Assembly: GCA_013334825.1 (NCBI GenBank)
Contig: JAAXWR010000002.1
Span: forward strand, 155,009 to 219,008
Direction: 5' to 3'
DNA from: Candidatus Yonathbacteria bacterium
Lineage (GTDB): Bacteria; Patescibacteriota; Minisyncoccia; Phycocordibacterales; JACNGX01
DNA length: 64,000 nucleotides
In this document: positions 1 through 64,000 of the stretch, one piece after another
How the letters are laid out: every line of letters begins with the position of its first letter
Position numbering within the stretch: position 1 is the first letter of the stretch
Notes under the pieces: model-generated
What the model was told of the DNA's origin: nothing
Databases searched by the model: none
Seen by the model: the letters and a program-made list of their open reading frames with translations, nothing else
Made by a program: the position numbers and the translations under genes

Positions 1-13
1 CAAGCACGAAACA

Positions 14-109
14 TGCTGCGGCGTTCGAATCCCTCACGCGAGCCAAGCAGTTGGCTCGCTCCTCTCCGCATAAGAAAATCACTGCCCCAAAAAGGGCGGG
101 ATTTTCAAA
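14..109 (+). repeat. Ser-tRNA-3'-like structured element, copy 1 of 3. It reads CGTTCGAATCCCT, then a hairpin, then CTCTCCGC and AAYAAAAATC, then a second hairpin followed by GGATTTT.
   Basis: Direct visual alignment with copies at 3791-3886 and 35625-35714. The TTCGAATCCCT and CTCTCCGC blocks match the T-arm and acceptor of the tRNA-Ser(GGA) 3' end at 4974-4995. Confidence 0.6.
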
Positions 110-489
110 TGCGGTGTGTATTGGACGAAGTTCGAATGTATTTTGGACAAAATCCGCAGGATTTTGACGAATGACACTTGCACCTCGCACGCTCCCTTCG
201 GTCGCGATTCCAAAACTAAAAATTTTCCTTCCTTTATTTAAGATTTTCGGCGGGGGGTGTGTGGGGCCGATAAAAAGTGAAAGGAAATTTTTGGTTTTGC
301 TGCGCCGTTTCAGTCTCCGAAAAAAGCAATCTTATTTTAACATTTTTATTTGCTCTTTTCTCCATCTTCGCAGTGAGACGAGACACATTCAATTCGGTTG
401 CATTGGATCAAATCTTATTTTGCTTGCCATGCCTAGTGTGTGCATAATCCCGCTTCGCGAGATTACTCACTTAAAAATCTTATATCAAA

Positions 490-523
490 GAAAAAAGCGC
501 CGTACCCGAAGGTCGTGCGCTTG
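490..523 (-). terminator. Rho-independent terminator for the 565-1449 gene.
   Basis: On the minus strand the hairpin AAGCGCACGACC..GGTACGGCGCTT is followed by TTTTTTC. It sits about 40 nt past the stop codon. Confidence 0.55.
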
Positions 524-564
524 TATTGCCGAGACACGGAAATTGTCGATTAGACCAGAGCGAG

Positions 565-1449
565 TCAGAACCCTTCGAGGGTGGCCTGCGCGACACGCCG
601 ACCGAGATCTTCGTTTTTGAAGCGCTTTGCTCTTATCGAGGGTCTACCTGGGAAGAAACCGCCGCTCACCGAGAAGCCGTGAGCGACGCCGCTCCGAATC
701 GCGTCGAGAACTTCGTCCTGGGTCCAACTGTACAAACCGTTGACAGGATTCCGAATTTCCTCGGTGTGGCCGAGTAATTCGAAGAACTGCGCTTCTTCTT
801 TGATGTTGCCGAACGTGATCGGCTCGTTGTGGAAGAACTTCCAGACCGGGCCACGCTCGATGAGAACCATGTCGTCCTCGCTCGCCGACGTGTACCACCC
901 TGCGCCGAGCTCGCTCGAGATATTGTACGCGGGGTACTTGGTCCCGACCTGCGTTTGCTCAGTGAGATAGCGGTAGTCGATCCTGACGATTTGAAAAACA
1001 AAAACGTCGAGGTCGCGATTGGGTAGCATCTCGCCGTACATGTCCGTGACAGTGGAACGGTCACATGTGCGAACGAAGTCGCCCTCCCAAAACGGCGTCT
1101 CGGGAAGATTCCGAAGGAACTCCTTGCTACGCCAGTTGTCCGGCTGCTCCTGCTGGAGCTTGCGGAAGGCGGAGAGGCGACGCTCGTACTCGTCCTTGTT
1201 GGTGAGCTCGAGGCGGCCACTCGACTCGAAATACTCCTTGCCGTTCGGAAGCTGGACATTTACCCACGCACGGTTGATGTACACCCCCGGCTTGAAGCCG
1301 AAGTTGTCGAGTCGCCCGTAGTGAATCTCGGAGAAGCCGAGGATTGTGGCCTTTGTCCCGTCGGGACAAGGGTTGTAGCCACACTCCCGATTCTCCTGCG
1401 GAATTGTGATGATAACTTCGTCGCCGATTCTCGTTAATTCGTCGATCAT
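565..1449 (-). CDS. Hypothetical protein of 294 aa, encoded in a GC-rich segment.
   Basis: Long ORF with no recognised motif. Its GC content is visibly higher than the flanking DNA. Its upstream region is a 146-bp direct repeat that also lies upstream of the unrelated 2575-3450 gene. Confidence 0.6.
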   Translation of the reverse strand: MIDELTRIGDEVIITIPQENRECGYNPCPDGTKATILGFSEIHYGRLDNFGFKPGVYINRAWVNVQLPNGKEYFESSGRLELTNKDEYERRLSAFRKLQQEQPDNWRSKEFLRNLPETPFWEGDFVRTCDRSTVTDMYGEMLPNRDLDVFVFQIVRIDYRYLTEQTQVGTKYPAYNISSELGAGWYTSASEDDMVLIERGPVWKFFHNEPITFGNIKEEAQFFELLGHTEEIRNPVNGLYSWTQDEVLDAIRSGVAHGFSVSGGFFPGRPSIRAKRFKNEDLGRRVAQATLEGF

Positions 1450-1540
1450 GTTTGTCTCCTTTCATTTTTTTAGTTTGAAATGTGCGGTTGGCGCATCACA
1501 ATAGCCACCAAAATTCTGCGTTTAACCTAGCATATCTGAA

Positions 1541-1686
1541 CCATTCTGTCAAGAGCAAAACGGTTCTATTGAAGCTTTGATTTGAACTTATTTTGATATT
1601 GGTAGTTACGTAGCTTTTTTCGGATAAAACATACAGCAGTGCATGTTTTATTCTCTTACCCCTCTGCGTTCGAATCCCTTCCTCTC
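1541..1686 (+). repeat. 146-bp direct repeat, copy 1. The second copy is at 3538-3683 and differs at only about 2 positions.
   Basis: Near-identical strings read directly from the sequence. Both copies end in CCCTCTGCGTTCGAATCCCTTCCTCTC, which matches the tRNA-Ser(GGA) T-arm and acceptor. Each copy lies immediately upstream of a different minus-strand gene start. Confidence 0.9.
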
Positions 1687-1835
1687 TCGCAACATATAAA
1701 TCGCCGGGCGAATTCTCGCCCGGCTCATTATGTTGCGGTGAGGCTCGGTCTAGAACCCAGCCATCCCAAGCAGTGTAAGGCTTCTTTGGCGAGTTTGCGA
1801 CTCGACGATTTTTTTGGGAAGACGGCCGCGATTAG

Positions 1836-2150
1836 TTAGAGCAATTGCCACAAAAGAGCAATTCCCAAGATTATCCCCGGCATAATATAATCTGCAGTAA
1901 ATCTCACTTTGTGACGGTCAAACTGAAATCCAAGTTTTTCAAGCACGTGCGCATAAAATGTCATTTCACGCCTCTGGGATTTAAATTGCCACTTCGTAAG
2001 AATGCAATCACCCACAAGCAATAATTGGAGATAGTAAAGAATTATACCGATCAGAATAAGCTCCCAAGGAAGCCAAAACGGTGAACTCCAAACAGCAATA
2101 ATCAGTAGAAGATGTGTCCAGAAGAGTATGCCGAAATCTTTATCATACAT
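1836..2150 (-). CDS. Small hydrophobic membrane protein of 104 aa.
   Basis: The ORF has two or three predicted hydrophobic helices. No motif was recognised. Confidence 0.4.
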   Translation of the reverse strand: MYDKDFGILFWTHLLLIIAVWSSPFWLPWELILIGIILYYLQLLLVGDCILTKWQFKSQRREMTFYAHVLEKLGFQFDRHKVRFTADYIMPGIILGIALLWQLL

Positions 2151-2512
2151 ATGTTTATTGTAACATACTCAATATTCTTAGAGCATCGGTTGCGTAACAT
2201 CGTCTCACGTTCCTGCGGAGAGGGAGGGGACACTCACTGCTCGGACTTCGCTCGCGGGTAGCTCGCTCGTCCTGTACTCGCGAAACCCACGGTTTCGCGG
2301 GCATCCCTGCCTACCGGCAGGCAGGCTTCACGGGTAACCAGCGTCTCCTCACAGGAGCAGTACACCTTTTGGATGAATCGTTCGGACAAGTCCTCCAATT
2401 CATCTCAAAAGGTCTTGCGAAAGCTCCAAGTGTTCGCTTTCTCACCCCGACCCCCTCCGCGTTCGAATCCCTTCCTCTCCTTATTCACTTCGTTCACTGA
2501 TTGTGGTAACTC

Positions 2513-2554
2513 AATAAAAAAAGAGGGTGGAAAGTTTGGTAACTTCCCACCCTC
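2513..2554 (-). terminator. Rho-independent terminator of the lipoprotein gene.
   Basis: Minus-strand hairpin GAGGGTGG..CCACCCTC followed by TTTTTTTATT, immediately downstream of the stop at 2575. Confidence 0.65.
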
Positions 2555-2574
2555 AGTTGAGAGAGTTTGCGCTC

Positions 2575-3450
2575 TCACTTTGGAATGACGAACTGCTGGC
2601 CGTCGGCGGTTTTCACAAGTTGATAACCATTGTCTACCTTCGACCACTTCTTGGTCACCTTACCGCGAAGTTCCGACAAGCGACCTTTTACGATGAGCGA
2701 GCCAGTACTCAATTGCGCGTTCCAAGCATCGCTGGTCTTCTCATACACCTCGCGTGGAACTTCGAGCGTGATGTCGTGGGTGTTCGCCGCGTTGCGGATG
2801 TGCTTCGTGAGGTCGAGCGTGAACGTGGAGTTCTCGACCCGAATATTCACGAAGTATCGGTTGAGCGACTGGCGATCCACGAACTGGTATTCCGCAAGCG
2901 GCTTTTCCAGAACGTAGGTTCGCGCAACACCAGCAAACGGAACGGTAAGCAGTTGGCGACCGCTGGAACGCAACTGTTGCATCGCTTCGTCGTACTGCTC
3001 CTTGTTGATTTCGGTCTGCGTTCCATTTCTGTCCGCCCAGAAGTACTGGCTTTCGATCTTCTTCTCTGTGGGACGCACGACGTACTCGGCGATCTCGTCA
3101 TTGAAGACAAAACCCCAACCGTCGCCCTTACTCGAGACCTCCTGTCCGATCTCATACTCGTTGAAGGTTTTTTCATCGACGATAAGGGTGCGCGACTCGG
3201 CGGCCATCGCGTTCTTCGCATGAGCCCAAAGGTCGAGAGTGAATTGCTCCTTCTCGAATTTGAGAGTTACGAGGAACAACTTCTCTTCTCGAAGCTCGGT
3301 TGCATTCGCGAGAACCGCGACCACATCCGGTTTCGGATTTTCTGCCGGAGCCGCAGCAACTTGCCGCGACTGTTGATTCGGTTGCTGATCGCACCCCGCA
3401 AAGAACGCGAGGGCAACAATCAAGGTAAATAGGCTGGCTGACTTTCTCAA
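2575..3450 (-). CDS. Lipoprotein of about 291 aa with an internal duplication of roughly 140 aa.
   Basis: A TTG start at 3450 sits 6 nt downstream of AAGGAGA. The signal peptide is LRKSASLFTLIVALAFFAGC and ends in a lipobox. The FTLDL..H..NA motif occurs twice. Confidence 0.6.
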   Translation of the reverse strand: MRKSASLFTLIVALAFFAGCDQQPNQQSRQVAAAPAENPKPDVVAVLANATELREEKLFLVTLKFEKEQFTLDLWAHAKNAMAAESRTLIVDEKTFNEYEIGQEVSSKGDGWGFVFNDEIAEYVVRPTEKKIESQYFWADRNGTQTEINKEQYDEAMQQLRSSGRQLLTVPFAGVARTYVLEKPLAEYQFVDRQSLNRYFVNIRVENSTFTLDLTKHIRNAANTHDITLEVPREVYEKTSDAWNAQLSTGSLIVKGRLSELRGKVTKKWSKVDNGYQLVKTADGQQFVIPK

Positions 3451-3537
3451 TAGTTTCTCCTTATCTTTCGTTGTGAATGTGCGGTTTTTTGAGGCAAAAT
3501 AGCTCAATGAATCATGTGATATCTTAATATATGAAAA

Positions 3538-3683
3538 CCTTTCTGTCAAGAGCAAAACGGTTCTATTGAAGCTTTGATTTGAACTTATTTTGATATTGGT
3601 AGTTACGTAGCTTTTTTCGGATAAAACATACAGCAGTACATGTTTTATTCTCTTACCCCTCTGCGTTCGAATCCCTTCCTCTC
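3538..3683 (+). repeat. 146-bp direct repeat, copy 2. It pairs with 1541-1686.
   Basis: Direct alignment. It is followed at 3662-3725 by an inverted repeat CGAATCCCTTCCTCTCC..GGAGAGGAAGGGATTCG with a 17-bp stem. Confidence 0.9.
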
Positions 3684-3790
3684 CTTATTCACTTCGTTCA
3701 TTGCGGAGAGGAAGGGATTCGCTCCTTACAGGAGCAGTGCAGGTTTCCCATTTTTTCGGAGCATAGCTCCTCAAAAATATGGGAGAACCT

Positions 3791-3886
3791 TTTCGAATCC
3801 CTTCCCGCAGGCAAAGCAGCTTGCCTGCTCTCTCCGCTCAACAAAAATCGCACCCCTCAAAGGGTGCGGATTTTTGTACGAGCGGG
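3791..3886 (+). repeat. Ser-tRNA-3'-like structured element, copy 2 of 3.
   Basis: TTCGAATCCCTTCC, then hairpin GCAGGCAAAGCAGCTTGCCTGC, then CTCTCCGC and AACAAAAATC, then hairpin GCACCCCTCAAAGGGTGC, then GGATTTTTG. The blocks are collinear with 35625-35714. Confidence 0.7.
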
Positions 3887-4078
3887 AACGATATCCGCAA
3901 CTTTGAACCGGCAAATCGTTTAAGCTTTATCAGACTTGATAAGATTATACGAAATTTGCGACTAATATACAAAGAAAATCCTGCTTATTTTGATATTCCA
4001 CAATTCGCACAAAAGGTTTACTGAATTTACCGCTATAATCCGCTACAACCAGCTATATATAGCGTATCAGATAAAATT

Positions 4079-4873
4079 CTACTTTTTATCATAGACAGAT
4101 TCGAATTGAATATTTTGATCACTTATTCTAATAACTTCGCCACTTTTTATTGGAATCGAGTACTCTTGTGTCTGTGGATTAAAATTTTTCCCAGATAACG
4201 CTATTTTTGAGATAATCTTGCCAACCACCTTAGGATCACGGAGTTGATGCTCCATAATTTTTAATTCTGTCCGATGTTTTATATCGCCTACGCCGAAGAC
4301 CAGGACTTCTTGGTGCATCCTTGTATTAACAGACCCTGGACTTATCATAATGATTGTTACGTCTTGATTTTCTGGTTTACCGCTAAAATCTTTTAACCAT
4401 TGTTCCATACGTAATTTACCTTCTCTGTATGTTTCAATTCCACCACCAAGATCAGTATGGGCAGTATCTGAAGTTATGAAAACTATTCTGCCATGATTTT
4501 CCCTTAATGATTCAATTGCTGTCCGCGACAAAGCAATATTTGCAACCTCGTTTACCTTAAAGGCATATTCCTTGTCTTCCTTTAGACCAGTTACCCCTGC
4601 ATTTAATATTAGAACATCTATCCCACCCAATTCTGAAATACTCTCATCAATAAATTCTTGAGCATTATGTCTATCAGCCAAATCGACTTGTTTGGCATGT
4701 ATATCTGGATGAAGTTTTTTTATTTCTTTAATCTTACTTTCGGTACGAGCACAGATAGCGATTTCATGACCCTCGTCAAGTAAATCGTCAGCAATAGCTC
4801 TCCCAATGCCTTCTGTTCCACCAGTTAAGACAACCTTTTTTGTTTCAAACATATTTTGATTTAGTTTTTCCAT
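4079..4873 (-). CDS. Short-chain dehydrogenase/reductase (SDR) family oxidoreductase.
   Basis: N-terminal TGGTEGIGRAIA Rossmann motif, SDR-like overall layout and an ISPGSVNT region. The start was moved to the ATG at 4873 (MEKLNQ..). Confidence 0.8.
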   Translation of the reverse strand: MEKLNQNMFETKKVVLTGGTEGIGRAIADDLLDEGHEIAICARTESKIKEIKKLHPDIHAKQVDLADRHNAQEFIDESISELGGIDVLILNAGVTGLKEDKEYAFKVNEVANIALSRTAIESLRENHGRIVFITSDTAHTDLGGGIETYREGKLRMEQWLKDFSGKPENQDVTIIMISPGSVNTRMHQEVLVFGVGDIKHRTELKIMEHQLRDPKVVGKIISKIALSGKNFNPQTQEYSIPIKSGEVIRISDQNIQFESVYDKK

Positions 4874-4973
4874 TATAGTTCGAATCCCTTTAGAGTTCAG
4901 GCATTTTATCAAATTTCTGTTTTGAAAAGTAGCTTAAAACAAGGATATTTTAATGCACACTTTCCAAAACTTC

Positions 4974-5063
4974 TGGCGGAGAGGAAGGGATTCGAACCCT
5001 TGGTACCGTTACCGATACACCACCTTTCCAGGGTGGCCCATTCGACCGCTCTGGCACCTCTCC
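4974..5063 (-). tRNA. tRNA-Ser (anticodon GGA) with a long variable arm. CCA is encoded.
   Basis: Manual fold: acceptor GGAGAGG/CCTCTCC, anticodon loop CUGGAAA, T-loop TTCGAAT, discriminator G. Confidence 0.85.
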
Positions 5064-5244
5064 ATGTTGTTTTGAAATCCTTTTATACGAAAGGAATCCA
5101 GTGCGGACAGTTTAGCATATCTTTTTACATATCGGTAGTAGCAGATTGGATACCTCATTTCTATAGCGCAACTTTGCATAGTATACATGCATAGAGTACT
5201 ATATTTGATAATTACGAAACGAACAGTTTTGCCATTATTATCGT

Positions 5245-5955
5245 ATGATGCAACACCAAGGGATGTCATGGGAGCGTGAATATAGGAAACCAACACTTAT
5301 GACTGGGGATGCGAAGCCTCAGGCTGATGTGTTGCGATTTTTAAAGTTCTTGAAAAAGGAACGTCGATGCGTTGTTGAAGGTAAGCGAGTATTAGATCTT
5401 GGCTCAGGAACTGGGCGAAATTCAAACTATCTGGCAAGTCTGGGGAATGATGTGATTGGCATAGAGATTTCACCTACAGCGCTTCATAGTGCAAAACAGA
5501 ACAATACAGGCGATATGCATGTAGACTACATGCTGGGAGATATAGGTGCTCCGTATGCTCTCGATACCGAGTCCATTGATATTATTTTGGATGTTACATC
5601 TTCGAACTCACTCAATGAAAAAGGTAGAGAAGTATACTTACAAGAGACGAGTAGGGTATTAAAGACAGGAGGATATATGTTTGTGCGCGCTCTATGCAAA
5701 GATGGTAACGCCAATGTGAAAAATCTTCTCAAGATACATCCCGGAAAAGAGCGCGACACCTATTATCTAAAAGAAATGGATTTGTTTGAGAGAGTGTTTA
5801 GTCGTGAGGATATTACACATATGTATGCACCATATTTTACTATTCTCACCCTTGAAAAAAAGACAGGATATCCTCGTATGGCTGGGCGTTTATACAAACG
5901 AGATTATTGGATTATGTACCTACAAAAACGTCCGACTAGCGCTGATATTCATTGA
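5245..5955 (+). CDS. Class I SAM-dependent methyltransferase.
   Basis: VLDLGSGTGRNS glycine-rich SAM-binding motif I in a Rossmann-type layout. Confidence 0.75.
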   Translation: MMQHQGMSWEREYRKPTLMTGDAKPQADVLRFLKFLKKERRCVVEGKRVLDLGSGTGRNSNYLASLGNDVIGIEISPTALHSAKQNNTGDMHVDYMLGDIGAPYALDTESIDIILDVTSSNSLNEKGREVYLQETSRVLKTGGYMFVRALCKDGNANVKNLLKIHPGKERDTYYLKEMDLFERVFSREDITHMYAPYFTILTLEKKTGYPRMAGRLYKRDYWIMYLQKRPTSADIH

Positions 5956-6117
5956 ACCATAACATGTTTGATACAGTATGTGCATATATGTCTTCTGTGT
6001 TGTGTGTGTTTCATTGTATGTCTTGCACACAAAAATAGTCGCGCCTTTTCTAAAAGAAAAGGCGCGACTATTTTTGTGTGCAGTTGTTCATCTTTTATTT
6101 CCTTGTATACTGTTTAT

Positions 6118-7008
6118 ATGAATAAATCACTTATCATCACACTCGGTATTGTCGCGGGGATTTTACTTATTGTCGCCGTGGTAGGCTTCTATCGATTTAA
6201 TGTTACGAATGGGGGAGATAGTATTGATGGGGAACATACCAATGTTGCGCAGCTTTCTTGTGCTGACGGGACGACTGCTGTTGCCACGTATCATGCGCCG
6301 GATGCCAGTGGTATTATGCAAGAACTCTTATTCGTTGTTACAGACGCACGTGGTGTGGAGACAGAATATGACATGGTCCCCGCCATGTCGGGAAGTGGCG
6401 CAAAATTTGCCACACAGGATGAGTCATTTTCATTGTGGGAGCATCAGGATGAATTTGCATTTAGCCGAGCAGATGGGTCGTCTGTTGTATGTGTTCCAAT
6501 AGAGGATGTGCACACTTCTCAGGGAGATGGTGTAACTCCTGACATGCCGATTGTTGGTGGTGATAGTGATGAGCATGGATGTAAAGCATCGGCTGGATAT
6601 TCATGGTGTGAAGTAAAAGAGAAGTGCTTGCGTGTTTGGGAAGAGACATGTGCCCTAGAGACGGGCACGCCCGCTACGAGTCTCGTTGGCAAGACGTGGA
6701 TGTGGACGCATACAACGTATGCTGATGGTCATGTGGTCACTCCTCAAGCACTCAATCGTTTTGGACTGACATTTGGTACAGATGGACATGTATCTATTGC
6801 GACTGATTGTAATAGTATGGGTGGAGCGTATACCGTACGAGGAAGTACGATGACTTTTTCAGAGATGATATCTACACTTATGTATTGTGAGGGTTCGCAA
6901 GAAAGCGATTTTTCTGCCATGTTGGGACAGGTGGTAAGTTTTGCAATACAGAATGGTGAGCTTTCATTGTCGCTTCGTGGTAATACTGGCACAATGATAT
7001 TGAAGTAA
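6118..7008 (+). CDS. Membrane-anchored protein with an MliC-like domain followed by a META/HslJ-like domain.
   Basis: The start was reset to MNKSLIITLGIVAGILLIVAVV, a single transmembrane anchor. SGSGAKF..C..W..C resembles an MliC lysozyme inhibitor, and DCNSMGGAYTV..MYC resembles META/HslJ. The domain assignment is from memory. Confidence 0.55.
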   Translation: MNKSLIITLGIVAGILLIVAVVGFYRFNVTNGGDSIDGEHTNVAQLSCADGTTAVATYHAPDASGIMQELLFVVTDARGVETEYDMVPAMSGSGAKFATQDESFSLWEHQDEFAFSRADGSSVVCVPIEDVHTSQGDGVTPDMPIVGGDSDEHGCKASAGYSWCEVKEKCLRVWEETCALETGTPATSLVGKTWMWTHTTYADGHVVTPQALNRFGLTFGTDGHVSIATDCNSMGGAYTVRGSTMTFSEMISTLMYCEGSQESDFSAMLGQVVSFAIQNGELSLSLRGNTGTMILK

Positions 7009-7018
7009 AAAAAGATAC

Positions 7019-7045
7019 GCCGCGCCCGAAGGGCGCGGCTTTTCT
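7019..7045 (+). terminator. Rho-independent terminator.
   Basis: Hairpin GCCGCGCCCGAAGGGCGCGGC followed by TTTTCT, immediately after the stop at 7008. Confidence 0.7.
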
Positions 7046-7355
7046 GGTGTTCAGTTCCTGCCCCTTTTGTCCCAAAAGAGGGACATGAGGTGGGCGAGCG
7101 GTTTGGTATCGCCCAAGGAGCAAATATTTTTTACGATGGTTTTTGCCATCGTCTCATATGCCCCGCCAGGGCCGAAGAGAAAAAGGAATGACTGTTCCAT
7201 AGCGGTACTATTTTTTGTTTCAGAGTATGCTGTTTTTATTAGAGCATATTTTTATAAAAAAGTACATACATTTGGAGGTGTTCGCGTCGTTCTCTTTTTA
7301 TCTGTGGTACATAACAAAAACCGCCTTACTCTTTTGAGGGAGAAGGCAGGTGGGA

Positions 7356-7634
7356 TTATTTTGAAAATCTTATTCTATCTTCACGAGTTGCGTAAGGACT
7401 TGCGACCCGTGAGGGTTTTGTGCAAGGGCAATCTACATGGCACGGTGCGTCATTGTTTGCTTCTTTGCAAGAGCATACATGTACATGCGGAGGGTTGAGA
7501 AGCGTTATATAGTGCTCCGCATGTTCCTTATCAAATCCAGGAATAGCGAGCATGCGCTCCCTGATATGAGTTATGAGTGTTGTCATCGTTTTTATTGGTA
7601 TGATGTTTTGTTGCTGCTGATGCCTTTGTATCAT
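7356..7634 (-). CDS. Hypothetical Cys-rich small protein of 92 aa. Low confidence.
   Basis: The ORF contains CSCKEANNDAPCHVDCPC. A TTGACT sits about 20 nt upstream and there is no Shine-Dalgarno. It is the only sizeable ORF in the gene-poor interval 7050-7700. Confidence 0.25.
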   Translation of the reverse strand: MIQRHQQQQNIIPIKTMTTLITHIRERMLAIPGFDKEHAEHYITLLNPPHVHVCSCKEANNDAPCHVDCPCTKPSRVASPYATREDRIRFSK

Positions 7635-7710
7635 ACCCTTGCAAAAAAGTCAATAGTATGGTATATATACGGTCGGGTTGGTTTCTTTCTTTCTTTTCAT
7701 TTTAATTTTT

Positions 7711-7845
7711 ATGTTTATGGAAAAACCTTCGTCTTCTGGTGCTGCCGCACTCGCGGCGGCCATAGTTGTCGGATTTTGGTCACTGGCATTTGGCGCCGTG
7801 ATCTTCAAAAAAAGTCCGGAGTTTGACGAAAGGAGGGCGTACTGA
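7711..7845 (+). CDS. Tiny predicted single-transmembrane protein of 44 aa, absent from the ORF track because it is under 60 aa.
   Basis: Translates to MFMEKPSSSGAAALAAAIVVGFWSLAFGAVIFKKSPEFDERRAY. Its stop overlaps the next ATG in the sequence TGATG. Confidence 0.2.
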   Translation: MFMEKPSSSGAAALAAAIVVGFWSLAFGAVIFKKSPEFDERRAY

Positions 7846-8006
7846 TGAAAAAGGTCGCACTCTTTTCGGGCATCGGCATGCTCTTTGCCGTGACGATTGG
7901 CATGATTGCCATTCGCGCGGGAAAGAAAAATACAACGAGAGGCATCGTCTCTCGTATGCCGGGGTTTCCGTTTGGGAAACGTCCCGGTCTGCCGATGAGC
8001 TATTGA
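7845..8006 (+). CDS. Tiny predicted single-transmembrane protein of 53 aa, absent from the ORF track because it is under 60 aa.
   Basis: Translates to MKKVALFSGIGMLFAVTIGMIAIRAGKKNTTRGIVSRMPGFPFGKRPGLPMSY. A strong Shine-Dalgarno AAGGAGGG sits 8 nt upstream. Confidence 0.35.
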   Translation: MKKVALFSGIGMLFAVTIGMIAIRAGKKNTTRGIVSRMPGFPFGKRPGLPMSY

Positions 8007-8100
8007 AAACACCTCGCTCCACCAAGGGCGAGTTTTTGTTTCCTGCGTATTTGATGAGAGGGTAATCATTCTTAATGATGAAAAATATTTTTATAGTGTA

Positions 8101-8220
8101 AAGTTTATCGTTTATAGCTTTCGTCTCCATATTTCATATTTCTATTTTCTTATTTCATCGTCTATCGTTTATAGTTTTCGTCTTCATATTTCATACTTCT
8201 TAATTCGCCTTTCGTATTCT
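8101..8220 (+). repeat. Tandem repeat of about 60 bp, two copies (TATCGTTTATAGYTTTCGTCTYCATATTTCATAYTTCT..), inside a CT-rich motif block.
   Basis: Read directly. Related CGTTTATAGTTTTCGTCTTCATATTTC strings occur at 39680-39706, and in reverse complement near 48300-48345. Confidence 0.7.
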
Positions 8221-8326
8221 TGCTTCATGCTTCGTGATTCGTGCTTCGAGTATCCGTCCCTATAACCCATCTCCTCTAACTCCTTTCCTACACGAATGCG
8301 TATTTTCTGTTATACTTTCTTGTATT

Positions 8327-9673
8327 ATGCCAACAGTAACACATCATTCACGCACGAAATCTACTAAAAAGAAGTCGTCGTCTGCTCCCGTATCTGTGCC
8401 GGGTTTTGTACATGTGTGCACGTTGGGCGGTGTTGACGAATATCTTTTTAAGAAAAACGGTTTGCGCGTTCTTCTCAAGCGTGAGACATTCGCACCTGTC
8501 GCGACGGTGATGGTCACGTATCTGGTTGGATCAGTGAATGAACGCACAGAGCAAACAGGGCTTGCACATATGCTTGAACACATGATGTTTAAAGAATCAG
8601 CAAATTTCCGTCGCAAGGACAAGCGTGATATCAATGAACTCCTTGATAAAAAAGGTGCTCGTCTCAATGCATCAACATGGACTGATAGAACAAATTATTA
8701 TGAGACAGTTGCGTTGCCATTTCTTGAAGATGCGATTGCTCTTGAGGCAGACCGTATGCGTCACGCGATATTTGACGCAAAAGAACTTGCATCTGAAATG
8801 ACTGTGGTACGAAATGAATATGAAATTGTACGCAATAGTCCAGAGCGCATTCTTTCTACGGACATGCATGCGGCAGCGTTTCAAGCACATCCGTATCATC
8901 ATCCGACGATTGGTTGGCTGTCAGACATCACATCGTATACTGTTCAGAAACTCGTTGATTTTTATGATATGTATTATCGTCCCGATAATGCCGTGGTGTC
9001 GGTTGTTGGTGATATTGATCTAGCGACAACACTTCGTCTCATCAAGACATACTTTGGTGTACATGCGAAACCAAAAAGACCTATCCCTGTTGTTCTTAGT
9101 GAAGAACCAGCACAAGAGGGAGAACGTCGCGTGAGCATCGTTCGTCCTGGTACGTATGATATCCTCTCTTTCATGTGGAAAAAACCTTCCGCGTTGCACC
9201 CAGATATACCGGCGCTCATTGTCCTTGCGAGTATATTGGGAGGTGGGCATGCGAGTGCGCTCTTTCGCGCGCTTGTGGATACGGGGCTTGCGAGTGACGT
9301 GAGTGTGAGTGCATATCCGTTTCGATATGAAAGTGGTTTTGAAATAATGGTAACACTTGCTCCTGGTGTGGCGCATACGACTGTTGAAACAATTGTTATG
9401 CAGACGATTGATGCAATCAAAACAGGTGAGATAACAGAAACTGATATCGTGAGGGCGCAACATATGTTGAAGACTGCATATGCCAGTGAGGCGGGAAGCA
9501 CGGCATCCTTTTCAGATATGCTTTGTGAAGCGATTGCGGGAGGTGATTGGAGTCTTGCGTTCACCATACCAAAACGTGTTGCTACGGTAACACGTGAAGA
9601 TGTTCTGACTGTCGTGCGAACATATATTTCTGATACAACAAAAACAGTTGGACATTATCACGGACAATCATGA
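8327..9673 (+). CDS. M16 family zinc peptidase, the catalytic subunit.
   Basis: HMLEHMMFK inverted zincin motif (HxxEH) and NASTWTDRTNYY. The start was moved to ATG 8327, because the DNA upstream is the CT-rich motif block. Confidence 0.8.
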   Translation: MPTVTHHSRTKSTKKKSSSAPVSVPGFVHVCTLGGVDEYLFKKNGLRVLLKRETFAPVATVMVTYLVGSVNERTEQTGLAHMLEHMMFKESANFRRKDKRDINELLDKKGARLNASTWTDRTNYYETVALPFLEDAIALEADRMRHAIFDAKELASEMTVVRNEYEIVRNSPERILSTDMHAAAFQAHPYHHPTIGWLSDITSYTVQKLVDFYDMYYRPDNAVVSVVGDIDLATTLRLIKTYFGVHAKPKRPIPVVLSEEPAQEGERRVSIVRPGTYDILSFMWKKPSALHPDIPALIVLASILGGGHASALFRALVDTGLASDVSVSAYPFRYESGFEIMVTLAPGVAHTTVETIVMQTIDAIKTGEITETDIVRAQHMLKTAYASEAGSTASFSDMLCEAIAGGDWSLAFTIPKRVATVTREDVLTVVRTYISDTTKTVGHYHGQS

Positions 9674-11019
9674 CATATTGTATGACACATCCATTTTCTC
9701 TGAGTACGCATATACGCGAGACGGTTACTGATGGTATGACTATTCTATCAGTAAAGACAAATGATTCTCTTGTGACCGTGGTGGGAAGTTTTCCTGCTGG
9801 GCGTATGTATGATACGGCACACCATGGTGCCGTTGCTCTTCTCACCGCGCGCATGTTGGGAGAGAGTACACAGACGCGTACAAAAAAAGAATTGCATGAC
9901 ACTCTTGAAGGTATGGGGGCTTCTGTTTCATTTGATAGTGATATTGCACGTGGACGTTTTTTCGCGAGTGGTCTTGCTACGGACATGCATACAATACTTG
10001 CTTTGGTGGGAGAGATGGTACGTGAACCACGTTTTGACCCGGATGAACTTGCGGTGATGAAGACGCGTGTGTCTGCTGAAATACTTGCAGAAAGCGACGA
10101 CCCAAAAGGTATCGCTCGTATGCTTCTTGCACGTACACTATTTCCTCTTGGACACCCTCATCATATCGCCTTACCTGCCGTATTGTCTGAGACAATTGAA
10201 CACGTGACTGTTGATGACGTGCGTACATTTCATAGGGCAATGTATGGGCGTGGTGATATGATACTTGTCGCAGGAGGAGCTGTCCGTCATGATGAATTTG
10301 TAGAGGAGTGTCGGTATGCATTTGAGGGAATGCCGATACAACCCGTTCTCATTGAAAACGATAGTATTGTCTCTCTCTATGAAGCACGTCGTTTTGTGCA
10401 TGAGCATATGCCAAAGAAAGAAACTGCTTCTGTATATATAGGTCATGCACTTTCTCTATCGCCGACTGACCCTGTGTTTGACGCATTGAGTGTGGGAATA
10501 CATGTTCTTGGTGGGGGAATATTTGCCAGTCGTCTCAATCAAGAGATTCGTGAAAAACGTGGTTTGACGTATCATATACGTTCTTCGATTGTGGGCTATC
10601 AAGGGAAACTCCATGGATATTGGCTTTCTCTCGCGATGTTTCCAGAGCGGGTATACGCGGAAGGAGTTGCGCGTATGTTGTATGAGACTGATATCATTGC
10701 GACGCGAGGTATTACGACAAAAGAACTTACTGAAAAAAAAGACGAACTTCTCGGACGATTTCTTACACAGTTTGATAATCGTTCTGGATTGCCGTCATTT
10801 GTGCTTTCCGCATATGAACAAGGGGTGCCGATTACCCATATTGATGCCTATCCTGAACGTATGAGTACCATGACGGTAGCTCGGGTGAACGATGCCCTTG
10901 CAAAGCATCTTTGTCCTGAACAGAGTGTGATTGCAAGTGCGGGGGATATATCGCTTCTTGCTCGAAATGGTGTCCAAAAGGAATATGCACGGATAAAAAA
11001 GGAGAGTAAGAAAGCGTAG
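9670..11019 (+). CDS. M16 family peptidase partner subunit, predicted non-catalytic.
   Basis: Homologous layout but no HxxEH motif. Its start overlaps the upstream stop by 4 nt (ATGA), consistent with an operon. Confidence 0.75.
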   Translation: MTYCMTHPFSLSTHIRETVTDGMTILSVKTNDSLVTVVGSFPAGRMYDTAHHGAVALLTARMLGESTQTRTKKELHDTLEGMGASVSFDSDIARGRFFASGLATDMHTILALVGEMVREPRFDPDELAVMKTRVSAEILAESDDPKGIARMLLARTLFPLGHPHHIALPAVLSETIEHVTVDDVRTFHRAMYGRGDMILVAGGAVRHDEFVEECRYAFEGMPIQPVLIENDSIVSLYEARRFVHEHMPKKETASVYIGHALSLSPTDPVFDALSVGIHVLGGGIFASRLNQEIREKRGLTYHIRSSIVGYQGKLHGYWLSLAMFPERVYAEGVARMLYETDIIATRGITTKELTEKKDELLGRFLTQFDNRSGLPSFVLSAYEQGVPITHIDAYPERMSTMTVARVNDALAKHLCPEQSVIASAGDISLLARNGVQKEYARIKKESKKA

Positions 11020-11039
11020 TCTTGTGAGAGTGAAGAGAA

Positions 11040-11085
11040 AAAGATACGCGCGCGGGTCTTTACAGACCCGCGCGCGTATCTTTTG
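11040..11085 (+). terminator. Large palindromic terminator hairpin.
   Basis: AAAGATACGCGCGCGGGTCT..AGACCCGCGCGCGTATCTTTT lies between the M16 peptidase pair and nrdJ. Confidence 0.6.
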
Positions 11086-11202
11086 ATGCACTTTCCACAG
11101 GGTGCTTACGTAGATGCGCGGTACAATAGTGGAGTCATTATTAGTATATTATTTTGCTCGCATACCTATCCCGTTTTTACGGGGAAGGGGAGCCGATTGC
11201 CT

Positions 11203-13485
11203 ATGGTCAAAGGAGAAGAGGCGACAAAGAAGGCCTCCGCATTATTCAAGAAGGTCGCGAAACGTGATGGATCTATTGCGTCATTTGATATCACGCATAT
11301 TTCTGATGCTGTACTCAAAGCGATGAAGGAAACAGGAGAAGGGGATGCGTTTGACGCACATCGTGTTGCGGAAAAAGTAGTCGTTGAGTTATCAAAGTCC
11401 CATATTAAAGATAAAGGATATATTCCTGGTGTTGAAGAAATTCAAGATGTTGTTGAGAGGGAGCTTATGTGGGAAGATTTTGCCGCGACTGCGAAAGCGT
11501 ATATTTTGTATCGTCAAAAACGTGCAGAAGAACGCGCTGCAGGACGTGCTGTTCCTGAACATGTAAAACAATTGACCGAAGAATCAAGTACATATTTTCG
11601 TAATCAGCTTGCGGAATTTGTGTTTTATCGTACTTATGCGAGATGGGTGGACGGTGAAGGGCGTCGTGAGACATGGATTGAAACAGTTGACAGGTACATG
11701 TCCTTTATGAAAGAAAAGTTAGGCGCGAAATTGACACAAAAAGATTATGATCGCGTGCGTATGGCAATTCTCAAACAAGAAGCAATGCCATCTATGCGTC
11801 TTCTTCAATTTGCAGGTGTTGCCGCGCGCAAGACGAATGTTTGCGCGTACAATTGTTCGTATATCGCGCCGATGAATCCACAAGATTTTGGTGAAGCGAT
11901 GTATGTGCTTATGTGTGGGACAGGTCTTGGTTTTTCCGCGGAGAGTAAGTATGTGCAACAGTTACCTCAAATCAAAGAGCAAACAGGGAAGATGTTACCC
12001 ACGTTTGTTATTCCTGATACAAAAGAAGGATGGGCAGATGCGCTCGTTCATGGCATGAAGACATGGTACGAGGGAAATGATGTTGTGTTTGATTATTCTC
12101 TCTTGCGTCCTGCGGGTGCGCGTCTTCAGACAATGGGTGGTCGTTCTTCGGGTCCTGAACCATTGCGAAGTGTTATCGAATTCACGCGTGAGAAAATGTT
12201 GCGAAAACAGGGTCGTCGACTTTCCAATATTGATGTGCACGATATTATGTGCAAAATTGGCGAAGTGGTTGTTGCGGGTGGCGTGCGTCGAAGTGCGCTT
12301 ATTTCATTGTCTGACCTTGATGATGCGGATATGCGTGACGCAAAGAAAGGACAGTTTTACTACACTGAACCACAGCGTGTGATGGCGAACAATTCCGCCG
12401 TGTATGTACATAAGCCCACGAATGAAGAGTTCATGGATGAATGGGTTGCGCTTATGAAAAGTGGGTCTGGAGAACGGGGTATTTTCAATCGTGAAGCACT
12501 CAAACACACGTTGCCGAAACGACGCTTGGAGTATCTCAAAGGAAATACCAGTGACCTGGGAAGTAATCCGTGTGGAGAAGTTATTCTTCAACCGCACCAA
12601 TTCTGCAATCTGTCAGAAGTAGTAGCGCGCGCGGAAGATACAGAAGCAACACTTCTTGAAAAAGCACGTGTGGCAACTATTTTGGGAACGTATCAATCAA
12701 TGCTTACAGATTTTGGATATTTGTCTGATTCATGGAAGAAAAATTGTGAAGCGGAACGTCTACTCGGTGTGTCGCTGACGGGACAATGGGATTCATCTGT
12801 GTCACGCAAAGAAGAAGTGTTGAAGAAATTACGTGCGGAAGTTATTAAAACAAATAAACAATATGCTGAAAAATGGAAGATGAAGCCGTCTACATGTGTT
12901 ACATCAGTAAAACCATCAGGAACAGTTTCTCAGCTTGTTGATTCTGCATCAGGGATGCATCCGCGTCATGCTGAATATTACATTCGTCGTGTGCGTATTG
13001 CGTCAAATGACCCACTTTTCAAAATGATGAAAGATCAAGGGGTACCCTTTCAGCCTGAAGTAGGTCAATCGCGGGATGATGCAAATACTTATGTGCTTGA
13101 ATTTCCTATCAAAGCACCAAAAAGTAAGCACTATAAAAATGATATTTCTGCACTTGAACAACTGGAGCATTGGAAAACAGTAAAGGTTCATTACACGGAG
13201 CACAATCCATCTGTTACTATTTCGGTTGGTGAAGATGAATGGATTGCGGTTGCCAACTGGGTGTATGAACATTGGGAAATTGTGGGAGGACTTGCGTTCT
13301 TGCCGCGTGATAATCATGTGTATCAGCTCGCTCCGTACGAGACCATTACCAAAGAGCGGTATGAAGAACTCGCGAAGAATCTTGGTACTATTGATTTTTC
13401 AAAACTCGTATTGTATGAAAAAGAGGATACAACTGAAACAAAAAAAGAGCTTGCTTGTACAGGAGGTACTTGTGAAATAGTATAA
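11203..13485 (+). CDS. nrdJ: Class II (adenosylcobalamin-dependent) ribonucleotide reductase with an N-terminal ATP-cone.
   Basis: Single chain of about 760 aa containing NPCGE. The N-terminus KRDGSIASFDITHISDAVLKAM is ATP-cone-like. The start was reset to ATG 11203. Confidence 0.85.
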   Translation: MVKGEEATKKASALFKKVAKRDGSIASFDITHISDAVLKAMKETGEGDAFDAHRVAEKVVVELSKSHIKDKGYIPGVEEIQDVVERELMWEDFAATAKAYILYRQKRAEERAAGRAVPEHVKQLTEESSTYFRNQLAEFVFYRTYARWVDGEGRRETWIETVDRYMSFMKEKLGAKLTQKDYDRVRMAILKQEAMPSMRLLQFAGVAARKTNVCAYNCSYIAPMNPQDFGEAMYVLMCGTGLGFSAESKYVQQLPQIKEQTGKMLPTFVIPDTKEGWADALVHGMKTWYEGNDVVFDYSLLRPAGARLQTMGGRSSGPEPLRSVIEFTREKMLRKQGRRLSNIDVHDIMCKIGEVVVAGGVRRSALISLSDLDDADMRDAKKGQFYYTEPQRVMANNSAVYVHKPTNEEFMDEWVALMKSGSGERGIFNREALKHTLPKRRLEYLKGNTSDLGSNPCGEVILQPHQFCNLSEVVARAEDTEATLLEKARVATILGTYQSMLTDFGYLSDSWKKNCEAERLLGVSLTGQWDSSVSRKEEVLKKLRAEVIKTNKQYAEKWKMKPSTCVTSVKPSGTVSQLVDSASGMHPRHAEYYIRRVRIASNDPLFKMMKDQGVPFQPEVGQSRDDANTYVLEFPIKAPKSKHYKNDISALEQLEHWKTVKVHYTEHNPSVTISVGEDEWIAVANWVYEHWEIVGGLAFLPRDNHVYQLAPYETITKERYEELAKNLGTIDFSKLVLYEKEDTTETKKELACTGGTCEIV

Positions 13486-13505
13486 GGAAATAAAATAATA
13501 AGATA

Positions 13506-13553
13506 ATGTGCATAATAACAACGACGGGAAACCGTCGTTGTTATTATGCACAT
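13506..13553 (+). terminator. Perfect 22-bp stem hairpin downstream of nrdJ.
   Basis: ATGTGCATAATAACAACGACGG GAAA CCGTCGTTGTTATTATGCACAT. The following T-run is weak. Confidence 0.5.
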
Positions 13554-13639
13554 CGACATTTTCGCTTGGAGGATAATAAGGTATACTAATAAGGCATGGA
13601 TTATTAGTTGTTAATAGGCAGTCATTTTTTTATAATTGT

Positions 13640-15991
13640 ATGAAACATATATCATTATCATCTCTTGCCTCATGGATATTTTTGGTCGGTGTGTTCTTTC
13701 TTTTTCCTCTTTTTTTCCTTCCTCTTCCAGGTGTTTCTGTTGGTCTTGCAAAAATGACTTTATTTGCGGGCGTAATAGGTGTGTCTGCGTTTCTTATTCT
13801 TATAGAAATTTTACGAAAAGGAGAAGCAACAATATCAAAAGCTTTTGTTTTTATTGCTCCAGTAGTGCTTTTTTTGATCGTATTTGTATCGGGATTGTTA
13901 TCTTCCGTACCCGTTGTTTCACTTATTGGCAATGGTGATGAAATGATGACGGTATCAGGTATATTTATATTTATTGTATCACTATATGTGGCGGCTCATA
14001 TATGTAAAGAGGAACATGTGTTACAACGCGCATATGTGCTTCTTGCTATGAGCGCAGGTCTTTTGGTTATATATCAAGTGATACACCTCTTTTTGTTGAA
14101 GTTTGGTTTGGAATTGTTATCATTCGGTATGTTTTCGCTTCCTGTATCTTCTCCATTAGGAGGATGGTACGATGTCGGACTTTTTGCCGGTCTCGTTGCA
14201 ATACTTTCTCTTGTTGCAACGGTATTAGCACCTAAAAAAGAATATATACGACGTTTTTCAATGCCTTTATTGATAGCGACATTACTTCTCGTTATTCTTG
14301 TGAACTTCTCTCTTGTATGGTGGATACTTGCTTCGATTTCCTTATTGTTAGTCGTCTTCTCATTTTCTTTTGGGCGTTCAATGTCTAATAGTGAAGACCT
14401 GGAGCACCACCAGTCAACTTCTATTTCTCCTGTGTCTCCTCTTATCGTTCTTCTTGTATCAATTGTATTTCTTCTTCCAGGGAGCTTGGATGATGCGCTT
14501 CTTTCGAAGCTTGGTACTGGGTATACGCATATTCGCCCATCTTGGCAAGGAACCACTGATGTTGTGGTCAAGACAGTATCTACAGATATAAAGACAGCAA
14601 TACTAGGGGAAGGACCTAATCGTTTTACTCATGCCTGGCTTATTCATAAACCAGAGACGATAAATAATACAATTGCGTGGGATACTGATTTTGCATACGG
14701 TGTTAGTGCACTTTCAAGTTTTGTTGTAATGACAGGTATCTTGGGCGCGATATTTCTACTTGTATTTTTGGTGCTCTTTTTCTTTACTGCTCTTCGAGGG
14801 CTTGGAAAAGCAAAACGAAATCTGGAAACGCTATTTCCTCTTGTGTCTATGTTTGCTCTATCACTTTATTCGTGGATTGTCGCATTGGTATATTCACCAG
14901 GAATAGTGATGTTTGCATTTGCGTTTGTATTTTCAGGAGTATTCCTTGGTCTTTTGGTTCGAGAGCGTCTTGTCCCTCTTTTTACATTTTCGTTTTTACG
15001 TGATCCACGTATTGGATTTTTTTCAGTTCTCGTACTTGTCGTTGCTCTTATTGGAGGTTTAGTAATGTTGTACGGTGTCGCTAATCGTGTGGTTGCTGCT
15101 AGCATGTTTGGTGCAGGTATTACTGAGACAAAATATGATGAGGATGTGGAAAAGGGAATTACCACAATGCTTTCGGCTCTGACACTTCATGAAACAGATA
15201 CATATGATCGTCTTCTCGCAGGTGTATTTATAGAAAATATGTATACAATCGCCACTGCTTCTGAAGGAGAACAGAGTGTGATACGAGAACGTTTTCAGAG
15301 TGCGCTTGGTAATGCAATCAATGCGGCTCAGCGTGCAGTCGCATATGATGCTTCTTCGTACGCAAATCATGTCGCTTTAGGAGATGTGTATATGGCGGCT
15401 TCAAATTTTGGTGTTTCTGGCGCATATGAAAGTGCAATTGGTGCATACACGCTTGCGCGGGAACATAATCCAAAAAATCCTGCCGTAATTCTTTCTTTTG
15501 CTCGTTTAGAATTAGGAATGAAACATGTTGATTTAGCCAAAACTCATATTGCAGAAGCACTTGCTCTTAAACCTGATTATGCGGCAGCTATTTTTCTTCT
15601 TTCGCAGATTGAGGCAAATGCAGGAAATACTACTGAAGCAATACGTCTTTCGGAGCAGACAATTGCTCTTGCACCAAATGATATTGGAGCACTTTTCCAA
15701 ACCGGGCTTCTCTATTATCGTAATGGGGCATACACATCTGCAATCCCTGTTCTTGAACGTGCTGTTGCTGTTGCTCCAGCCTATGCAAATGCAAAATATT
15801 TCCTTGCACTGGCATACGATCGTGTAGGTAAGACTTCTGAGGCAAAAGTGATTTTTGAATCTCTATATGTAGATAATCCTACCAATGCGGAACTTCCGCG
15901 CATTATTGAAAATCTCAGTGCTGGTCTTCCTGCTCTTTCAGGTATTGAATCTGTTCCAGAGAATCGCCTTGATACTCCCATTGAAGAATAG
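13640..15991 (+). CDS. Polytopic membrane protein with C-terminal TPR repeats, possibly O-antigen ligase/Wzy-like.
   Basis: More than 10 predicted transmembrane helices in the N-terminal roughly 500 aa. The C-terminal roughly 250 aa carries classic TPR signatures (ALALKPDYAAA.., LAPNDIGALFQTGLLYY.., VAPAYANAKYFLALAY). Confidence 0.65.
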   Translation: MKHISLSSLASWIFLVGVFFLFPLFFLPLPGVSVGLAKMTLFAGVIGVSAFLILIEILRKGEATISKAFVFIAPVVLFLIVFVSGLLSSVPVVSLIGNGDEMMTVSGIFIFIVSLYVAAHICKEEHVLQRAYVLLAMSAGLLVIYQVIHLFLLKFGLELLSFGMFSLPVSSPLGGWYDVGLFAGLVAILSLVATVLAPKKEYIRRFSMPLLIATLLLVILVNFSLVWWILASISLLLVVFSFSFGRSMSNSEDLEHHQSTSISPVSPLIVLLVSIVFLLPGSLDDALLSKLGTGYTHIRPSWQGTTDVVVKTVSTDIKTAILGEGPNRFTHAWLIHKPETINNTIAWDTDFAYGVSALSSFVVMTGILGAIFLLVFLVLFFFTALRGLGKAKRNLETLFPLVSMFALSLYSWIVALVYSPGIVMFAFAFVFSGVFLGLLVRERLVPLFTFSFLRDPRIGFFSVLVLVVALIGGLVMLYGVANRVVAASMFGAGITETKYDEDVEKGITTMLSALTLHETDTYDRLLAGVFIENMYTIATASEGEQSVIRERFQSALGNAINAAQRAVAYDASSYANHVALGDVYMAASNFGVSGAYESAIGAYTLAREHNPKNPAVILSFARLELGMKHVDLAKTHIAEALALKPDYAAAIFLLSQIEANAGNTTEAIRLSEQTIALAPNDIGALFQTGLLYYRNGAYTSAIPVLERAVAVAPAYANAKYFLALAYDRVGKTSEAKVIFESLYVDNPTNAELPRIIENLSAGLPALSGIESVPENRLDTPIEE

Positions 15992-16008
15992 TCGCTCATA
16001 TATCTATC

Positions 16009-17694
16009 ATGGTAAAGAGAGCGTTTTCATTCATCAATAAAGAATTTTCCGGATTGCACCAAGCAGCATACCTGCTTGGTGCGTTCGCGTTTATCTCTCA
16101 AATACTGGGACTCGTGCGTGATCGTTTACTTGCGCACGCATTTGGCGCGGGTCCCATGCTCGATGCGTATTACGCGGCATTTCGTATTCCGGATTTAATT
16201 TTCATTGGTGTTTCCTCATTTGTTTCTTTGACGGTGCTTATTCCTTTTCTTGCGGGACGACTTGATGCAGAAGGGAAAGCGACAGAATCGGCGGACACAT
16301 TTATTCGTTCAGTAACGAGTGTGTTTGTTGTTTCTGTGACACTTGTGTGCGGTGCGACATTTTTTGCCATGCCGATACTCGCACCTATACTCGCGCCAGG
16401 GTTTACTTCGGAACAGATGACACTCCTTATCTCTTTATCACGGATACTGCTTCTTTCCCCGATACTTCTCGGACTCTCAAATATTTTAGGTGGTATTACG
16501 CAGACATTCAGAAAGTTTGTGGTGTATGCGGGTGCGCCTGTGTTGTATAACCTCGGAATCATTATTGGCATTGTGTTATTTCTCCCATATGCAGGACTTT
16601 CTGGCGTTGCGTGGGGTGTTGTTTTTGGTGCGTTTCTCCACGTCCTCATTCAATTACCTGTCGCAATCAAAGAAAAACTTGTTCCTAAATGGACATTGCG
16701 ACCAGACATAAACATTATCCGTGATGTGGTGGGGCTTTCTTTGCCACGAACAGTTGCGTTGTCGGCATCGCAGTTCGTATCCGCAGCTTTGGTTGCTGTT
16801 GCATCTACCTTTACTGCTGGGTCTGTGGCTGTTATGACCTTTGCATTCAATCTACAATCAGTACCGCTTTCCATCATCGGCGTGAGTTATTCTGTGGCGG
16901 CATTTCCTACGCTCGCACGATTTTTCTCGAGTGGTGATACAAAACTTTTCGCGCGTCATATGATGACGGCCGCTCGACATATTATTTTGTGGTCGCTTCC
17001 GGCCATCGTACTTTTTGTCATGTTGCGTGCGCAGATTGTTCGTGTGGTCTTGGGGTCGGGCGGATTTGATTGGACGGACACACGTCTTACTGCTGCCGCT
17101 CTTGCAGTGTTTGTTGTGTCAGTGCTCGCGCAGTCACTCCAGCTTCTCTTTGTGCGTGGATATTATGCTGCAGGGAAGACCAAGACGCCGCTTGTTATCA
17201 ATCTTGTCTTTTCAGGAATAACGATTGTGCTTGTGGGTATCTTGTCGCAATCATTTTCTCCGACAGAAGGGTGGGGAGAGGTGATGGTACATCTTTTGAA
17301 AATAGCCGATTTGCCGGGTACGGAGATTGTTGTCTTACCGCTTGCTTACACGCTGGGTATGATTGGTAATGCTGTCGCACTCTGGATATTTTTCGATAAA
17401 GATTTTTATGAGTTTTCTCTTCGTGCCGAACGAGCATTTGTCGAAGTGGCGGGCGCGTCGTTTGTCATGGGTGTCGTTGCGTATCATCTGCTCAATGCCA
17501 TCGCGCCGCACATTGATATGGAGACATTTTCAGGCGTCTTTTTGCAAGGTGCAGGTGCGGGCATAGGAGGCATACTCGCGGGGATATGCGTCCTTCTCAT
17601 CATTGGAAATAAAGAAATACGAGAAATAGGTGGGGCATTTCACACGCACATCGGACATGTGCGTCCCGTAGGAGCGGAAAAAGAAGAAATTTGA
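16009..17694 (+). CDS. murJ: Lipid II flippase MurJ (MviN).
   Basis: FGAGPMLDAYYAAFRIPDLIF signature and a 14-helix MOP-family layout. Confidence 0.9.
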   Translation: MVKRAFSFINKEFSGLHQAAYLLGAFAFISQILGLVRDRLLAHAFGAGPMLDAYYAAFRIPDLIFIGVSSFVSLTVLIPFLAGRLDAEGKATESADTFIRSVTSVFVVSVTLVCGATFFAMPILAPILAPGFTSEQMTLLISLSRILLLSPILLGLSNILGGITQTFRKFVVYAGAPVLYNLGIIIGIVLFLPYAGLSGVAWGVVFGAFLHVLIQLPVAIKEKLVPKWTLRPDINIIRDVVGLSLPRTVALSASQFVSAALVAVASTFTAGSVAVMTFAFNLQSVPLSIIGVSYSVAAFPTLARFFSSGDTKLFARHMMTAARHIILWSLPAIVLFVMLRAQIVRVVLGSGGFDWTDTRLTAAALAVFVVSVLAQSLQLLFVRGYYAAGKTKTPLVINLVFSGITIVLVGILSQSFSPTEGWGEVMVHLLKIADLPGTEIVVLPLAYTLGMIGNAVALWIFFDKDFYEFSLRAERAFVEVAGASFVMGVVAYHLLNAIAPHIDMETFSGVFLQGAGAGIGGILAGICVLLIIGNKEIREIGGAFHTHIGHVRPVGAEKEEI

Positions 17695-17830
17695 TGAATC
17701 GTGAGAAGTGTTATAAATGAATAAAGGTTCAACATGCGCATGGTAGGATCATGTGCATTGTTATTGTTATAGTGATATGGTAAGATTTGCGCAGTATTTT
17801 TTTTGTCATAATCTTAAAAACTATATAGTC

Positions 17831-18451
17831 ATGAAGCAAAAAGAAAGAAGAAAACGGGAAATGCTTCCTTATGAGAAGGCGTTGTATGAAAATGTTCCTT
17901 TCGGTTCTTTCAAATATGTTAGTTCGACAAATTCTGAGCACATTCTTTCTATGAAGCGTCATCTCATGAGAAAAGCACGGATGTATAAAGAAAATGTATA
18001 CATCTTTGCTAATGAAAAAGATCCTAGGTGGTATGACAATATCCTTTTGGACATTCAACATACCTTGGATGTATGCTCAGTTTTTCTTTTTGTGCTTATA
18101 GGAAAAGAGGAAGAAGTTCCTCAAGACATCAGAAACAGTATCGGGAAACATGAACACGGAAAGATTATCCGTGTATCTCAGAATGAACAAGCACGTTCCT
18201 TCATTATTGTTGGAAAAGAAGGTATATGTTATCGGTCTGATGAAGAAAAATGGACTGAGACAAAGCGTGTATATCATCATTATTCATGTTTTTTACCCGG
18301 GTTTGAGGTGAATAAACATCATTCCAAGGATATGCATGGTTCGGTCACACTAAATTGTTCTGGAGAAGGTGAAGTTATTGTATTTCTCTCTTGTATTTTT
18401 TTAGAGGAGTCAATTGCCGCCCTTCTGTGTTCGTATCATATTCTCCCGTGA
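17831..18451 (+). CDS. Hypothetical protein of about 206 aa, AT-rich.
   Basis: ORF with no recognised motif. The start was reset to MKQKERRK. It is followed by a terminator at 18480-18509. Confidence 0.4.
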   Translation: MKQKERRKREMLPYEKALYENVPFGSFKYVSSTNSEHILSMKRHLMRKARMYKENVYIFANEKDPRWYDNILLDIQHTLDVCSVFLFVLIGKEEEVPQDIRNSIGKHEHGKIIRVSQNEQARSFIIVGKEGICYRSDEEKWTETKRVYHHYSCFLPGFEVNKHHSKDMHGSVTLNCSGEGEVIVFLSCIFLEESIAALLCSYHILP

Positions 18452-18479
18452 AGAAATAAATATTCGTGATTATCTTTGA

Positions 18480-18509
18480 AAACGGCACGAAATGCCGTTT
18501 TTTGTTTTT
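18480..18509 (+). terminator. Rho-independent terminator.
   Basis: AAACGGCACGAAATGCCGTTTTTTGTTTTT. Confidence 0.7.
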
Positions 18510-18550
18510 ACATTCCCCATCGTGTTATTTTATGGTATGCTGACGACACT

Positions 18551-20356
18551 ATGTCAGCGGATCAACGTCATATCAGAAACTTCACCATCATTGCCCATAT
18601 CGACCACGGCAAGTCCACACTTGCCGACCGTATGCTTGAAATTACAGAAACGGTTGAAAAACGCAATATGAAAGAGCAAACACTTGATTCCATGGACTTG
18701 GAACGTGAACGGGGTATCACCATTAAGATGGCTCCTGTTTCGATGGATTTTACCATGAACGGAGAAATGTATGCACTCAACCTCATTGATACACCAGGGC
18801 ATATCGACTTTTCCTATGAAGTGTCTCGCGCGCTCCGTGCCGTGGAAGGAACAGTGCTTTTGGTTGACGCGACACAAGGTATCCAGGCACAAACATTATC
18901 TGTTCTTGGTATGGCGCGAGAATTGGGGCTTGTTGTTATTCCTGTTGTATCAAAGATTGACTCACCGCTCGCACGCGTTGATGAGGTGAAACTTGAAGTA
19001 GCAAGTTTACTTGAGTGTTCACCTGATGACGTGCTTGGCGTTTCTGGAAAAACAGGTGAAGGAGTTGCGTTGCTTCTTCAAACACTTGTCCGTACTGTCC
19101 CACCGCCGACGTCCGCGTATCCCGAAACGGGAAGCGCGCGCGCACTCATCTTTGATTTTGAATATTCTTCACATAAGGGCGTTATCGTCTATGTGCGTGT
19201 TCTTGATGGCACGATTCGTCCTGGTGATGGGCTTACCTTCATTCAAACAGAAAAACATTGCAAAGCAATTGAAACAGGAGTTTTTACCCCAAAGCAAAAA
19301 CCAATTGATGTACTTTCTGCTGGTTCTATCGGATATATTGTAACAGGGGTTAAGGAGGCGGGCGTCGCGTCTGTTGGTGATACGCTCTCTGTCCGTGGCA
19401 AAGAACTGCCAGCACTTTCAGGATATCTCGAACCAAAACCAGTTGTTTGGGCGTCCATTTTTCCTGAGAGTCAAGATGATTTTACCTTACTTCGTTCGTC
19501 GCTTGAACGACTCAAATTATCTGACCCGTCGGTATCGTTTGAAGAAGAAGCATCGGGTGTCATGGGACGAGGATTTCGATGTGGTTTCCTCGGGATGCTT
19601 CACTTGGAAATTGTGACGGAGCGATTACGTCGTGAATTTTCACTTGATTTGATTGTCGCGACTCCATCCATTACGTATGAGGTGGTGTTTAAAGGCGGTC
19701 GTCGTGAGATAATTTATTCCCCGTCACTTTTTCCTGATCATGGTATGTATGAAAAGTCGTATGAGCCGTGGGTAGACGCGCATATTATTATGCCATCGAC
19801 ATATGTAGGTGATGTGTCAAAGATACTCTATGATCATGAAGCTGAAACGGGAGATATGGAGAACTTTGGTGATGATCGTATGTCGCTTTCTCTCAAGATG
19901 CCACTTCGTGAACTTATGCGTAATTTTTTTGATGAACTCAAGAGTGCGTCATCTGGATTTGCGTCATTATCGTATGATATTACAGAACTTCGTGACGCGG
20001 ATGTGACGCGTTTGGATATCCTTGTCGCAGAGGAGGTTGTTCCTGCGTTTACGCGTGTTGTGTCAGTACGACGAGCAGAAGAAGAAGCCCGAAGTGCAGT
20101 GGAACGTCTCCACAAAGTGCTTCCGCGTCAGATGTTCGTAGTAAAAATTCAAGCGAAAGCGTTGGGGCGTATTATTGCGTCTGAAACAGTATCTGCGTTT
20201 CGTAAGGATGTAACCGCGAAATTGTACGGAGGAGATATTACGCGTAAAATGAAACTTCTCGAAAAACAGAAAAAAGGAAAAAAGAAAATGAAAGGAATGG
20301 GGAAGGTTAATATTCCTCAGGATGTCTTTGTAAAGATGATGAGACAAGGGGACTAG
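18551..20356 (+). CDS. lepA: Elongation factor 4 (LepA).
   Basis: IRNFTIIAHIDHGKSTLADR G1 motif and DTPGH. The LepA-specific C-terminus is LYGGDITRKMKLLEKQKKGKKKMK. Confidence 0.95.
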   Translation: MSADQRHIRNFTIIAHIDHGKSTLADRMLEITETVEKRNMKEQTLDSMDLERERGITIKMAPVSMDFTMNGEMYALNLIDTPGHIDFSYEVSRALRAVEGTVLLVDATQGIQAQTLSVLGMARELGLVVIPVVSKIDSPLARVDEVKLEVASLLECSPDDVLGVSGKTGEGVALLLQTLVRTVPPPTSAYPETGSARALIFDFEYSSHKGVIVYVRVLDGTIRPGDGLTFIQTEKHCKAIETGVFTPKQKPIDVLSAGSIGYIVTGVKEAGVASVGDTLSVRGKELPALSGYLEPKPVVWASIFPESQDDFTLLRSSLERLKLSDPSVSFEEEASGVMGRGFRCGFLGMLHLEIVTERLRREFSLDLIVATPSITYEVVFKGGRREIIYSPSLFPDHGMYEKSYEPWVDAHIIMPSTYVGDVSKILYDHEAETGDMENFGDDRMSLSLKMPLRELMRNFFDELKSASSGFASLSYDITELRDADVTRLDILVAEEVVPAFTRVVSVRRAEEEARSAVERLHKVLPRQMFVVKIQAKALGRIIASETVSAFRKDVTAKLYGGDITRKMKLLEKQKKGKKKMKGMGKVNIPQDVFVKMMRQGD

Positions 20357-20637
20357 TTTTTGGTCACTAGTAATTGGGATATCATATAATCTTGTATGAT
20401 ATTTTTCTCAATATGGCAGAAAATACGGAGTTTTCTCTTGTATGTTTTTCTGTGTTACTATTGAAAAATAGGCGTATAGAGAAGTGTCATACTGAGCATG
20501 ACAAGGACGGCGACGACTGTCCAGATGATGCGGATGGTTTTTTGGTGTTCGGGATTGAATATCATGGCACCTAGTATACATGAAATATATGTTCCGTGCA
20601 GTATCCTACATGTGTTTTTTTTCGTATAATAGAGGTC

Positions 20638-21030
20638 ATGGATATCAAGAAACACAATAAGCGTCGTATTAGTGCCAATACTGTTTTTTCTTCACATATG
20701 GCACTTGGTGGACTTCTTCTTGCGGTAGCGTTTTTAGGAAATGCGACATGGAACGTGTATCGAACATATCATGATGCTCGTGTGCGCGAATTGAGAACAA
20801 AAGATGAACTCTCTGCTTTGGTTTTACGAGAAGAGCATTTGGTGGGGGAGATCGCACGTCTCAATACAGAAGATGGACGTGAGGAAGAAATGCGTGAACG
20901 TTTTGGTGTAGGAAAAGAAGGGGAACATCTCATTGTCATTACAAAGAAAGAATCAGAAAATACTGATGGAAATCATCCGATTGTTCCGTGGTATGGAGTG
21001 ATTTGGAATCGTTTGTTTAAAAAAGAATAA
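20638..21030 (+). CDS. Septum formation initiator, FtsB/DivIC-like. The call is tentative.
   Basis: N-terminal transmembrane segment, a coiled coil (LREEHLVGEIARL) and a C-terminal ERFGVGKEGEHLIVI motif. Confidence 0.45.
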   Translation: MDIKKHNKRRISANTVFSSHMALGGLLLAVAFLGNATWNVYRTYHDARVRELRTKDELSALVLREEHLVGEIARLNTEDGREEEMRERFGVGKEGEHLIVITKKESENTDGNHPIVPWYGVIWNRLFKKE

Positions 21031-21079
21031 ATCGGTGTGTATGGACGGATAAAAGATGTCCGTGTACAATGACACGCAC

Positions 21080-21150
21080 GCGGAATTAGTTAAGTGGCAT
21101 AACATTAGCTTCCCAAGCTGAGATCGCGGGTCCGATTCCCGCATTCCGCA
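21080..21150 (+). tRNA. tRNA-Gly (anticodon CCC).
   Basis: Manual fold: acceptor GCGGAAT/ATTCCGC, D-stem GTTA/TAAC, anticodon loop UUCCCAA, T-arm GCGGG-TCCGATT-CCCGC. CCA is not encoded. Confidence 0.8.
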
Positions 21151-21478
21151 CAAAGGACGCCCTTCAGGGGCGTCCTTTGTGCGGAATGAGCGAGCAAACT
21201 GCTTTGCTCGCGTTGGGAATCGGACGGCTCGGCGATGTTGTCGCTTGCGACGACCGCGAGCCGCGTCCAGGAGTACTTAGCGGATTGCGAATAAGTGAAG
21301 CAATACGCTTAGTAACTCCGGGACGATTCCCGCATTCCGCACCCAGCCCTACTTTCATAACAAACGCATGTACACTACATGCGTTTGTTATGTGATTATT
21401 AGAAATATATATTATTGAGTGTTTAATGAAAGTAGAGCTGGGTGCGGAATGAGCGAGCAAACTGCTTGATATACATTA
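21151..21478 (+). repeat. Composite element downstream of tRNA-Gly. It contains a terminator hairpin, an inverted copy of the tRNA 3' end split by a CTGC-loop hairpin, an H2 module, a direct copy of the 3' end, a roughly 105-bp CCCAGCC hairpin and a second truncated inverted copy.
   Basis: 21180-21227 reads TGCGGAATG[AGCGAGCAAACTGCTTTGCTCGC]GTTGGGAATCGGACGG. 21319-21341 reads CGGGACGATTCCCGCATTCCGCA. 21342-21447 reads CCCAGCCCTACTTTCAT..ATGAAAGTAGAGCTGGG. The 24-bp string TGCGGAATGAGCGAGCAAACTGCT occurs at both 21180 and 21447. Confidence 0.8.
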
Positions 21479-22633
21479 TTATCCGCAAATTGCGGCTCGT
21501 ATTGCTGGTACGACAGCGGGGTCCATTACTGTCGGCATGATATGTTCGGGTGTTGGTTCTGTTACAACAGACGCAATTGCTTCGGCGGTGGCGATTTTCA
21601 CCTCAGTCATATGTTCAGAGAGAACACATTTTTTTGGAATCGTGTTTGCGTCAAGAAGAGCACGAAAGATACCGGGAAAAACGAGCGCATTGTTGATTTG
21701 ATTAGGAAAATCAGAGCGTCCAGTACCGATAATAAATGCACCAGCTTCTTTTGCGTCGTCAGGAAGTATTTCAGGCTCAGGATTTGCCATAGCAAAGATG
21801 ATAGGACGTGGTGCCATGGAACGAACCATTTCCTGTGAAAGAAGTCCTGGCCCAGATACACCGACAAAAGCATCTACACCAATGAGTGCGTCTGAGAGAC
21901 TTCCTGTTATTCCGCGCGGATTTGAAATGTTCGCTATGTGTTCTTTATATACATTCATCCCATCGCGTCCAAGTGCAACAATACCTTTGCTATCGACAAG
22001 AATGATATCAGATATACCGTATGCGGAAAAAAGTCGTGCGATAGCGATACCTGCCGCACCTGCACCGTTCACGACAATCTTTAAGGTACGTATATCTCCT
22101 CCGCGAACTTTTGTTGCATTGATGAGCGCTGCAAGTGCGACGATTGCCGTTCCGTCCTGATCGTCATGAAAGACGGGGATAGAAAGTTCTTTTTCTAAAC
22201 GGTCAAGAATATCAAAACATCGTGGCGCGGAAATATCTTCCAAATTAATTCCCCCAAACGAAGGTGCTATCTGTTTGCAAAAACGGACAATCTCTTCTGC
22301 GTCTTGAGTAGCGATACATAATGGGACAGCGTCAACGTCGGCAAGTGTTTTGAATATCATTGCCTTTCCTTCCATGACTGGCAACCCTGCTTCAGGACCG
22401 ATATTTCCAAGACCAAGGATAGCAGAGCCATCGGAGACGATTGCAATGGTATTGCTTTTATTGGTGAGAGAGTTTACTTGTTCAGGATGCGCCACAATTT
22501 CCATGCATACTTTTCCAACACCAGGTGTGTATGCGAGTGCAAGATCCACAGCATCGTTGAGTGGAGCTTTAGGTTTAATTTCTATTTTACCGCGATGTGC
22601 GCGATGATAATCAAGTGGGTCCATAGATGTCAA
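21479..22633 (-). CDS. NAD(P)-dependent malic enzyme (short form).
   Basis: Malic-enzyme N-terminal region (LAYTPGVGKVCMEI) and a Rossmann motif VVNGAGAAGIAIARL. Confidence 0.85.
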   Translation of the reverse strand: MTSMDPLDYHRAHRGKIEIKPKAPLNDAVDLALAYTPGVGKVCMEIVAHPEQVNSLTNKSNTIAIVSDGSAILGLGNIGPEAGLPVMEGKAMIFKTLADVDAVPLCIATQDAEEIVRFCKQIAPSFGGINLEDISAPRCFDILDRLEKELSIPVFHDDQDGTAIVALAALINATKVRGGDIRTLKIVVNGAGAAGIAIARLFSAYGISDIILVDSKGIVALGRDGMNVYKEHIANISNPRGITGSLSDALIGVDAFVGVSGPGLLSQEMVRSMAPRPIIFAMANPEPEILPDDAKEAGAFIIGTGRSDFPNQINNALVFPGIFRALLDANTIPKKCVLSEHMTEVKIATAEAIASVVTEPTPEHIMPTVMDPAVVPAIRAAICG

Positions 22634-22724
22634 AAAAGGATATAATGCAATGCATTATACCCCGGGGAGGTTCCCTGCGCTAGTGTGACTTTCATATATT
22701 CTGTAAGGACGATATACTTACCTT

Positions 22725-23915
22725 ATGGAAAAAGCACCTCGCCGAAATGAAAAAGCACATGCAGATGAAAACTCATTTTCTAATGGTGTACCTGATAATG
22801 TCCCTGAAGTAACTTCTCTGAAAGGTGGTAAGGAAGGTGGTGATGTAGCTTCTCATGAAAAAGCAAAGCATCTTCTTATGGAGATCGAATCAACGAAAGG
22901 AGTTTCTCCTTCGGGGGGACAAGAGACTTCTGTGTCAGAAAAAAAAGAAGAGCATGAATCTGTCCCCAATCCTTCACGGAGACGTTTTTTGAGACAAGTA
23001 TTTACATATGGAGCAGGAGCGACGATTGTGTCGATTCCATTTTTGGGAAGACTCTTTAATAAGGGTGATGTGGTATCAGAGAAAGATAAAAAGGAAGTGA
23101 ACGATGTAAATCGTCTTGCTCGTGAACTTGATGCTGTTGAGAAAGATGATAGTATTGAGCGACGTGAGCGTTTTATAAAACGAGTGAGAGAGACAGGAGA
23201 ATTCATTGTAAGGGACGAAGATACCATACTTGATACGGATGTGATGGAAGCATTGGAAGAGTATTGGCAAAAACAATTCATGACACGACGTGATGGACGT
23301 GAAGATGTTCCTTTTGCGTGGGAAGATATACTTCTTGCCAGAGAACGTATGCGCCCGTATATGCCGTCTATGCGGAGAGCATTTAAAAATCAAGGACTTT
23401 CTGATGCACTTGTAGGACTCGCTATTGTGGAGTCATGGGGAGATAGGTTTGCGCGCTCTCACGCGGGAGCAAAAGGACTGTATCAGTTTACGGAGAGTAC
23501 TGGGCGTATGTATGGACTTGAAACAGAGGCAGATTTTTTTGATCCTATAACATCATCTCTTGCTGCGGCGAAGTATATTGCCACGATGTATGATGTAAAT
23601 GGGGGGAGTCTTCCACTCGCTCTTCACGAATATAATGGGGGATACGCGCTGGCATATAGAATGAACCACACAGATAAAAAAGCTGACTATGTGGGATTTT
23701 TGAAAGAAATGGAGTATGTTATTAATGAAAAGAGACATGCATTTGGAGATATAGATGAACGGACATTTCTTGAAGAAGTGAAGGACGTTAATGGTTCTTT
23801 GCATGGGCTCTTTGAGAATGTTGTGTATCCTGCAAAAGTATTTGCGGCGGAATACGCGATGAGACAAGCTGATAAAGAAGAATTGGAAAAGGAGACGCTT
23901 CTTGCTCGTCGCTGA
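22725..23915 (+). CDS. Lytic transglycosylase (SLT) domain protein with a twin-arginine-like signal.
   Basis: SRRRFLRQV then a hydrophobic stretch. The SLT core is VESWGDRFARSHAGAKGLYQFTESTG..AAAKYI. Confidence 0.65.
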   Translation: MEKAPRRNEKAHADENSFSNGVPDNVPEVTSLKGGKEGGDVASHEKAKHLLMEIESTKGVSPSGGQETSVSEKKEEHESVPNPSRRRFLRQVFTYGAGATIVSIPFLGRLFNKGDVVSEKDKKEVNDVNRLARELDAVEKDDSIERRERFIKRVRETGEFIVRDEDTILDTDVMEALEEYWQKQFMTRRDGREDVPFAWEDILLARERMRPYMPSMRRAFKNQGLSDALVGLAIVESWGDRFARSHAGAKGLYQFTESTGRMYGLETEADFFDPITSSLAAAKYIATMYDVNGGSLPLALHEYNGGYALAYRMNHTDKKADYVGFLKEMEYVINEKRHAFGDIDERTFLEEVKDVNGSLHGLFENVVYPAKVFAAEYAMRQADKEELEKETLLARR

Positions 23916-24029
23916 TACCCCCATGGGGTATGTTGCGCATCATGTTTCATGTGGTATACTAGAATCTATTAATCGTTTTGGATGATATATCGCATTTGCG
24001 ATATGCCAGCCATAGTTATTTTTTTACAC

Positions 24030-24269
24030 ATGGAACAAAAGACTGTTATTGTATATTCCACGCCAACATGTGCGTTTTGCCACATGGCAAAGGAATATTT
24101 TACTCAGAACAATGTCGCGTTTACCGATCACAATGTCGCGACCGATTTGGAAAAGCGTCAGGAGATGCTTGAACTCACGGGACAGATGGGTGTTCCTGTT
24201 ATCAAAATCGGTGATGATATTGTCATTGGTTTTGATCAAGGACACATTGCTGAATTGCTCGGACTGTAA
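24030..24269 (+). CDS. Glutaredoxin-like protein (NrdH-like).
   Basis: A 79-aa thioredoxin-fold protein carrying a CAFC redox motif and the GVPVIKIGD signature. Confidence 0.75.
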   Translation: MEQKTVIVYSTPTCAFCHMAKEYFTQNNVAFTDHNVATDLEKRQEMLELTGQMGVPVIKIGDDIVIGFDQGHIAELLGL

Positions 24270-24334
24270 TCTTGAGAAAAAATATGCTTTAATGAAAGCG
24301 CCGTATCCTTTTATAGGGTCGGCGCTTTCATCAT

Positions 24335-24406
24335 CCCTTCGTAGCTCAATGGATAGAGCAACTCCGTCCTAAGGAGAAGATGTAGGTTCGACTCCCGCCG
24401 AAGGGA
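24335..24406 (+). tRNA. tRNA-Arg (anticodon CCT).
   Basis: Manual fold: acceptor CCCTTCG/CGAAGGG, D-stem GCTC/GAGC, anticodon loop GUCCUAA, T-loop TTCGACT. There is one mismatch in the anticodon stem and one in the T-stem. Confidence 0.6.
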
Positions 24407-24670
24407 CATATTGAAAAACACCCTTTAGGGTGTTTTTCAATATGTCCCTTCGGAGTAAGCCGACTGCTCGGCTTACGTCGGGAGTCGAACTGAGCACCAC
24501 TTTTGCTGTTGCAAAAGTGGTGCTCGACGTCCAGCGGTACTTATGGAAATGCGAGTGCCCGAAGCATTTCCATTAGTAACCGCGGGACGATTCCTGCCGA
24601 GGGGTTTTTGATTGTGAGCGTATCCCGCGAACCTTTCCGAGCAGTGAGTGTTCCTGCCGAGGGGACAGGC
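24407..24670 (+). repeat. Composite element downstream of tRNA-Arg. It contains a 21-bp-stem hairpin, an inverted 3' copy split by a CTGC-loop hairpin, and H1, H2 and degenerate direct 3' copies.
   Basis: GGGACATATTGAAAAACACCC..GGGTGTTTTTCAATATGTCCC, then TTCGG[AGTAAGCCGACTGCTCGGCTTACGT]CGGGAGTCGAAC. H1 is GAGCACCACTTTTGC..GCAAAAGTGGTGCTC. H2 is GTCCAGCGGTACTTAT..TTAGTAACC followed by GCGGGACGATTCCTGCCGAGGGG. Confidence 0.8.
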
Positions 24671-24823
24671 GAGTTTTAAGTTTATAGTTTCAAGAGCACG
24701 GAAAATATATTTTTTAGTGTTTTTTAACTTATAATTTGAAGTTCACGACTTTTGTAAAATTAAAGAATGAGATATAGTCCATTCTTATTTCCATATACAA
24801 GTATTCATGATACCATATAGTCC

Positions 24824-25174
24824 ATGATGGACATGGAGCTTAAACACAAGCTCGACGAGCTTGAAACAGTTACTCATGAAAATAATGAGATATTGCGTGG
24901 TATACAACGTTCCGCGCGCCTGCAACGCATCTTGTCTATCATTAAATGGGTGATGATTGTCATTTTTGCCATGGCGGGGTATTATGTCCTTCAGCCATTC
25001 GTGGATAGCGCCAGAAAGACGTATGAGGCGCTTCAAAGTGGTGTTATGGAGGTAAAGGAAGTACAGAGCACATTGCCAGATTTGACGCTCTTATTTCAAT
25101 TATTAGGGTCGCAAAAGCCCTCAAAACAAGACGCTGAAAAGAGTGCAGAAATGACAGTGCCTGTTACAGAATAG
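24824..25174 (+). CDS. Hypothetical small membrane protein of 116 aa.
   Basis: ORF with a central hydrophobic helix (IIKWVMIVIFAMAGYYVL). No motif recognised. Confidence 0.35.
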   Translation: MMDMELKHKLDELETVTHENNEILRGIQRSARLQRILSIIKWVMIVIFAMAGYYVLQPFVDSARKTYEALQSGVMEVKEVQSTLPDLTLLFQLLGSQKPSKQDAEKSAEMTVPVTE

Positions 25175-25191
25175 AAGTATCATACCAATTT

Positions 25192-25264
25192 GCCGAGGTA
25201 GCTCAGTTGGTAGAGCATACGCCTGAAGAGCGTGTGGTCGGCGGTTCGAGCCCGCCCCTCGGCA
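25192..25264 (+). tRNA. tRNA-Phe (anticodon GAA).
   Basis: Manual fold: perfect acceptor GCCGAGG/CCTCGGC, D-arm GCTCAGTTGGTAGAGC, anticodon loop CUGAAGA, T-loop TTCGAGC. Confidence 0.9.
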
Positions 25265-25400
25265 CCCAGCCCTACATTCATAATAAACGCATGTACACCA
25301 CGTGCGTTTATTTTGTGATTGTTGCATTTTTACATATTGCCACCTTTCATGAATGTAGGGCTGGGTGCCGAGGGAGGAAGGCAACTGCTTGCCCACAGTT
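25265..25400 (+). repeat. Composite element downstream of tRNA-Phe. It is a roughly 100-bp CCCAGCC hairpin module followed by an inverted acceptor copy and a CTGC-loop hairpin.
   Basis: CCCAGCCCTACATTCATAATAAACGCATGTACACCACGTGCGTTTATT..CATGAATGTAGGGCTGGG, then GTGCCGAGGGAGGAAGGCAACTGCTTGCCC. Confidence 0.8.
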
Positions 25401-25454
25401 TTATTCCTCAGGAATATGTTTGTAGAAATATGAAGATTTATGTAATTTCGAATC

Positions 25455-25492
25455 TGTATTGACAATGTATATACATTGTATATACTTATGAT
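25455..25492 (+). promoter_or_regulatory. Putative promoter and operator of the dinJ-yafQ operon.
   Basis: TTGACA, then the 18-bp perfect palindrome ACAATGTATATACATTGT, then TATACT, about 10 nt ahead of the ATG. Confidence 0.5.
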
Positions 25493-25747
25493 ATGACTAC
25501 GCTTAATATAAGAATTGAAGAAAAAATTAAAGTGAAGGCAAATAAAACATTATCTTCACTTGGGCTTGATATGTCTACGGCAGTTAAGATATTTTTGAAT
25601 CAAGTTATTATAGAAGACGGTTTACCGTTTACCCCTACGAATAATAAACTTATGCTAAAAGAACGTTGGGATAAACAAACTGCTCATGCATTGAAGTATG
25701 GAAAAAATTACAAAAATGGTAAAGATGTATTGTCTGACATAGTGTAA
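25493..25747 (+). CDS. dinJ: Type II antitoxin, DinJ/RelB family.
   Basis: MTTLNIRIEEKIKVKANKTLSSLGLDMSTAVKIFLNQVIIEDGLPF matches the DinJ RHH N-terminus. Confidence 0.8.
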   Translation: MTTLNIRIEEKIKVKANKTLSSLGLDMSTAVKIFLNQVIIEDGLPFTPTNNKLMLKERWDKQTAHALKYGKNYKNGKDVLSDIV

Positions 25748-25758
25748 TATTTTTTTGT

Positions 25759-26040
25759 ATGTATACGATACGTCGTTCAAAAGACTTTGAATTATCTATT
25801 AAACGTCTAAAACATGCAGGGTTAAAGCCGTCAGTAAAACATGATATTGAGTGTGTTATCGATTTGCTTGCTTTAGGGGAAAAGTTACCCGCGAAATATA
25901 GAGATCACAAATTACAAGGAGAACTTTCAGCGTATAGAGAGTGTCATATAAAAGGAGATTTGCTTTTGATTTATATGATAAGAAAAGAGTACATGATATT
26001 GATTCTTGTTGATATCGGTTCTCACGCGCAATTATTTTAA
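25759..26040 (+). CDS. yafQ: Type II toxin, YafQ (RelE/ParE superfamily).
   Basis: DHKLQGELSAYRECHIKGDLLLIY..GSHAQLF matches the YafQ consensus, and it lies immediately downstream of dinJ. Confidence 0.8.
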   Translation: MYTIRRSKDFELSIKRLKHAGLKPSVKHDIECVIDLLALGEKLPAKYRDHKLQGELSAYRECHIKGDLLLIYMIRKEYMILILVDIGSHAQLF

Positions 26041-26149
26041 ATACGAAAATAGTCTCTCTCTATTGAGAGATATTTAGTAAAGTTTCCATACACACACTGG
26101 AGGGCGTAAGCCCTCCAGTGTGTGTATAATTACTTCGTGCTTCCCGTCT

Positions 26150-26240
26150 TGTTTCGTATGTTCCCTAGCACTGTGCATTGTGCACCACGTAGGATGCACA
26201 GCACGCCACGTGGGGTGCAGGGCAATCGTACTATTCGTAC
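26150..26240. repeat. Palindromic element of about 90 bp rich in CACGTGG, copy A (MITE-like).
   Basis: CCCTAGCACTGTGCATTGTGCACCACGTAGGATGCACAGCACGCCACGTGGGGTGCAGGG flanked by GTTTCGTATG / GTACTATTCGTAC. This is the reverse complement of the copies at 39583-39666 and 41563-41652. Confidence 0.75.
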
Positions 26241-26309
26241 TTCGTAACCCTTAATTCTTGCTTCGTGATTCCAGTATCCGTCCCTATCACCCATCACCTC
26301 TCTCCTAAT

Positions 26310-26798
26310 TTAATTCCCCTTTACCTTTACACGAGAGTGTTTATCACGGTCTATTTTAGGCATGCGGATTGTGAGTAGTCCGTTGCGTTCAGTTGCTTCA
26401 GCAGCATCAGGGTCAATTTCTACCGAGAGGGGAATGACACGTGAGAATGAACCCCAATACAGTTCCCGATACATAAAGCCATCATTTTCGATAATACCCG
26501 AATCGTCTTCGCGGGTACCTTTGATGGTTACCTCGTTACGACTGATGGAAACTTCAAGGTCACTCGGATCAACACCCGCAATCATTGATTTGATAACCAA
26601 ATCATCACCTTGTTCATACATATCAACAGTGAGTTCTCCTTCCTCGTCTTCTTCTTCCCACATATCGGCAGCTGTTTCTTCGCGCTCTGTGGGCGATTCG
26701 TCTTCATCAGCGAATATGGTGTCGCGTTCATCTTCATCACGTGGCGTTACCGCGCCTGCGATGCGTCCGAACAGAGATGTGCGTTTTCGTTTCATCAT
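26310..26798 (-). CDS. Hsp20/alpha-crystallin family small heat-shock protein.
   Basis: Alpha-crystallin domain motifs (RELYWGSFSRVIPLSVEIDPD, GLLTIRMPK). Acidic N-terminal region. Confidence 0.85.
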   Translation of the reverse strand: MMKRKRTSLFGRIAGAVTPRDEDERDTIFADEDESPTEREETAADMWEEEDEEGELTVDMYEQGDDLVIKSMIAGVDPSDLEVSISRNEVTIKGTREDDSGIIENDGFMYRELYWGSFSRVIPLSVEIDPDAAEATERNGLLTIRMPKIDRDKHSRVKVKGN

Positions 26799-27493
26799 GA
26801 TGTATGTCGCGACTTGAGTCGCTCAAAAAGAAAGATGATAATAATCGCGCCAATCCAGAGCCATAAAAATATGGCAAACGGATCGGGTCCTGTCTCACTC
26901 ATTATAAAAAAATTAAACGCAGTATGCAAAGCAATTGCTATGCACAGGCCAAAGAGTCCGGCAATTTTTCTCATGAAATCACTTTTCCAAAATGCAAATC
27001 CTATCATTACACCGACCATCGATGACGCAATGACATGCAAGAGTGTTGCGCCCAAGAAGCGCAAGTTCCCAGTGAGGAATGATACCAGTGCTTGTCCACG
27101 TGATATTGGCTCAAGAAGAAAGAGCGTGTTCTCAAGAGCGGCAAAACCGAGCGCGACCGTAATCATGTAGATAAGTGCGTCCACAGGTTCGTCAAAATAA
27201 TCTGATGTTTGAAAAATAATCACGACAATCATCGCGAATTTCATCATTTCTTCGATAGTTGCCCATGCGATAAGGAGATCAAGCCCTTCAAATCCAAGTG
27301 CTGTTGCAAATTGTTCCATTGGATATACAAGCATGACGGCAGCCATACCCGCAAAAAAAGAAAGGATGAGAAGCCCGCGGGGTTCAGGATTGTCGCTGTC
27401 TTCTTTGAGCCAAAACCAAAGCCACAGGAGTGCGGGGAGTACCCCTCCGAGAAGTGCGTAAAAGAGCGATTGTGTAGTGAATGTGTCGGGCAT
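26795..27493 (-). CDS. PrsW-family intramembrane metalloprotease.
   Basis: Polytopic protein with IEEMMKFA (EExxK), FAALENTLF (FxxxENxxY) and an HTAFNF motif. It overlaps hsp20 by 4 nt. Confidence 0.65.
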   Translation of the reverse strand: MPDTFTTQSLFYALLGGVLPALLWLWFWLKEDSDNPEPRGLLILSFFAGMAAVMLVYPMEQFATALGFEGLDLLIAWATIEEMMKFAMIVVIIFQTSDYFDEPVDALIYMITVALGFAALENTLFLLEPISRGQALVSFLTGNLRFLGATLLHVIASSMVGVMIGFAFWKSDFMRKIAGLFGLCIAIALHTAFNFFIMSETGPDPFAIFLWLWIGAIIIIFLFERLKSRHTS

Positions 27494-27503
27494 GCCGAAT
27501 GTA

Positions 27504-29741
27504 TTATGCGCGCGGCCAGCGTTCTACCATGAGAAACCGACGCGCGTCCGGTCCATGGGACATAAGTGACCAAATCTTTTCGGTGATGAAAGGCATGAAG
27601 GGATGGAGGAGTTTGAGTTGTGTCATAAGCATCAGACGAAGTGTATATTGTGCTGAGCGCTTGTCCGTCTCATTGTCGCTTGTGAGGCGTGGTTTTGTTT
27701 CTTCAATCACAATATCAGCGAATGTGTGCCAGAAATAATGATACAGTTTTTCGGCAGCGAGATACAATCGAAACGCTTCAATATCCGCTGTCACATCTAT
27801 CACAAGTGCATCAAGTTCAGATAAACGTGCTGTATCTTTTTCACTTAAAGTGGGAGACAACGTAATGTCAAAGTCCGCGGTTGCTTCCATAACAAAACGC
27901 GATGCATTCCAGATTTTGTTGGCGAATTTTTTGTGGGCTTTGACCTTATCTTCGCCGAGGTTGATGTCATTGCCTGCGGCAGCGCCGATAATGACAGACA
28001 TGCGTGTGGCATCGGCACCATAGGTCGCAATCAAATCGCGTGGGTCCATGGCATTGCCAAGTGATTTACTCATCTTGCGTCCCTTTGCGTCGCGTACAAT
28101 ACCGTGGAGATATACATGTTTGAATGGAATATCGCCGAGCAAATATGTCGTCATGAGAATCATACGCGCAACCCAAAAGAAAATAATATCGTATCCGGTT
28201 TCAAGAACGGTTGTTGGATGATATGTGTTCAAATCGTTTGTTTCTTCGGGCCAGCCAAGTGTGGAAAATGTCCAGAGCCCTGATGAAAACCATGTATCAA
28301 GTGTGTCGGGATCTTGTTCCCAGCCATCTCCTTGGGGTGCACTTGCTCCGACATGGATTTCCTCGTTGCCGTCCATTGTGCGATACCATACTGGGATACG
28401 ATGCCCATACCAAATCTGTCGGCTGATGCACCAATCTTTCAAGTTATCAATCCAGTGCGTATATGTCTTTTCGAAGCGGTCGGGCATGATGTCAATCTGA
28501 CCACTTCCGACGACTGTTTGCATGAGTGTTTTTAGCGTTACCATTTCACCATGTGCGATACCGTTGATAGCATGTCCTTTGAAGGGGAATGCTTTATTTA
28601 CATCAATGAACCACTGTAATTTGGGGAGCGGTTCAACAATTCCTCCTGTGCGTTCGGCGGTTGAAATGTTTTGTTTCATTGATTCTTCTTTTTCAAGAAG
28701 TCCTTCTTCGCGAAGCCATGCGACGATGATATCTCGTGCCTCGGTCGTTTTCTTGCCCGACAAACGTGGTTCATCGACGGTCATTTTGGCATATTCGTTG
28801 ATGACTTGAATCATCGGCAAGTTGTGTCGCTCCTTCATAGCAAAGTCCACCATGGAATGCGCTGGTGTAACACCGACGGCGCCAGTACCATACGCAGGGT
28901 CTACATCCTTGTCCGCAATAACTTGAATATGCAGGGGGACCCCGCAAAATATCACATCGTATGTATTGCCAACGTATGCACTGTATCGTGCGTCATCAGG
29001 ATGAACTGCGACAGCGGTGTCGCCGACTTTTGTTTCAGGACGGGTTGTCGCAATAGGAATAGGGAAGTCTTTACTGTAGCGAAACGTGTAGATAGTCGCG
29101 TCACGTTCTTCATATATAATCTCATCATCAGAAATGGTCGTCTGACCTTTCGGGTCCCAGTTGACGACGCGATATCCACGGTAAATAAGCCCGTCATGAT
29201 ACATGCGTGTAAACGCTTCATTCACTGCGCGTGCGCGTGTGCCATCGAGGGTAAATGCTTCACGACTCCAGTCTACTGACGCGCCGAGCTTGGCAACTTG
29301 ATCAACAATATTGTCGTGACTGTCGTGCGTGAATGCATGGACACGTTCGAGGAATACTTCACGACCAAGGTCATGGCGGTTTTTCTTTTCTGTTTTTACG
29401 ATTTCTTTTTCAACTTTACTTTGGGTGGCGATGGCAGCGTGGTCGGTACCGGGGAGCCAGAGGGTGCGCTTGCCACGCATGCGTTCAAAACGAACAAGAA
29501 TATCTTCAACCGCAAGCATTGCCGCGTGTCCCATGTGCAGGACTCCCGTGACGTTGGGAGGAGGAAGAACGATAGAAAAGGGTTCAGCATCGGAGGAAGT
29601 GACACCTTGTTCAATACAGACATCGGGATTGAATAGTCCACTCTCACGCCACGAAGCATATATGTCAGACTCGGTTGTTGCCGGATTATACGGCTGGAGA
29701 AACTCTTGGGGGATAGAGGGAGATTGTTTGTCTTCAGTCAT
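27504..29741 (-). CDS. valS: Valyl-tRNA synthetase.
   Basis: PPPNVTGVLHMGHA (HIGH motif) and KMSKSLGN (KMSKS motif). The start was reset to ATG 29741, because the upstream 29742-29888 is a CT-rich motif block. Confidence 0.9.
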   Translation of the reverse strand: MTEDKQSPSIPQEFLQPYNPATTESDIYASWRESGLFNPDVCIEQGVTSSDAEPFSIVLPPPNVTGVLHMGHAAMLAVEDILVRFERMRGKRTLWLPGTDHAAIATQSKVEKEIVKTEKKNRHDLGREVFLERVHAFTHDSHDNIVDQVAKLGASVDWSREAFTLDGTRARAVNEAFTRMYHDGLIYRGYRVVNWDPKGQTTISDDEIIYEERDATIYTFRYSKDFPIPIATTRPETKVGDTAVAVHPDDARYSAYVGNTYDVIFCGVPLHIQVIADKDVDPAYGTGAVGVTPAHSMVDFAMKERHNLPMIQVINEYAKMTVDEPRLSGKKTTEARDIIVAWLREEGLLEKEESMKQNISTAERTGGIVEPLPKLQWFIDVNKAFPFKGHAINGIAHGEMVTLKTLMQTVVGSGQIDIMPDRFEKTYTHWIDNLKDWCISRQIWYGHRIPVWYRTMDGNEEIHVGASAPQGDGWEQDPDTLDTWFSSGLWTFSTLGWPEETNDLNTYHPTTVLETGYDIIFFWVARMILMTTYLLGDIPFKHVYLHGIVRDAKGRKMSKSLGNAMDPRDLIATYGADATRMSVIIGAAAGNDINLGEDKVKAHKKFANKIWNASRFVMEATADFDITLSPTLSEKDTARLSELDALVIDVTADIEAFRLYLAAEKLYHYFWHTFADIVIEETKPRLTSDNETDKRSAQYTLRLMLMTQLKLLHPFMPFITEKIWSLMSHGPDARRFLMVERWPRA

Positions 29742-29854
29742 GGGAAAAGTATAGCATAAAGTAGGGGTTAGGTTATAGGGACGGACGGATATAGGAAAGA
29801 GGTTATAGGTGATAGGTACGGACATTGGAATCACGAAGCAAGAATCAAGAAGGA

Positions 29855-29885
<31 letters not shown>

Positions 29886-29920
29886 CAAAAAGCCGCGCTT
29901 GCGCGCGGCCGTGAATGGCG

Positions 29921-30154
29921 TTATTTGTGTCGCATGCTCTCAATGAGCTTTTTTGCGAGCTCAAGCTCCGAGATTGACTCGGGGTACCTGCCCTGCGACA
30001 GGTATATCGACATCCTCGCGTGAATGCAGCCGAGCAGCTGCACAAAGAAAGTTTTGTGTCCATATGGTGCGTTAATAACAATCGCACCACTCGATAATGA
30101 TGACTGCAGATCACTGCATTCATCCATCAACTTTTCAACATCACTATTTTTCAT
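29921..30154 (-). CDS. Hypothetical protein of 77 aa.
   Basis: ORF only. A weak AAAG lies upstream. Confidence 0.3.
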   Translation of the reverse strand: MKNSDVEKLMDECSDLQSSLSSGAIVINAPYGHKTFFVQLLGCIHARMSIYLSQGRYPESISELELAKKLIESMRHK

Positions 30155-30358
30155 TTCTTTATAGATTTTTTATTATTAGATCTAAGTCTTTTCTTATTAT
30201 ATACCAAATAGAATGTTTTGTCAATAGTATGGGAGGTGTGCAATAGAAAATATTATATGAAGCGGGGTTTGGGCGCTACGCGCCCAAACCCCGCAGTGTT
30301 TCCTAGCTTTCTCATCTCCTAACTTACTAACCTTCTGACATACTAACCTTCTAACCTC

Positions 30359-31537
30359 CTAATTTCCTAACTCCAGATTTCCCCACGCTCTTACATCATC
30401 TGGTCTTGCGGTATCACCCCGCATATATCTAAATGTTCCCGCGACACCGATCATGACCGCATTGTCTGTGGTTGCCGCGCGGTCGGAGAGGCGTACAGCA
30501 ACATCAGGCAGTTCCCGCGCGACCGCATCCGCAAGTCTTTTACGGAGTGTGTCGTTCGCCGCCACACCACCACCCATGACTATCGTTCGTGCGCCATATT
30601 CACGTGTTGCGTCGAGCGTCTTTTTTACAAGTACATCGACGACAGCGTCTTGAAACGCATGTGCAAATACGCGCTTTGTCGCATCGTTCATGTTAGGGAT
30701 TTTTTTCGCCGCATAGAGCACTGATGTTTTGATGCCAGAAAATGAAAAATCATAATCACCTGAGCTAATCATCGGACGGGGAAAGACAATATCGTCTTCG
30801 GTTGGTGCAGGGGCTTCTGCGGCGAGACGAGAAATCTCAGGTCCACCCGGATAGGGCAGTCCCAAGACACGCGCAACCTTGTCAAATGCTTCACCTGCCG
30901 CGTCATCGCGCGTTTGCCCCACGAGCTCATAGGAGAACATTTCACGCATAAGACGAAGTTCTGTATGTCCGCCCGAAACGAGAAGTGCGAGAAGAGGCAA
31001 GTCAATCGTGTCTGCACCGATAGTAAATTCATCACCTTGCACAAACGCCGAAAAGATATGTCCCTCCATATGATTGACGGGAATGAGTGGTTTTTCCCAG
31101 AGTTCGGCAAGTGCGCGCGCGAAGTTCACACCAACCCAAAGTGCTGGTTCAAGTCCCGGACCGTGTGTGACGGCAATTGCGTCAATGGCAGGAGACATGA
31201 GTGGCACATGTGCGAGGAATGTATCGGCAAGTTCTGGTTCATGAGAAAAAAGTTCGCGTATGGAGAGGATACGTTCAGGTGGCAACGTGCTTGCGGATAT
31301 ACTGTCCGTATCAATGTGCGCTTCGGATAATGCTTGCAACAGAACAGGAACAAGATTGCGTGCGTGTTCGCGTTTGGCAAGTGTGGGGAAGACACCTCCA
31401 TAGGGTGCATGCAGGTCAATTTGAGAATGGACGACATTGGCGCGAATAATGAATGACGCTTCACCAATACCGCCTTCTGTTTCAAGAATGGCGATTGCCG
31501 TTTCGTCGCAACTTGTTTCGATGGAGAGGATGAGCAT
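30359..31537 (-). CDS. tsaD: tRNA N6-adenosine threonylcarbamoyltransferase (Kae1/TsaD).
   Basis: MLILSIETSCDETAIAIL N-terminus, HMEGH metal-binding motif and VSGGVAAN. Confidence 0.9.
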   Translation of the reverse strand: MLILSIETSCDETAIAILETEGGIGEASFIIRANVVHSQIDLHAPYGGVFPTLAKREHARNLVPVLLQALSEAHIDTDSISASTLPPERILSIRELFSHEPELADTFLAHVPLMSPAIDAIAVTHGPGLEPALWVGVNFARALAELWEKPLIPVNHMEGHIFSAFVQGDEFTIGADTIDLPLLALLVSGGHTELRLMREMFSYELVGQTRDDAAGEAFDKVARVLGLPYPGGPEISRLAAEAPAPTEDDIVFPRPMISSGDYDFSFSGIKTSVLYAAKKIPNMNDATKRVFAHAFQDAVVDVLVKKTLDATREYGARTIVMGGGVAANDTLRKRLADAVARELPDVAVRLSDRAATTDNAVMIGVAGTFRYMRGDTARPDDVRAWGNLELGN

Positions 31538-31633
31538 AGGGATGTAAAAATTTTCAATTTCTCATGTTTAATTTTCATACAACGTATCAATGTTTCAATT
31601 TCTCACTATGGAAATTGTTTGAAAATTGAAAAT

Positions 31634-32020
31634 TCAGAAATCTATTTTTTTCCTTACTTTATCCCATTGAGAGATACCTATTGCACCGACACCGAGGACA
31701 AGTCCAAGGAGAAGTCCTACGTCGTTGTGTGCTGAAACGAGAATACGTTGGAGAGAGATAATGGCAAGAACCAAAAAGACAAAGAGAAGAAACGGCACGC
31801 GAAGTGAATGACTCTGGTCAATAAAAAACCATCCGATATACAGCACAAAGAGTGCAATAGCAATATGCGCTGACGCATCAAAAAGAATATCTGGTCCCCA
31901 CGCAAGCATGGGAAGAAATTTGAGAAAAAATAATCCAGCAGCAATAATCGCTCCCGCAATAGCGATACGGTGCATATTGTCTTTGGGTGTATGTGATTGC
32001 ATGAAGAAATGGTACCACAA
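31634..32020 (-). CDS. Hypothetical membrane protein of 128 aa.
   Basis: Four predicted hydrophobic segments. No motif. Confidence 0.4.
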   Translation of the reverse strand: MWYHFFMQSHTPKDNMHRIAIAGAIIAAGLFFLKFLPMLAWGPDILFDASAHIAIALFVLYIGWFFIDQSHSLRVPFLLFVFLVLAIISLQRILVSAHNDVGLLLGLVLGVGAIGISQWDKVRKKIDF

Positions 32021-32160
32021 AATCTTTAAAAGAAGTATGTTTTTTGTATGACTGTATTATGGAATATGATAAATCTAAAAAAGAGACGAGAAAATGTTTG
32101 TTGTTTGAGGATTTTAATTTTTGCGTGATATAAAAATATAAAAAACCCGCATTGCGGGTT

Positions 32161-32679
32161 TTATCTCTTGAATCTCACGACTGGTGTCGACACTGCCTCT
32201 TGTACAGCATGGGGTAGTCGTTCCTGCAGAGACTTTTGAATCTCTTCTCTTGTCCAATGAGTTTTCTCACCTGATTCCATTGCATGAAGTATTGGTGCGA
32301 AAGATTTTTGGGCAATTAATTTTTCAAGGAGTATCTGTCTCAAGTCCCTAGGTCTCTCTTTGCGTGAGTAGACCGACAGAGTGACCACATCTCCTACAAG
32401 AAGTTTGCTCGCGTCGATAAAAGGCAACCGTTCCTTTTCAGGGATAATGTCTCTGACGTCTCCGGAGAATAGATACTCCTCAGCGTGTCCACCTGTTAGC
32501 ATGGGGAACAGTATGGCAATAGTGGCACCCTCTCTCAAGATGGTAATACGTGCGTATGGATAAAACTCATATGCATCCATGGAGTCAAAGAGCATTTCAT
32601 GATAAGAAAAAAGATTTTCACCATTCACGCTTACAACATAGATTGGCTCTTCCAATGAAATGATGTTTTTGTCCGTCAT
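32161..32679 (-). CDS. Hypothetical protein of 172 aa.
   Basis: ORF. A bidirectional terminator AAAAACCCGCATTGCGGGTTTTA lies at about 32139-32162. Confidence 0.45.
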   Translation of the reverse strand: MTDKNIISLEEPIYVVSVNGENLFSYHEMLFDSMDAYEFYPYARITILREGATIAILFPMLTGGHAEEYLFSGDVRDIIPEKERLPFIDASKLLVGDVVTLSVYSRKERPRDLRQILLEKLIAQKSFAPILHAMESGEKTHWTREEIQKSLQERLPHAVQEAVSTPVVRFKR

Positions 32680-32818
32680 TTTTCTTTTTGATTAAGTATG
32701 TGGAGTATAATGGAGTCTCTGCCGAGAGTGTACGTTCTTCTTTTCAATATGTCAATATCTTTCTTTTTGCATTTTATAAAAAGATGCCAAACAAGTCTTT
32801 TTTTGTTATCATAGAGTT

Positions 32819-34312
32819 ATGAAACGCATCCTCTTTTTTCTTTTTAGTTTTTTACTTATTCTTTCCACAATCGTTTCAGATGTCTCTGCCGCAACGAGGT
32901 CGCTTTCTCTTGGTATGTCGGGAAGTGATGTGACGGAACTTCAGAGCAAGCTTATTTCTTTGGGGTATCTTGTGTCTGGTAAGAATACAGGATATTTCGG
33001 TCCACTCACCGATACCGCACTCAAAAAGTTTCAGTGTGATAAGAGCATTATTTGCACGAATGCGGCTGTTTCAGGGTATGGTATTTATGGACCAAAGACA
33101 CGCACGAAACTTGTCGCACTTACTTCATCTGTTTCTCTTGGTTCAGGAACGTCATCAAGTACCACATCAACGACAGTATCGTCCGCGCCATGGACGGGCA
33201 AACTTGAGTTTTCGGGGTGGATTCCGTATTGGCGTAAGGAAAAAGGTGTCGAGGATACACTTCCACATCTTTCTCAACTTTCGAGTGTGATGCCATTTGG
33301 TTTTACGATGAAGTCCGATGGTACGCTTGCTGATACTGCAAAAATAAACGAAGAGCCGTGGAAGACGCTTATCGCTGAAGCAAAGAAAAAAGGCGTGCGT
33401 GTTGTTCCAACGGTGATGTGGGGTGATGGCGAAACGATTCACGCGGTGCTTTCGGATGATACGAAGCGTGTTGCACTTGAAGATGAGATTGCAAAACTTG
33501 TGAAGGACAATGGCTTTGATGGTATTGATATTGATTTTGAGGCAAAAAAGCATGAGACGAAAGATTATTTTTCAACCTTCTTGAAAGGTCTCTATCAGCG
33601 TATGGGCAATAAGTGGGTGTATTGCACGGTAGAGGCACGCATGCCCCTGTCGCATCGATATTTGCCCGGGCAGACGATTCCTGCTGATGCCACGGACTAC
33701 GCTAATGACTACGCGGCAATGAACAAATATTGTGACCGTGTGGAAATCATGGCGTATGATCAAGGGTATGTGGACAAGGTGTTAAACAGAGCACGCACTG
33801 CACCGTACGCGCCTGTTGCTGATCCTGCATGGGTAGAAAACTTGGTGGAACTCGCCGCGCAAAGTATCGACAGAAAAAAGATTGTTATCGGTGTGCCGAC
33901 GTATGGATATGAATATTCTGTAACGCCAACATCATCCGGCTCATATCTCTACAAAATGCTCTGGGCGTTTAATTACAAATACGCGACTGATATTGCAAAC
34001 AAACTTGGCATCACACCGACACGCACCAGTGCCAATGAAATCGGATTTTCGTATGACCCAGCGCTTCTTGCTGCCGTTGCGCCAGAAGGAGATGATGTGG
34101 CAGGAACACAACACGCGCTTGCAGGCGCGGAGATTGTCGGTAATGCTGGTGCGACTGTGGATACCAGTAAGCCATTTAACTTCCTCTCATGGAGTGATGC
34201 GCAAGCGATTAAAGACAAAGTAAATCTCGCCAAGAAACTTGGAGTTCGTGGTGTCGCGGTCTTTAAGTTTGATGGGGGAGAGGATATGGGGATGTGGGAG
34301 GTACTGAAGTAA
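32819..34312 (+). CDS. Secreted glycoside hydrolase family 18 protein with an N-terminal peptidoglycan-binding domain.
   Basis: Signal peptide. PG_binding_1-like GMSGSDVTELQSKLISLGYL..GPLTDTALKKFQ. GH18 catalytic DGIDIDFE (DxxDxDxE). Confidence 0.75.
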   Translation: MKRILFFLFSFLLILSTIVSDVSAATRSLSLGMSGSDVTELQSKLISLGYLVSGKNTGYFGPLTDTALKKFQCDKSIICTNAAVSGYGIYGPKTRTKLVALTSSVSLGSGTSSSTTSTTVSSAPWTGKLEFSGWIPYWRKEKGVEDTLPHLSQLSSVMPFGFTMKSDGTLADTAKINEEPWKTLIAEAKKKGVRVVPTVMWGDGETIHAVLSDDTKRVALEDEIAKLVKDNGFDGIDIDFEAKKHETKDYFSTFLKGLYQRMGNKWVYCTVEARMPLSHRYLPGQTIPADATDYANDYAAMNKYCDRVEIMAYDQGYVDKVLNRARTAPYAPVADPAWVENLVELAAQSIDRKKIVIGVPTYGYEYSVTPTSSGSYLYKMLWAFNYKYATDIANKLGITPTRTSANEIGFSYDPALLAAVAPEGDDVAGTQHALAGAEIVGNAGATVDTSKPFNFLSWSDAQAIKDKVNLAKKLGVRGVAVFKFDGGEDMGMWEVLK

Positions 34313-34444
34313 CGAGAAGCAAGAATCAGGAAGTAAGAATCAAGAATACGGACGTACTGGAAAATAGAAATTAGGAAAATGAAATATGAATATAAACAAT
34401 CCGCCGGCTTGCGCCGGCGGACGTGTGTTACAGTAGCCGCAATA

Positions 34445-34960
34445 TCATTTAAAAAGTTCCTCGATGTCTAATTTTCTAGGATTGTTTGTTATAATGACCT
34501 TTTTATCTTTAATGGATTTCATTACATGAAGCATATCTCTTTTGTGATTTTTGTTCCAGAGAAGGACCCATGTAAAAAATTTAAAATCAATAGTATCTTT
34601 TCTACCATCTTTCATTCCATGTCTTTTTTCTAATTCTAGATTTACCATTAATGATCTCTTAAAAATATTAAATAGATGACGATATGTTGGTACATTTATA
34701 AATATAATTAAGTCAGCCCAAGCTATTCTTTCAGGAAGTATTGATGAGTAGTTTCCGTCCACAATCCCAATATCTTTTGAAAGAAATTCTTTTTTACAGA
34801 TGTTTAACCACTCACCTTTATCTTTCTGTGTCCAGTTGTCGTTTAAGAGCAAATTATCCAAATGATACATAGGATAACCTGTATATCTACTAAGCCTATT
34901 TGTGAGAGTAGATTTACCAGAGCCGCTACCGCCCAGAATAATGATTCTTTTGTATTTCAT
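34445..34960 (-). CDS. P-loop kinase of the topology-modulation-protein / adenylate-kinase-like family.
   Basis: Walker A ILGGSGSGKSTLTNRL, then ..HLDNLL.. and IVDGNY. The architecture is that of the FlaR-like family. Confidence 0.55.
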   Translation of the reverse strand: MKYKRIIILGGSGSGKSTLTNRLSRYTGYPMYHLDNLLLNDNWTQKDKGEWLNICKKEFLSKDIGIVDGNYSSILPERIAWADLIIFINVPTYRHLFNIFKRSLMVNLELEKRHGMKDGRKDTIDFKFFTWVLLWNKNHKRDMLHVMKSIKDKKVIITNNPRKLDIEELFK

Positions 34961-35002
34961 TTTCCCATTGTATCATTTTTTCTATTTTTAAATAATTTTT
35001 TA

Positions 35003-35488
35003 CTAAAGAGATACTAATTGCCATGCGCCTTGGTTATATCTTCCTGTTTTTTCCAATGAAGCTATTTCTTCTTGTATTTCTTTTATATCCTCTTCGTTAA
35101 GTGGTGCAAAACCATCATAGAAACCTGATGATCTGTCCGGTAAATATACTGCCTCAGGAAATTTTTGATGCCCTGCATCTTTTGAGCGACCAAAAATATG
35201 GATGTGCAAAAAAGGTTTCTCTCCTGTCTTCCATGCCCAATTTCCCATATCGTGGTAATTCACTTTGACGACAGGAATACCTCTTTTATTCATTGCGTTC
35301 TCTAGTGCTTCACCTGCAAGCATACTCAAACGCATGAGTTCTACCGCAGCCGATGGAGATAGTTTGGTTCTATCGGTAACGGAACGGTCTTTTACTCTGA
35401 TACGCAGATGCCCACCGTCTGTTCTAGAAACAAACGGCTTGTCATGAGATTCAAGTATAAAGTGTTCAGTATAGAAAAATTCTGCCAT
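35003..35488 (-). CDS. HIT (histidine triad) family protein.
   Basis: HIHIFGR histidine-triad motif near the C-terminal third. Confidence 0.6.
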   Translation of the reverse strand: MAEFFYTEHFILESHDKPFVSRTDGGHLRIRVKDRSVTDRTKLSPSAAVELMRLSMLAGEALENAMNKRGIPVVKVNYHDMGNWAWKTGEKPFLHIHIFGRSKDAGHQKFPEAVYLPDRSSGFYDGFAPLNEEDIKEIQEEIASLEKTGRYNQGAWQLVSL

Positions 35489-35624
35489 ATAAAACTATGA
35501 TACCATGTCGATTGATTTTTAGGGAGGGATTTGTCCTGGAGTTACTAATTGAAATGTTCTATGTATTCTCATTTTAATAAGTACTCCTGGACGCGGCTCG
35601 CATTTCTCGCGAGCGAGAAATATG

Positions 35625-35714
35625 CTCCGCCGTTCGAATCCCTCCTCGCAGGCAAAGCAGTTTGCCTGCTCTCTCCGCCCAACAAAAATCGCACCCTAAA
35701 GGTGCGGATTTTTG
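35625..35714 (+). repeat. Ser-tRNA-3'-like structured element, copy 3 of 3.
   Basis: CGTTCGAATCCCTCC, then hairpin TCGCAGGCAAAGCAGTTTGCCTGC, then TCTCTCCGCC and CAACAAAAATC, then GCACCCTAAAGGTGC and GGATTTTTG. It is preceded by the palindrome GCATTTCTCGCGAGCGAGAAATATGC. Confidence 0.7.
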
Positions 35715-35787
35715 AACGGGCGGGCATCGTGGTTTAAATACCAGAGCGGTGATACATCATAAGGGCAATTTGAGATAATTTCAATTA

Positions 35788-36618
35788 CTAAACTGAGACA
35801 TGTAGCTCGGAGGTTTGTAAAATTTCTTGGTGTAATTTTTCTATTTTCTCCTGATCCTCTTTCTGTCGTATTGCAGAATAAAATTCTGGATCAAATTTTC
35901 TGATTGCGTCTTTCAAGGTGTCTGGAGTTTCAATAACCACATTAGGATCCTTTCGCTGCTCCATTGTTCTTATTTGAGAAGCTACTTCATCCCAGAGTTT
36001 TTCGGCGACATCTTTGTTGGGCATAGTAGCAAGTTTCTCAATAAACACTTTTCTATACTTCTCAATCCCCGAGCCTATACGTGCATGAAACATTCCAGAG
36101 ATTCCAAATTGAATTGTCCTAAAATCAGGTTCTTGTAGCAGTAGTGTTTCTTTTTCTTTATCTGAAGCTTCTCCGTATTTTTCATTCAACATTTGCTTGT
36201 ATTCCTCAGTTTTTTGATAGAAACTAAGTTGATCCTCAATCTCTTTTTCAATTATTGCAGTACTCAGAGGTTGAACTCGCAGATCCTCGTAATATTTTGA
36301 ATTTTCATTATTTTCCGCTCCAAGTTTCTCCATTACTTTTTGTCGGTATGAATCAATTGCAATGTTAGTACTCAATAGATTTTCGGCATCAACATACAAG
36401 AATGAATCTACATCACTTTCAGATCTTGCTTGTTTCCCTTTAATCATTGATCCATAAATCGTTGCTCCTAAAACTTCGGGATTTTCTTTTTGAAGGTCTT
36501 TGATTGTAGCTCGAAAAGTGTCTAGACGAGCTTTTGCTTCATCTTGAATCGGCAATTCAAAACGCTTCTCCTTTATTTTTTCTTCAGTTTGATTATTTAG
36601 AGAGGCTTGCTCTTTCAT
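35788..36618 (-). CDS. Nucleotidyltransferase-fold protein (Pol-beta superfamily; KNTase- or CD-NTase-like), otherwise hypothetical.
   Basis: GATIYGSMIKGKQARSESDVDSFLYVD matches the GS..x9-13..[DE]h[DE]h NTase signature. The rest of the protein is K/E-rich. Confidence 0.5.
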   Translation of the reverse strand: MKEQASLNNQTEEKIKEKRFELPIQDEAKARLDTFRATIKDLQKENPEVLGATIYGSMIKGKQARSESDVDSFLYVDAENLLSTNIAIDSYRQKVMEKLGAENNENSKYYEDLRVQPLSTAIIEKEIEDQLSFYQKTEEYKQMLNEKYGEASDKEKETLLLQEPDFRTIQFGISGMFHARIGSGIEKYRKVFIEKLATMPNKDVAEKLWDEVASQIRTMEQRKDPNVVIETPDTLKDAIRKFDPEFYSAIRQKEDQEKIEKLHQEILQTSELHVSV

Positions 36619-36656
36619 ACACCTATTCTAGCTTAAATGCTCGTATTTATCTACTC

Positions 36657-36687
36657 GGGTCTGCCGATACTAAGTGCTTAATGCGGG
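36657..36687 (+). repeat. 31-bp direct repeat GGGTCTGCCGATACTAAGTNCTTAATGCGG, copy 1. Copy 2 at 37813-37843 abuts the tRNA-Ser(CGA) 3' end.
   Basis: Read directly. The two copies bracket the 36777-37742 gene. Confidence 0.8.
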
Positions 36688-36776
36688 CAACTCGGGTTAA
36701 GTACCAAGTGTATGAGACACAATAAGGCTGGTTTGGAAGAATTTCAGAGGCTAATCCGAGGTATGTGGGTCGGAGT

Positions 36777-37742
36777 CTATAATATCGACTCGAAGTATTC
36801 TTTAAACTCCTCAGAAGAAGCTGTTTGGTATTTTTCATAAAGGCTTTTAATTTCCTCATCCGAGAAAACAGATATAACGTCATGTGTTATTTTTAGGTTT
36901 GGTAGCTCTTTCTTTAGGAGAAGATAGAGGGCTATTTTAGGCAACAAATATTTTGACTCCTCCATTCCCTTAAAATGAATATTGCGTTCTGTTGCCATTC
37001 GAGGATCAAAGTTGTATGGCATGCTTGAGAATTCTCGACTTACATCATTCCCTGATTTTTTCATCTCGTGATATAGGCGAGTGTGAAAACCTCCCATTGA
37101 AAAAAGTATCTTCAAGTTTTCTTTTTTCTGGAGATCAGGATTCTGCTTCAATGTTTCAGCCAAAGCTTCTGGAAGTTTTTCTAAAATATAATCTTCGCGA
37201 GCCTTCTGCATGTCGGACTCAAATTTTGATACATTACCGATTCTTCGAAGCGTTTCCTCATAGGGCAAGGACTTATTTATGAGGTTGTTATAAGCACCAT
37301 TGGATGCATACAGACCCATAAGGTTTTTAAAGACGACATTATCATTTGGAACGTCTACAAGCATTACTTTCTTCTCTGATTTATACAAACCCTCGAGTAA
37401 CGAAGCATAGAAGTCTTTCCACAAAAATGGCTTTCCATTCTGCTTTTCCATATCCATCGCCTGTTCAGGGGTCAGAGTACCATTTGATACTTCGTTGAAA
37501 ATATCGAGTCGAGCAGAATCCCAACCGGCGTTTTCCTGAATGAGAATATCTGCGTTTTTTAGGCGTTCACCCACCGCTTGTCCGTTTTCTGCTGTTGCGT
37601 GTTTGTGAAAGAAGAAATTGGTTTCAATTTTGGGCACGTTTTCAATACCTTTTTCTCTCAGCAAAGAACCTAAATCATTCTGAGCCGAAGATTTTTCTAA
37701 GTCTAAATTATTGCTTTTTAACCCAAAATTTTGTCCTTCCAT
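36777..37742 (-). CDS. Hypothetical protein of 321 aa, inside a repeat-bounded islet.
   Basis: ORF with no recognised motif. It is flanked by the 31-bp direct repeats. Confidence 0.45.
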   Translation of the reverse strand: MEGQNFGLKSNNLDLEKSSAQNDLGSLLREKGIENVPKIETNFFFHKHATAENGQAVGERLKNADILIQENAGWDSARLDIFNEVSNGTLTPEQAMDMEKQNGKPFLWKDFYASLLEGLYKSEKKVMLVDVPNDNVVFKNLMGLYASNGAYNNLINKSLPYEETLRRIGNVSKFESDMQKAREDYILEKLPEALAETLKQNPDLQKKENLKILFSMGGFHTRLYHEMKKSGNDVSREFSSMPYNFDPRMATERNIHFKGMEESKYLLPKIALYLLLKKELPNLKITHDVISVFSDEEIKSLYEKYQTASSEEFKEYFESIL

Positions 37743-37840
37743 GTTTTTATTTTAGCTTAAAATTACCCTTTTGGTAATCATGTCGTCGGGTCGCACCACA
37801 GTCATATGACCATGGGTCTGCCGATACTAAGTTCTTAATG

Positions 37841-37927
37841 CGGAGAGGGAGGGATTTGAACCCTCGAACGAGTTACCTCGTTGCCGCATTTCGAGTGCGG
37901 TGCCTTCGACCACTCAGCCACCTCTCC
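37841..37927 (-). tRNA. tRNA-Ser (anticodon CGA).
   Basis: Manual fold: acceptor GGAGAGG/CCTCTCC, anticodon stem-loop CCGCA-CUCGAAA-UGCGG, long variable arm, T-loop TTCAAAT. Confidence 0.85.
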
Positions 37928-38186
37928 AATATCTTAACTACACTCTTTCGCTATGATACATGAAAGGGTGCCTTTCCGCGACATCCCCGTTCTTTGCTGC
38001 GCAAAGAGCGGGGTGCGCGGACCCGCCCAGCTCTTTCAAAAGGGCTGGACGGGCGACCACAGAGCCACCTCTCCATTTCTTCTGCGTCTTTCTGTATTCG
38101 TTCCGCGAAGTTCTGCGTAATTCGTATATCCTAGCACCTTTTGCCATTTTTTCAAAACATGATACAATGCATCGGTCAAATAAATA

Positions 38187-38349
38187 CATGGCCCTATCGT
38201 TCCCGGTGGAGAAACCAAGTAAAACTTTGTTTCTCCACCGAGGACCCGCGATATTGCAACCAAATCAAAGATTTGGGCAATATCGGGGCTAACGGTTTCA
38301 ATTGACACTGAACACCAAAAGATTGAAAAATAATTAAAAACTAGTTCAT
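38187..38349 (+). repeat. Duplication of 15 bp spanning the tRNA-Glu 5' end, flanking a roughly 140-bp hairpin-containing insert.
   Basis: CATGGCCCTATCGT at 38187-38201 and again at 38347-38361. The intervening sequence contains GGTGGAGAAAC..GTTTCTCCACC and GCGATATTGC..GCAATATCG hairpins. Confidence 0.65.
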
Positions 38350-38421
38350 GGCCCTATCGTCTAACGGTTAGGACATCGCCCTTTCACGGCGGTAATCGGG
38401 GTTCGATTCCCCGTAGGGTCA
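38350..38421 (+). tRNA. tRNA-Glu (anticodon TTC).
   Basis: Manual fold: acceptor GGCCCTA/TAGGGTC with one G-U pair, D-arm GTCTAACGGTTAGGAC, anticodon loop CUUUCAC, T-arm CGGGG-TTCGATT-CCCCG. Confidence 0.85.
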
Positions 38422-38819
38422 CAAAACGCCAGCGCCGAAGTATATCTTCGGCGCTGTTGCGTTTTGTAGACCCTACGGGGAATCGAACGGCGCAAGGCGG
38501 TATACAAGATGCGCAAGATTGCGCATGCTTGTCGCTGCGCCGCGTCCAGCGGTACTTATCAGAATGCGAGCATTGGCGAAGCATTATGATTAGTAACCGC
38601 GGGACGATTCCCCGTAGTGCCTTTCGTGAGAATCGAACCGAGCACCACTTTTGCAATGGCAAAAGTGGTGCTCGATGTCCAACAGTATCCAGCCCCACTT
38701 TCATAATAAACACATGTGCTGTGATAGATTTTTTATCCGAGTTATGAGTATTGTTTATGAATGAAGCCTCTCATGAAAGTGGAGCTGGATAACCGTGGGG
38801 ACGATTCCCCGTAGAGTCA
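38422..38819 (+). repeat. Composite element downstream of tRNA-Glu. It contains a long hairpin, a contiguous inverted copy of the tRNA 3' end, a GGCGCAAGGCGGTATACAAG box, H2, a direct 3' copy, H1, a roughly 100-bp CCAGCC hairpin and a second direct 3' copy.
   Basis: 38467-38490 TAGACCCTACGGGGAATCGAACGG is the reverse complement of the tRNA's 3' end. 38599-38621 reads GCGGGACGATTCCCCGTAGTGCC. 38797-38819 reads GGGGACGATTCCCCGTAGAGTCA. The modules align with those of the Gly, Arg and Val loci. Confidence 0.8.
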
Positions 38820-38888
38820 GTGAAAAAAACTACACCCCATCGCTTAATTTTGCTATACTATCCGCATACTCATAATTACGAAACATAT

Positions 38889-39308
38889 ATGGCAAAAGGA
38901 ATGATGTGTCAGAGTTGCGGTATGCCACTCTCCAAGGACCCACAGGGTGGGGGAACAAACGCGGACGGTTCGAAATCCGCAATGTATTGCAGTTATTGTT
39001 ATCAGAACGGGGCATTTACTGCGCCAGATATAACTGCCGTGCAAATGCAAGAGTTCGTGGTAGCAAAATTGAAGGAAATGCATTATCCAGGATTTATTGC
39101 GAAGTTTTTTGCAAAAAATATTCCCAGTCTTGAACGTTGGAAGAATGTTTCTGTTTCAGCCTCCCCGGTCGCTCCTGCCATTGAAACGGTAGTTCCTCCT
39201 GTATACACACCTGCTTCTGACTCGATTGTTTCAAATATCCCTGAGGCGCCTATTGTTTCTCCTCGTGATGAATCTGCGAGTGGAACAGGGGACCAAGAAA
39301 GCGCATAA
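38889..39308 (+). CDS. Putative zinc-ribbon domain protein (Zn_ribbon_2-like).
   Basis: MAKGMMCQSCGMPL..DGSKSAMYCSYCYQNGAF. ATG 38889 was preferred over the in-frame GTG 38820, which lies inside the tRNA-Glu 3'-copy repeat. Confidence 0.55.
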   Translation: MAKGMMCQSCGMPLSKDPQGGGTNADGSKSAMYCSYCYQNGAFTAPDITAVQMQEFVVAKLKEMHYPGFIAKFFAKNIPSLERWKNVSVSASPVAPAIETVVPPVYTPASDSIVSNIPEAPIVSPRDESASGTGDQESA

Positions 39309-39326
39309 CACAACACGACTTTTTAT

Positions 39327-39548
39327 ATGAAACATCAGAACGAAACAACGATTGCATATTTTGGACGGAACCTCTATTACATGTTTGGTATCGTCCTCGT
39401 ATGGCGCGGTGTATGGTATGTGCTTGATTGGGTTGATATATCATTTTTTAGCGGTAATCATTATTGGACGGGAGCAGTAGGTGTTCTTCTCGGTCTCGTG
39501 CTTTTGTATATGCCCGATGGAGACTTGAAGGAGATAGAGAAGCTGTAA
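39327..39548 (+). CDS. Hypothetical small membrane protein of 73 aa.
   Basis: ORF with two hydrophobic segments. Confidence 0.35.
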   Translation: MKHQNETTIAYFGRNLYYMFGIVLVWRGVWYVLDWVDISFFSGNHYWTGAVGVLLGLVLLYMPDGDLKEIEKL

Positions 39549-39582
39549 GGTGAGTTTCAAGTTTCAAGAATGGTTGTGAATA

Positions 39583-39666
39583 ACGAATATGTACGCCTGC
39601 CCGCATCCTTGTGGCGTGCCATGCACCCTGCGTGGTGCATGGTGCTGGGGAATGTACGAATACGAC
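39583..39666. repeat. Palindromic CACGTGG-rich element, copy B.
   Basis: GCCTGCCCGCATCCTTGTGGCGTGCCATGCACCCTGCGTGGTGCATGGTGCTGGGG flanked by ATATGTACGCC / AATGTACGAATACG. Confidence 0.7.
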
Positions 39667-39826
39667 TTCTTTATTTTTTACCGTTTATAGTTTTCGTCTT
39701 CATATTTCTAATTTCGTATTTCATCTTTCGTATTCTTGATTCCCGTCAATTCCATAATTCATAATTTATATCTATATCAATAAGTCATAAGCTCATACCT
39801 ATAAGCTAATTCCTTATTCCTCACAT

Positions 39827-40324
39827 ATGGACACCGTACTAAATCAGGAACTTCATCGGATTACTTCCACAGCGATTATTCATCGTGACGGGAAGTATTT
39901 GATTTTGAAACGTTCTCCTCACAAGAAGACGTTTCCGAGTAAATGGACAGTGCCAGGTGGTGGACTTGAGACAGATGATTACACGCAGACCGAGAAGACA
40001 ACACATGATCATTGGTATTATGCTATTGAGCGCTCACTCCGGAGAGAGATTAAAGAAGAATGTGGACTGGAAACAGGTAAATTGGACTATCTTTTGGATA
40101 TGACCTTTATTCGTCCTGATGGTACTCCTGTCATTGTTCTCAGTTATTATGGTCCGTATGTGTCAGGCGATGTCGTGCTTGATGAAGATAGTGTTGAGTA
40201 TGCATGGGTGGCGTGTGAAGAAGCAAAAACATACGATCTAATTGAAGGAATTGCCGAGGAGATAGAAATGGTAGATAGAATATTGAAAGGGGAGAAGGAT
40301 GTGATATTTGCGAGAGAGAAATAA
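39827..40324 (+). CDS. NUDIX hydrolase.
   Basis: The Nudix box ends in RREIKEECGLE. Size and layout are typical. Confidence 0.8.
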   Translation: MDTVLNQELHRITSTAIIHRDGKYLILKRSPHKKTFPSKWTVPGGGLETDDYTQTEKTTHDHWYYAIERSLRREIKEECGLETGKLDYLLDMTFIRPDGTPVIVLSYYGPYVSGDVVLDEDSVEYAWVACEEAKTYDLIEGIAEEIEMVDRILKGEKDVIFAREK

Positions 40325-40339
40325 AAAAAGAAATGACGC

Positions 40340-40445
40340 GGATACGATGCGGAACCTACGCGGACGTGATGCTGAACGAACGCGGAAAGTCGCGGAACCT
40401 ACGCGGACACGATGCAGATCAGACGTGGAATGTCGCGGAACGGGA
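40340..40445 (+). repeat. Tandem repeat of about 44 bp, roughly 2.3 copies (GCGGAACCTACGCGGACRYGATGC..).
   Basis: Read directly. A related ACGCAGAAT x3 repeat lies at 41495-41540. Confidence 0.6.
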
Positions 40446-41562
40446 TAAAAAATAGCATGAGGAGATTAAAAATTAGGAGATTACATGTTAAACGATAACA
40501 TACACGACGGATTGCTCTACGAGCAATCCGTCGTGTTGGTATATATAAAAACCGCTCTTGTGAGCGGTTGTGAAAAAAGGTCGCACGGGATGGTACGTGC
40601 GGGAGTTTGCGACCGTCCCATGGTCTTGGTCATGAGTGATGTCTGAAATTGCAGTGGAGCGCATTCAGAAACATATCGGGCGCGCCGTGCGACCTTTGAA
40701 ATCAAAAAAGAACTCATTGGAAATATCTTCTCCGCTTGAGACATGTTCGGACCGTGTCCGGATAACCGATTTCGGTCGCCCCTACTCTCGTAACTGTGCG
40801 CAAGCGGAGAAAGAATCAGCATACGAAATAAGATATTCTTTGCTCAGGATATATTGATAGGGTATGTTTGTCAATGACACGATACAAAAGGAAACCCCGC
40901 CGTTTTGGGCGGGGGGTGCGGGCTAGGGTCAGAGAGACCTTACCGCAATAAAAGAACAATACACTTTCCTTACTTGATATGCCCGTTTTGGGCGTCTCCC
41001 GGCAAGATGGAAATGGGGCCGGTAAGATTTTTCATCGTAAGGTTGAGCGGGTGTATCCGCATCGTGTGCCGTGCCACAGGAAGTGGCGTTTACTGACCTT
41101 ATCCATACGATCCCGTCTGCCTGACGGTCGGATAGATCAGAAAATTGTTGTCCTTGTTCCCTACCTAAAATAAAACAAGGATTTGGAGCTGATAACTCCA
41201 TGTATCCAACGTGACGGGGGATACAAGGACAACTTGGCAATTGCCAACCTCTCTTTGTTACCTTGCCCAAGGGAGAGAGGGTGGAGATAGGCGTTCCAAT
41301 GCCGTGAGTTCCATCGCTAGCTCAAGCCCGAAGGCGAGCGGCGCTCACGGTTTTTTAATGTGGCCATGCGTAATGGCCGCGGACCCCCGTATCCCGCAAT
41401 GAGCCAATGTGGCGTATGGGCGGGAACCTGAGGATGCTAGTATTATATACCAAAACAATTTTTTTGTCAAGCGTTTTTGTATATACGCAGAATCTATGCG
41501 GACACTACGCAGAATGACGCAGAATTTACGCAGAAGAGTTTTCATTTCGTGGAGATTGGTTA

Positions 41563-41652
41563 CGAAGTACGAACTTATACGCTTGCCCTGCACACCACGT
41601 GGCATGCTGTGCATCCTACGTGGTGCACAGTGCTAGGGAACATACGAACACT
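41563..41652. repeat. Palindromic CACGTGG-rich element, copy C.
   Basis: GCCCTGCACACCACGTGGCATGCTGTGCATCCTACGTGGTGCACAGTGCTAGGG flanked by GTACGAAC / CATACGAACA. Confidence 0.75.
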
Positions 41653-41853
41653 ACTGAATACAAATAATCATGTTGGTGAGTTTGTGTTCGTATGTTCGTA
41701 CTCGTTCATACTTCGTAACCCCTCATTCCTGTCCGTCTCTATAAACCTATCACCTCTAACCTCTTTCCTATTTTCGTCCACTCTTATCACCTCTAACCTA
41801 TTTCCTGCCCCCTGCTTCTTGCTTCGTGATTCTCATGTTATGATATTCTCCAT

Positions 41854-43281
41854 ATGGAACAAACAAAACGAGTCATTACCCCCCAAGCGGAGAATTTTCC
41901 CGAGTGGTATCAGGACGTAGTACGTGAAGCCGGACTTGCTGAAGTCTCGGAAGTGCGCGGATGCGGTATCATAAAGCCGTACGGATATAAAATTTGGGAA
42001 CTTATCAAAGCGGAACTTTCGAAAAAAATTGAAGCCACGGGCGCGGAGAATGTGTATTTTCCACTCTTTGTACCGATTGCTAATCTGGAAGCAGAAGCCG
42101 ATCATGTTGAAGGGTTCTCTCCGGAACTTGCAGTGGTTACGCATGCAGGCGGTGAAGAATTGACAGAAAAACTTGCCGTGCGTCCGACGAGTGAAGCGGC
42201 GATGTATACGACGTATGCAAAATGGGTGCAAAGCTATCGTGATTTGCCGATGCGTCTCAATCAATGGAACAATGTCGTGCGGTGGGAAAAACGTCCGCGT
42301 GCGTTTTTGCGCTGGAGCGAATTTCAGTGGCAAGAAGGACACTCTGTATTTGCCGATGAAGCAACGGCGGTTGATGAAGTCTGGCAGATGCTCGGTGTAT
42401 ATAAAGACATGTACGCACATATGGCGATCCCCGTCGTGGATGGCAAAAAGTCTGATATGGAAAAATTTGCTGGTGCTGTTATGACAACGACGGTAGAAGC
42501 GATGGCACGTGATGGCAAAGCGATTCAGGGAGGCACGAGTCATTATCTCGGTACCAATTTTGCCAAGGTATTTGATGTGAAGTATCTCGGTGCTGATGGT
42601 GAACATCATTTGGCACATCAAACAAGTTGGGGTATGAGCTGGCGCAGTGTGGGAGCGCTTATCATGGCACACGGTGATGATAATGGACTTCGATTGCCGC
42701 CCAATGTGGCACCGATTCAGGTTGTCATTGTACCGATTTATAAAGACGAGAACAAAGATACAGTGCTTGCGTATGCGCGTGAGGTTGCGAACAGTTTTTC
42801 TGGTATGCGCGTGCATGTGGATGTTCGTGAAGGGCAGACACCGGGATTCAAGTTTAATGAATGGGAAGTGAAGGGTGTGCCAGTGCGATTAGAGATTGGG
42901 GGTAAAGAAGCAGATGAAAAAGCGCTCACGGTTTATCGTCGCGATACAGGAGTGAAAGAAAAGATTTCCGCTGATGGAGCGAAAGAGTATATCGAGAAGC
43001 TCTTTGTCGATATCCATGAGACGCTTTACAATCAAGCGTACGACTTTCTCACGACACATATTCATCGTATTGAAAGCATTGATGATATTGATGACCGTAT
43101 TGGTTATTTTGAAGCAAGTTGGTCGGAAACACCAGAATCTGAGAAGATGCTTAAAGAGCGTTTTGCCATGGTCTCACGTGTGTTGCCTCGGGAGTTTGAG
43201 GGTGTGGAACCAAAAAATACAAAGTGCTTTATTACGGGAGAGCCTGCGAAGCATGATTGGTATTTTGCGAAAAGCTATTAG
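41854..43281 (+). CDS. proS: Prolyl-tRNA synthetase (archaeal/eukaryotic-like short form).
   Basis: Class II aaRS motifs with the ProRS-specific layout (FPEWYQDVV.., RPTSE, HAQ..FQWQEGH) and the C-terminal zinc-binding tail found in archaeal-type ProRS. Confidence 0.9.
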   Translation: MEQTKRVITPQAENFPEWYQDVVREAGLAEVSEVRGCGIIKPYGYKIWELIKAELSKKIEATGAENVYFPLFVPIANLEAEADHVEGFSPELAVVTHAGGEELTEKLAVRPTSEAAMYTTYAKWVQSYRDLPMRLNQWNNVVRWEKRPRAFLRWSEFQWQEGHSVFADEATAVDEVWQMLGVYKDMYAHMAIPVVDGKKSDMEKFAGAVMTTTVEAMARDGKAIQGGTSHYLGTNFAKVFDVKYLGADGEHHLAHQTSWGMSWRSVGALIMAHGDDNGLRLPPNVAPIQVVIVPIYKDENKDTVLAYAREVANSFSGMRVHVDVREGQTPGFKFNEWEVKGVPVRLEIGGKEADEKALTVYRRDTGVKEKISADGAKEYIEKLFVDIHETLYNQAYDFLTTHIHRIESIDDIDDRIGYFEASWSETPESEKMLKERFAMVSRVLPREFEGVEPKNTKCFITGEPAKHDWYFAKSY

Positions 43282-43407
43282 TACGTGAAGCATGAATCAA
43301 GAAGCAAGAATCAAGGATACGGAAAAGTGACGCTCCGCACCGCCTCTCTGTTTTTTGTGGAACATATTACATCACATTTTTTCTTAAAAAAAGAGGACCG
43401 TCCTTTC

Positions 43408-43500
43408 TGTTCGAGCCCCGTGTCACCACGCAAATACAAACAATCGCAAGGGCATGCCTTGCGATTGTGTATTTGTGGGCGACACAGGACTCGTCCCGCG
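43408..43500 (+). repeat. Direct repeat of about 93 bp, copy 1. It duplicates the downstream hairpin, the inverted T-arm copy and the last 18 nt of tRNA-Val. Copy 2 is at 43676-43768.
   Basis: The two copies are identical over roughly 90 nt (CGTTCGAGCCCCGTGTCACCACGCAAATACAAACAATCGCAAGGGCATGCCTTGCGATTGTGTATTTGTGGGCGACACAGGACTCG). They bracket a CCAGC hairpin module at 43503-43606. Confidence 0.9.
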
Positions 43501-43743
43501 GTTATCCAGCTCCACTTTCATAATAAACACATACGCCATGATAGATTTTTTATCCGAGACGTAGGTATTGTTTATAGATGAAGTCTCTCATGAAAGTGGG
43601 GCTGGATACCGTTGGACGCGGCGCGGCGACAAGCACTCGCGAGTAAACTCGCTCGTCTTGTATACCGCCTTGCGCCGTTCGAGCCCCGTGTCACCACGCA
43701 AATACAAACAATCGCAAGGGCATGCCTTGCGATTGTGTATTTG

Positions 43744-43817
43744 TGGGCGACACAGGACTCGAACCTGTGACCTTCACAATGTCAATGTGACGCTCTAACC
43801 AGCTGAGCTAGCCGCCC
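43744..43817 (-). tRNA. tRNA-Val (anticodon GAC).
   Basis: Manual fold: acceptor GGGCGGC/GTCGCCC, D-arm GCTCAGCTGGTTAGAGC, anticodon stem-loop TCACA-UUGACAU-TGTGA, T-arm ACAGG-TTCGAGT-CCTGT. Confidence 0.9.
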
Positions 43818-43966
43818 GTGAAAAAAAGTATAGCATATCTCTAAAAAGTTTCCACTTTTTCGTAATTTCTTATTGCATGATATACTTAATTGTGTACTAG
43901 ATTTTTTACGTTCTTATTTGCTTGTATACTAACTTTCTAACCTCTTCATTTCCTCACATACTATCT

Positions 43967-44905
43967 ATGTCCACTACATACGACACCATCATTATCGGCG
44001 CTGGCGCCGCCGGACTCTCCGCAGGTATTTATGCTGGACGCTATGGCATGAAGACATTGATTCTTTCGCATGAACTTGGGGGAGAAACAGCTCAAGCGGG
44101 TGTTATTGAAAATTGGCCAGGGGATAAAGAAATTGAGGGCTTCAAACTCATTTTTCGTTTTCGTGATCACGCACTCGCGTCAGGCGCAGAGATTATAAAT
44201 AGCCCCGCAGTCTCTGCGATACGTGAAGGAGAACTATTTCACGTGACAGACAAAGCGGGAGCAGTGCATATAGGAAAGACGGTTGTCTTGGCGCAAGGGT
44301 CACGCCGTCGTCGCTTGGGACTACCAAATGAAGAAACACTTACCGGACGCGGGGTTCATTATTGTGTAACATGTGACGGTCCTGTATATGGAGGAAAGAC
44401 GATTGCAATGGTTGGCGGGGGAGATGCTTCAGTAAAAGGTATTCTTCTTGCCGCGCAATACGCGTCGAAGATACTTTTTATTGTTCGTGGAAATGAACTT
44501 CGCGCGGAACCAGTCAATGTGGAGCATATGCGTGCATTGGGAGATAAAGTGGAAGTGTTGTTTGATACTGAAGTAAAAGAAATTATTGGCACGAACGCAC
44601 TGGAAAAACTCGTTATTTCAAAGCCGTATCATGATTCGACCGATCTTGTTGTCGATGGATTGTTTGTTGAAATTGGCGCAGAACCAGAAACAGACATTGC
44701 CAAAGAACTTGGTGTAATCCTTGATGAATATGGGTATGTAAAGACAGATTGTATGATGTATACAAATGTCCCTGGTGTATCGGCGGCAGGGGACTTGGTC
44801 AATCATTTTGGGCATTTCAAACAAGTGATTACTGCTTCTGCTACAGGTACTGCGGCGGCAACCGCGGTGTTTGGGTATCTGAAGAATGCGAGAAATGAGA
44901 AATGA
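43967..44905 (+). CDS. trxB: Thioredoxin reductase.
   Basis: FAD motif IIIGAGAAGLSAGIYAG, redox-active CVTCDG, NADPH motif MVGGGDASV. Confidence 0.9.
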   Translation: MSTTYDTIIIGAGAAGLSAGIYAGRYGMKTLILSHELGGETAQAGVIENWPGDKEIEGFKLIFRFRDHALASGAEIINSPAVSAIREGELFHVTDKAGAVHIGKTVVLAQGSRRRRLGLPNEETLTGRGVHYCVTCDGPVYGGKTIAMVGGGDASVKGILLAAQYASKILFIVRGNELRAEPVNVEHMRALGDKVEVLFDTEVKEIIGTNALEKLVISKPYHDSTDLVVDGLFVEIGAEPETDIAKELGVILDEYGYVKTDCMMYTNVPGVSAAGDLVNHFGHFKQVITASATGTAAATAVFGYLKNARNEK

Positions 44906-44993
44906 GGAAAATAGAAAAACGGTGAATTATAAAATAAAAAAGTGGTGCTCATGCCCCACTTTTATACAAACAAAAACCGCCCATGAAAGGCGG

Positions 44994-45524
44994 TTACTTT
45001 TTGATACGGAATCCTTTGGTATGTACTTTGCGCAAATGAGCGAACTGCACTATTTTCTTTATGAGGCGACGCATGGTTGTTGTCACATACAGAATGTCAT
45101 ATCCCAGATATGCCGTTTGTATCATCGTATCCCCGTTGACATGACAGAGTACACCGCCAATATCAAGTACAGGAATAATTACTCGTGCGGAAATTCTATG
45201 TGTGTCCAGAAGGTCTTGAAAAAGAGCTTGGTTCCGTTCCAATTCATCTCGTGCGATTTGTCGCTCTTTGAACGTCTCCAGCTCTCTTCCCAGGGGACCA
45301 TGTTCTGTTAATGTAAAACCCGCCTCTTTGAGTGCTGTGTTGATTTGTGTTCCACCCCCGATGCAGACCACAACCGAGTACTTATGTGTCAGCTTTTTCA
45401 TCCATCTGAGAAATGCGGGGAGGATAAATACATCACCCGAAACTTTCACAAATGCGTTTTTCTTCGCGATTTGAGTCGTCATGATATCTTGATTTACTTG
45501 TTTTTGAGTTACTTCTGCCGACAT
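44994..45524 (-). CDS. Hypothetical protein, possibly amino-acid-kinase-fold (uridylate-kinase-like).
   Basis: VKVSGDVF and VVVCIGGGTQIN resemble motifs of the AAK/UMP-kinase fold. The match is weak. Confidence 0.35.
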   Translation of the reverse strand: MSAEVTQKQVNQDIMTTQIAKKNAFVKVSGDVFILPAFLRWMKKLTHKYSVVVCIGGGTQINTALKEAGFTLTEHGPLGRELETFKERQIARDELERNQALFQDLLDTHRISARVIIPVLDIGGVLCHVNGDTMIQTAYLGYDILYVTTTMRRLIKKIVQFAHLRKVHTKGFRIKK

Positions 45525-45620
45525 GGTACAGGAAAAGAAGAGATGTGCAAGTATAATAAAAGCGGGGCCGACAGGCCCCGCTTTTATCGTTATCGTTTAC
45601 AGTTTGTCGCTCGTCGTCTT

Positions 45621-46814
45621 TTATTTCAACTTTGACCGACGGAGAAATGCGGGGACAGATGACCAATCATCATCTTCTTCGATTTCAGTAGATTCTTGTT
45701 TAGCATTACCAACACTACCAATAGGACGATGGATTTCGCTAATGACGTCGCTGCGCTTATTTTCACGATCTGATTCACGAGGTGCAGGTTCGCGTGTCTC
45801 GTGCTCTTCAGTATGTTCCGCAAAAAGTGTTTGTGCGGGGCGACGACTATTTTGTGTGTGCCCAGGAAAACCAGAAGCAATAACAGTGATTTTGAGTTCG
45901 CCTTTTTTGAGTGAATCGTCTTTGATTGTACCGAAGATAACTTTTGCCTCTGGGTCGGCGGATTCGGTAATAACACGGGCGGCTTCCTGAATTTCGTGCA
46001 TGGTAATATCATCACTTCCAGCAATAGCAAAGAGAACCCCGCGCGCACCATCAATGGAGAGTTCAAGAAGAGGGGAATTGATGGCTGCCTGTGCAGCTTT
46101 TTCTGCACGCTTGTCGCCAGTTGCGATGCCGATGCCCATAAGTGCTGAACCTGCGTCTTCCATGACAGCGCGGATATCCGCGAAGTCTACGTTGATAATA
46201 CCTGGAGTAGTGATGAGATCGGAAATACCTTCAACGGCTTGGCGAAGAATGTCGTCGCACATGGCGAATGCATCCTTTGCACTGGTGTTTTTGTCTACTG
46301 TTTCGAGAATACGATCGTTGGGAACCAGGATCATAGTATCCACAGCGAGGCTTAGATTTGCGAGTGCTTGTTCAGCAATACGTGTGCGTTGTGTTCCTTC
46401 AAATGAAAATGGTTTTGTGACGACTGCGACTGTAAGTGCGCCAGATTCTTTTGCTGCTCGAGCAACAACTTCGGACGCCGAACTGCCTGTTCCTCCACCT
46501 AAACCAGATGCAATAAAAACCATGTCAGAGTTTTGAACTGCATCCATGATTTCCTCTTTGCTTTCTTCTGCGGCACGCTTACCAACGTCTGGATTCATTC
46601 CTGAGCCAAGACCACGGGTAAGATTGCGACCAAGATGAATTTTCTTTTTGGGAAGTGCTTGGTGAAGATGTTGAGCGTCAGTGTTCATGACAATAAACTC
46701 AACGTCTTTTACTTCGCTTCGCATCATGTGGTTGACTGCATTTGTGCCCGCGCCGCCGACGCCGACGACTTTGATACGCGCAAATGTTTCGATATCAGGG
46801 GTGACTTTAGGCAT
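45621..46814 (-). CDS. ftsZ: Cell division GTPase FtsZ.
   Basis: Tubulin signature GGGTGSG (GLGGGTGSSASEV), N-terminal KVVGVGGAGTNAVNHM, and a C-terminal acidic tail. Confidence 0.95.
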   Translation of the reverse strand: MPKVTPDIETFARIKVVGVGGAGTNAVNHMMRSEVKDVEFIVMNTDAQHLHQALPKKKIHLGRNLTRGLGSGMNPDVGKRAAEESKEEIMDAVQNSDMVFIASGLGGGTGSSASEVVARAAKESGALTVAVVTKPFSFEGTQRTRIAEQALANLSLAVDTMILVPNDRILETVDKNTSAKDAFAMCDDILRQAVEGISDLITTPGIINVDFADIRAVMEDAGSALMGIGIATGDKRAEKAAQAAINSPLLELSIDGARGVLFAIAGSDDITMHEIQEAARVITESADPEAKVIFGTIKDDSLKKGELKITVIASGFPGHTQNSRRPAQTLFAEHTEEHETREPAPRESDRENKRSDVISEIHRPIGSVGNAKQESTEIEEDDDWSSVPAFLRRSKLK

Positions 46815-47114
46815 AAAACGAGAATAAAGAATAAAGAAGCAAGAATTAAGAATACGTCCTGTGGCTACGTTAACGGATGTACTGTAATTATTCCACGAGT
46901 GTGGATGTATACTTGAGTATCATATCAGAGAGTGTGGGTTTATGAAAGTGCTTGACAGATGAGCAAGTTAGTAGGATTGTAATTATGCGAATACGTGAAA
47001 GGATGAAAAGATTAGTAAGTTGTTGTGTATATTGTATATATGAGGAAAAACAAAAATAGTCGGCTATGCCGACTAACTATATGATGTATGTTTCCAATTT
47101 TTATCGTTTCCTTT

Positions 47115-48287
47115 TTAAGGGAGAAACTGTTTAAACCATTCTCCTACGCTTCCTGCGCCACGTTTGCTTTTATTGACAAGTTTGATGCCTGCTGATTCTT
47201 CGGTGTTGTCCACACCCATAATACAGAGTCCATACGCAACCGACCAACTTGTATCGGTTGTTTTGTATTTTGTATTTTTCATGGAGTCCATATATGCAAC
47301 TTTGGAAGGAAGTTTGAGTGTGTTTTTGGCAAAGTCTTCGATGCCGGTGAGTGCAGCAGACCCTCCCGTAATGACGATGCCTGCGGGAAGGAGATTATTT
47401 TTACCGAGTTTTTTGAGGTGTGCTTCGATAATATCAAAAATGTCTGAAAGGCGAGCGTTGATGATTTCATTGACTTTCTTTTTAGGATACACATTCAAGT
47501 TCATGCCTTTTTTGATTTTCTCTGCTTCTTCGAGAGGAATCTTGAAACCGAGAGCGATATCATTGGTGATTTCCATTCCGCCAATGGGATAGATTTTGAG
47601 AGAGACGGGCATGCTGTTTTCAAATACAGCAACAGAAAGTGTTTCCGCGCCAATATTGGCGAGCATGCAACCCGCGGTTTTTTGGCGTTTGGTAAGCGTT
47701 ACAAAACTTGCTGCGATAGGTGACGGCATGACATCGTCGACAGCAACACCCGCTTCTTCAACTGCAGCGATAAAGTCATGAAGATGTTGAGAGAGGCACG
47801 TAATAAAGAGCGTATGTGTTTCAACACGCGATCCTTTGAGTCCTGTAGGACGCCCAAGGACTTCTTTTCCATCAAGGATAACAGCAGTTGGAATCACTTG
47901 GATGACTTGGTCGTTTGCGGAGAGTCCTGCAGCATCTTGGGCTGCTTCCATAGCTTTGTCGATATCTCCAGGTGTTACCTCATTGTCTGCGCGCGATACA
48001 AAAACAGAGCCAGTGGAGAGGACGGATTCGACACTGAGTCCACCAACGGCGACAAATGCTTTTTTGACTTCTACATTTGCTGCCTTTTCTGCTTTTTCTA
48101 TTGCTTCGCGAATGCTTTCAGATGCTTCAGGAACAGAAACAATATACCCATGGCGTAATCCACGAGATTCAGCGATACCCATGCCGATAATTTCGGGCTG
48201 GCCACCATGTGCGTCATGTTCAGCGATGACTACACGGACAGATGATGTGCCGATATCAATACCGGTTGAAATGTGTCGTTTTGCCAT
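47115..48287 (-). CDS. ftsA: Cell division protein FtsA.
   Basis: Actin-fold N-terminus ISTGIDIGTSSVRVVIA and ..VITGGSAALTGI.. It lies immediately upstream of ftsZ. Confidence 0.9.
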   Translation of the reverse strand: MAKRHISTGIDIGTSSVRVVIAEHDAHGGQPEIIGMGIAESRGLRHGYIVSVPEASESIREAIEKAEKAANVEVKKAFVAVGGLSVESVLSTGSVFVSRADNEVTPGDIDKAMEAAQDAAGLSANDQVIQVIPTAVILDGKEVLGRPTGLKGSRVETHTLFITCLSQHLHDFIAAVEEAGVAVDDVMPSPIAASFVTLTKRQKTAGCMLANIGAETLSVAVFENSMPVSLKIYPIGGMEITNDIALGFKIPLEEAEKIKKGMNLNVYPKKKVNEIINARLSDIFDIIEAHLKKLGKNNLLPAGIVITGGSAALTGIEDFAKNTLKLPSKVAYMDSMKNTKYKTTDTSWSVAYGLCIMGVDNTEESAGIKLVNKSKRGAGSVGEWFKQFLP

Positions 48288-48350
48288 GGGGGAATAAAGA
48301 GAAAATAAGATGAAACGATAAACGAAAAAAAGAAAACACTTCGTAGAGTA

Positions 48351-48752
48351 TTATTTTTTTGTTGAGAAAAACTTTTTCATCGCGATGTCTTCGGCGCGTT
48401 CCATTGCTGACCCATGATCGTACCCTTTTAAATGGAGACACCCGTGAACAAATAAATATGCAACAAATTCATTATATCCTTTTTCAAAGCGATATGCATC
48501 TTTTTTTGCCCTGTGGAGATTGATAAATATTTCTCCCGAATCTTTGGCGAGAGGAAAAGAAAGAATGTTCGCGGGTTTGTCATTGCCCCGATGGTCGCGA
48601 TTGAGACGACGAGAAAGCTCGTTGCCAACAAAAACAAGGCTGAGACGATACGTCTTTCCGAGGATACCTTCCTTTGCCACACGGAAAAGCGACCCCGCTT
48701 CAGAGGGGGTCGCTTGTCGTGTCGTATTGCGTATGTCGAATGTCTCTTGCAT
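48351..48752 (-). CDS. ybeY: Endoribonuclease YbeY.
   Basis: HGCLHLKGYDH metal-binding histidine motif. About 130 aa. Confidence 0.85.
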   Translation of the reverse strand: MQETFDIRNTTRQATPSEAGSLFRVAKEGILGKTYRLSLVFVGNELSRRLNRDHRGNDKPANILSFPLAKDSGEIFINLHRAKKDAYRFEKGYNEFVAYLFVHGCLHLKGYDHGSAMERAEDIAMKKFFSTKK

Positions 48753-48769
48753 ACGGCGTGAGGAGAAAA

Positions 48770-48994
48770 TTATACTTTACCGAGCTTCTTCAAGCGTTCA
48801 CCTTCTATACGCTTGGCGAGGCGCTTGAGCGCTTGGCTTTTACGTGTGTAACGTGATTGCGGGCGTTCGAGATAGCGATTGGCTTTTACGCGCTTCACAA
48901 CACCAGAGCTTTGTACAGCACGAGAAAAACGGCGCATCAAACTTGCGGCATTTTCATTGCTGTTTTTGGTGACTTGTACGTTCGTTTTTGTCAT
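48770..48994 (-). CDS. rpsU: 30S ribosomal protein S21.
   Basis: A 74-aa basic protein. LMRRFSRAV..RYLERPQSRYTRK matches the S21 pattern. The start was reset to ATG 48994. Confidence 0.65.
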   Translation of the reverse strand: MTKTNVQVTKNSNENAASLMRRFSRAVQSSGVVKRVKANRYLERPQSRYTRKSQALKRLAKRIEGERLKKLGKV

Positions 48995-49140
48995 GGGAAA
49001 TATCATAGCACAGACATGTTGAAATGCAAGCGAATGCATATGGTATGATAGAGGTATAATTTGTCTGGGGAGGCCGCGCGCGAAGCGCGCGGCCAGTCAG
49101 GTTGGTTTTGTTGAGCTCCGTGATTCTTTATTCTTGATTC

Positions 49141-49374
49141 GTGCTTCTCGTTATGTATCTCCATATCCGCATTACACCAAAATCAAAAAAAGATTCAATT
49201 GAACAGACTGGCGAACTTCGCTATGCCGTGACGGTAACAGAGCCCGCCGAAGACAATAGAGCAAATGAGCGCATGTGTGAAGTTGTCGCGAGACATTTTT
49301 CCGTAGAGCGAAAACAGGTGCATATTGTGAACGGACATAGAAGCAGGAGCAAACTCGTCGAGATTAGGGAGTAG
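49141..49374 (+). CDS. DUF167 (YggU) family protein.
   Basis: IRITPKSKKD..V.VTEPAEDNRANE..GHRSRSKLVEI matches YggU/DUF167. Confidence 0.55.
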   Translation: MLLVMYLHIRITPKSKKDSIEQTGELRYAVTVTEPAEDNRANERMCEVVARHFSVERKQVHIVNGHRSRSKLVEIRE

Positions 49375-49674
49375 AGAATAGTGTCTTCATCACATGTTTT
49401 TGACATATATTGTCATTTGCAAATCACAAATTCCAATGTTTAACATTGAAAATACGACGATACAATAGAGTCTATTTTATAATAATGGTTCACTGGATTT
49501 TTCTTCCTACCGCATCATATCTCTCATGTTTACATGTTAATGAGTTAAACGTCATTTTTTGAATTTTTTAGATTTTGATATTGTTTGTCATTTGGTGCTT
49601 AAGATTTGGAATTTTGAATGGGGTGGATATCTTCCTGTCGCGCGTTGTGTTGCGTTTTGGTATACTGTAACCAT

Positions 49675-50046
49675 ATGAGCATTCACATCAATACTATTAA
49701 AGCGACAGGAATCGACCTGACGCCCGCAATCGATGCGTATGTGCGCGAACGTCTCGCTGCACTCGATAAATTAGTCGCACCAGATGACACCAGTGCAAGT
49801 ATGAGTGTTGAAGTAGGAAAAACTACAGAACATCATCATACGGGAGAGATATTTCTCGCGGAAGTAAATATGATAATTGGTGGTACGCAACTTTGCGCTA
49901 CAGCAACACATGAAGATCTGTACGCCGCAATAGATAAAGTACGTGACGAGTCTGTACGTATGTTGTCAGAACATAAAAAGAAACAAAAAAAGAATTTTTT
50001 GAAAGGCGCAGTCGCTTTCAAAAAGTTTTTGAAAGGGGGTCGTTGA
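49675..50046 (+). CDS. hpf: Ribosome hibernation promoting factor (HPF/RaiA).
   Basis: [32 protein letters not shown].. and DLYAAIDKV match the HPF/YfiA family. Confidence 0.8.
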
Positions 50047-50095
50047 TATATTTATTCATCTGTTATGTTTTGTCGGCATTTCGACACAGTTCTTT

Positions 50096-50812
50096 ATGAT
50101 TCATGAAAAAGTAAGTTTGACGGGAATGACCCGCAAAGATTTGATTTTTATTCTTATTCTTACGATTGTTGCATCATCATTTGCGTATACGATTATTCGG
50201 TACGCTGAGGAAACAGAAATATTTCCTGTTATTGGAGAGGCACATGTTTCTTCTGGTATGACATCGTCTGAACAATTAACCGCATCTATGCAACAAGAAC
50301 AACACATGCAAACAGACGGAGTGGCTCACGCTGTATCTCGAGCAATGATACGTACATCCGTAGGCACCATCACCGTTGAGCTTTTTGGTGACAAAGCACC
50401 ACAGACTGTTAAGAATTTTACAACTCTCGCGGGACAAGGATTTTACGATGGGACAAAATTCCATCGCATTATCAAAGATTTTATGATTCAGGGTGGCGAC
50501 CCACTTTCTAAAGATGATGCGATGCAAGCACGTTGGGGAACAGGAGGTCCTGGGTATACGTTTGCTGATGAAATCAATAGTGAAAAGCTTGTCCGTGGAA
50601 CGATAGCCATGGCAAATGCAGGTCCCAATACGAACGGCAGTCAATTCTTTATTGTTACTGCGGAAGCGACGCCCTGGCTTGATGGACATCATACGGTATT
50701 TGGTAAGGTAGTATCGGGGATGGATGTTGTCGCCGCGATTGAAGCTGTCGCGACAGACGCATCTGATAAACCACTTCAACCTATTGTCGTAGAGAGTATT
50801 ACATTAGAATAA
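50096..50812 (+). CDS. Cyclophilin-type peptidyl-prolyl cis-trans isomerase with an N-terminal membrane anchor.
   Basis: [37 protein letters not shown] and the QFFI cyclophilin signatures. Confidence 0.9.
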
Positions 50813-50829
50813 TCATTTTTGATGAAAGA

Positions 50830-50877
50830 AATGGGGTGTAGGGGAGGTATCCACTGCACCCCTTTCTTTTTTTCAGG
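50830..50877 (+). terminator. Rho-independent terminator.
   Basis: AAAGAAATGGGGTG..CACCCCTTTCTTTTTTTC after the PPIase stop. Confidence 0.65.
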
Positions 50878-51043
50878 GTTGTGGTATACTTGACATATTG
50901 CATGAAGGAGTAGCAATGCTCTCCGAACCACGTACCCTTTTTGGGGAAACGAGCGGATCGTCATCGTACTCGGTACCATGCAGGTCGATACGCCAGATGC
51001 GTCTGGCGTGCACAAACTTAGTATATAATACACAGAGTACCAA

Positions 51044-51388
51044 ATGACGTATTCGAACAACGACGATCGCAACGATCGTCCAATGTACCAGGGAAATTGG
51101 TCTTGCTCCAAGTGCGGTGCTGCTATTACGCAGTTGCCGTTCCAGCCGGACCCGTCTCGCGAAGGTTCACTCCTTTGTCGTGACTGTCATCGTGCTGAGC
51201 GCGATGAACGCCCCCGTCGTGATTTCGGTGGTAACCGCGGTAATGACCGTGGAGACCGTCCGCAACGCCCGATGGTTCAGGGTAACTGGACGTGCTCCGA
51301 GTGTGGCGCTCCTATTACGGAGCTTCCATTCGAGCCACGCCCGGGAAGCGAAAACACGCTCAAGTGCCGGAATTGTTTCCGTCGCTAA
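51044..51388 (+). CDS. Small protein of 114 aa made of two tandem CxxC..CxxC zinc-ribbon repeats.
   Basis: QGNWSCSKCGAAITQLPFQPDPSR..LLCRDCHR, then QGNWTCSECGAPITELPFEPRPGS..LKCRNCFR. A terminator hairpin lies at 51420-51450. Confidence 0.55.
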   Translation: MTYSNNDDRNDRPMYQGNWSCSKCGAAITQLPFQPDPSREGSLLCRDCHRAERDERPRRDFGGNRGNDRGDRPQRPMVQGNWTCSECGAPITELPFEPRPGSENTLKCRNCFRR

Positions 51389-51465
51389 GCGTTTTCCCTC
51401 AAATCTAAGAGTTTGCATACACACCCCGCTTTGCGGGGTGTGTATGTTTATGGGATAATTAATAC

Positions 51466-52155
51466 ATGAATACACGCAAAGTAGCGATCTTCGATGTCGA
51501 TGGAACTATTTTTCGTTCCAGTCTTCTTATTGAACTTGTAGAAGAACTTATTACGCGCGAGGTGTTTGATGAGGATATCCGTGAAGAGTATAAAGCGGAA
51601 CATCTTTTATGGCTTGATCGTAAAGGACGATATGAGGAATATATCAATTCTGTTATTGATGTGTTTGCTCATCATGTGAAAGGAGTACACTATGGTGATG
51701 TAAAAGATGCCGCCGAAGCGGTGTTTGAGCGTCATAAGGATCGTGTCTATCGATATACGCGAGATATGATTCGCAAATTGCATAAACAAGATTATTATCT
51801 TCTCGCGATTTCACATTCACCCAAACTTATTATTGATATGTTTTGTGAGGAGTGGGGTTTTGATAAGAGTTACGGAACACTCTATGCTCTGGGCGCGGGA
51901 GACAGGTTTACGGGTGAACGCATGGAAGAGCATCTCATCTTTAACAAGGGCGCAACCGCACGTCGTGCCATTGAGAAAGAAGGACTCTCTTTTGAAGGGT
52001 CTGTTGGTATTGGTGACACAGAGAGTGACATTGGCTTTCTTGAGCTTGTCGAGAATCCAATTTGTTTCAATCCCAATGCACTTCTTGAACGTCATGCGCG
52101 TTTGAATGGCTGGAAAGTTGTTGTAGAGCGCAAGGATGTGGTGTATGAGCTCTAA
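51466..52155 (+). CDS. HAD-superfamily hydrolase (HAD-IB, phosphoserine-phosphatase-like).
   Basis: VAIFDVDGTI motif I, and GIGDTESD motif IV. Confidence 0.75.
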   Translation: MNTRKVAIFDVDGTIFRSSLLIELVEELITREVFDEDIREEYKAEHLLWLDRKGRYEEYINSVIDVFAHHVKGVHYGDVKDAAEAVFERHKDRVYRYTRDMIRKLHKQDYYLLAISHSPKLIIDMFCEEWGFDKSYGTLYALGAGDRFTGERMEEHLIFNKGATARRAIEKEGLSFEGSVGIGDTESDIGFLELVENPICFNPNALLERHARLNGWKVVVERKDVVYEL

Positions 52156-52401
52156 GTTGTCAGTTGCTAGTTGTCAGAAACAGCACGAATTAGGTGGGCA
52201 TAAGCTCGCCCCGTTTCTTATGCGTGTAATTGTGTATAACGTTTGTGTGTATGAGAAGTTTCGCCGACTTCCTATTTATTTTATCATAGAGGAGGCGAAA
52301 TTTGGGTGAAGGAAAAAGTACAACCTTTGAAAATTATTAACGCACTTTTTCTTGAACCTCATACACGCTGTTATCGGATGTATTTTGGCAATAATTTTTG
52401 G

Positions 52402-52875
52402 TTAAACAGTTGGCTTGTTTTTTAAATCTTCGGAAATAACTATGTCGGGAAAATACACAAGGTAATCTTGACTCATATCGTGTATGCCTAGGAACTCAAA
52501 CTCGTCTCCGTGGAATAATTCAAAGTTTTTTACACCAAGATATTTATGTTTGAAACTATCATAGTCAGCAACTTTGAAATCGCCACATCCAGTCTGCGGT
52601 CTTTCGGGATCTGGTTTTCTTATCCTAAAAAAATTTAATACCCCATTGTAAAATACGATAGGTTGGTTTAGCTTGTAGATTGGACCATTATGCTCATCTA
52701 TTTGCTGTCCAATATCGTTGCTAGCATTTACTAAATTAGTAAGTTCAGATTCGGAATGTGCAAATATTGTGACATAATCCAGTATTAAATTTTTTTCGGA
52801 AACATAAATATCTTTGACATTAGTAATGCCTTTTGCTATGTCGTGTATTTTATTGATGATTTCTTTGGAATGCAT
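52402..52875 (-). CDS. Hypothetical protein of 157 aa, AT-rich.
   Basis: ORF. No motif. Confidence 0.4.
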   Translation of the reverse strand: MHSKEIINKIHDIAKGITNVKDIYVSEKNLILDYVTIFAHSESELTNLVNASNDIGQQIDEHNGPIYKLNQPIVFYNGVLNFFRIRKPDPERPQTGCGDFKVADYDSFKHKYLGVKNFELFHGDEFEFLGIHDMSQDYLVYFPDIVISEDLKNKPTV

Positions 52876-52917
52876 AAATACTAAAAAATTATTGCCAAAA
52901 TATTTCCGATAACTACT

Positions 52918-54831
52918 CTATAATACACTCTCAGGATTTATATCAATATCAAATGACGGAGAAAGAGAACGGAGTTGGGACAAGAGTTCACTATCAGGCC
53001 ATGATTTTGCAGGAACCTTAAGAAGAATGTGCGTACGGTGCGCGCTTTTTTTGTTTCCCGCTCCGGCATAAGCATGAGGTTTCCATGGTGACAGAAGTGC
53101 TTGAATGCGTGCGACATGTGTGTCTACCGTTCCACGTGTTCCTTCTACAGTGATGCGGACGAGAACAGAAAACGGCGGATAGCCGAGTTCTTTACGATCG
53201 GCGAGGTCTTCACGATACCGATCGGCAAGATTGCCATCTTTGGCAAATGCGAGCGCTGCGTTTTCTGGATTGCGTGTCTGTATGAGAAGAATTTTCCCTG
53301 CGAGCATACGAAGCGTCGCGAGAATACCCACTGCGCGTTCTTCAGCACGAAAATCAGGAAATGAAAGCAGTGTATCCATAGAGGCAACAGCAACAAGAGG
53401 AATATCAGGTGAAAGCGCTAATAGCCCGATGCCTGTGGTAACAAGTATTGCGCCTGGCGTATGTTCAAACTCCGCGATATGTTTTGCACTTTTTGTTGGT
53501 GTTGTTGCGGTATCACCATCGACGCGGATGATGGTTGCACTCGGAAAGGTATGAGCAATTGCTTCTTCGACATATTGCGTACCAATACCAATAGTGGAGA
53601 GTTTCCAACTATTACAATGTGTGCAACGGTCTTTCGCAGAGATACGTGCTCCACATGTGTGGCACACATGTGCGTTTGCCTCACCATCAGTTTTATGAAG
53701 AACGAGTGGTGCACCACACCGGGAGCATGCGACTATGTGCCCGCAATCATTGCATACCGTCATTCCGTGAAGTCCTTTGCGCGCAGAAAATACAACCGAA
53801 CGCTTGCCTGTGTCGAGTGCGTCTGCAAGCGCGGAGCGAAGTTCGTGAGAGAGCACCGCATCATAGGGACCTTTTTTCTTGGGGATGTCTTCAGTTTTCT
53901 TTTTGCCCATGGGAACAATAACGACGTTTGCCGTTGTGGTAACACGTGTGCGTACTGTTCCCACCGCGTATGCCGAGCCTGATTCGACGCCCGCGAGTGT
54001 TTCTACACGGAGAGGGAGTCCTCCATATACGATGCGCGCACCAAGATGTGTTGCATATGCTTTGACGAAAACACGTATATCCATGTGTGGACGTACTGTC
54101 TCTTTGTATGCATGAGAGCGTTCTCCTTCGACAATGATAGTACCAATGTCCGCACGGGGAAGTGAGAGAAATGCACCTGTGCCAATGATAAGGAGTGCAT
54201 GTGATGAAGATGTTGCTTGTTTCCATGCTTCAGCACGTTTATTTGGAGAAAGTCCTCCGTGAAGAACGACAACGCGGTCTTCAACACCTTTACCAAGGGA
54301 TTCTGTAAGTCGAGGAATAAAATCTGTTTCTGGAACAAGAAGAAAGATGGAGCGATTTTGTGCAAATGATTCGCGAATCATGCGACGATAGGTGGCAAAG
54401 CGTTCATCACGTTCTGCTTGGAGAAGCCCTGAATCTACTGTAATTCCATGTGGTTTTGATTGTTGTGGAAAGTAAGGGTTGTCGGAAGACGTTGAAGATG
54501 TTTCGGAAAAAGAGAGTGTTGTGAAGCGTGCGAGTATCGCTCCTGTTGTCGTTGCGTGGAAATCGGCAGTTTCTCTTGCCGCGACGACAAATGCTGGAGT
54601 GAATGCAGAAGGGGAAATGATTGTATCTACTTTGCGCATGGTGTGTCCTGCGGAGCGTATTTTTGTTTTTGCAGTAAGGGCATCTTCGACATCGACGACG
54701 AGAGCAGGAACGATATGTTTGCGGAGTGGAACAGAAACAAGCGCTCCCGGAGAAACAGAGAGTGATGTGAAATAGGTCAAGGTTTCCTTGCCAATACCGC
54801 GTGATATGGGAATAACGTGGAGGAGAAACAT
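52918..54831 (-). CDS. priA: Primosomal protein N' (PriA homolog) with degenerate helicase motifs.
   Basis: PriA N-terminal 3'-DNA-binding domain. The Cys-rich zinc-binding region is CNDCGHIVACSRCGAPL..CHTCG..CTHCNS. No GxGKT Walker A is present, and the DEEH box is replaced by VEGER. Confidence 0.8.
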   Translation of the reverse strand: MFLLHVIPISRGIGKETLTYFTSLSVSPGALVSVPLRKHIVPALVVDVEDALTAKTKIRSAGHTMRKVDTIISPSAFTPAFVVAARETADFHATTTGAILARFTTLSFSETSSTSSDNPYFPQQSKPHGITVDSGLLQAERDERFATYRRMIRESFAQNRSIFLLVPETDFIPRLTESLGKGVEDRVVVLHGGLSPNKRAEAWKQATSSSHALLIIGTGAFLSLPRADIGTIIVEGERSHAYKETVRPHMDIRVFVKAYATHLGARIVYGGLPLRVETLAGVESGSAYAVGTVRTRVTTTANVVIVPMGKKKTEDIPKKKGPYDAVLSHELRSALADALDTGKRSVVFSARKGLHGMTVCNDCGHIVACSRCGAPLVLHKTDGEANAHVCHTCGARISAKDRCTHCNSWKLSTIGIGTQYVEEAIAHTFPSATIIRVDGDTATTPTKSAKHIAEFEHTPGAILVTTGIGLLALSPDIPLVAVASMDTLLSFPDFRAEERAVGILATLRMLAGKILLIQTRNPENAALAFAKDGNLADRYREDLADRKELGYPPFSVLVRITVEGTRGTVDTHVARIQALLSPWKPHAYAGAGNKKSAHRTHILLKVPAKSWPDSELLSQLRSLSPSFDIDINPESVL

Positions 54832-54921
54832 GAGGTTAGTATATCAGTATATGAGAAGATTAGGAAAAGTGTATACGATAAAAAATAAAAACAAAAAGCG
54901 CGGTATGCCGCGCTTTTGGTA

Positions 54922-55323
54922 TCAGATACCAAGATATGCCTTTGCAATATCCGCGACATCTTCATCATTAAGATGTTCACGGAGTATTGCCCTTGCTTCC
55001 TCGACAATATGTTTGTCGAGAACATGTGCGCGTTTTGCAAACGCACATGCTGCGCGGAAACGCGGATAGGAATTGTCAATCTGCTCATGTATCATGACGA
55101 GCAGTTTTTCAATATCGCTCTTCTCAAGAACGATAGTTGATGTTTCAAAAATGCACGCCGAGAGATCTTTGAGATTTGCGTTGGGATTTTTCGTGTTTTC
55201 TTTTGCCCACGCAATAACATCGATATCATTGGCATGCGCGGGGAGAATGGCATCAACGCATTCCCAAAAATCCTGTTTGCTCAGGGTGATGAGCTGTTCG
55301 AGAATAGAGGAAGAGCTGTTCAT
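54922..55323 (-). CDS. Hypothetical protein of 133 aa.
   Basis: ORF. A bidirectional terminator AAAAGCGCGGTATGCCGCGCTTTT lies at about 54888-54915. Confidence 0.4.
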   Translation of the reverse strand: MNSSSSILEQLITLSKQDFWECVDAILPAHANDIDVIAWAKENTKNPNANLKDLSACIFETSTIVLEKSDIEKLLVMIHEQIDNSYPRFRAACAFAKRAHVLDKHIVEEARAILREHLNDEDVADIAKAYLGI

Positions 55324-55438
55324 AACTTGATACGTTTATATTGGTAGGAATATCCGTGTATGAGAATATCATATATTTATAAAATGTAAAGGACTGAAAC
55401 TCGCAACTTGAAACTCTCCATGCTATACTGCTCACACT

Positions 55439-56452
55439 ATGAGTATGTTTTCACCCAAATTGGGTATCGATTTAGGAACAGCAAATACTCTTGTCTTTAA
55501 GCCTGGCAAGGGTATTGTGCTGAACGAGCCTTCGGTTGTTGCGGTATCCGAAATTGACAATACGGTGCTTGCGGTGGGGCTTGAAGCAAAGGAAATGGTA
55601 GGTCGCACACCAGACGCGATTCGTGCATATCGCCCCATGCGTGATGGTGTGATTGCTGATTACCGAGTGACAGAAGCGATGCTCCGGTATTATATTGGTA
55701 AGGCATTGGGAAAGTGGAATCTTTGGAAACCAGAAGTGATGGTGTCGGTTCCCGCGGGAGTAACATCCACAGAACGTCGCGCGGTGGTGGAAGCGGCAAT
55801 AAAAGCGGGTGCCAAAAACGCATACGTAGTCAAAGAGCCGATTCTCGCGGCGATTGGCGCAGGTATTCCTATTCACGAAGCGCGCGGACATATGGTCGTG
55901 GATATTGGTGGTGGTACGACGGACGTCGCGGTTATTTCGCTCGGTGGTATTGTTGCTTCTACATCAGTTAAGTGCGCGGGTGATCGCATTGATCATGCCA
56001 TCGCGGACTATATTAAAAAGACGTTTAATCTTGCTATTGGAGATAAGACGGCAGAGAATATCAAAATCAAAATTGGTTCGGCGATTCCTTTGGAAGAAGA
56101 ACTGATAATGACTATTAAAGGACGTGACTTTGTGTCGGGACTGCCACGCACGACAGAAATCGGTACGAATGAAATCGTTAAGGCAATTGACAATGAACTC
56201 AGGGATATTATCAAAGCAATCAAGGCGGTATTACAAGAAACACCTCCAGAACTTTCTGCTGATATTATTGATCAAGGTATTATTATGACAGGCGGGTCAT
56301 CCCAACTTGCCAATCTTCCTGAACTTATCTATCGTCGTACGGGTGTGGAAGCGCGCCTTGCCAAAGATGCTTTGTATTGTGTTGCAAAGGGGACGGGCAT
56401 CGCACTTGAGCACTTGGATACATACAAAAAGAGTATTATTGCGAAGAGATAA
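55439..56452 (+). CDS. mreB: Actin homolog MreB, paralog 1. No mreCD is adjacent.
   Basis: LGIDLGTANTLVF.. and DIGGGTTDVAVISLGGIV are MreB signatures. Confidence 0.9.
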   Translation: MSMFSPKLGIDLGTANTLVFKPGKGIVLNEPSVVAVSEIDNTVLAVGLEAKEMVGRTPDAIRAYRPMRDGVIADYRVTEAMLRYYIGKALGKWNLWKPEVMVSVPAGVTSTERRAVVEAAIKAGAKNAYVVKEPILAAIGAGIPIHEARGHMVVDIGGGTTDVAVISLGGIVASTSVKCAGDRIDHAIADYIKKTFNLAIGDKTAENIKIKIGSAIPLEEELIMTIKGRDFVSGLPRTTEIGTNEIVKAIDNELRDIIKAIKAVLQETPPELSADIIDQGIIMTGGSSQLANLPELIYRRTGVEARLAKDALYCVAKGTGIALEHLDTYKKSIIAKR

Positions 56453-56512
56453 GAAAGGAGAAATACGAGACAAGAATCAAGAAGCACAAACATTTTTTCG
56501 CACTATCATTGT

Positions 56513-57193
56513 ATGTTCTCATTTTCGCACCATGCATATCTTGTTCGCTCGCCTCGCGAATCGGGGATTCTTCATGTGAAGCAGACGCTTGTCGAATCAG
56601 GTGTACAGACTGAGGGGAATCCCGATGTACGCGTATGGAATGAGGAATCGTTCTCGGTGGATACCGCGCGTGATGTACGTGAAGCAATGACAAAGAAACC
56701 GTTTGGTGATAAACAAGTATGTATTGTCGCGGGCGATACGTTTACCGTGGAAGCACAAAACGCGCTTCTCAAAACACTTGAAGAGCCGGGTGAGGGGACG
56801 TATATTGTCGTGATAACACCAAATCCTGGCATACTGTTGCCAACACTATTGTCACGGTTGGCGCAGTTTCAAGAAGGGGAGTCGTTTGTTGTGACGGCAG
56901 AACATGATGCGGTTGCATTTTTGTCTCTGTCAGTACCTGAGCGTCTTTCATACCTTGAACCAATGCTAAAAAATAAAGACAAGACTACGGCATGCGCCCT
57001 TGTTGATGGAATGCTCGAGGTATACCACAACGAAACAATAGCAATAGGTGCGGACGCGCTCCGCGCGTCCGCACCCTACCTCGCCGAACTCTCCGCTATG
57101 CGTGGGTATCTTACGGACCGCTCGTCATCAGTAAAACTTATTATGGAACACCTTGCGCTTCTTCTCCCCGTAAGGGAGAAGAAGCAATCCTAA
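56513..57193 (+). CDS. holB: DNA polymerase III delta-prime-like subunit, short form.
   Basis: NALLKTLEEP motif. HAYLV.SPRESG has no GKT, as is typical of delta-prime. Confidence 0.55.
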   Translation: MFSFSHHAYLVRSPRESGILHVKQTLVESGVQTEGNPDVRVWNEESFSVDTARDVREAMTKKPFGDKQVCIVAGDTFTVEAQNALLKTLEEPGEGTYIVVITPNPGILLPTLLSRLAQFQEGESFVVTAEHDAVAFLSLSVPERLSYLEPMLKNKDKTTACALVDGMLEVYHNETIAIGADALRASAPYLAELSAMRGYLTDRSSSVKLIMEHLALLLPVREKKQS

Positions 57194-57246
57194 CTACTCA
57201 GCACAAAATTCTAAACAAATTTTAATGTGAGAACCTCAAGTTTAAT

Positions 57247-64000: not shown

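Follow-up and report, generated by a model that had tools for sequence, protein, structure and literature searches.

A small noncoding hairpin module bracketed by duplicated tRNA ends behind tRNA and tmRNA genes of Candidatus Yonathbacteria and related Patescibacteria

CIMEs are att-flanked remnants of integrative elements without an integrase of their own; they extend over kilobases and are bound to one site and to a parent element that is known. The module described here (E) resembles them in being non-autonomous and in lying between att-like direct repeats at a tRNA gene, with an enzyme presumably provided in trans. Unlike CIMEs, E has a conserved structured core of about 100 nt, occupies many sites, and has no known parent element. 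Integron attC sites and the attP hairpin of CTX phage are folded single-stranded recombination sites, and the consensus of the integron core is GTTRRRY. E shares with attC and CTX attP the imperfect palindromes, the conservation of structure over sequence, the strand bias, and the presence of inverse-core-like (..GAAC) and core-like (GTT..) motifs at its two ends. In contrast to attC, no IntI or integron platform was found at E, the core motif is not GTTRRRY, and E is tied to tRNA genes. The group I introns that Patescibacteria carry in their tRNA genes are likewise structured noncoding inserts at tRNA genes in the same phylum. These introns are self-splicing and interrupt the anticodon loop (35/36), whereas E is far shorter, follows a tRNA that is intact, and has no Rfam match.

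Islands and prophages with tRNA or tmRNA genes as integration sites, such as Ms6 with its attB in the tRNA-Ala T-loop (PMC1762012), resemble the tRNA-Val locus analyzed here in the direct repeat of the tRNA 3' end and in the repeat boundary within the T-loop. They are also alike in the intact gene, the use of tmRNA sites, the tandem arrays, and the decaying distal copies. E differs from the islands in three respects: its insert measures only 100 to 190 nt and holds neither genes nor an integrase, one E family serves many tRNAs, each with matching flanks, and the repeat extends far past the tRNA end, is palindromic, and includes an inverted copy of that end. Repetitive extragenic palindromes (REPs) are simple stem-loops of 20 to 40 nt that follow genes in general, and the CGTC type has no dedicated transposase (PMC3733652). 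Like REPs and BIMEs (PMC3733652), E is a high-copy intergenic hairpin sequence with a mosaic, nested make-up that is inserted at the centers of other palindromes, and its second hairpin opens with CGTC and closes with GACG, which recalls the tag of the CGTC type. Unlike REPs, E is a three-way junction with two hairpins and a length of 100 to 190 nt, has flanks derived from tRNA, and is linked to the T-loops of tRNAs and tmRNA.

The DNA analyzed is a 64-kb stretch (the window) from a 389-kb contig of a Candidatus Yonathbacteria metagenome-assembled genome (MAG). Analysis of the region behind the tRNA-Val(GAC) gene, located between the genes for proline-tRNA ligase (ProRS) and thioredoxin reductase (TrxB), revealed an exact direct repeat of 85 nt with a start-to-start distance of 268 nt. 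About 1e-42 exact 85-mer pairs are expected by chance in 64 kb. The initial annotation had described a perfect duplication of 93 bp; the exact repeat is real, with a length of 85 nt, and the identity over the 93 nt is 87/93, with differences in the additional bases on both sides. The contents that had been assigned to the repeat, namely, the downstream hairpin, the inverted T-arm copy, and the last 18 nt of tRNA-Val, were all located in the 85-nt unit (P). On the tRNA strand, the locus has the order 5' part of the tRNA, P, E, P. The repeat starts between T55 and C56 in the T-loop, in agreement with the proposed crossover at the tRNA 3' region. The tRNA 3' part from C56 to A73 is present twice, one copy completing the gene and the other lying in the distal P. 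Each P comprises this tRNA end (a), a hairpin (h), and an imperfect inverted copy of a (a'). Since P is an imperfect palindrome, the pair of P copies also forms an inverted repeat, and the region folds as a single long hairpin. The folding energy of the repeat region is -228.9 kcal/mol on the tRNA strand versus -206.7 kcal/mol on the other strand, with a z score of about -16. Read as a tandem repeat, the region amounts to a 268-nt unit present 1.32 times; TRF lists no repeat with so few copies and gave no entry for this region. The features of the locus and of the other E copies in the window are listed in the table.

Table. Positions of the tRNA-Val cassette, its parts, and the E copies in the 64-kb window
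Feature	Position	Strand	Evidence
tRNA-Val cassette, entire (promoter, tRNA, P1, E, P2, T-run)	43363-43875, ends approximate	-	blastn and alignments
tRNA-Val(GAC), intact; part from T-loop C56 to 3' end inside P1	43744-43817	-	ARAGORN; Rfam tRNA 68.5 bits
Promoter-like site upstream of tRNA-Val, TGGAAA-16-TATACT with TG	43827-43854	-	consensus scan
ProRS gene, one flank of tRNA-Val	41854-43281	+	
TrxB gene, other flank of tRNA-Val	43970-44905	+	
P1, proximal copy of 85-nt palindromic unit	43677-43761	-	exact repeat
P1 part a, tRNA-Val C56-A73 (last 18 nt) plus 1 base, 19 nt	43743-43761	-	
P1 part h, 45-nt hairpin	43698-43742	-	flagged terminator-like on both strands
P1 part a', 21-nt imperfect inverted copy of a, ends ..CTCGAAC	43677-43697	-	
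P2, distal copy of 85-nt unit, 85/85 versus P1	43409-43493	-	exact repeat
P2 parts a; h; a'	43475-43493; 43430-43474; 43409-43429	-	
H1 of E at tRNA-Val, GGCGCAAGGCGG...CGCCGCGCC hairpin	43620-43676	-	covariance model match 43486-43688
H2 of E at tRNA-Val, conserved base GCGTCCAACGGTA...TAACCGCGGGA, usual apex replaced by CCAGC hairpin	43494-43619	-	
CCAGC hairpin, distinct palindromic module of about 100 nt nested at H2 apex	43506-43605	.	
E behind tRNA-Gly(CCC) (21080-21151), outside R1 training set	21212-21332	+	R1 96.5 bits
E behind tRNA-Arg(CCT) (24335-24407)	24477-24596	+	R1 88.3 bits
Solo E flanked by tRNA-Ser-like sequence, 2.1 kb downstream of tRNA-Ser(CGA)	35525-35645 (about 35525-35700 with flanks)	-	R1 106.8 bits
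E behind tRNA-Glu(TTC) (38350-38422), canonical H2	38475-38613	+	R1 101.9 bits
Second E in tRNA-Glu array, CCAGC hairpin at H2 apex, followed by third tRNA-Glu 3' end	38625-38810	+	R1 30.9 bits, E value 5e-6

The 183 nt between the P copies (43494-43676) represent one copy of E, a module of two hairpins (H1 and H2). A CCAGC hairpin and a separate 70-bp spacer had been proposed for this interval; both stretches do lie between the copies, but together they make up a single E copy. The proposal that the insert is a discrete module is supported. The covariance model R1, built from 40 nonredundant E copies, matched this insert with 38.5 bits (E value of 5e-8), and its H1 is of the same type as the H1 of the E behind tRNA-Glu (38489-38547). 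R1 scored six E copies in the window, located behind tRNA-Gly, tRNA-Arg, tRNA-Glu (two copies), and tRNA-Val and in a tRNA-Ser-like solo position. The tRNA-Glu array has the order tRNA, hairpin, inverted tRNA-Glu end, E, CGATTCCCCGTAG.. again, second E, and third tRNA end. The modules behind tRNA-Gly and tRNA-Arg follow the same plan, each with its own tRNA end duplicated. Neither R1 nor the sequence itself gave any indication of E at the tRNA-Ser(CGA), tRNA-Ser(GGA), and tRNA-Phe genes of the window. The CCAGC hairpin occurs in 13 distinct copies, and each of them forms the tip of a local inverted repeat. The copy at tRNA-Val is 85% identical to the one at positions 38686 to 38798, and the hairpin occupies the tip of H2 in the window versus the tip of H1 in the related metagenome contig L111.

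A scan with a strict H2 pattern detected 62 metagenome loci and 0 matches on viral contigs. For 43 of 63 matches, E is preceded on its own strand by a tmRNA gene or by a tRNA gene, with many isotypes represented, whose end lies 93 to 383 nt upstream. Overall, the distance of E from such a gene is nearly always about 100 to 190 nt. Most of the matches without a detected tRNA or tmRNA lie less than 300 nt from a contig end, and a few are true solo copies (L110 and L136 among them). The orientation of E relative to the adjacent tRNA or tmRNA is identical wherever such a gene was detected. R1 gave no match in the ProRS-flanking DNA of 80 other genomes (0.93 Mb) and recovered the close relatives. 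Comparison of four regions with Rfam 15, permissive thresholds included, yielded no family for E, group I introns included; near the gathering score, only tRNA and tmRNA appeared, and the remaining matches were far below it and mostly concerned microRNA precursor models on hairpins. No published description of E was found in the full-text literature searched. These results demonstrate that E is a small noncoding module of nested hairpins that directly follows tRNA and tmRNA genes and shares their strand in Candidatus Yonathbacteria and related Patescibacteria. Relative to Rfam and the literature searched, no earlier record of the E family was found.

The junctions lie within the T-loop, mostly between T55 and C56, also at other tRNAs and at tmRNA. 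E terminates with ..TAACYGCGGG(A) and is followed by CGAnnCC..., which corresponds to the T-loop, T-stem, and acceptor 3' strand of the local tRNA. On the other side, a' adjoins E with a ..TCGAAC end, and its T part matches tRNA-specific T-loop variants, e.g., GTTCAAATCC and GTCCGATTCC, at 12 to 13 of 13 positions. Both ends of P lie in T-loop motifs: the left end falls between ..GGTT and CGAG, and the right end falls directly after ..CTCGAAC. The downstream a usually equals the T-stem and acceptor 3' strand of the upstream tRNA and often runs on into the genomic flank. Because a continues into the genomic flank of the gene, copying at the DNA level is indicated. A retro-copy of the mature tRNA end was rejected as the source: a ..CCA that is absent from the gene was seen in L120 and L123 only, and L083, L089, L097, and L105 share genomic flank. 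An origin of P2 by snap-back (inverted templated) synthesis was likewise dismissed, since the inverted arm of P2 equals the P1 arm: both depart from a perfect complement of the tRNA end by an identical set of three substitutions and one indel. As its a' equals that of P1, the distal unit is a same-strand copy of P1. The element ends read ..CTCGAAC and GTTCGAG or GGGACGAG, which match neither the inverse core RYYYAAC nor the core GTTRRRY of integron attC. Comparison with MITEs, which have terminal inverted repeats of their own and a target duplication of only 2 to 10 bp, also showed no correspondence, as the flanking inverted sequences come from the local tRNA and vary by locus and the duplication is 85 nt long. 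By eye, none of the hammerhead, K-turn, group II domain V, tmRNA-like, or permuted-tRNA readings fits the core.

Palindromes stall replication and provoke template switching. A local tandem duplication of 268 bp (1.3 copies), produced at a palindromic terminator by replication slippage or unequal crossing-over, with no element family involved, would account for direct repeats 268 nt apart with no coding sequence between them. We regard this explanation as improbable. The insert belongs to a family of which the window contains five more copies, the P-E-P order recurs in three other genomes and behind many other tRNAs, and a local event cannot explain why the left end of the repeat lies in the T-loop at tRNA after tRNA. 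Local tandem duplication is thus contradicted for the layout and survives as a possible route to the recent homogenization described below.

The initial annotation had asked for a comparison with sister genomes. Relatives were traced by a motif scan of metagenomes (L111) and through the protein database (L144 and L153). L111 has a nucleotide identity of approximately 94%, and the ProRS proteins of L144 and L153 are 94% and 82% identical, respectively. The order tRNA-Val, P, E, P is present in the window, L111, L144, and L153, and a hairpin with a T-run after it occurs in L144 and L153, downstream of the distal P only. Because P-E-P is common to all four genomes, the insertion at tRNA-Val predates these lineages. 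The proposal of a one-off insertion footprint of approximately 270 bp is therefore not supported, and only the homogenization is recent. Within genomes, the P copies agree at 85/85 positions in the window, at 73/73 in L144 apart from one 13-nt deletion, at 63/74 in L111, and at 26/29 in L153. The proximal P differs between genomes, with 78/86 identical positions for the window versus L144. P1 and P2 of the window share three a' substitutions that L111 and L144 lack, so that the identity of the two P copies is recent in this lineage, as had been suspected from the near-identity. Sequence comparison points to a recent homogenization or re-duplication of the P copies in the lineage of the window.

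The four-genome comparison also bears on whether the repeat might be an artifact, i.e., a palindromic repeat wrongly expanded during assembly. The window derives from a short-read metagenomic MAG, and palindromic repeats make loops in assembly graphs. We consider such an artifact extremely improbable. The layout is common to four independent assemblies and carries lineage-specific differences, and reads of 100 to 150 nt, the length assumed for the MAG, would span 85 nt. In addition, a Logan contig (SRR11449211), which may stem from the reads of the MAG itself, is identical to the window and ends 30 nt into P2. An end exactly one k-mer into the repeat fits the k-mer branch expected at a true repeat if the assembly k was about 31. 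The duplication is thus a real feature and an assembly artifact unlikely, because P-E-P is also present in three other independent assemblies.

Comparison of loci and relatives revealed turnover of the modules. The tRNA-Glu(TTC) gene of L153 is followed by a plain terminator and has neither a' nor E, whereas the window has two E copies at this gene. L139 contains a tandem array with a period of 171 nt and at least 2 full units. L085 and L107 share tRNA-Glu plus E, and the downstream a of L085 is tmRNA-like; in the window, the tRNA-Arg(CCT) module is followed by the a of another tRNA-Arg type. Matches of the downstream a to a different tRNA or to tmRNA demonstrate exchange between loci. Relative to ProRS and TrxB, the tRNA-Val cassette of L111 is inverted as a whole together with its promoter; the alignment shows that the promoter-like site is kept there and travels with tRNA-Val. 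No inverted repeats were seen at the ends of the inverted cassette in the window/L111 alignments. The orientation of the cassette and the neighboring genes also differ between L144 and L153. In P0003 relatives (87% ProRS), IS transposases are located behind ProRS in place of the tRNA-Val cassette. In the collection of species representatives, the best ProRS match was 69% identical and its locus was not syntenic, and exact-protein look-ups of TrxB with two alternative starts gave no match.

Alignment of the 40 E copies revealed a compact three-way junction composed of the helix P0, a single-stranded GAA, H1, and H2. P0 forms between the T-loop/T-stem portion of a' and the first bases of the downstream a. 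Paired cells account for 93.4% of the alignment versus 82.1% in shuffles and 30 to 46% in slid controls, and compensatory changes are found at 18 of 29 pairs, the invariant H2 columns being forced in part by the search pattern that collected the copies. H2 is 60 to 125 nt long, opens with CGTC, closes with GACG, has conserved bulges, and is joined to H1 in the three-way junction; a bulged A and an A-G mismatch within it are conserved. The consensus fold has an energy of -23.0 kcal/mol on the tRNA strand versus -12.0 kcal/mol on the other strand. On the tRNA strand, G-U pairs outnumber A-C combinations by 42 to 7 over all pairs and by 30 to 6 in H1 plus H2, whereas P0 (22 versus 16) shows no bias. 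The strand-biased tolerance of G-U together with the better fold of the tRNA strand indicates that one strand folds, either as RNA or as single-stranded DNA.

E could be a functional structured RNA, cotranscribed in the 3' trailer of tRNA and tmRNA genes, and the duplication would result from selection and ordinary unequal recombination, with no mobility. Such an RNA might serve as a processing, stability, or termination element or might mimic the tRNA acceptor/T helix, in which case the tRNA-derived flanks might be structural. The covariation of the three-way junction, the G-U bias and better consensus fold of the tRNA strand, and the conserved bulged A and A-G mismatch in H2 argue for this explanation. 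So do the position of E always directly behind the gene on the same strand, the hairpin and T-run that come only past the distal P in L144 and L153, and the retention of E across relatives with very small genomes. The constant orientation relative to the tRNA also fits a cotranscribed functional RNA. Several observations are difficult to accommodate. E is missing at tRNA-Glu of L153 and at the two tRNA-Ser genes and tRNA-Phe of the window and is thus dispensable for individual tRNAs, solo copies lie far from tRNAs (the window solo, L110, and L136), and the E at tRNA-Val has its conserved H2 apex swapped for an unrelated hairpin. Moreover, P0 lacks the G-U bias, a' could mispair with the 3' half of the tRNA itself, and hairpin h is terminator-like, so that E may not be cotranscribed with the tRNA. 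On balance, a functional RNA is a serious competing explanation of rather low probability.

E might also move as folded single-stranded DNA or be RNA guided, with integron attC, the CTX phage attP hairpin, and the ends of IS200/IS605 as analogues. Here, a' and a would rebuild a duplex T-arm half-site, and a host tyrosine recombinase or an HUH-type enzyme would exchange strands at the T-loop. In a variant, symmetrical cleavage of P at both of its T-loop motifs would turn the entire palindrome into a long target duplication. The strand-specific tolerance of G-T/G-U pairs fits such a route, as do the compact three-way junction with a closing helix identical in sequence to a tRNA gene segment that starts at T-loop position 57 or 58 and covers most of the T-stem 3' strand, the location of both P ends in T-loop motifs, and the placement of the modules always at hairpin tips. 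Flanks taken from the target would also allow one universal E to serve any tRNA, and the problem of preadaptation would disappear. On the other side, no enzyme was found in the scanned window ORFs or beside the 62 loci, and the T-loop motif GTTCGAR does not match the integron core GTTRRRY. The repeat in L144 runs two bases into E (GAACGG), which is better explained by recombination or by decay of an array than by a clean target duplication. The palindrome P would be needed at the target beforehand, its origin being left unexplained, and a target duplication of 85 nt has no known precedent. We therefore consider movement as folded or RNA-guided nucleic acid, including the palindrome-wide target duplication, to be quite unlikely.

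The search for partner enzymes covered the window and the surroundings of the metagenome loci. No integrase, transposase, or reverse transcriptase was detected in the 50 window ORFs analyzed with Pfam (out of 64 with a length of 90 aa or more) or in 3 further ORFs analyzed with NCBIfam; the 50 ORFs analyzed with Pfam yielded housekeeping genes and one YafQ toxin. ORF clustering at the 62 loci revealed no recurrent protein family beside E, the clusters consisting of spurious ORFs over repeats and of housekeeping genes. A Y1/HUH (RAYT) transposase was found neither among these window ORFs nor beside the 62 loci. The insert at tRNA-Val itself is 183 nt of hairpins without an integrase gene.

The explanation that we tentatively favor, at somewhat short of an even chance, is that E represents non-autonomous DNA and, in the manner of tRNA-integrating islands, recombines at T-loops within tRNA and tmRNA genes. 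The T-loop junctions, the same-strand duplication, the arrays, the differences in presence and absence, the exchange between loci, and the recent homogenization are all evident from the comparisons described above; that the recombination is site specific and that an enzyme exists at all would be further assumptions of the model. E would enter or recombine at the T-loop by conservative recombination. The proximal P would supply a complete 3' end, so that the gene stays intact, and the second tRNA end with its hairpin would stay distal, leaving E between direct repeats. Arrays of the type (P-E)n-P would arise through recurrent events or unequal exchange. At tRNA-Val, an old insertion would have been followed by recombination between the P copies, by gene conversion, unequal crossover, or reintegration, in which the distal P was very recently re-made or overwritten to give the 85/85 identity. 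The enzyme would presumably be provided in trans. T-arm DNA (stem-loop-stem) serves as attB for known integrases, e.g., that of phage Ms6 (PMC1762012), which makes the target plausible. Recombination is also a better account than an ordinary transposon target duplication, as the initial annotation had argued.

Four points count against the island-like model. A classical integrating circle needs a preadapted tRNA 3' end for each target, yet the E family serves many targets. The source of the inverted copy a' is left unexplained. The fold is strand specific, which a purely double-stranded site does not need. Finally, the ORFs scanned contained none of the enzymes sought, and no neighboring protein family recurs. 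A further possibility, which we regard as doubtful, is that E is a new kind of miniature mobile element that finds its target through base pairing and not through protein-DNA recognition alone or that a'-E-a is a stable mimic of the tRNA acceptor/T helix with a cellular role. In the base-pairing variant, the three-way junction of a'/a and E, as single-stranded DNA or RNA, would display a T-arm half-site and guide a host enzyme to a matching T-loop, and the flanks would be re-copied from every new target.

If E is mobile, as in the island-like model, it would be a very small, enzyme-less passenger that has colonized most tRNA genes and the tmRNA gene of bacteria whose genomes rank among the smallest known. 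E marks breaks in gene order, namely, the inversion of the cassette, flanks that have been exchanged, and cargo genes situated between a solo copy and a tRNA. A mobile E would thus drive rearrangement and island insertion in Patescibacteria and would be a practical marker of assembly breaks and mis-joins in MAGs of this phylum. If E is instead a functional RNA, it would represent a widespread structured family tied to tRNA maturation in a phylum that is missing many standard factors. On either reading, the covariance model R1 provides a direct handle for a genome-wide census of E.

The CCAGC hairpin, approximately 100 nt in length, represents a module in its own right, distinct from E, the two-hairpin module (H1 and H2) located behind tRNA and tmRNA genes. 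Analysis of its localization revealed that all distinct copies (13/13) occupy the exact tip of another inverted repeat. The host site is the tip of H2, the tip of H1, or the point between a tRNA end and the inverted copy of that end, as found directly behind tRNA-Phe. In H2, the normal tip is replaced by the CCAGC hairpin rather than extended by it. An ORF for a YafQ/ParE-type toxin is positioned directly 3' of tRNA-Phe and its CCAGC palindrome.

Locations of repeats, modules and associated genes (window positions unless a locus is named)
Feature	Location	Strand
CCAGC hairpin	43506-43605, 38689-38788, 25266-25364, 21343-21441	
CCAGC hairpin, outside the window	L111 2819-2917; L129 134-232 and 258-358	
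YafQ/ParE-type toxin ORF	25759-26040	
a' with CTGC-loop hairpin	e.g., 21185-21207, 24450-24475, 35655-35675; many of L082-L143	
Swapped downstream flank	24590-24660; L085 vs L107	
tRNA-Val cassette, inverted pair	~43363-43875 vs L111 ~2621-3084	
~290-nt element	2180-2480	minus
~290-nt element, 3' fragment	about 24610-24650	
~290-nt element, other loci	L083, L096, L117, L082, L101, L130	
14-nt-period repeats and reverse-complement sites	43283-43323, 34309-34352, 29828-29871, 46804-46856; 8207-8290, 26238-26314, 41733-41840, 58603-58685, 62604-62702	
84-nt tandem repeat	60088-60867	
ORF containing the 84-nt repeat	60010-62526	
56-nt inverted repeat	26175-26230 vs 41578-41633	
25-nt inverted repeat	26153-26177 vs 41624-41648	
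164-nt direct repeat	1523-1686 and 3520-3683	
Second ORF between the 164-nt copies	2575-3555	
tRNA-Ser(GGA)	4974-5063	opposite to the 164-nt repeat's tRNA-Ser(GGA) ends
tRNA-Ser(CGA)	37840-37927	minus
Solo hairpin-a'-E-a unit	35525-35700	
tRNA-Ser(CGA)/solo-unit arrangement	35525-37927	

The imperfect inverted copies of the tRNA 3' end that precede E (a') carry an inserted small hairpin whose CTGC loop is conserved (for example, AGGCAACTGCTTGCCT). Its site in a' is the counterpart of the junction between the T-stem and the acceptor stem, the point at which the anticodon and D arms branch off in a real tRNA. Downstream flanks are swapped between module copies at different loci. At metagenome locus L085, a tmRNA-like 3' end comes after the tRNA-Glu module, and in the window the 3' end that comes after the tRNA-Arg(CCT) module belongs to a different tRNA-Arg type.

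Comparison with L111, a relative with about 94% identity, revealed that the entire tRNA-Val cassette, including its promoter, is flipped with respect to ProRS and TrxB. No inverted repeats were seen at the breakpoints of this inversion. In two further relatives (L144 and L153), the orientation of the cassette and its neighboring genes differ as well.

A second type of element, longer than E at ~290 nt, shows the same mode of attachment. It is preceded by ..GGGATTCGAAC, and its end lies before a tRNA-Ser-like 3' segment. The element folds better than shuffled sequences (z = -4.9) and had no match in Rfam.

Repeats with a period of 14 nt (GAATCAAGAAGCAA..) are located in intergenic DNA after gene ends, and their reverse complements, together with a GTCCCTATAACCYATCACCTCTAAC.. 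motif, are located before gene starts; one possibility is that they are common terminator-side and promoter-side elements. About nine units of an 84-nt (28-codon) tandem repeat lie within an ORF of 838 amino acids that has no clear family. An inverted repeat of 56 nt (93%) and an adjoining one of 25 nt (100%) have intergenic arms 15 kb apart, in the upstream regions of the genes for HSP20 and ProRS.

The two copies of a 164-nt direct repeat (95% identical) both end in ..CTCTGCG followed by TTCGAATCCCTTCCTCTC, i.e., the 3' end of tRNA-Ser(GGA) joined in the T-loop; the genuine tRNA-Ser(GGA) gene is also present. The copies are about 2 kb apart and enclose two ORFs without a match in a Pfam scan, the second of which runs into the beginning of the right-hand copy. 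Two ORFs, one nucleotidyltransferase-like and one unknown, separate tRNA-Ser(CGA) from the solo hairpin-a'-E-a unit, in which a denotes a tRNA 3' segment. This arrangement is the layout that would be expected if cargo DNA had entered between the tRNA and its old module.

What the first reader, a model, noticed from the sequence alone, without database searches (positions are those of the whole stretch)
52918..54831. PriA homolog lacking canonical Walker A and DEEH helicase motifs
The protein has the PriA N-terminal 3'-DNA-binding domain and the Cys-rich zinc-binding insertion. Where GxGKT is expected (before LLVPE) it reads ..ATYRRMIRESFAQNRSIFLLVPE. In place of the DEEH box it reads IIVEGERSH. 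This predicts a PriA that cannot hydrolyse ATP. Helicase-dead PriA variants have been reported in a few lineages, and such a variant would imply an unusual replication-restart mechanism here.
Basis: partly seen in the sequence, partly recalled or inferred. Interest (0 to 1): 0.5.

Follow-up and report, generated by a model that had tools for sequence, protein, structure and literature searches.

The report
ATPase-dead PriA conserved across Parcubacteria
This gene is the cell's genuine replication-restart protein PriA, but every residue needed to burn ATP has been replaced; the same dead-motor version is conserved under purifying selection across hundreds of ultra-small "CPR" bacterial species, so it is a new natural example of a known oddity rather than a new kind of system.

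Summary
ORF 52918-54831 (-) encodes a 637-aa PriA with a 3'-DNA-binding domain, two RecA-like lobes, a Cys-rich region with eight cysteines and a C-terminal domain. The AF2 model has pLDDT 90.6 and TM 0.80 to E. coli PriA. It has no winged-helix domain.

All ATPase/helicase motifs are gone. GxGKT reads QAERDERF, DEEH reads EGER, SAT reads GLP, and GRAGR is deleted. No shifted P-loop exists.

The loss is clade-wide. It holds in about 90 metagenomic homologs and in all 80 inspected loci out of 345 matching GTDB species genomes (Parcubacteria/Paceibacteria).

The gene is not decaying. dN/dS is 0.14 overall and 0.05 in the former motif segments. An invariant Arg sits in the Walker-A lysine column. 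Across the clade the gene keeps the ancestral priA-def-fmt position.

The best reading is a pseudohelicase that still recognises abandoned forks and nucleates helicase reloading without unwinding DNA. The published Deinococcus-Thermus PriA and engineered E. coli K230 variants work this way.

Nitrospirota PriAs show a probably independent loss. ATPase activity, partner proteins and the absence of a second priA elsewhere in the genome remain untested.

The parts
52918..54831 (-). priA ortholog, 637 aa, pseudohelicase (whole CDS including TAG stop)
   Evidence: ORF. TIGR00595 243 bits. PDB PriA E=6e-41. AF2 pLDDT 90.6 / pTM 0.90. Foldseek TM 0.80 to 8fak_H. dN/dS 0.137 against the 96%-identical ortholog L085.
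54517..54831 (-). 3'-DNA-binding domain (res 1-105)
   Evidence: PF17764 hit at res 15-96, E=0.004, and precomputed for most homologs. Beta-rich fold with pLDDT about 90. Y20 and G29 are shared with canonical PriA.
54436..54516 (-). Ser/Thr-rich disordered linker (res 106-132). It replaces the winged-helix domain and the W186/R187/Y190 regulatory linker motif of E. coli PriA.
   Evidence: pLDDT 56-71 with no secondary structure. Highest entropy in the protein, 3.37 bits. The clade profile aligns in one stretch to the WH-deletion E. coli construct 6dcr. Linker motif described in PMC8323898.
53932..54435 (-). RecA-like lobe 1 (HD1, res 133-300), catalytically degenerate
   Evidence: AF2 and Foldseek. 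Motif table. dN/dS 0.13.
54388..54429 (-). Former Walker A / P-loop: GLLQAERDERFATY (res 135-148). Q138 sits in the first Gly column and invariant R144 sits in the Lys column.
   Evidence: MAFFT and HMMER profile alignment, R aligned to K of GKT in 4nl4. Q138, R144 and Y148 invariant in 80/80 GTDB loci. Loop of 2 residues against 5 in the canonical control. Net charge -1.8 and no Gly in 155/170.
54310..54342 (-). Former motif Ia: LLVPETDFIPR (res 164-174). PE is kept in this sub-clade, it is PT in most of the clade, and the conserved TxQ is lost.
54154..54189 (-). Former motif Ib: IIGTGAFLSLPR (res 215-226). The canonical GxRS Arg/Ser are lost, and a clade-specific T218, F221-L222-S223 and R226 are conserved.
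   Evidence: Entropy 1.17 bits.
54073..54138 (-). Former Walker B/DEEH plus remodelled aromatic-rich loop: IIVEGERSHAYKETVRPHMDIR (res 232-253). Of DEEH only E237 is kept. Y242, K243, P248 and R253 are kept. The canonical R-Y core is replaced, and new R247 and D251 are conserved.
   Evidence: ARL position from PMC5175346. Entropy 1.39 bits.
53998..54030 (-). Former motif III: VYGGLPLRVET (res 268-278). GSATP becomes G(D/G)xxL.
53173..53931 (-). RecA-like lobe 2 (HD2, res 301-553), including the CRR insert
   Evidence: AF2 and Foldseek. The RRG (motif IV region), GT, D486, P492, E498, QT and R546-YPPF are shared with canonical PriA.
53596..53763 (-). Cys-rich region (res 357-412) with 8 Cys, forming two Zn sites
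   Evidence: C360, 363, 369, 372, 390, 393, 403 and 406 are conserved. PF18319 hit at res 369-396.
53416..53448 (-). Former motif V: ILVTTGIGLLA (res 462-472). T466 is kept. The canonical Q and KG are lost.
   Evidence: Entropy 1.05 bits.
53272..53325 (-). Former motif VI: ILATLRMLAGKILLIQTR (res 503-520). The GRAGR arginine fingers are absent with a 5-residue deletion, and a clade-conserved R520 follows QT.
   Evidence: Helix 496-510 runs directly into strand 511-519, whereas the control has a loop.
52921..53172 (-). C-terminal domain (res 554-637)
   Evidence: AF2 pLDDT above 90. Within the Foldseek alignment to PriA. dN/dS 0.06. W611, L623 and P633 conserved.

Best explanation
This is the organism's orthologous PriA, fixed long ago in the Parcubacteria/Paceibacteria radiation as a pseudohelicase. 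It keeps the PriA architecture minus the winged helix: 3'BD, two RecA-like lobes, a two-zinc CRR and a CTD. It cannot bind or hydrolyse ATP.

Proposed working (inferred): the 3'BD captures the 3' end of the nascent leading strand. The RecA lobes, the remodelled post-motif-II loop, the CRR and the CTD act as a static surface or pore that binds single-stranded lagging-strand template. The bound protein then serves as a landing pad that recruits the replicative helicase DnaB, directly or via its loader or SSB. With no motor, it can act only on forks and D-loops whose lagging arm is already single-stranded.

Shown: identity, fold, loss of every catalytic motif, clade-wide conservation, purifying selection, orthologous genomic position.

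For: Identity and fold:
- TIGR00595 scores 243 bits.
- PDB PriA E=6e-41.
- AF2 pLDDT 90.6.
- Foldseek TM 0.80 to fork-bound E. coli PriA.

Motif loss:
- All columns that are at least 90% conserved in canonical motifs I, Ia, Ib, II, III, V and VI are replaced.
- No GxGK[ST] or DE[EA]H is found in the query or in 80/80 GTDB orthologs.
- The P-loop is collapsed to 2 residues, against 5 in canonical control P0099.
- The octet is acidic and glycine-free.
- The motif VI loop is deleted.
- A K-to-R change alone abolishes ATPase in E. coli PriA (PMC4504706).

The gene is functional, not decaying:
- dN/dS is 0.137 overall and 0.053 in former motif segments.
- Former motif segments are more conserved than the protein average.
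- 54 positions are at least 95% conserved, including R144, E237, R520 and 7 of the 8 Cys.
- Full-length ORFs occur in about 90 metagenomic homologs, and 345 GTDB species genomes encode a relative.

Orthology: priA-def-fmt order holds in 47/80 and 43/80 loci, and mreB adjacency in 62/80.

A scaffold role is plausible:
- D. radiodurans PriA lacks ATPase and helicase activity yet binds ssDNA, forks and DnaB (PMC4504706).
- E. coli K230A PriA supports DnaB loading, and the ATPase is dispensable for PriA-PriB restart in vivo (PMC10175261).
- A duplex lagging arm must be unwound before preprimosome assembly (PMC13594977).
Against: - No biochemistry exists for this protein or any close relative.
- Nucleotide binding cannot be excluded from sequence alone, since R144 and E237 survive.
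- The 64-kb window contains no dnaB, loader, ssb, priB or dnaT, so no partner is identified.
- I could not scan any whole genome of the clade for a second, canonical priA.
- The DNA-contact and SSB-contact residues of E. coli PriA were not mapped one by one.
- The canonical R-Y core of the aromatic-rich loop is not conserved, so fork-junction binding may differ.
- The winged-helix domain that contacts parental duplex in E. coli is absent.
Confidence: 0.78

Rival explanations
1. The protein still binds (and perhaps slowly hydrolyses) a nucleotide through a non-canonical site built from R144, E237, D271 and E467. It would then act as a nucleotide-gated switch rather than a dead scaffold.
For: R144 is invariant in the Walker-A Lys column and E237 is about 98% conserved in the Walker-B column. 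The former active-site segments are under the strongest constraint in the protein.
Against: All three P-loop glycines are gone. The loop is 2 residues instead of 5. The octet carries net charge -1.8, which would repel phosphates. The Ser/Thr Mg ligand, the Walker-B Asp-Glu pair, motif III and both motif VI arginine fingers are lost. K230R alone kills the E. coli PriA ATPase (PMC4504706).
Confidence: 0.06
2. This is a neofunctionalised PriA paralog. A canonical, motif-intact PriA encoded elsewhere in the genome does replication restart, and this copy has another DNA-binding role.
For: Only 64 kb of the genome is visible, and no whole genome of the clade could be scanned with the tools available.
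Against: In most of the clade the gene sits in the ancestral priA-def-fmt position. That this order is the ancestral one, as in Bacillus, rests on my own knowledge. All 120 listed hits with at least 28% identity and full coverage are degenerate. The canonical hits begin at about 65% coverage, and where context was examined they are non-CPR (P0099 lies next to an RND pump; P0109 is from Aggregatilineales). CPR genomes are small and rarely keep paralogs (general knowledge).
Confidence: 0.08
3. This is a decaying relic or pseudogene with no function, and the motif loss is neutral erosion.
For: All catalytic motifs are lost. The protein is strongly diverged from canonical PriA (mean distance 2.35, against 1.15 among canonical PriAs). 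Many orthologs fall below the NCBI PriA HMM cutoff and are named 'hypothetical'.
Against: dN/dS is 0.14, and 0.05 in former motif segments. Intact ORFs of about 630 aa occur in hundreds of species. The fold is predicted with high confidence. The replacement residues are themselves conserved.
Confidence: 0.01

Closest known systems
Deinococcus radiodurans / Deinococcus-Thermus PriA pseudohelicase (Lopper, Boone & Morrow 2015, PMC4504706)
   Same: Both are bona fide PriA orthologs with poor matches to motifs I and II. In both, the Walker-A Lys column holds Arg. The D. radiodurans protein has experimentally been shown to lack ATPase and helicase activity while still binding ssDNA, forks and DnaB, which is the model for how the window protein probably works.
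   Different: The phylum is different (Patescibacteria, class Paceibacteria). The erosion here is far deeper: the P-loop glycines and Ser/Thr, motifs Ia, Ib, III and V, and the whole motif VI loop are gone. There is no winged-helix domain. A clade-specific replacement signature is conserved (LQ-x4-[DE]R-x3-Y[KR]; E-x-E-x-S; G-D-x-x-L; QTR). No Deinococcus sequence could be retrieved, so common or independent origin was not tested directly. There is no biochemistry for this protein.
E. coli PriA K230R / K230A (priA300-type engineered ATPase-dead variants)
   Same: [quoted passage not shown] It is the functional analogue of what is proposed here.
   Different: It is a laboratory point mutant in an otherwise intact helicase that works with PriB, DnaT and DnaC. 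The window protein is a natural, multi-motif loss in a lineage where none of those partners has been identified.
Canonical PriA (E. coli / K. pneumoniae; PDB 4nl4, 6dgd, 8fak)
   Same: Same domain order and fold: 3'BD, HD1, HD2 with a two-zinc CRR, and CTD. TM is 0.80 to 8fak. Shared residues include Y20, G29, P167, E237, Y242, P248, R253, R351/G353, 8 Cys, T466, Q518-T519 and R546-YPPF.
   Different: About 20% identity. No WH domain. No ATPase motifs. No W186 linker motif. The model is closer to the fork-bound state than to the apo state (0.80 against 0.64-0.67). A canonical control model fits both states equally well (0.79-0.81).
E. coli PriA winged-helix deletion construct (PDB 6dcr)
   Same: The same WH-less architecture. 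The clade profile aligns to it contiguously from the 3'BD to HD2.
   Different: 6dcr is an engineered, ATPase-competent protein.
Nitrospirota PriA
   Same: About 635 aa, WH-less, with 3'BD, CRR and CTD kept. 119/120 lack GxGK[ST] and 0/120 have DE[EA]H. GRAGR is lost. E237-equivalent, S..YK and QTR are kept.
   Different: The replacement residues differ (HAPSxxYEYS; VLxEHS; SSxTPS partly kept). The family is closer to canonical PriA (distance 1.72) than to the CPR clade (2.36), so the loss is most likely independent. It occurs in free-living, non-reduced genomes.

Membership tests
PriA (primosomal protein N' / TIGR00595, PRK05580) | Whole-protein match to the curated PriA HMM above its cutoff | tested here: met
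   TIGR00595 scores 243.1 bits against a cutoff of 230.35, a marginal pass. Canonical relatives score 543-613 bits. Some clade members fall below the cutoff (P0095 161, P0091 138).
PriA (primosomal protein N' / TIGR00595, PRK05580) | N-terminal 3'-DNA-binding domain | tested here: met
   PF17764 hit at res 15-96, E=0.004 and sub-threshold. PF17764 is precomputed in most homologs. The domain is confidently modelled.
PriA (primosomal protein N' / TIGR00595, PRK05580) | Two RecA-like lobes with a Cys-rich two-zinc insertion in lobe 2, followed by a CTD | tested here: met
   Foldseek TM 0.80 to 8fak_H across 669 columns. 8 Cys conserved.
PriA (primosomal protein N' / TIGR00595, PRK05580) | Winged-helix domain between the 3'BD and the helicase core | tested here: not met
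   Only a 27-residue disordered linker (res 106-132) is present. WH-less canonical PriAs also exist (P0099, 652 aa), so this feature is not universal.
PriA (primosomal protein N' / TIGR00595, PRK05580) | Orthologous genomic position (priA-def-fmt) | tested here: met
   def is at +1 in 47/80 loci and fmt at +2 in 43/80 loci of the clade. This is not so in the window itself, where a 157-aa ORF and a HAD hydrolase follow. That this order is ancestral rests on my own knowledge of Bacillus-type operons.
Active SF2 DNA helicase/ATPase | Walker A P-loop GxxGxGK[ST] | tested here: not met
   The equivalent reads QAERDERF. There is no GK[ST] anywhere in the protein. The loop is 2 residues.
Active SF2 DNA helicase/ATPase | Walker B DExH | tested here: not met
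   The equivalent reads EGER. Only the second Glu is kept.
Active SF2 DNA helicase/ATPase | Motif III (SAT) and motif VI arginine fingers (GRAGR) | tested here: not met
   GSATP is replaced by GGLPL. GRAGR is absent, with a 5-residue deletion.
Active SF2 DNA helicase/ATPase | DNA-dependent ATP hydrolysis and 3'-5' unwinding | not testable with these tools
   Requires purified protein.
PriA pseudohelicase (sensu Lopper et al. 2015) | PriA ortholog with degenerate motifs I and II, and Arg in place of the Walker-A Lys | tested here: met
   R144 aligns to the Walker-A Lys by both MAFFT and HMMER and is invariant in the clade. Definition from PMC4504706.
PriA pseudohelicase (sensu Lopper et al. 2015) | No ATPase or helicase activity, but retained ssDNA/fork binding and DnaB interaction | not testable with these tools
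   Biochemical criteria (PMC4504706).
PriA pseudohelicase (sensu Lopper et al. 2015) | Shared descent with the Deinococcus-Thermus clade | not tested
Phylum distance and different erosion patterns suggest independent origin (inference).

The most novel reading that the evidence does not exclude
The dead active site has been rebuilt, not merely lost. The invariant Arg144, the acidic pseudo-P-loop, E237, D271, E467 and R520 would form an intramolecular salt-bridge network that occupies the former nucleotide cleft. This would lock the two RecA lobes and the CRR in the 'fork-bound / CRR-up' pore-forming state, which E. coli PriA reaches only after DNA binding or unwinding.

Such a PriA would be a constitutively 'switched-on' loader platform. 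Together with the Deinococcota and Nitrospirota cases, it would show that the PriA motor has been discarded repeatedly and is accessory to restart.

Supporting hints: the AF2 model fits 8fak (TM 0.80) much better than apo structures (0.64-0.67), whereas a canonical control fits both equally. The former motif segments are also the most constrained parts of the protein.
Probability: 0.2. Interest if true: 0.6.

Novelty: new member of a known kind. Interest (0 to 1): 0.4.

Why it matters
PriA is the main entry point for replication restart in bacteria, and what its helicase motor is actually for remains a standing question. A whole class of bacteria has run on a motor-less PriA for a very long time: at least 345 species-level genomes. 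Nitrospirota shows a probably independent loss, and Deinococcus-Thermus is the published case. Together these are natural experiments suggesting that fork recognition and helicase recruitment are the indispensable functions and that unwinding is accessory.

This gives restart biochemists a minimal, WH-less, ATP-independent PriA to study structurally. It also raises the question of which partner (DnaB, DciA-type loader, SSB) it hands off to in genomes where no PriB, DnaT or DnaC homolog has been identified (their absence was not tested here).

There is a practical annotation issue too. Many of these proteins fall below the NCBI PriA HMM cutoff and are labelled 'hypothetical', or are named 'helicase' although they almost certainly are not.

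Tried and rejected
1. A shifted or cryptic P-loop. A regex scan of the whole protein found none. The only 'GIGK' is in the 3'BD hairpin (res 12-15), followed by Glu.

2. Pseudogene. Rejected by dN/dS and conservation.

3. Hypothesis that P0106/P0119, the other degenerate hits, were the Deinococcus-Thermus type or the actinobacterial PRK14873 type. Both were wrong. NCBIfam places them in PRK05580 and their named relatives are Nitrospirota.

4. A distance tree to test whether the CPR and Nitrospirota dead lineages are sisters. The 98% 'CPR+NIT' bipartition is uninformative, because with three clans in an unrooted tree it only restates that canonical PriAs form a clan. Only the between-group distances were used.

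5. A genome-contig scan with the full 89-sequence clade alignment failed because no conserved stretch was found. A 16-sequence subset worked.

6. The listing of cluster members returned no organism names.

7. The 'Candidatus Saccharibacteria' record titles on about 32 loci suggested spread to TM7. They are interspersed with Parcubacteria-labelled sequences at equal identity, so the label is generic.

8. The two small ORFs flanking priA in the window (157 aa and 133 aa) have no Pfam hits and are absent from the 80 loci, so they are not conserved partners.

9. Literature searches pairing PriA with Patescibacteria, Parcubacteria or Nitrospirota found nothing relevant.

10. I could not obtain model coordinates, so the proposed salt-bridge network was not checked.
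Full report
OBSERVATION

It is a PriA.
- NCBIfam TIGR00595 'replication restart helicase PriA' scores 243 bits, just above its 230-bit cutoff.
- phmmer finds the K. pneumoniae and E. coli PriA crystal and cryo-EM chains at E=6e-41 to 3e-37.
- Pfam gives only sub-threshold hits to the PriA 3'BD and PriA zinc ribbon, and no DEAD, ResIII or Helicase_C hit.

MOTIFS

I aligned the protein with 120 homologs and read the helicase-motif columns directly.

| Motif | Canonical (21 PriAs) | Window protein |
|---|---|---|
| I (Walker A) | LLHGVTGSGKTEIY | LLQAERDERFATY |
| Ib | GxRS | GTGA |
| II (Walker B) | DEEH | EGER |
| III | GSATP | GGLPL |
| V | GTQ...KG | TTG...LA |
| VI | GRAGR | absent, with a 5-residue deletion |

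- The canonical columns are 90-100% conserved in the 21 canonical PriAs.
The true P-loop equivalent is immediately upstream.
- An independent HMMER profile alignment to 4nl4 places the clade's Arg144 on the Walker-A lysine.
It is not met. There is no G....GK[ST], GK[ST], DE.H or R.GR anywhere. The only 'GIGK' lies in the 3'BD hairpin and is followed by Glu.

STRUCTURE

- An AF2 model built on a 109-sequence alignment is confident (pLDDT 90.6, pTM 0.90).
- It shows a 3'BD (1-105), a disordered Ser/Thr linker (106-132) where E. coli has its winged-helix domain, HD1 (133-300), HD2 (301-553) with the CRR (357-412), and a CTD (554-637).
- All eight CRR cysteines are conserved.
- Foldseek's nine best PDB hits are all PriA chains.
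- In the model, strand 134-138 is followed by a 2-residue turn and a helix that starts at residue 141.
- A control model of a canonical WH-less PriA (P0099, pLDDT 87.7) went through the same pipeline. It has a 5-residue P-loop and a helix that starts at the Walker lysine. It also has a loop at motif VI that the window protein lacks.

A CLADE TRAIT, NOT A ONE-OFF

- Homologs P0001-P0096 share 28-96% identity. About 90 of them are full-length (613-679 aa). All of them show the same losses.
- A scan of GTDB species genomes with two clade-specific peptides found 345 genomes encoding a relative.
- The best 80 are titled Parcubacteria, Paceibacteria, Minisyncoccia, or Yonath-, Taylor-, Campbell- or Zambryskibacteria, or carry only generic labels (Patescibacteria group, 'bacterium', 'Candidatus Saccharibacteria').
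- None of the 80 has GxGK[ST] or DE[EA]H. Q138, R144, Y148 and E237 are invariant in all 80.
- The 'Candidatus Saccharibacteria' titles on many MAGs are generic labels, because those sequences are interspersed with the Parcubacteria-labelled ones.
- The closest named relative (67% identity) is a Ca. Yonathbacteria MAG whose gene order matches the window.

THE GENE IS FUNCTIONAL

- Against a 96%-identical ortholog (L085), dN/dS is 0.137 for the whole gene. In the former motif segments it is 0.053, from 2 nonsynonymous and 13 synonymous differences.
- Across 170 distinct clade members, the former motif segments have lower entropy (1.05-1.90 bits) than the protein average (1.97 bits). The linker is free to vary (3.37 bits).
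- 54 positions are at least 95% conserved.
- The P-loop-equivalent octet has mean net charge -1.8 and no glycine in 155/170 members. This chemistry is incompatible with cradling a triphosphate.
- The post-motif-II aromatic-rich loop wedges into the fork junction and couples DNA binding to ATPase in E. coli (PMC5175346; PMC10175261). Here it is remodelled rather than lost. Y242, K243, P248 and R253 are kept, the canonical R-Y core is replaced, and new R247 and D251 are at least 95% conserved.
- The W186/R187/Y190 linker motif that tunes helicase processivity (PMC8323898) has no counterpart.

ORTHOLOGY AND CONTEXT

- In the clade the gene is followed by def (47/80 loci) and fmt (43/80). It is preceded by murA and a divergent mreB-holB-frr-rseP cluster, with mreB adjacent in 62/80 loci.
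- priA-def-fmt is the classic bacterial arrangement (my own knowledge). This argues that the gene is the orthologous priA and not a spare paralog.
- The window itself is housekeeping chromosome: RNR, aminoacyl-tRNA synthetases, MurJ, LepA, FtsA/FtsZ, two MreB, HolB, RRF and RseP.
- Among the ORFs of at least about 130 aa that were scanned, the window holds no second priA and no dnaB, loader, ssb, priB or dnaT.

HOW IT MOST LIKELY WORKS

The published precedent is Deinococcus-Thermus PriA. Its motifs I and II are degenerate, with the GKT lysine replaced by arginine. The D. radiodurans protein has no ATPase or helicase activity, yet it binds ssDNA and forks with near-E. coli affinity and binds DnaB (PMC4504706).

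In E. coli, K230A/K230R PriA still assembles primosomes and supports DnaB loading. PriA ATPase is not required for PriA-PriB restart in vivo (PMC10175261). Unwinding is needed only when the lagging arm is duplex (PMC13594977).

By inference, the window protein is a motor-less fork-recognition platform. It would recruit the replicative helicase to forks or D-loops whose lagging strand is already single-stranded.

One soft, controlled observation goes further. The model fits fork-bound E. coli PriA (8fak, TM 0.80) clearly better than apo structures (0.64-0.67). The canonical control fits both states equally well (0.79-0.81). This is compatible with a protein fixed in the pore-forming 'on' conformation. 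It rests on AF2 conformations and global TM-scores only.

COMPARISON WITH WHAT IS KNOWN, AND NOVELTY

Literature searches found the Deinococcus paper, the reviews that cite it, and nothing linking PriA motif loss to Patescibacteria, Parcubacteria or Nitrospirota.

The window protein meets the sequence definition of a PriA pseudohelicase. Its erosion is much deeper than described for Deinococcus: all motifs are affected, motif VI is deleted, and there is no WH domain. I could not obtain a Deinococcus sequence, so independent origin from that lineage is inferred and not tested.

While chasing two other degenerate hits, I found that Nitrospirota PriAs (Thermodesulfovibrionales, Nitrospira, Ca. 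Sulfobium) are also motif-dead. 119/120 lack GxGK[ST] and 0/120 have DE[EA]H. Their replacement residues are different, and they lie closer to canonical PriA (distance 1.72) than to the CPR clade (2.36). PriA pseudohelicases therefore appear to have arisen repeatedly.

VERDICT

'Unusual restart mechanism' is overstated, because a helicase-independent PriA function is already established. This is a new and very large natural lineage of a known kind of protein. Interest is moderate (0.4). It would surprise a specialist only mildly. It does offer a minimal natural system, and evidence of recurrence, for asking what the PriA motor is for.

Untested: ATPase and nucleotide binding, DNA and partner binding, and whether a second priA exists elsewhere in these genomes.

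Noticed in passing
L083:8001-9899 (P0119); P0106; P0127-P0244: Nitrospirota PriAs (Thermodesulfovibrionales, Nitrospira, Ca. Sulfobium; about 635 aa, WH-less) also lack the ATPase motifs. Walker A reads HAPSxxYEYS, DEEH reads VLxEHS and GRAGR is lost. 119/120 have no GxGK[ST] and 0/120 have DE[EA]H. Their replacement residues differ from the CPR clade and they lie closer to canonical PriA, so this is probably an independent, apparently undescribed pseudohelicase lineage in free-living bacteria.
   Followed up: partly
P0088, P0090-P0093, P0245-P0258 (537-618 aa): A small subgroup is nearest to the Taylorbacteria/Paceibacterota proteins. In it the whole Walker-A/alpha1 region of HD1 is deleted and motif II reads EEENS. 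This looks like further reduction of the dead lobe.
   Followed up: partly
P0077, P0081: Two clade members keep D-E-E at the Walker B position ('IIIDEESS') while Walker A is already lost. This hints that Walker A decayed first.
   Followed up: no
window 52402-52875 (-) and 54922-55323 (-): ORFs of 157 aa and 133 aa lie on the same strand immediately downstream and upstream of priA. They have no Pfam hit and no homolog in the 80 GTDB loci. An ORF of the same length (133 aa) occupies the same upstream position in the 96%-identical contig L085. They replace the def-fmt genes that follow priA in most of the clade.
   Followed up: partly
window 54784-54798 (res 12-16 of PriA): A 'GIGKE' string in the first hairpin of the 3'BD is conserved in the clade (pattern G[IVA][GM]K[ED][TSQ]LxYF) and absent from canonical PriA. 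It superficially resembles a P-loop but sits in a beta-barrel domain.
   Followed up: no
P0083, P0086, P0260, P0275, P0294, P0302, P0312, P0346: NCBI labels many orthologs 'hypothetical protein'. Clade members score 138-248 bits on TIGR00595 (cutoff 230), so annotation is inconsistent. Others are named 'helicase' although they almost certainly are not.
   Followed up: partly
L062 (JBEBJM010000006.1): A contig titled 'Nitrospira sp.' carries the CPR-type PriA (37% identity to the query). It is probably a mis-binned or mislabelled contig.
   Followed up: no
L002, L003, L005 and about 29 other loci: The record titles 'uncultured Candidatus Saccharibacteria' on TPA_asm MAGs are generic. Their PriAs are interspersed with Parcubacteria-labelled ones at identical mean identity (0.48).
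   Followed up: yes
window 55439-56452 (+) and 62760-63812 (+): Two full-length MreB paralogs lie within 8 kb, and FtsA (47115-48287) and FtsZ (45621-46814) are in the same window. The mreB-holB-frr-rseP cluster divergent from priA is conserved across the clade.
   Followed up: partly
window 60010-62526 (+): An 838-aa ORF has no significant Pfam domain. The only hit is a sub-threshold one to a viral DUF1717.
   Followed up: no
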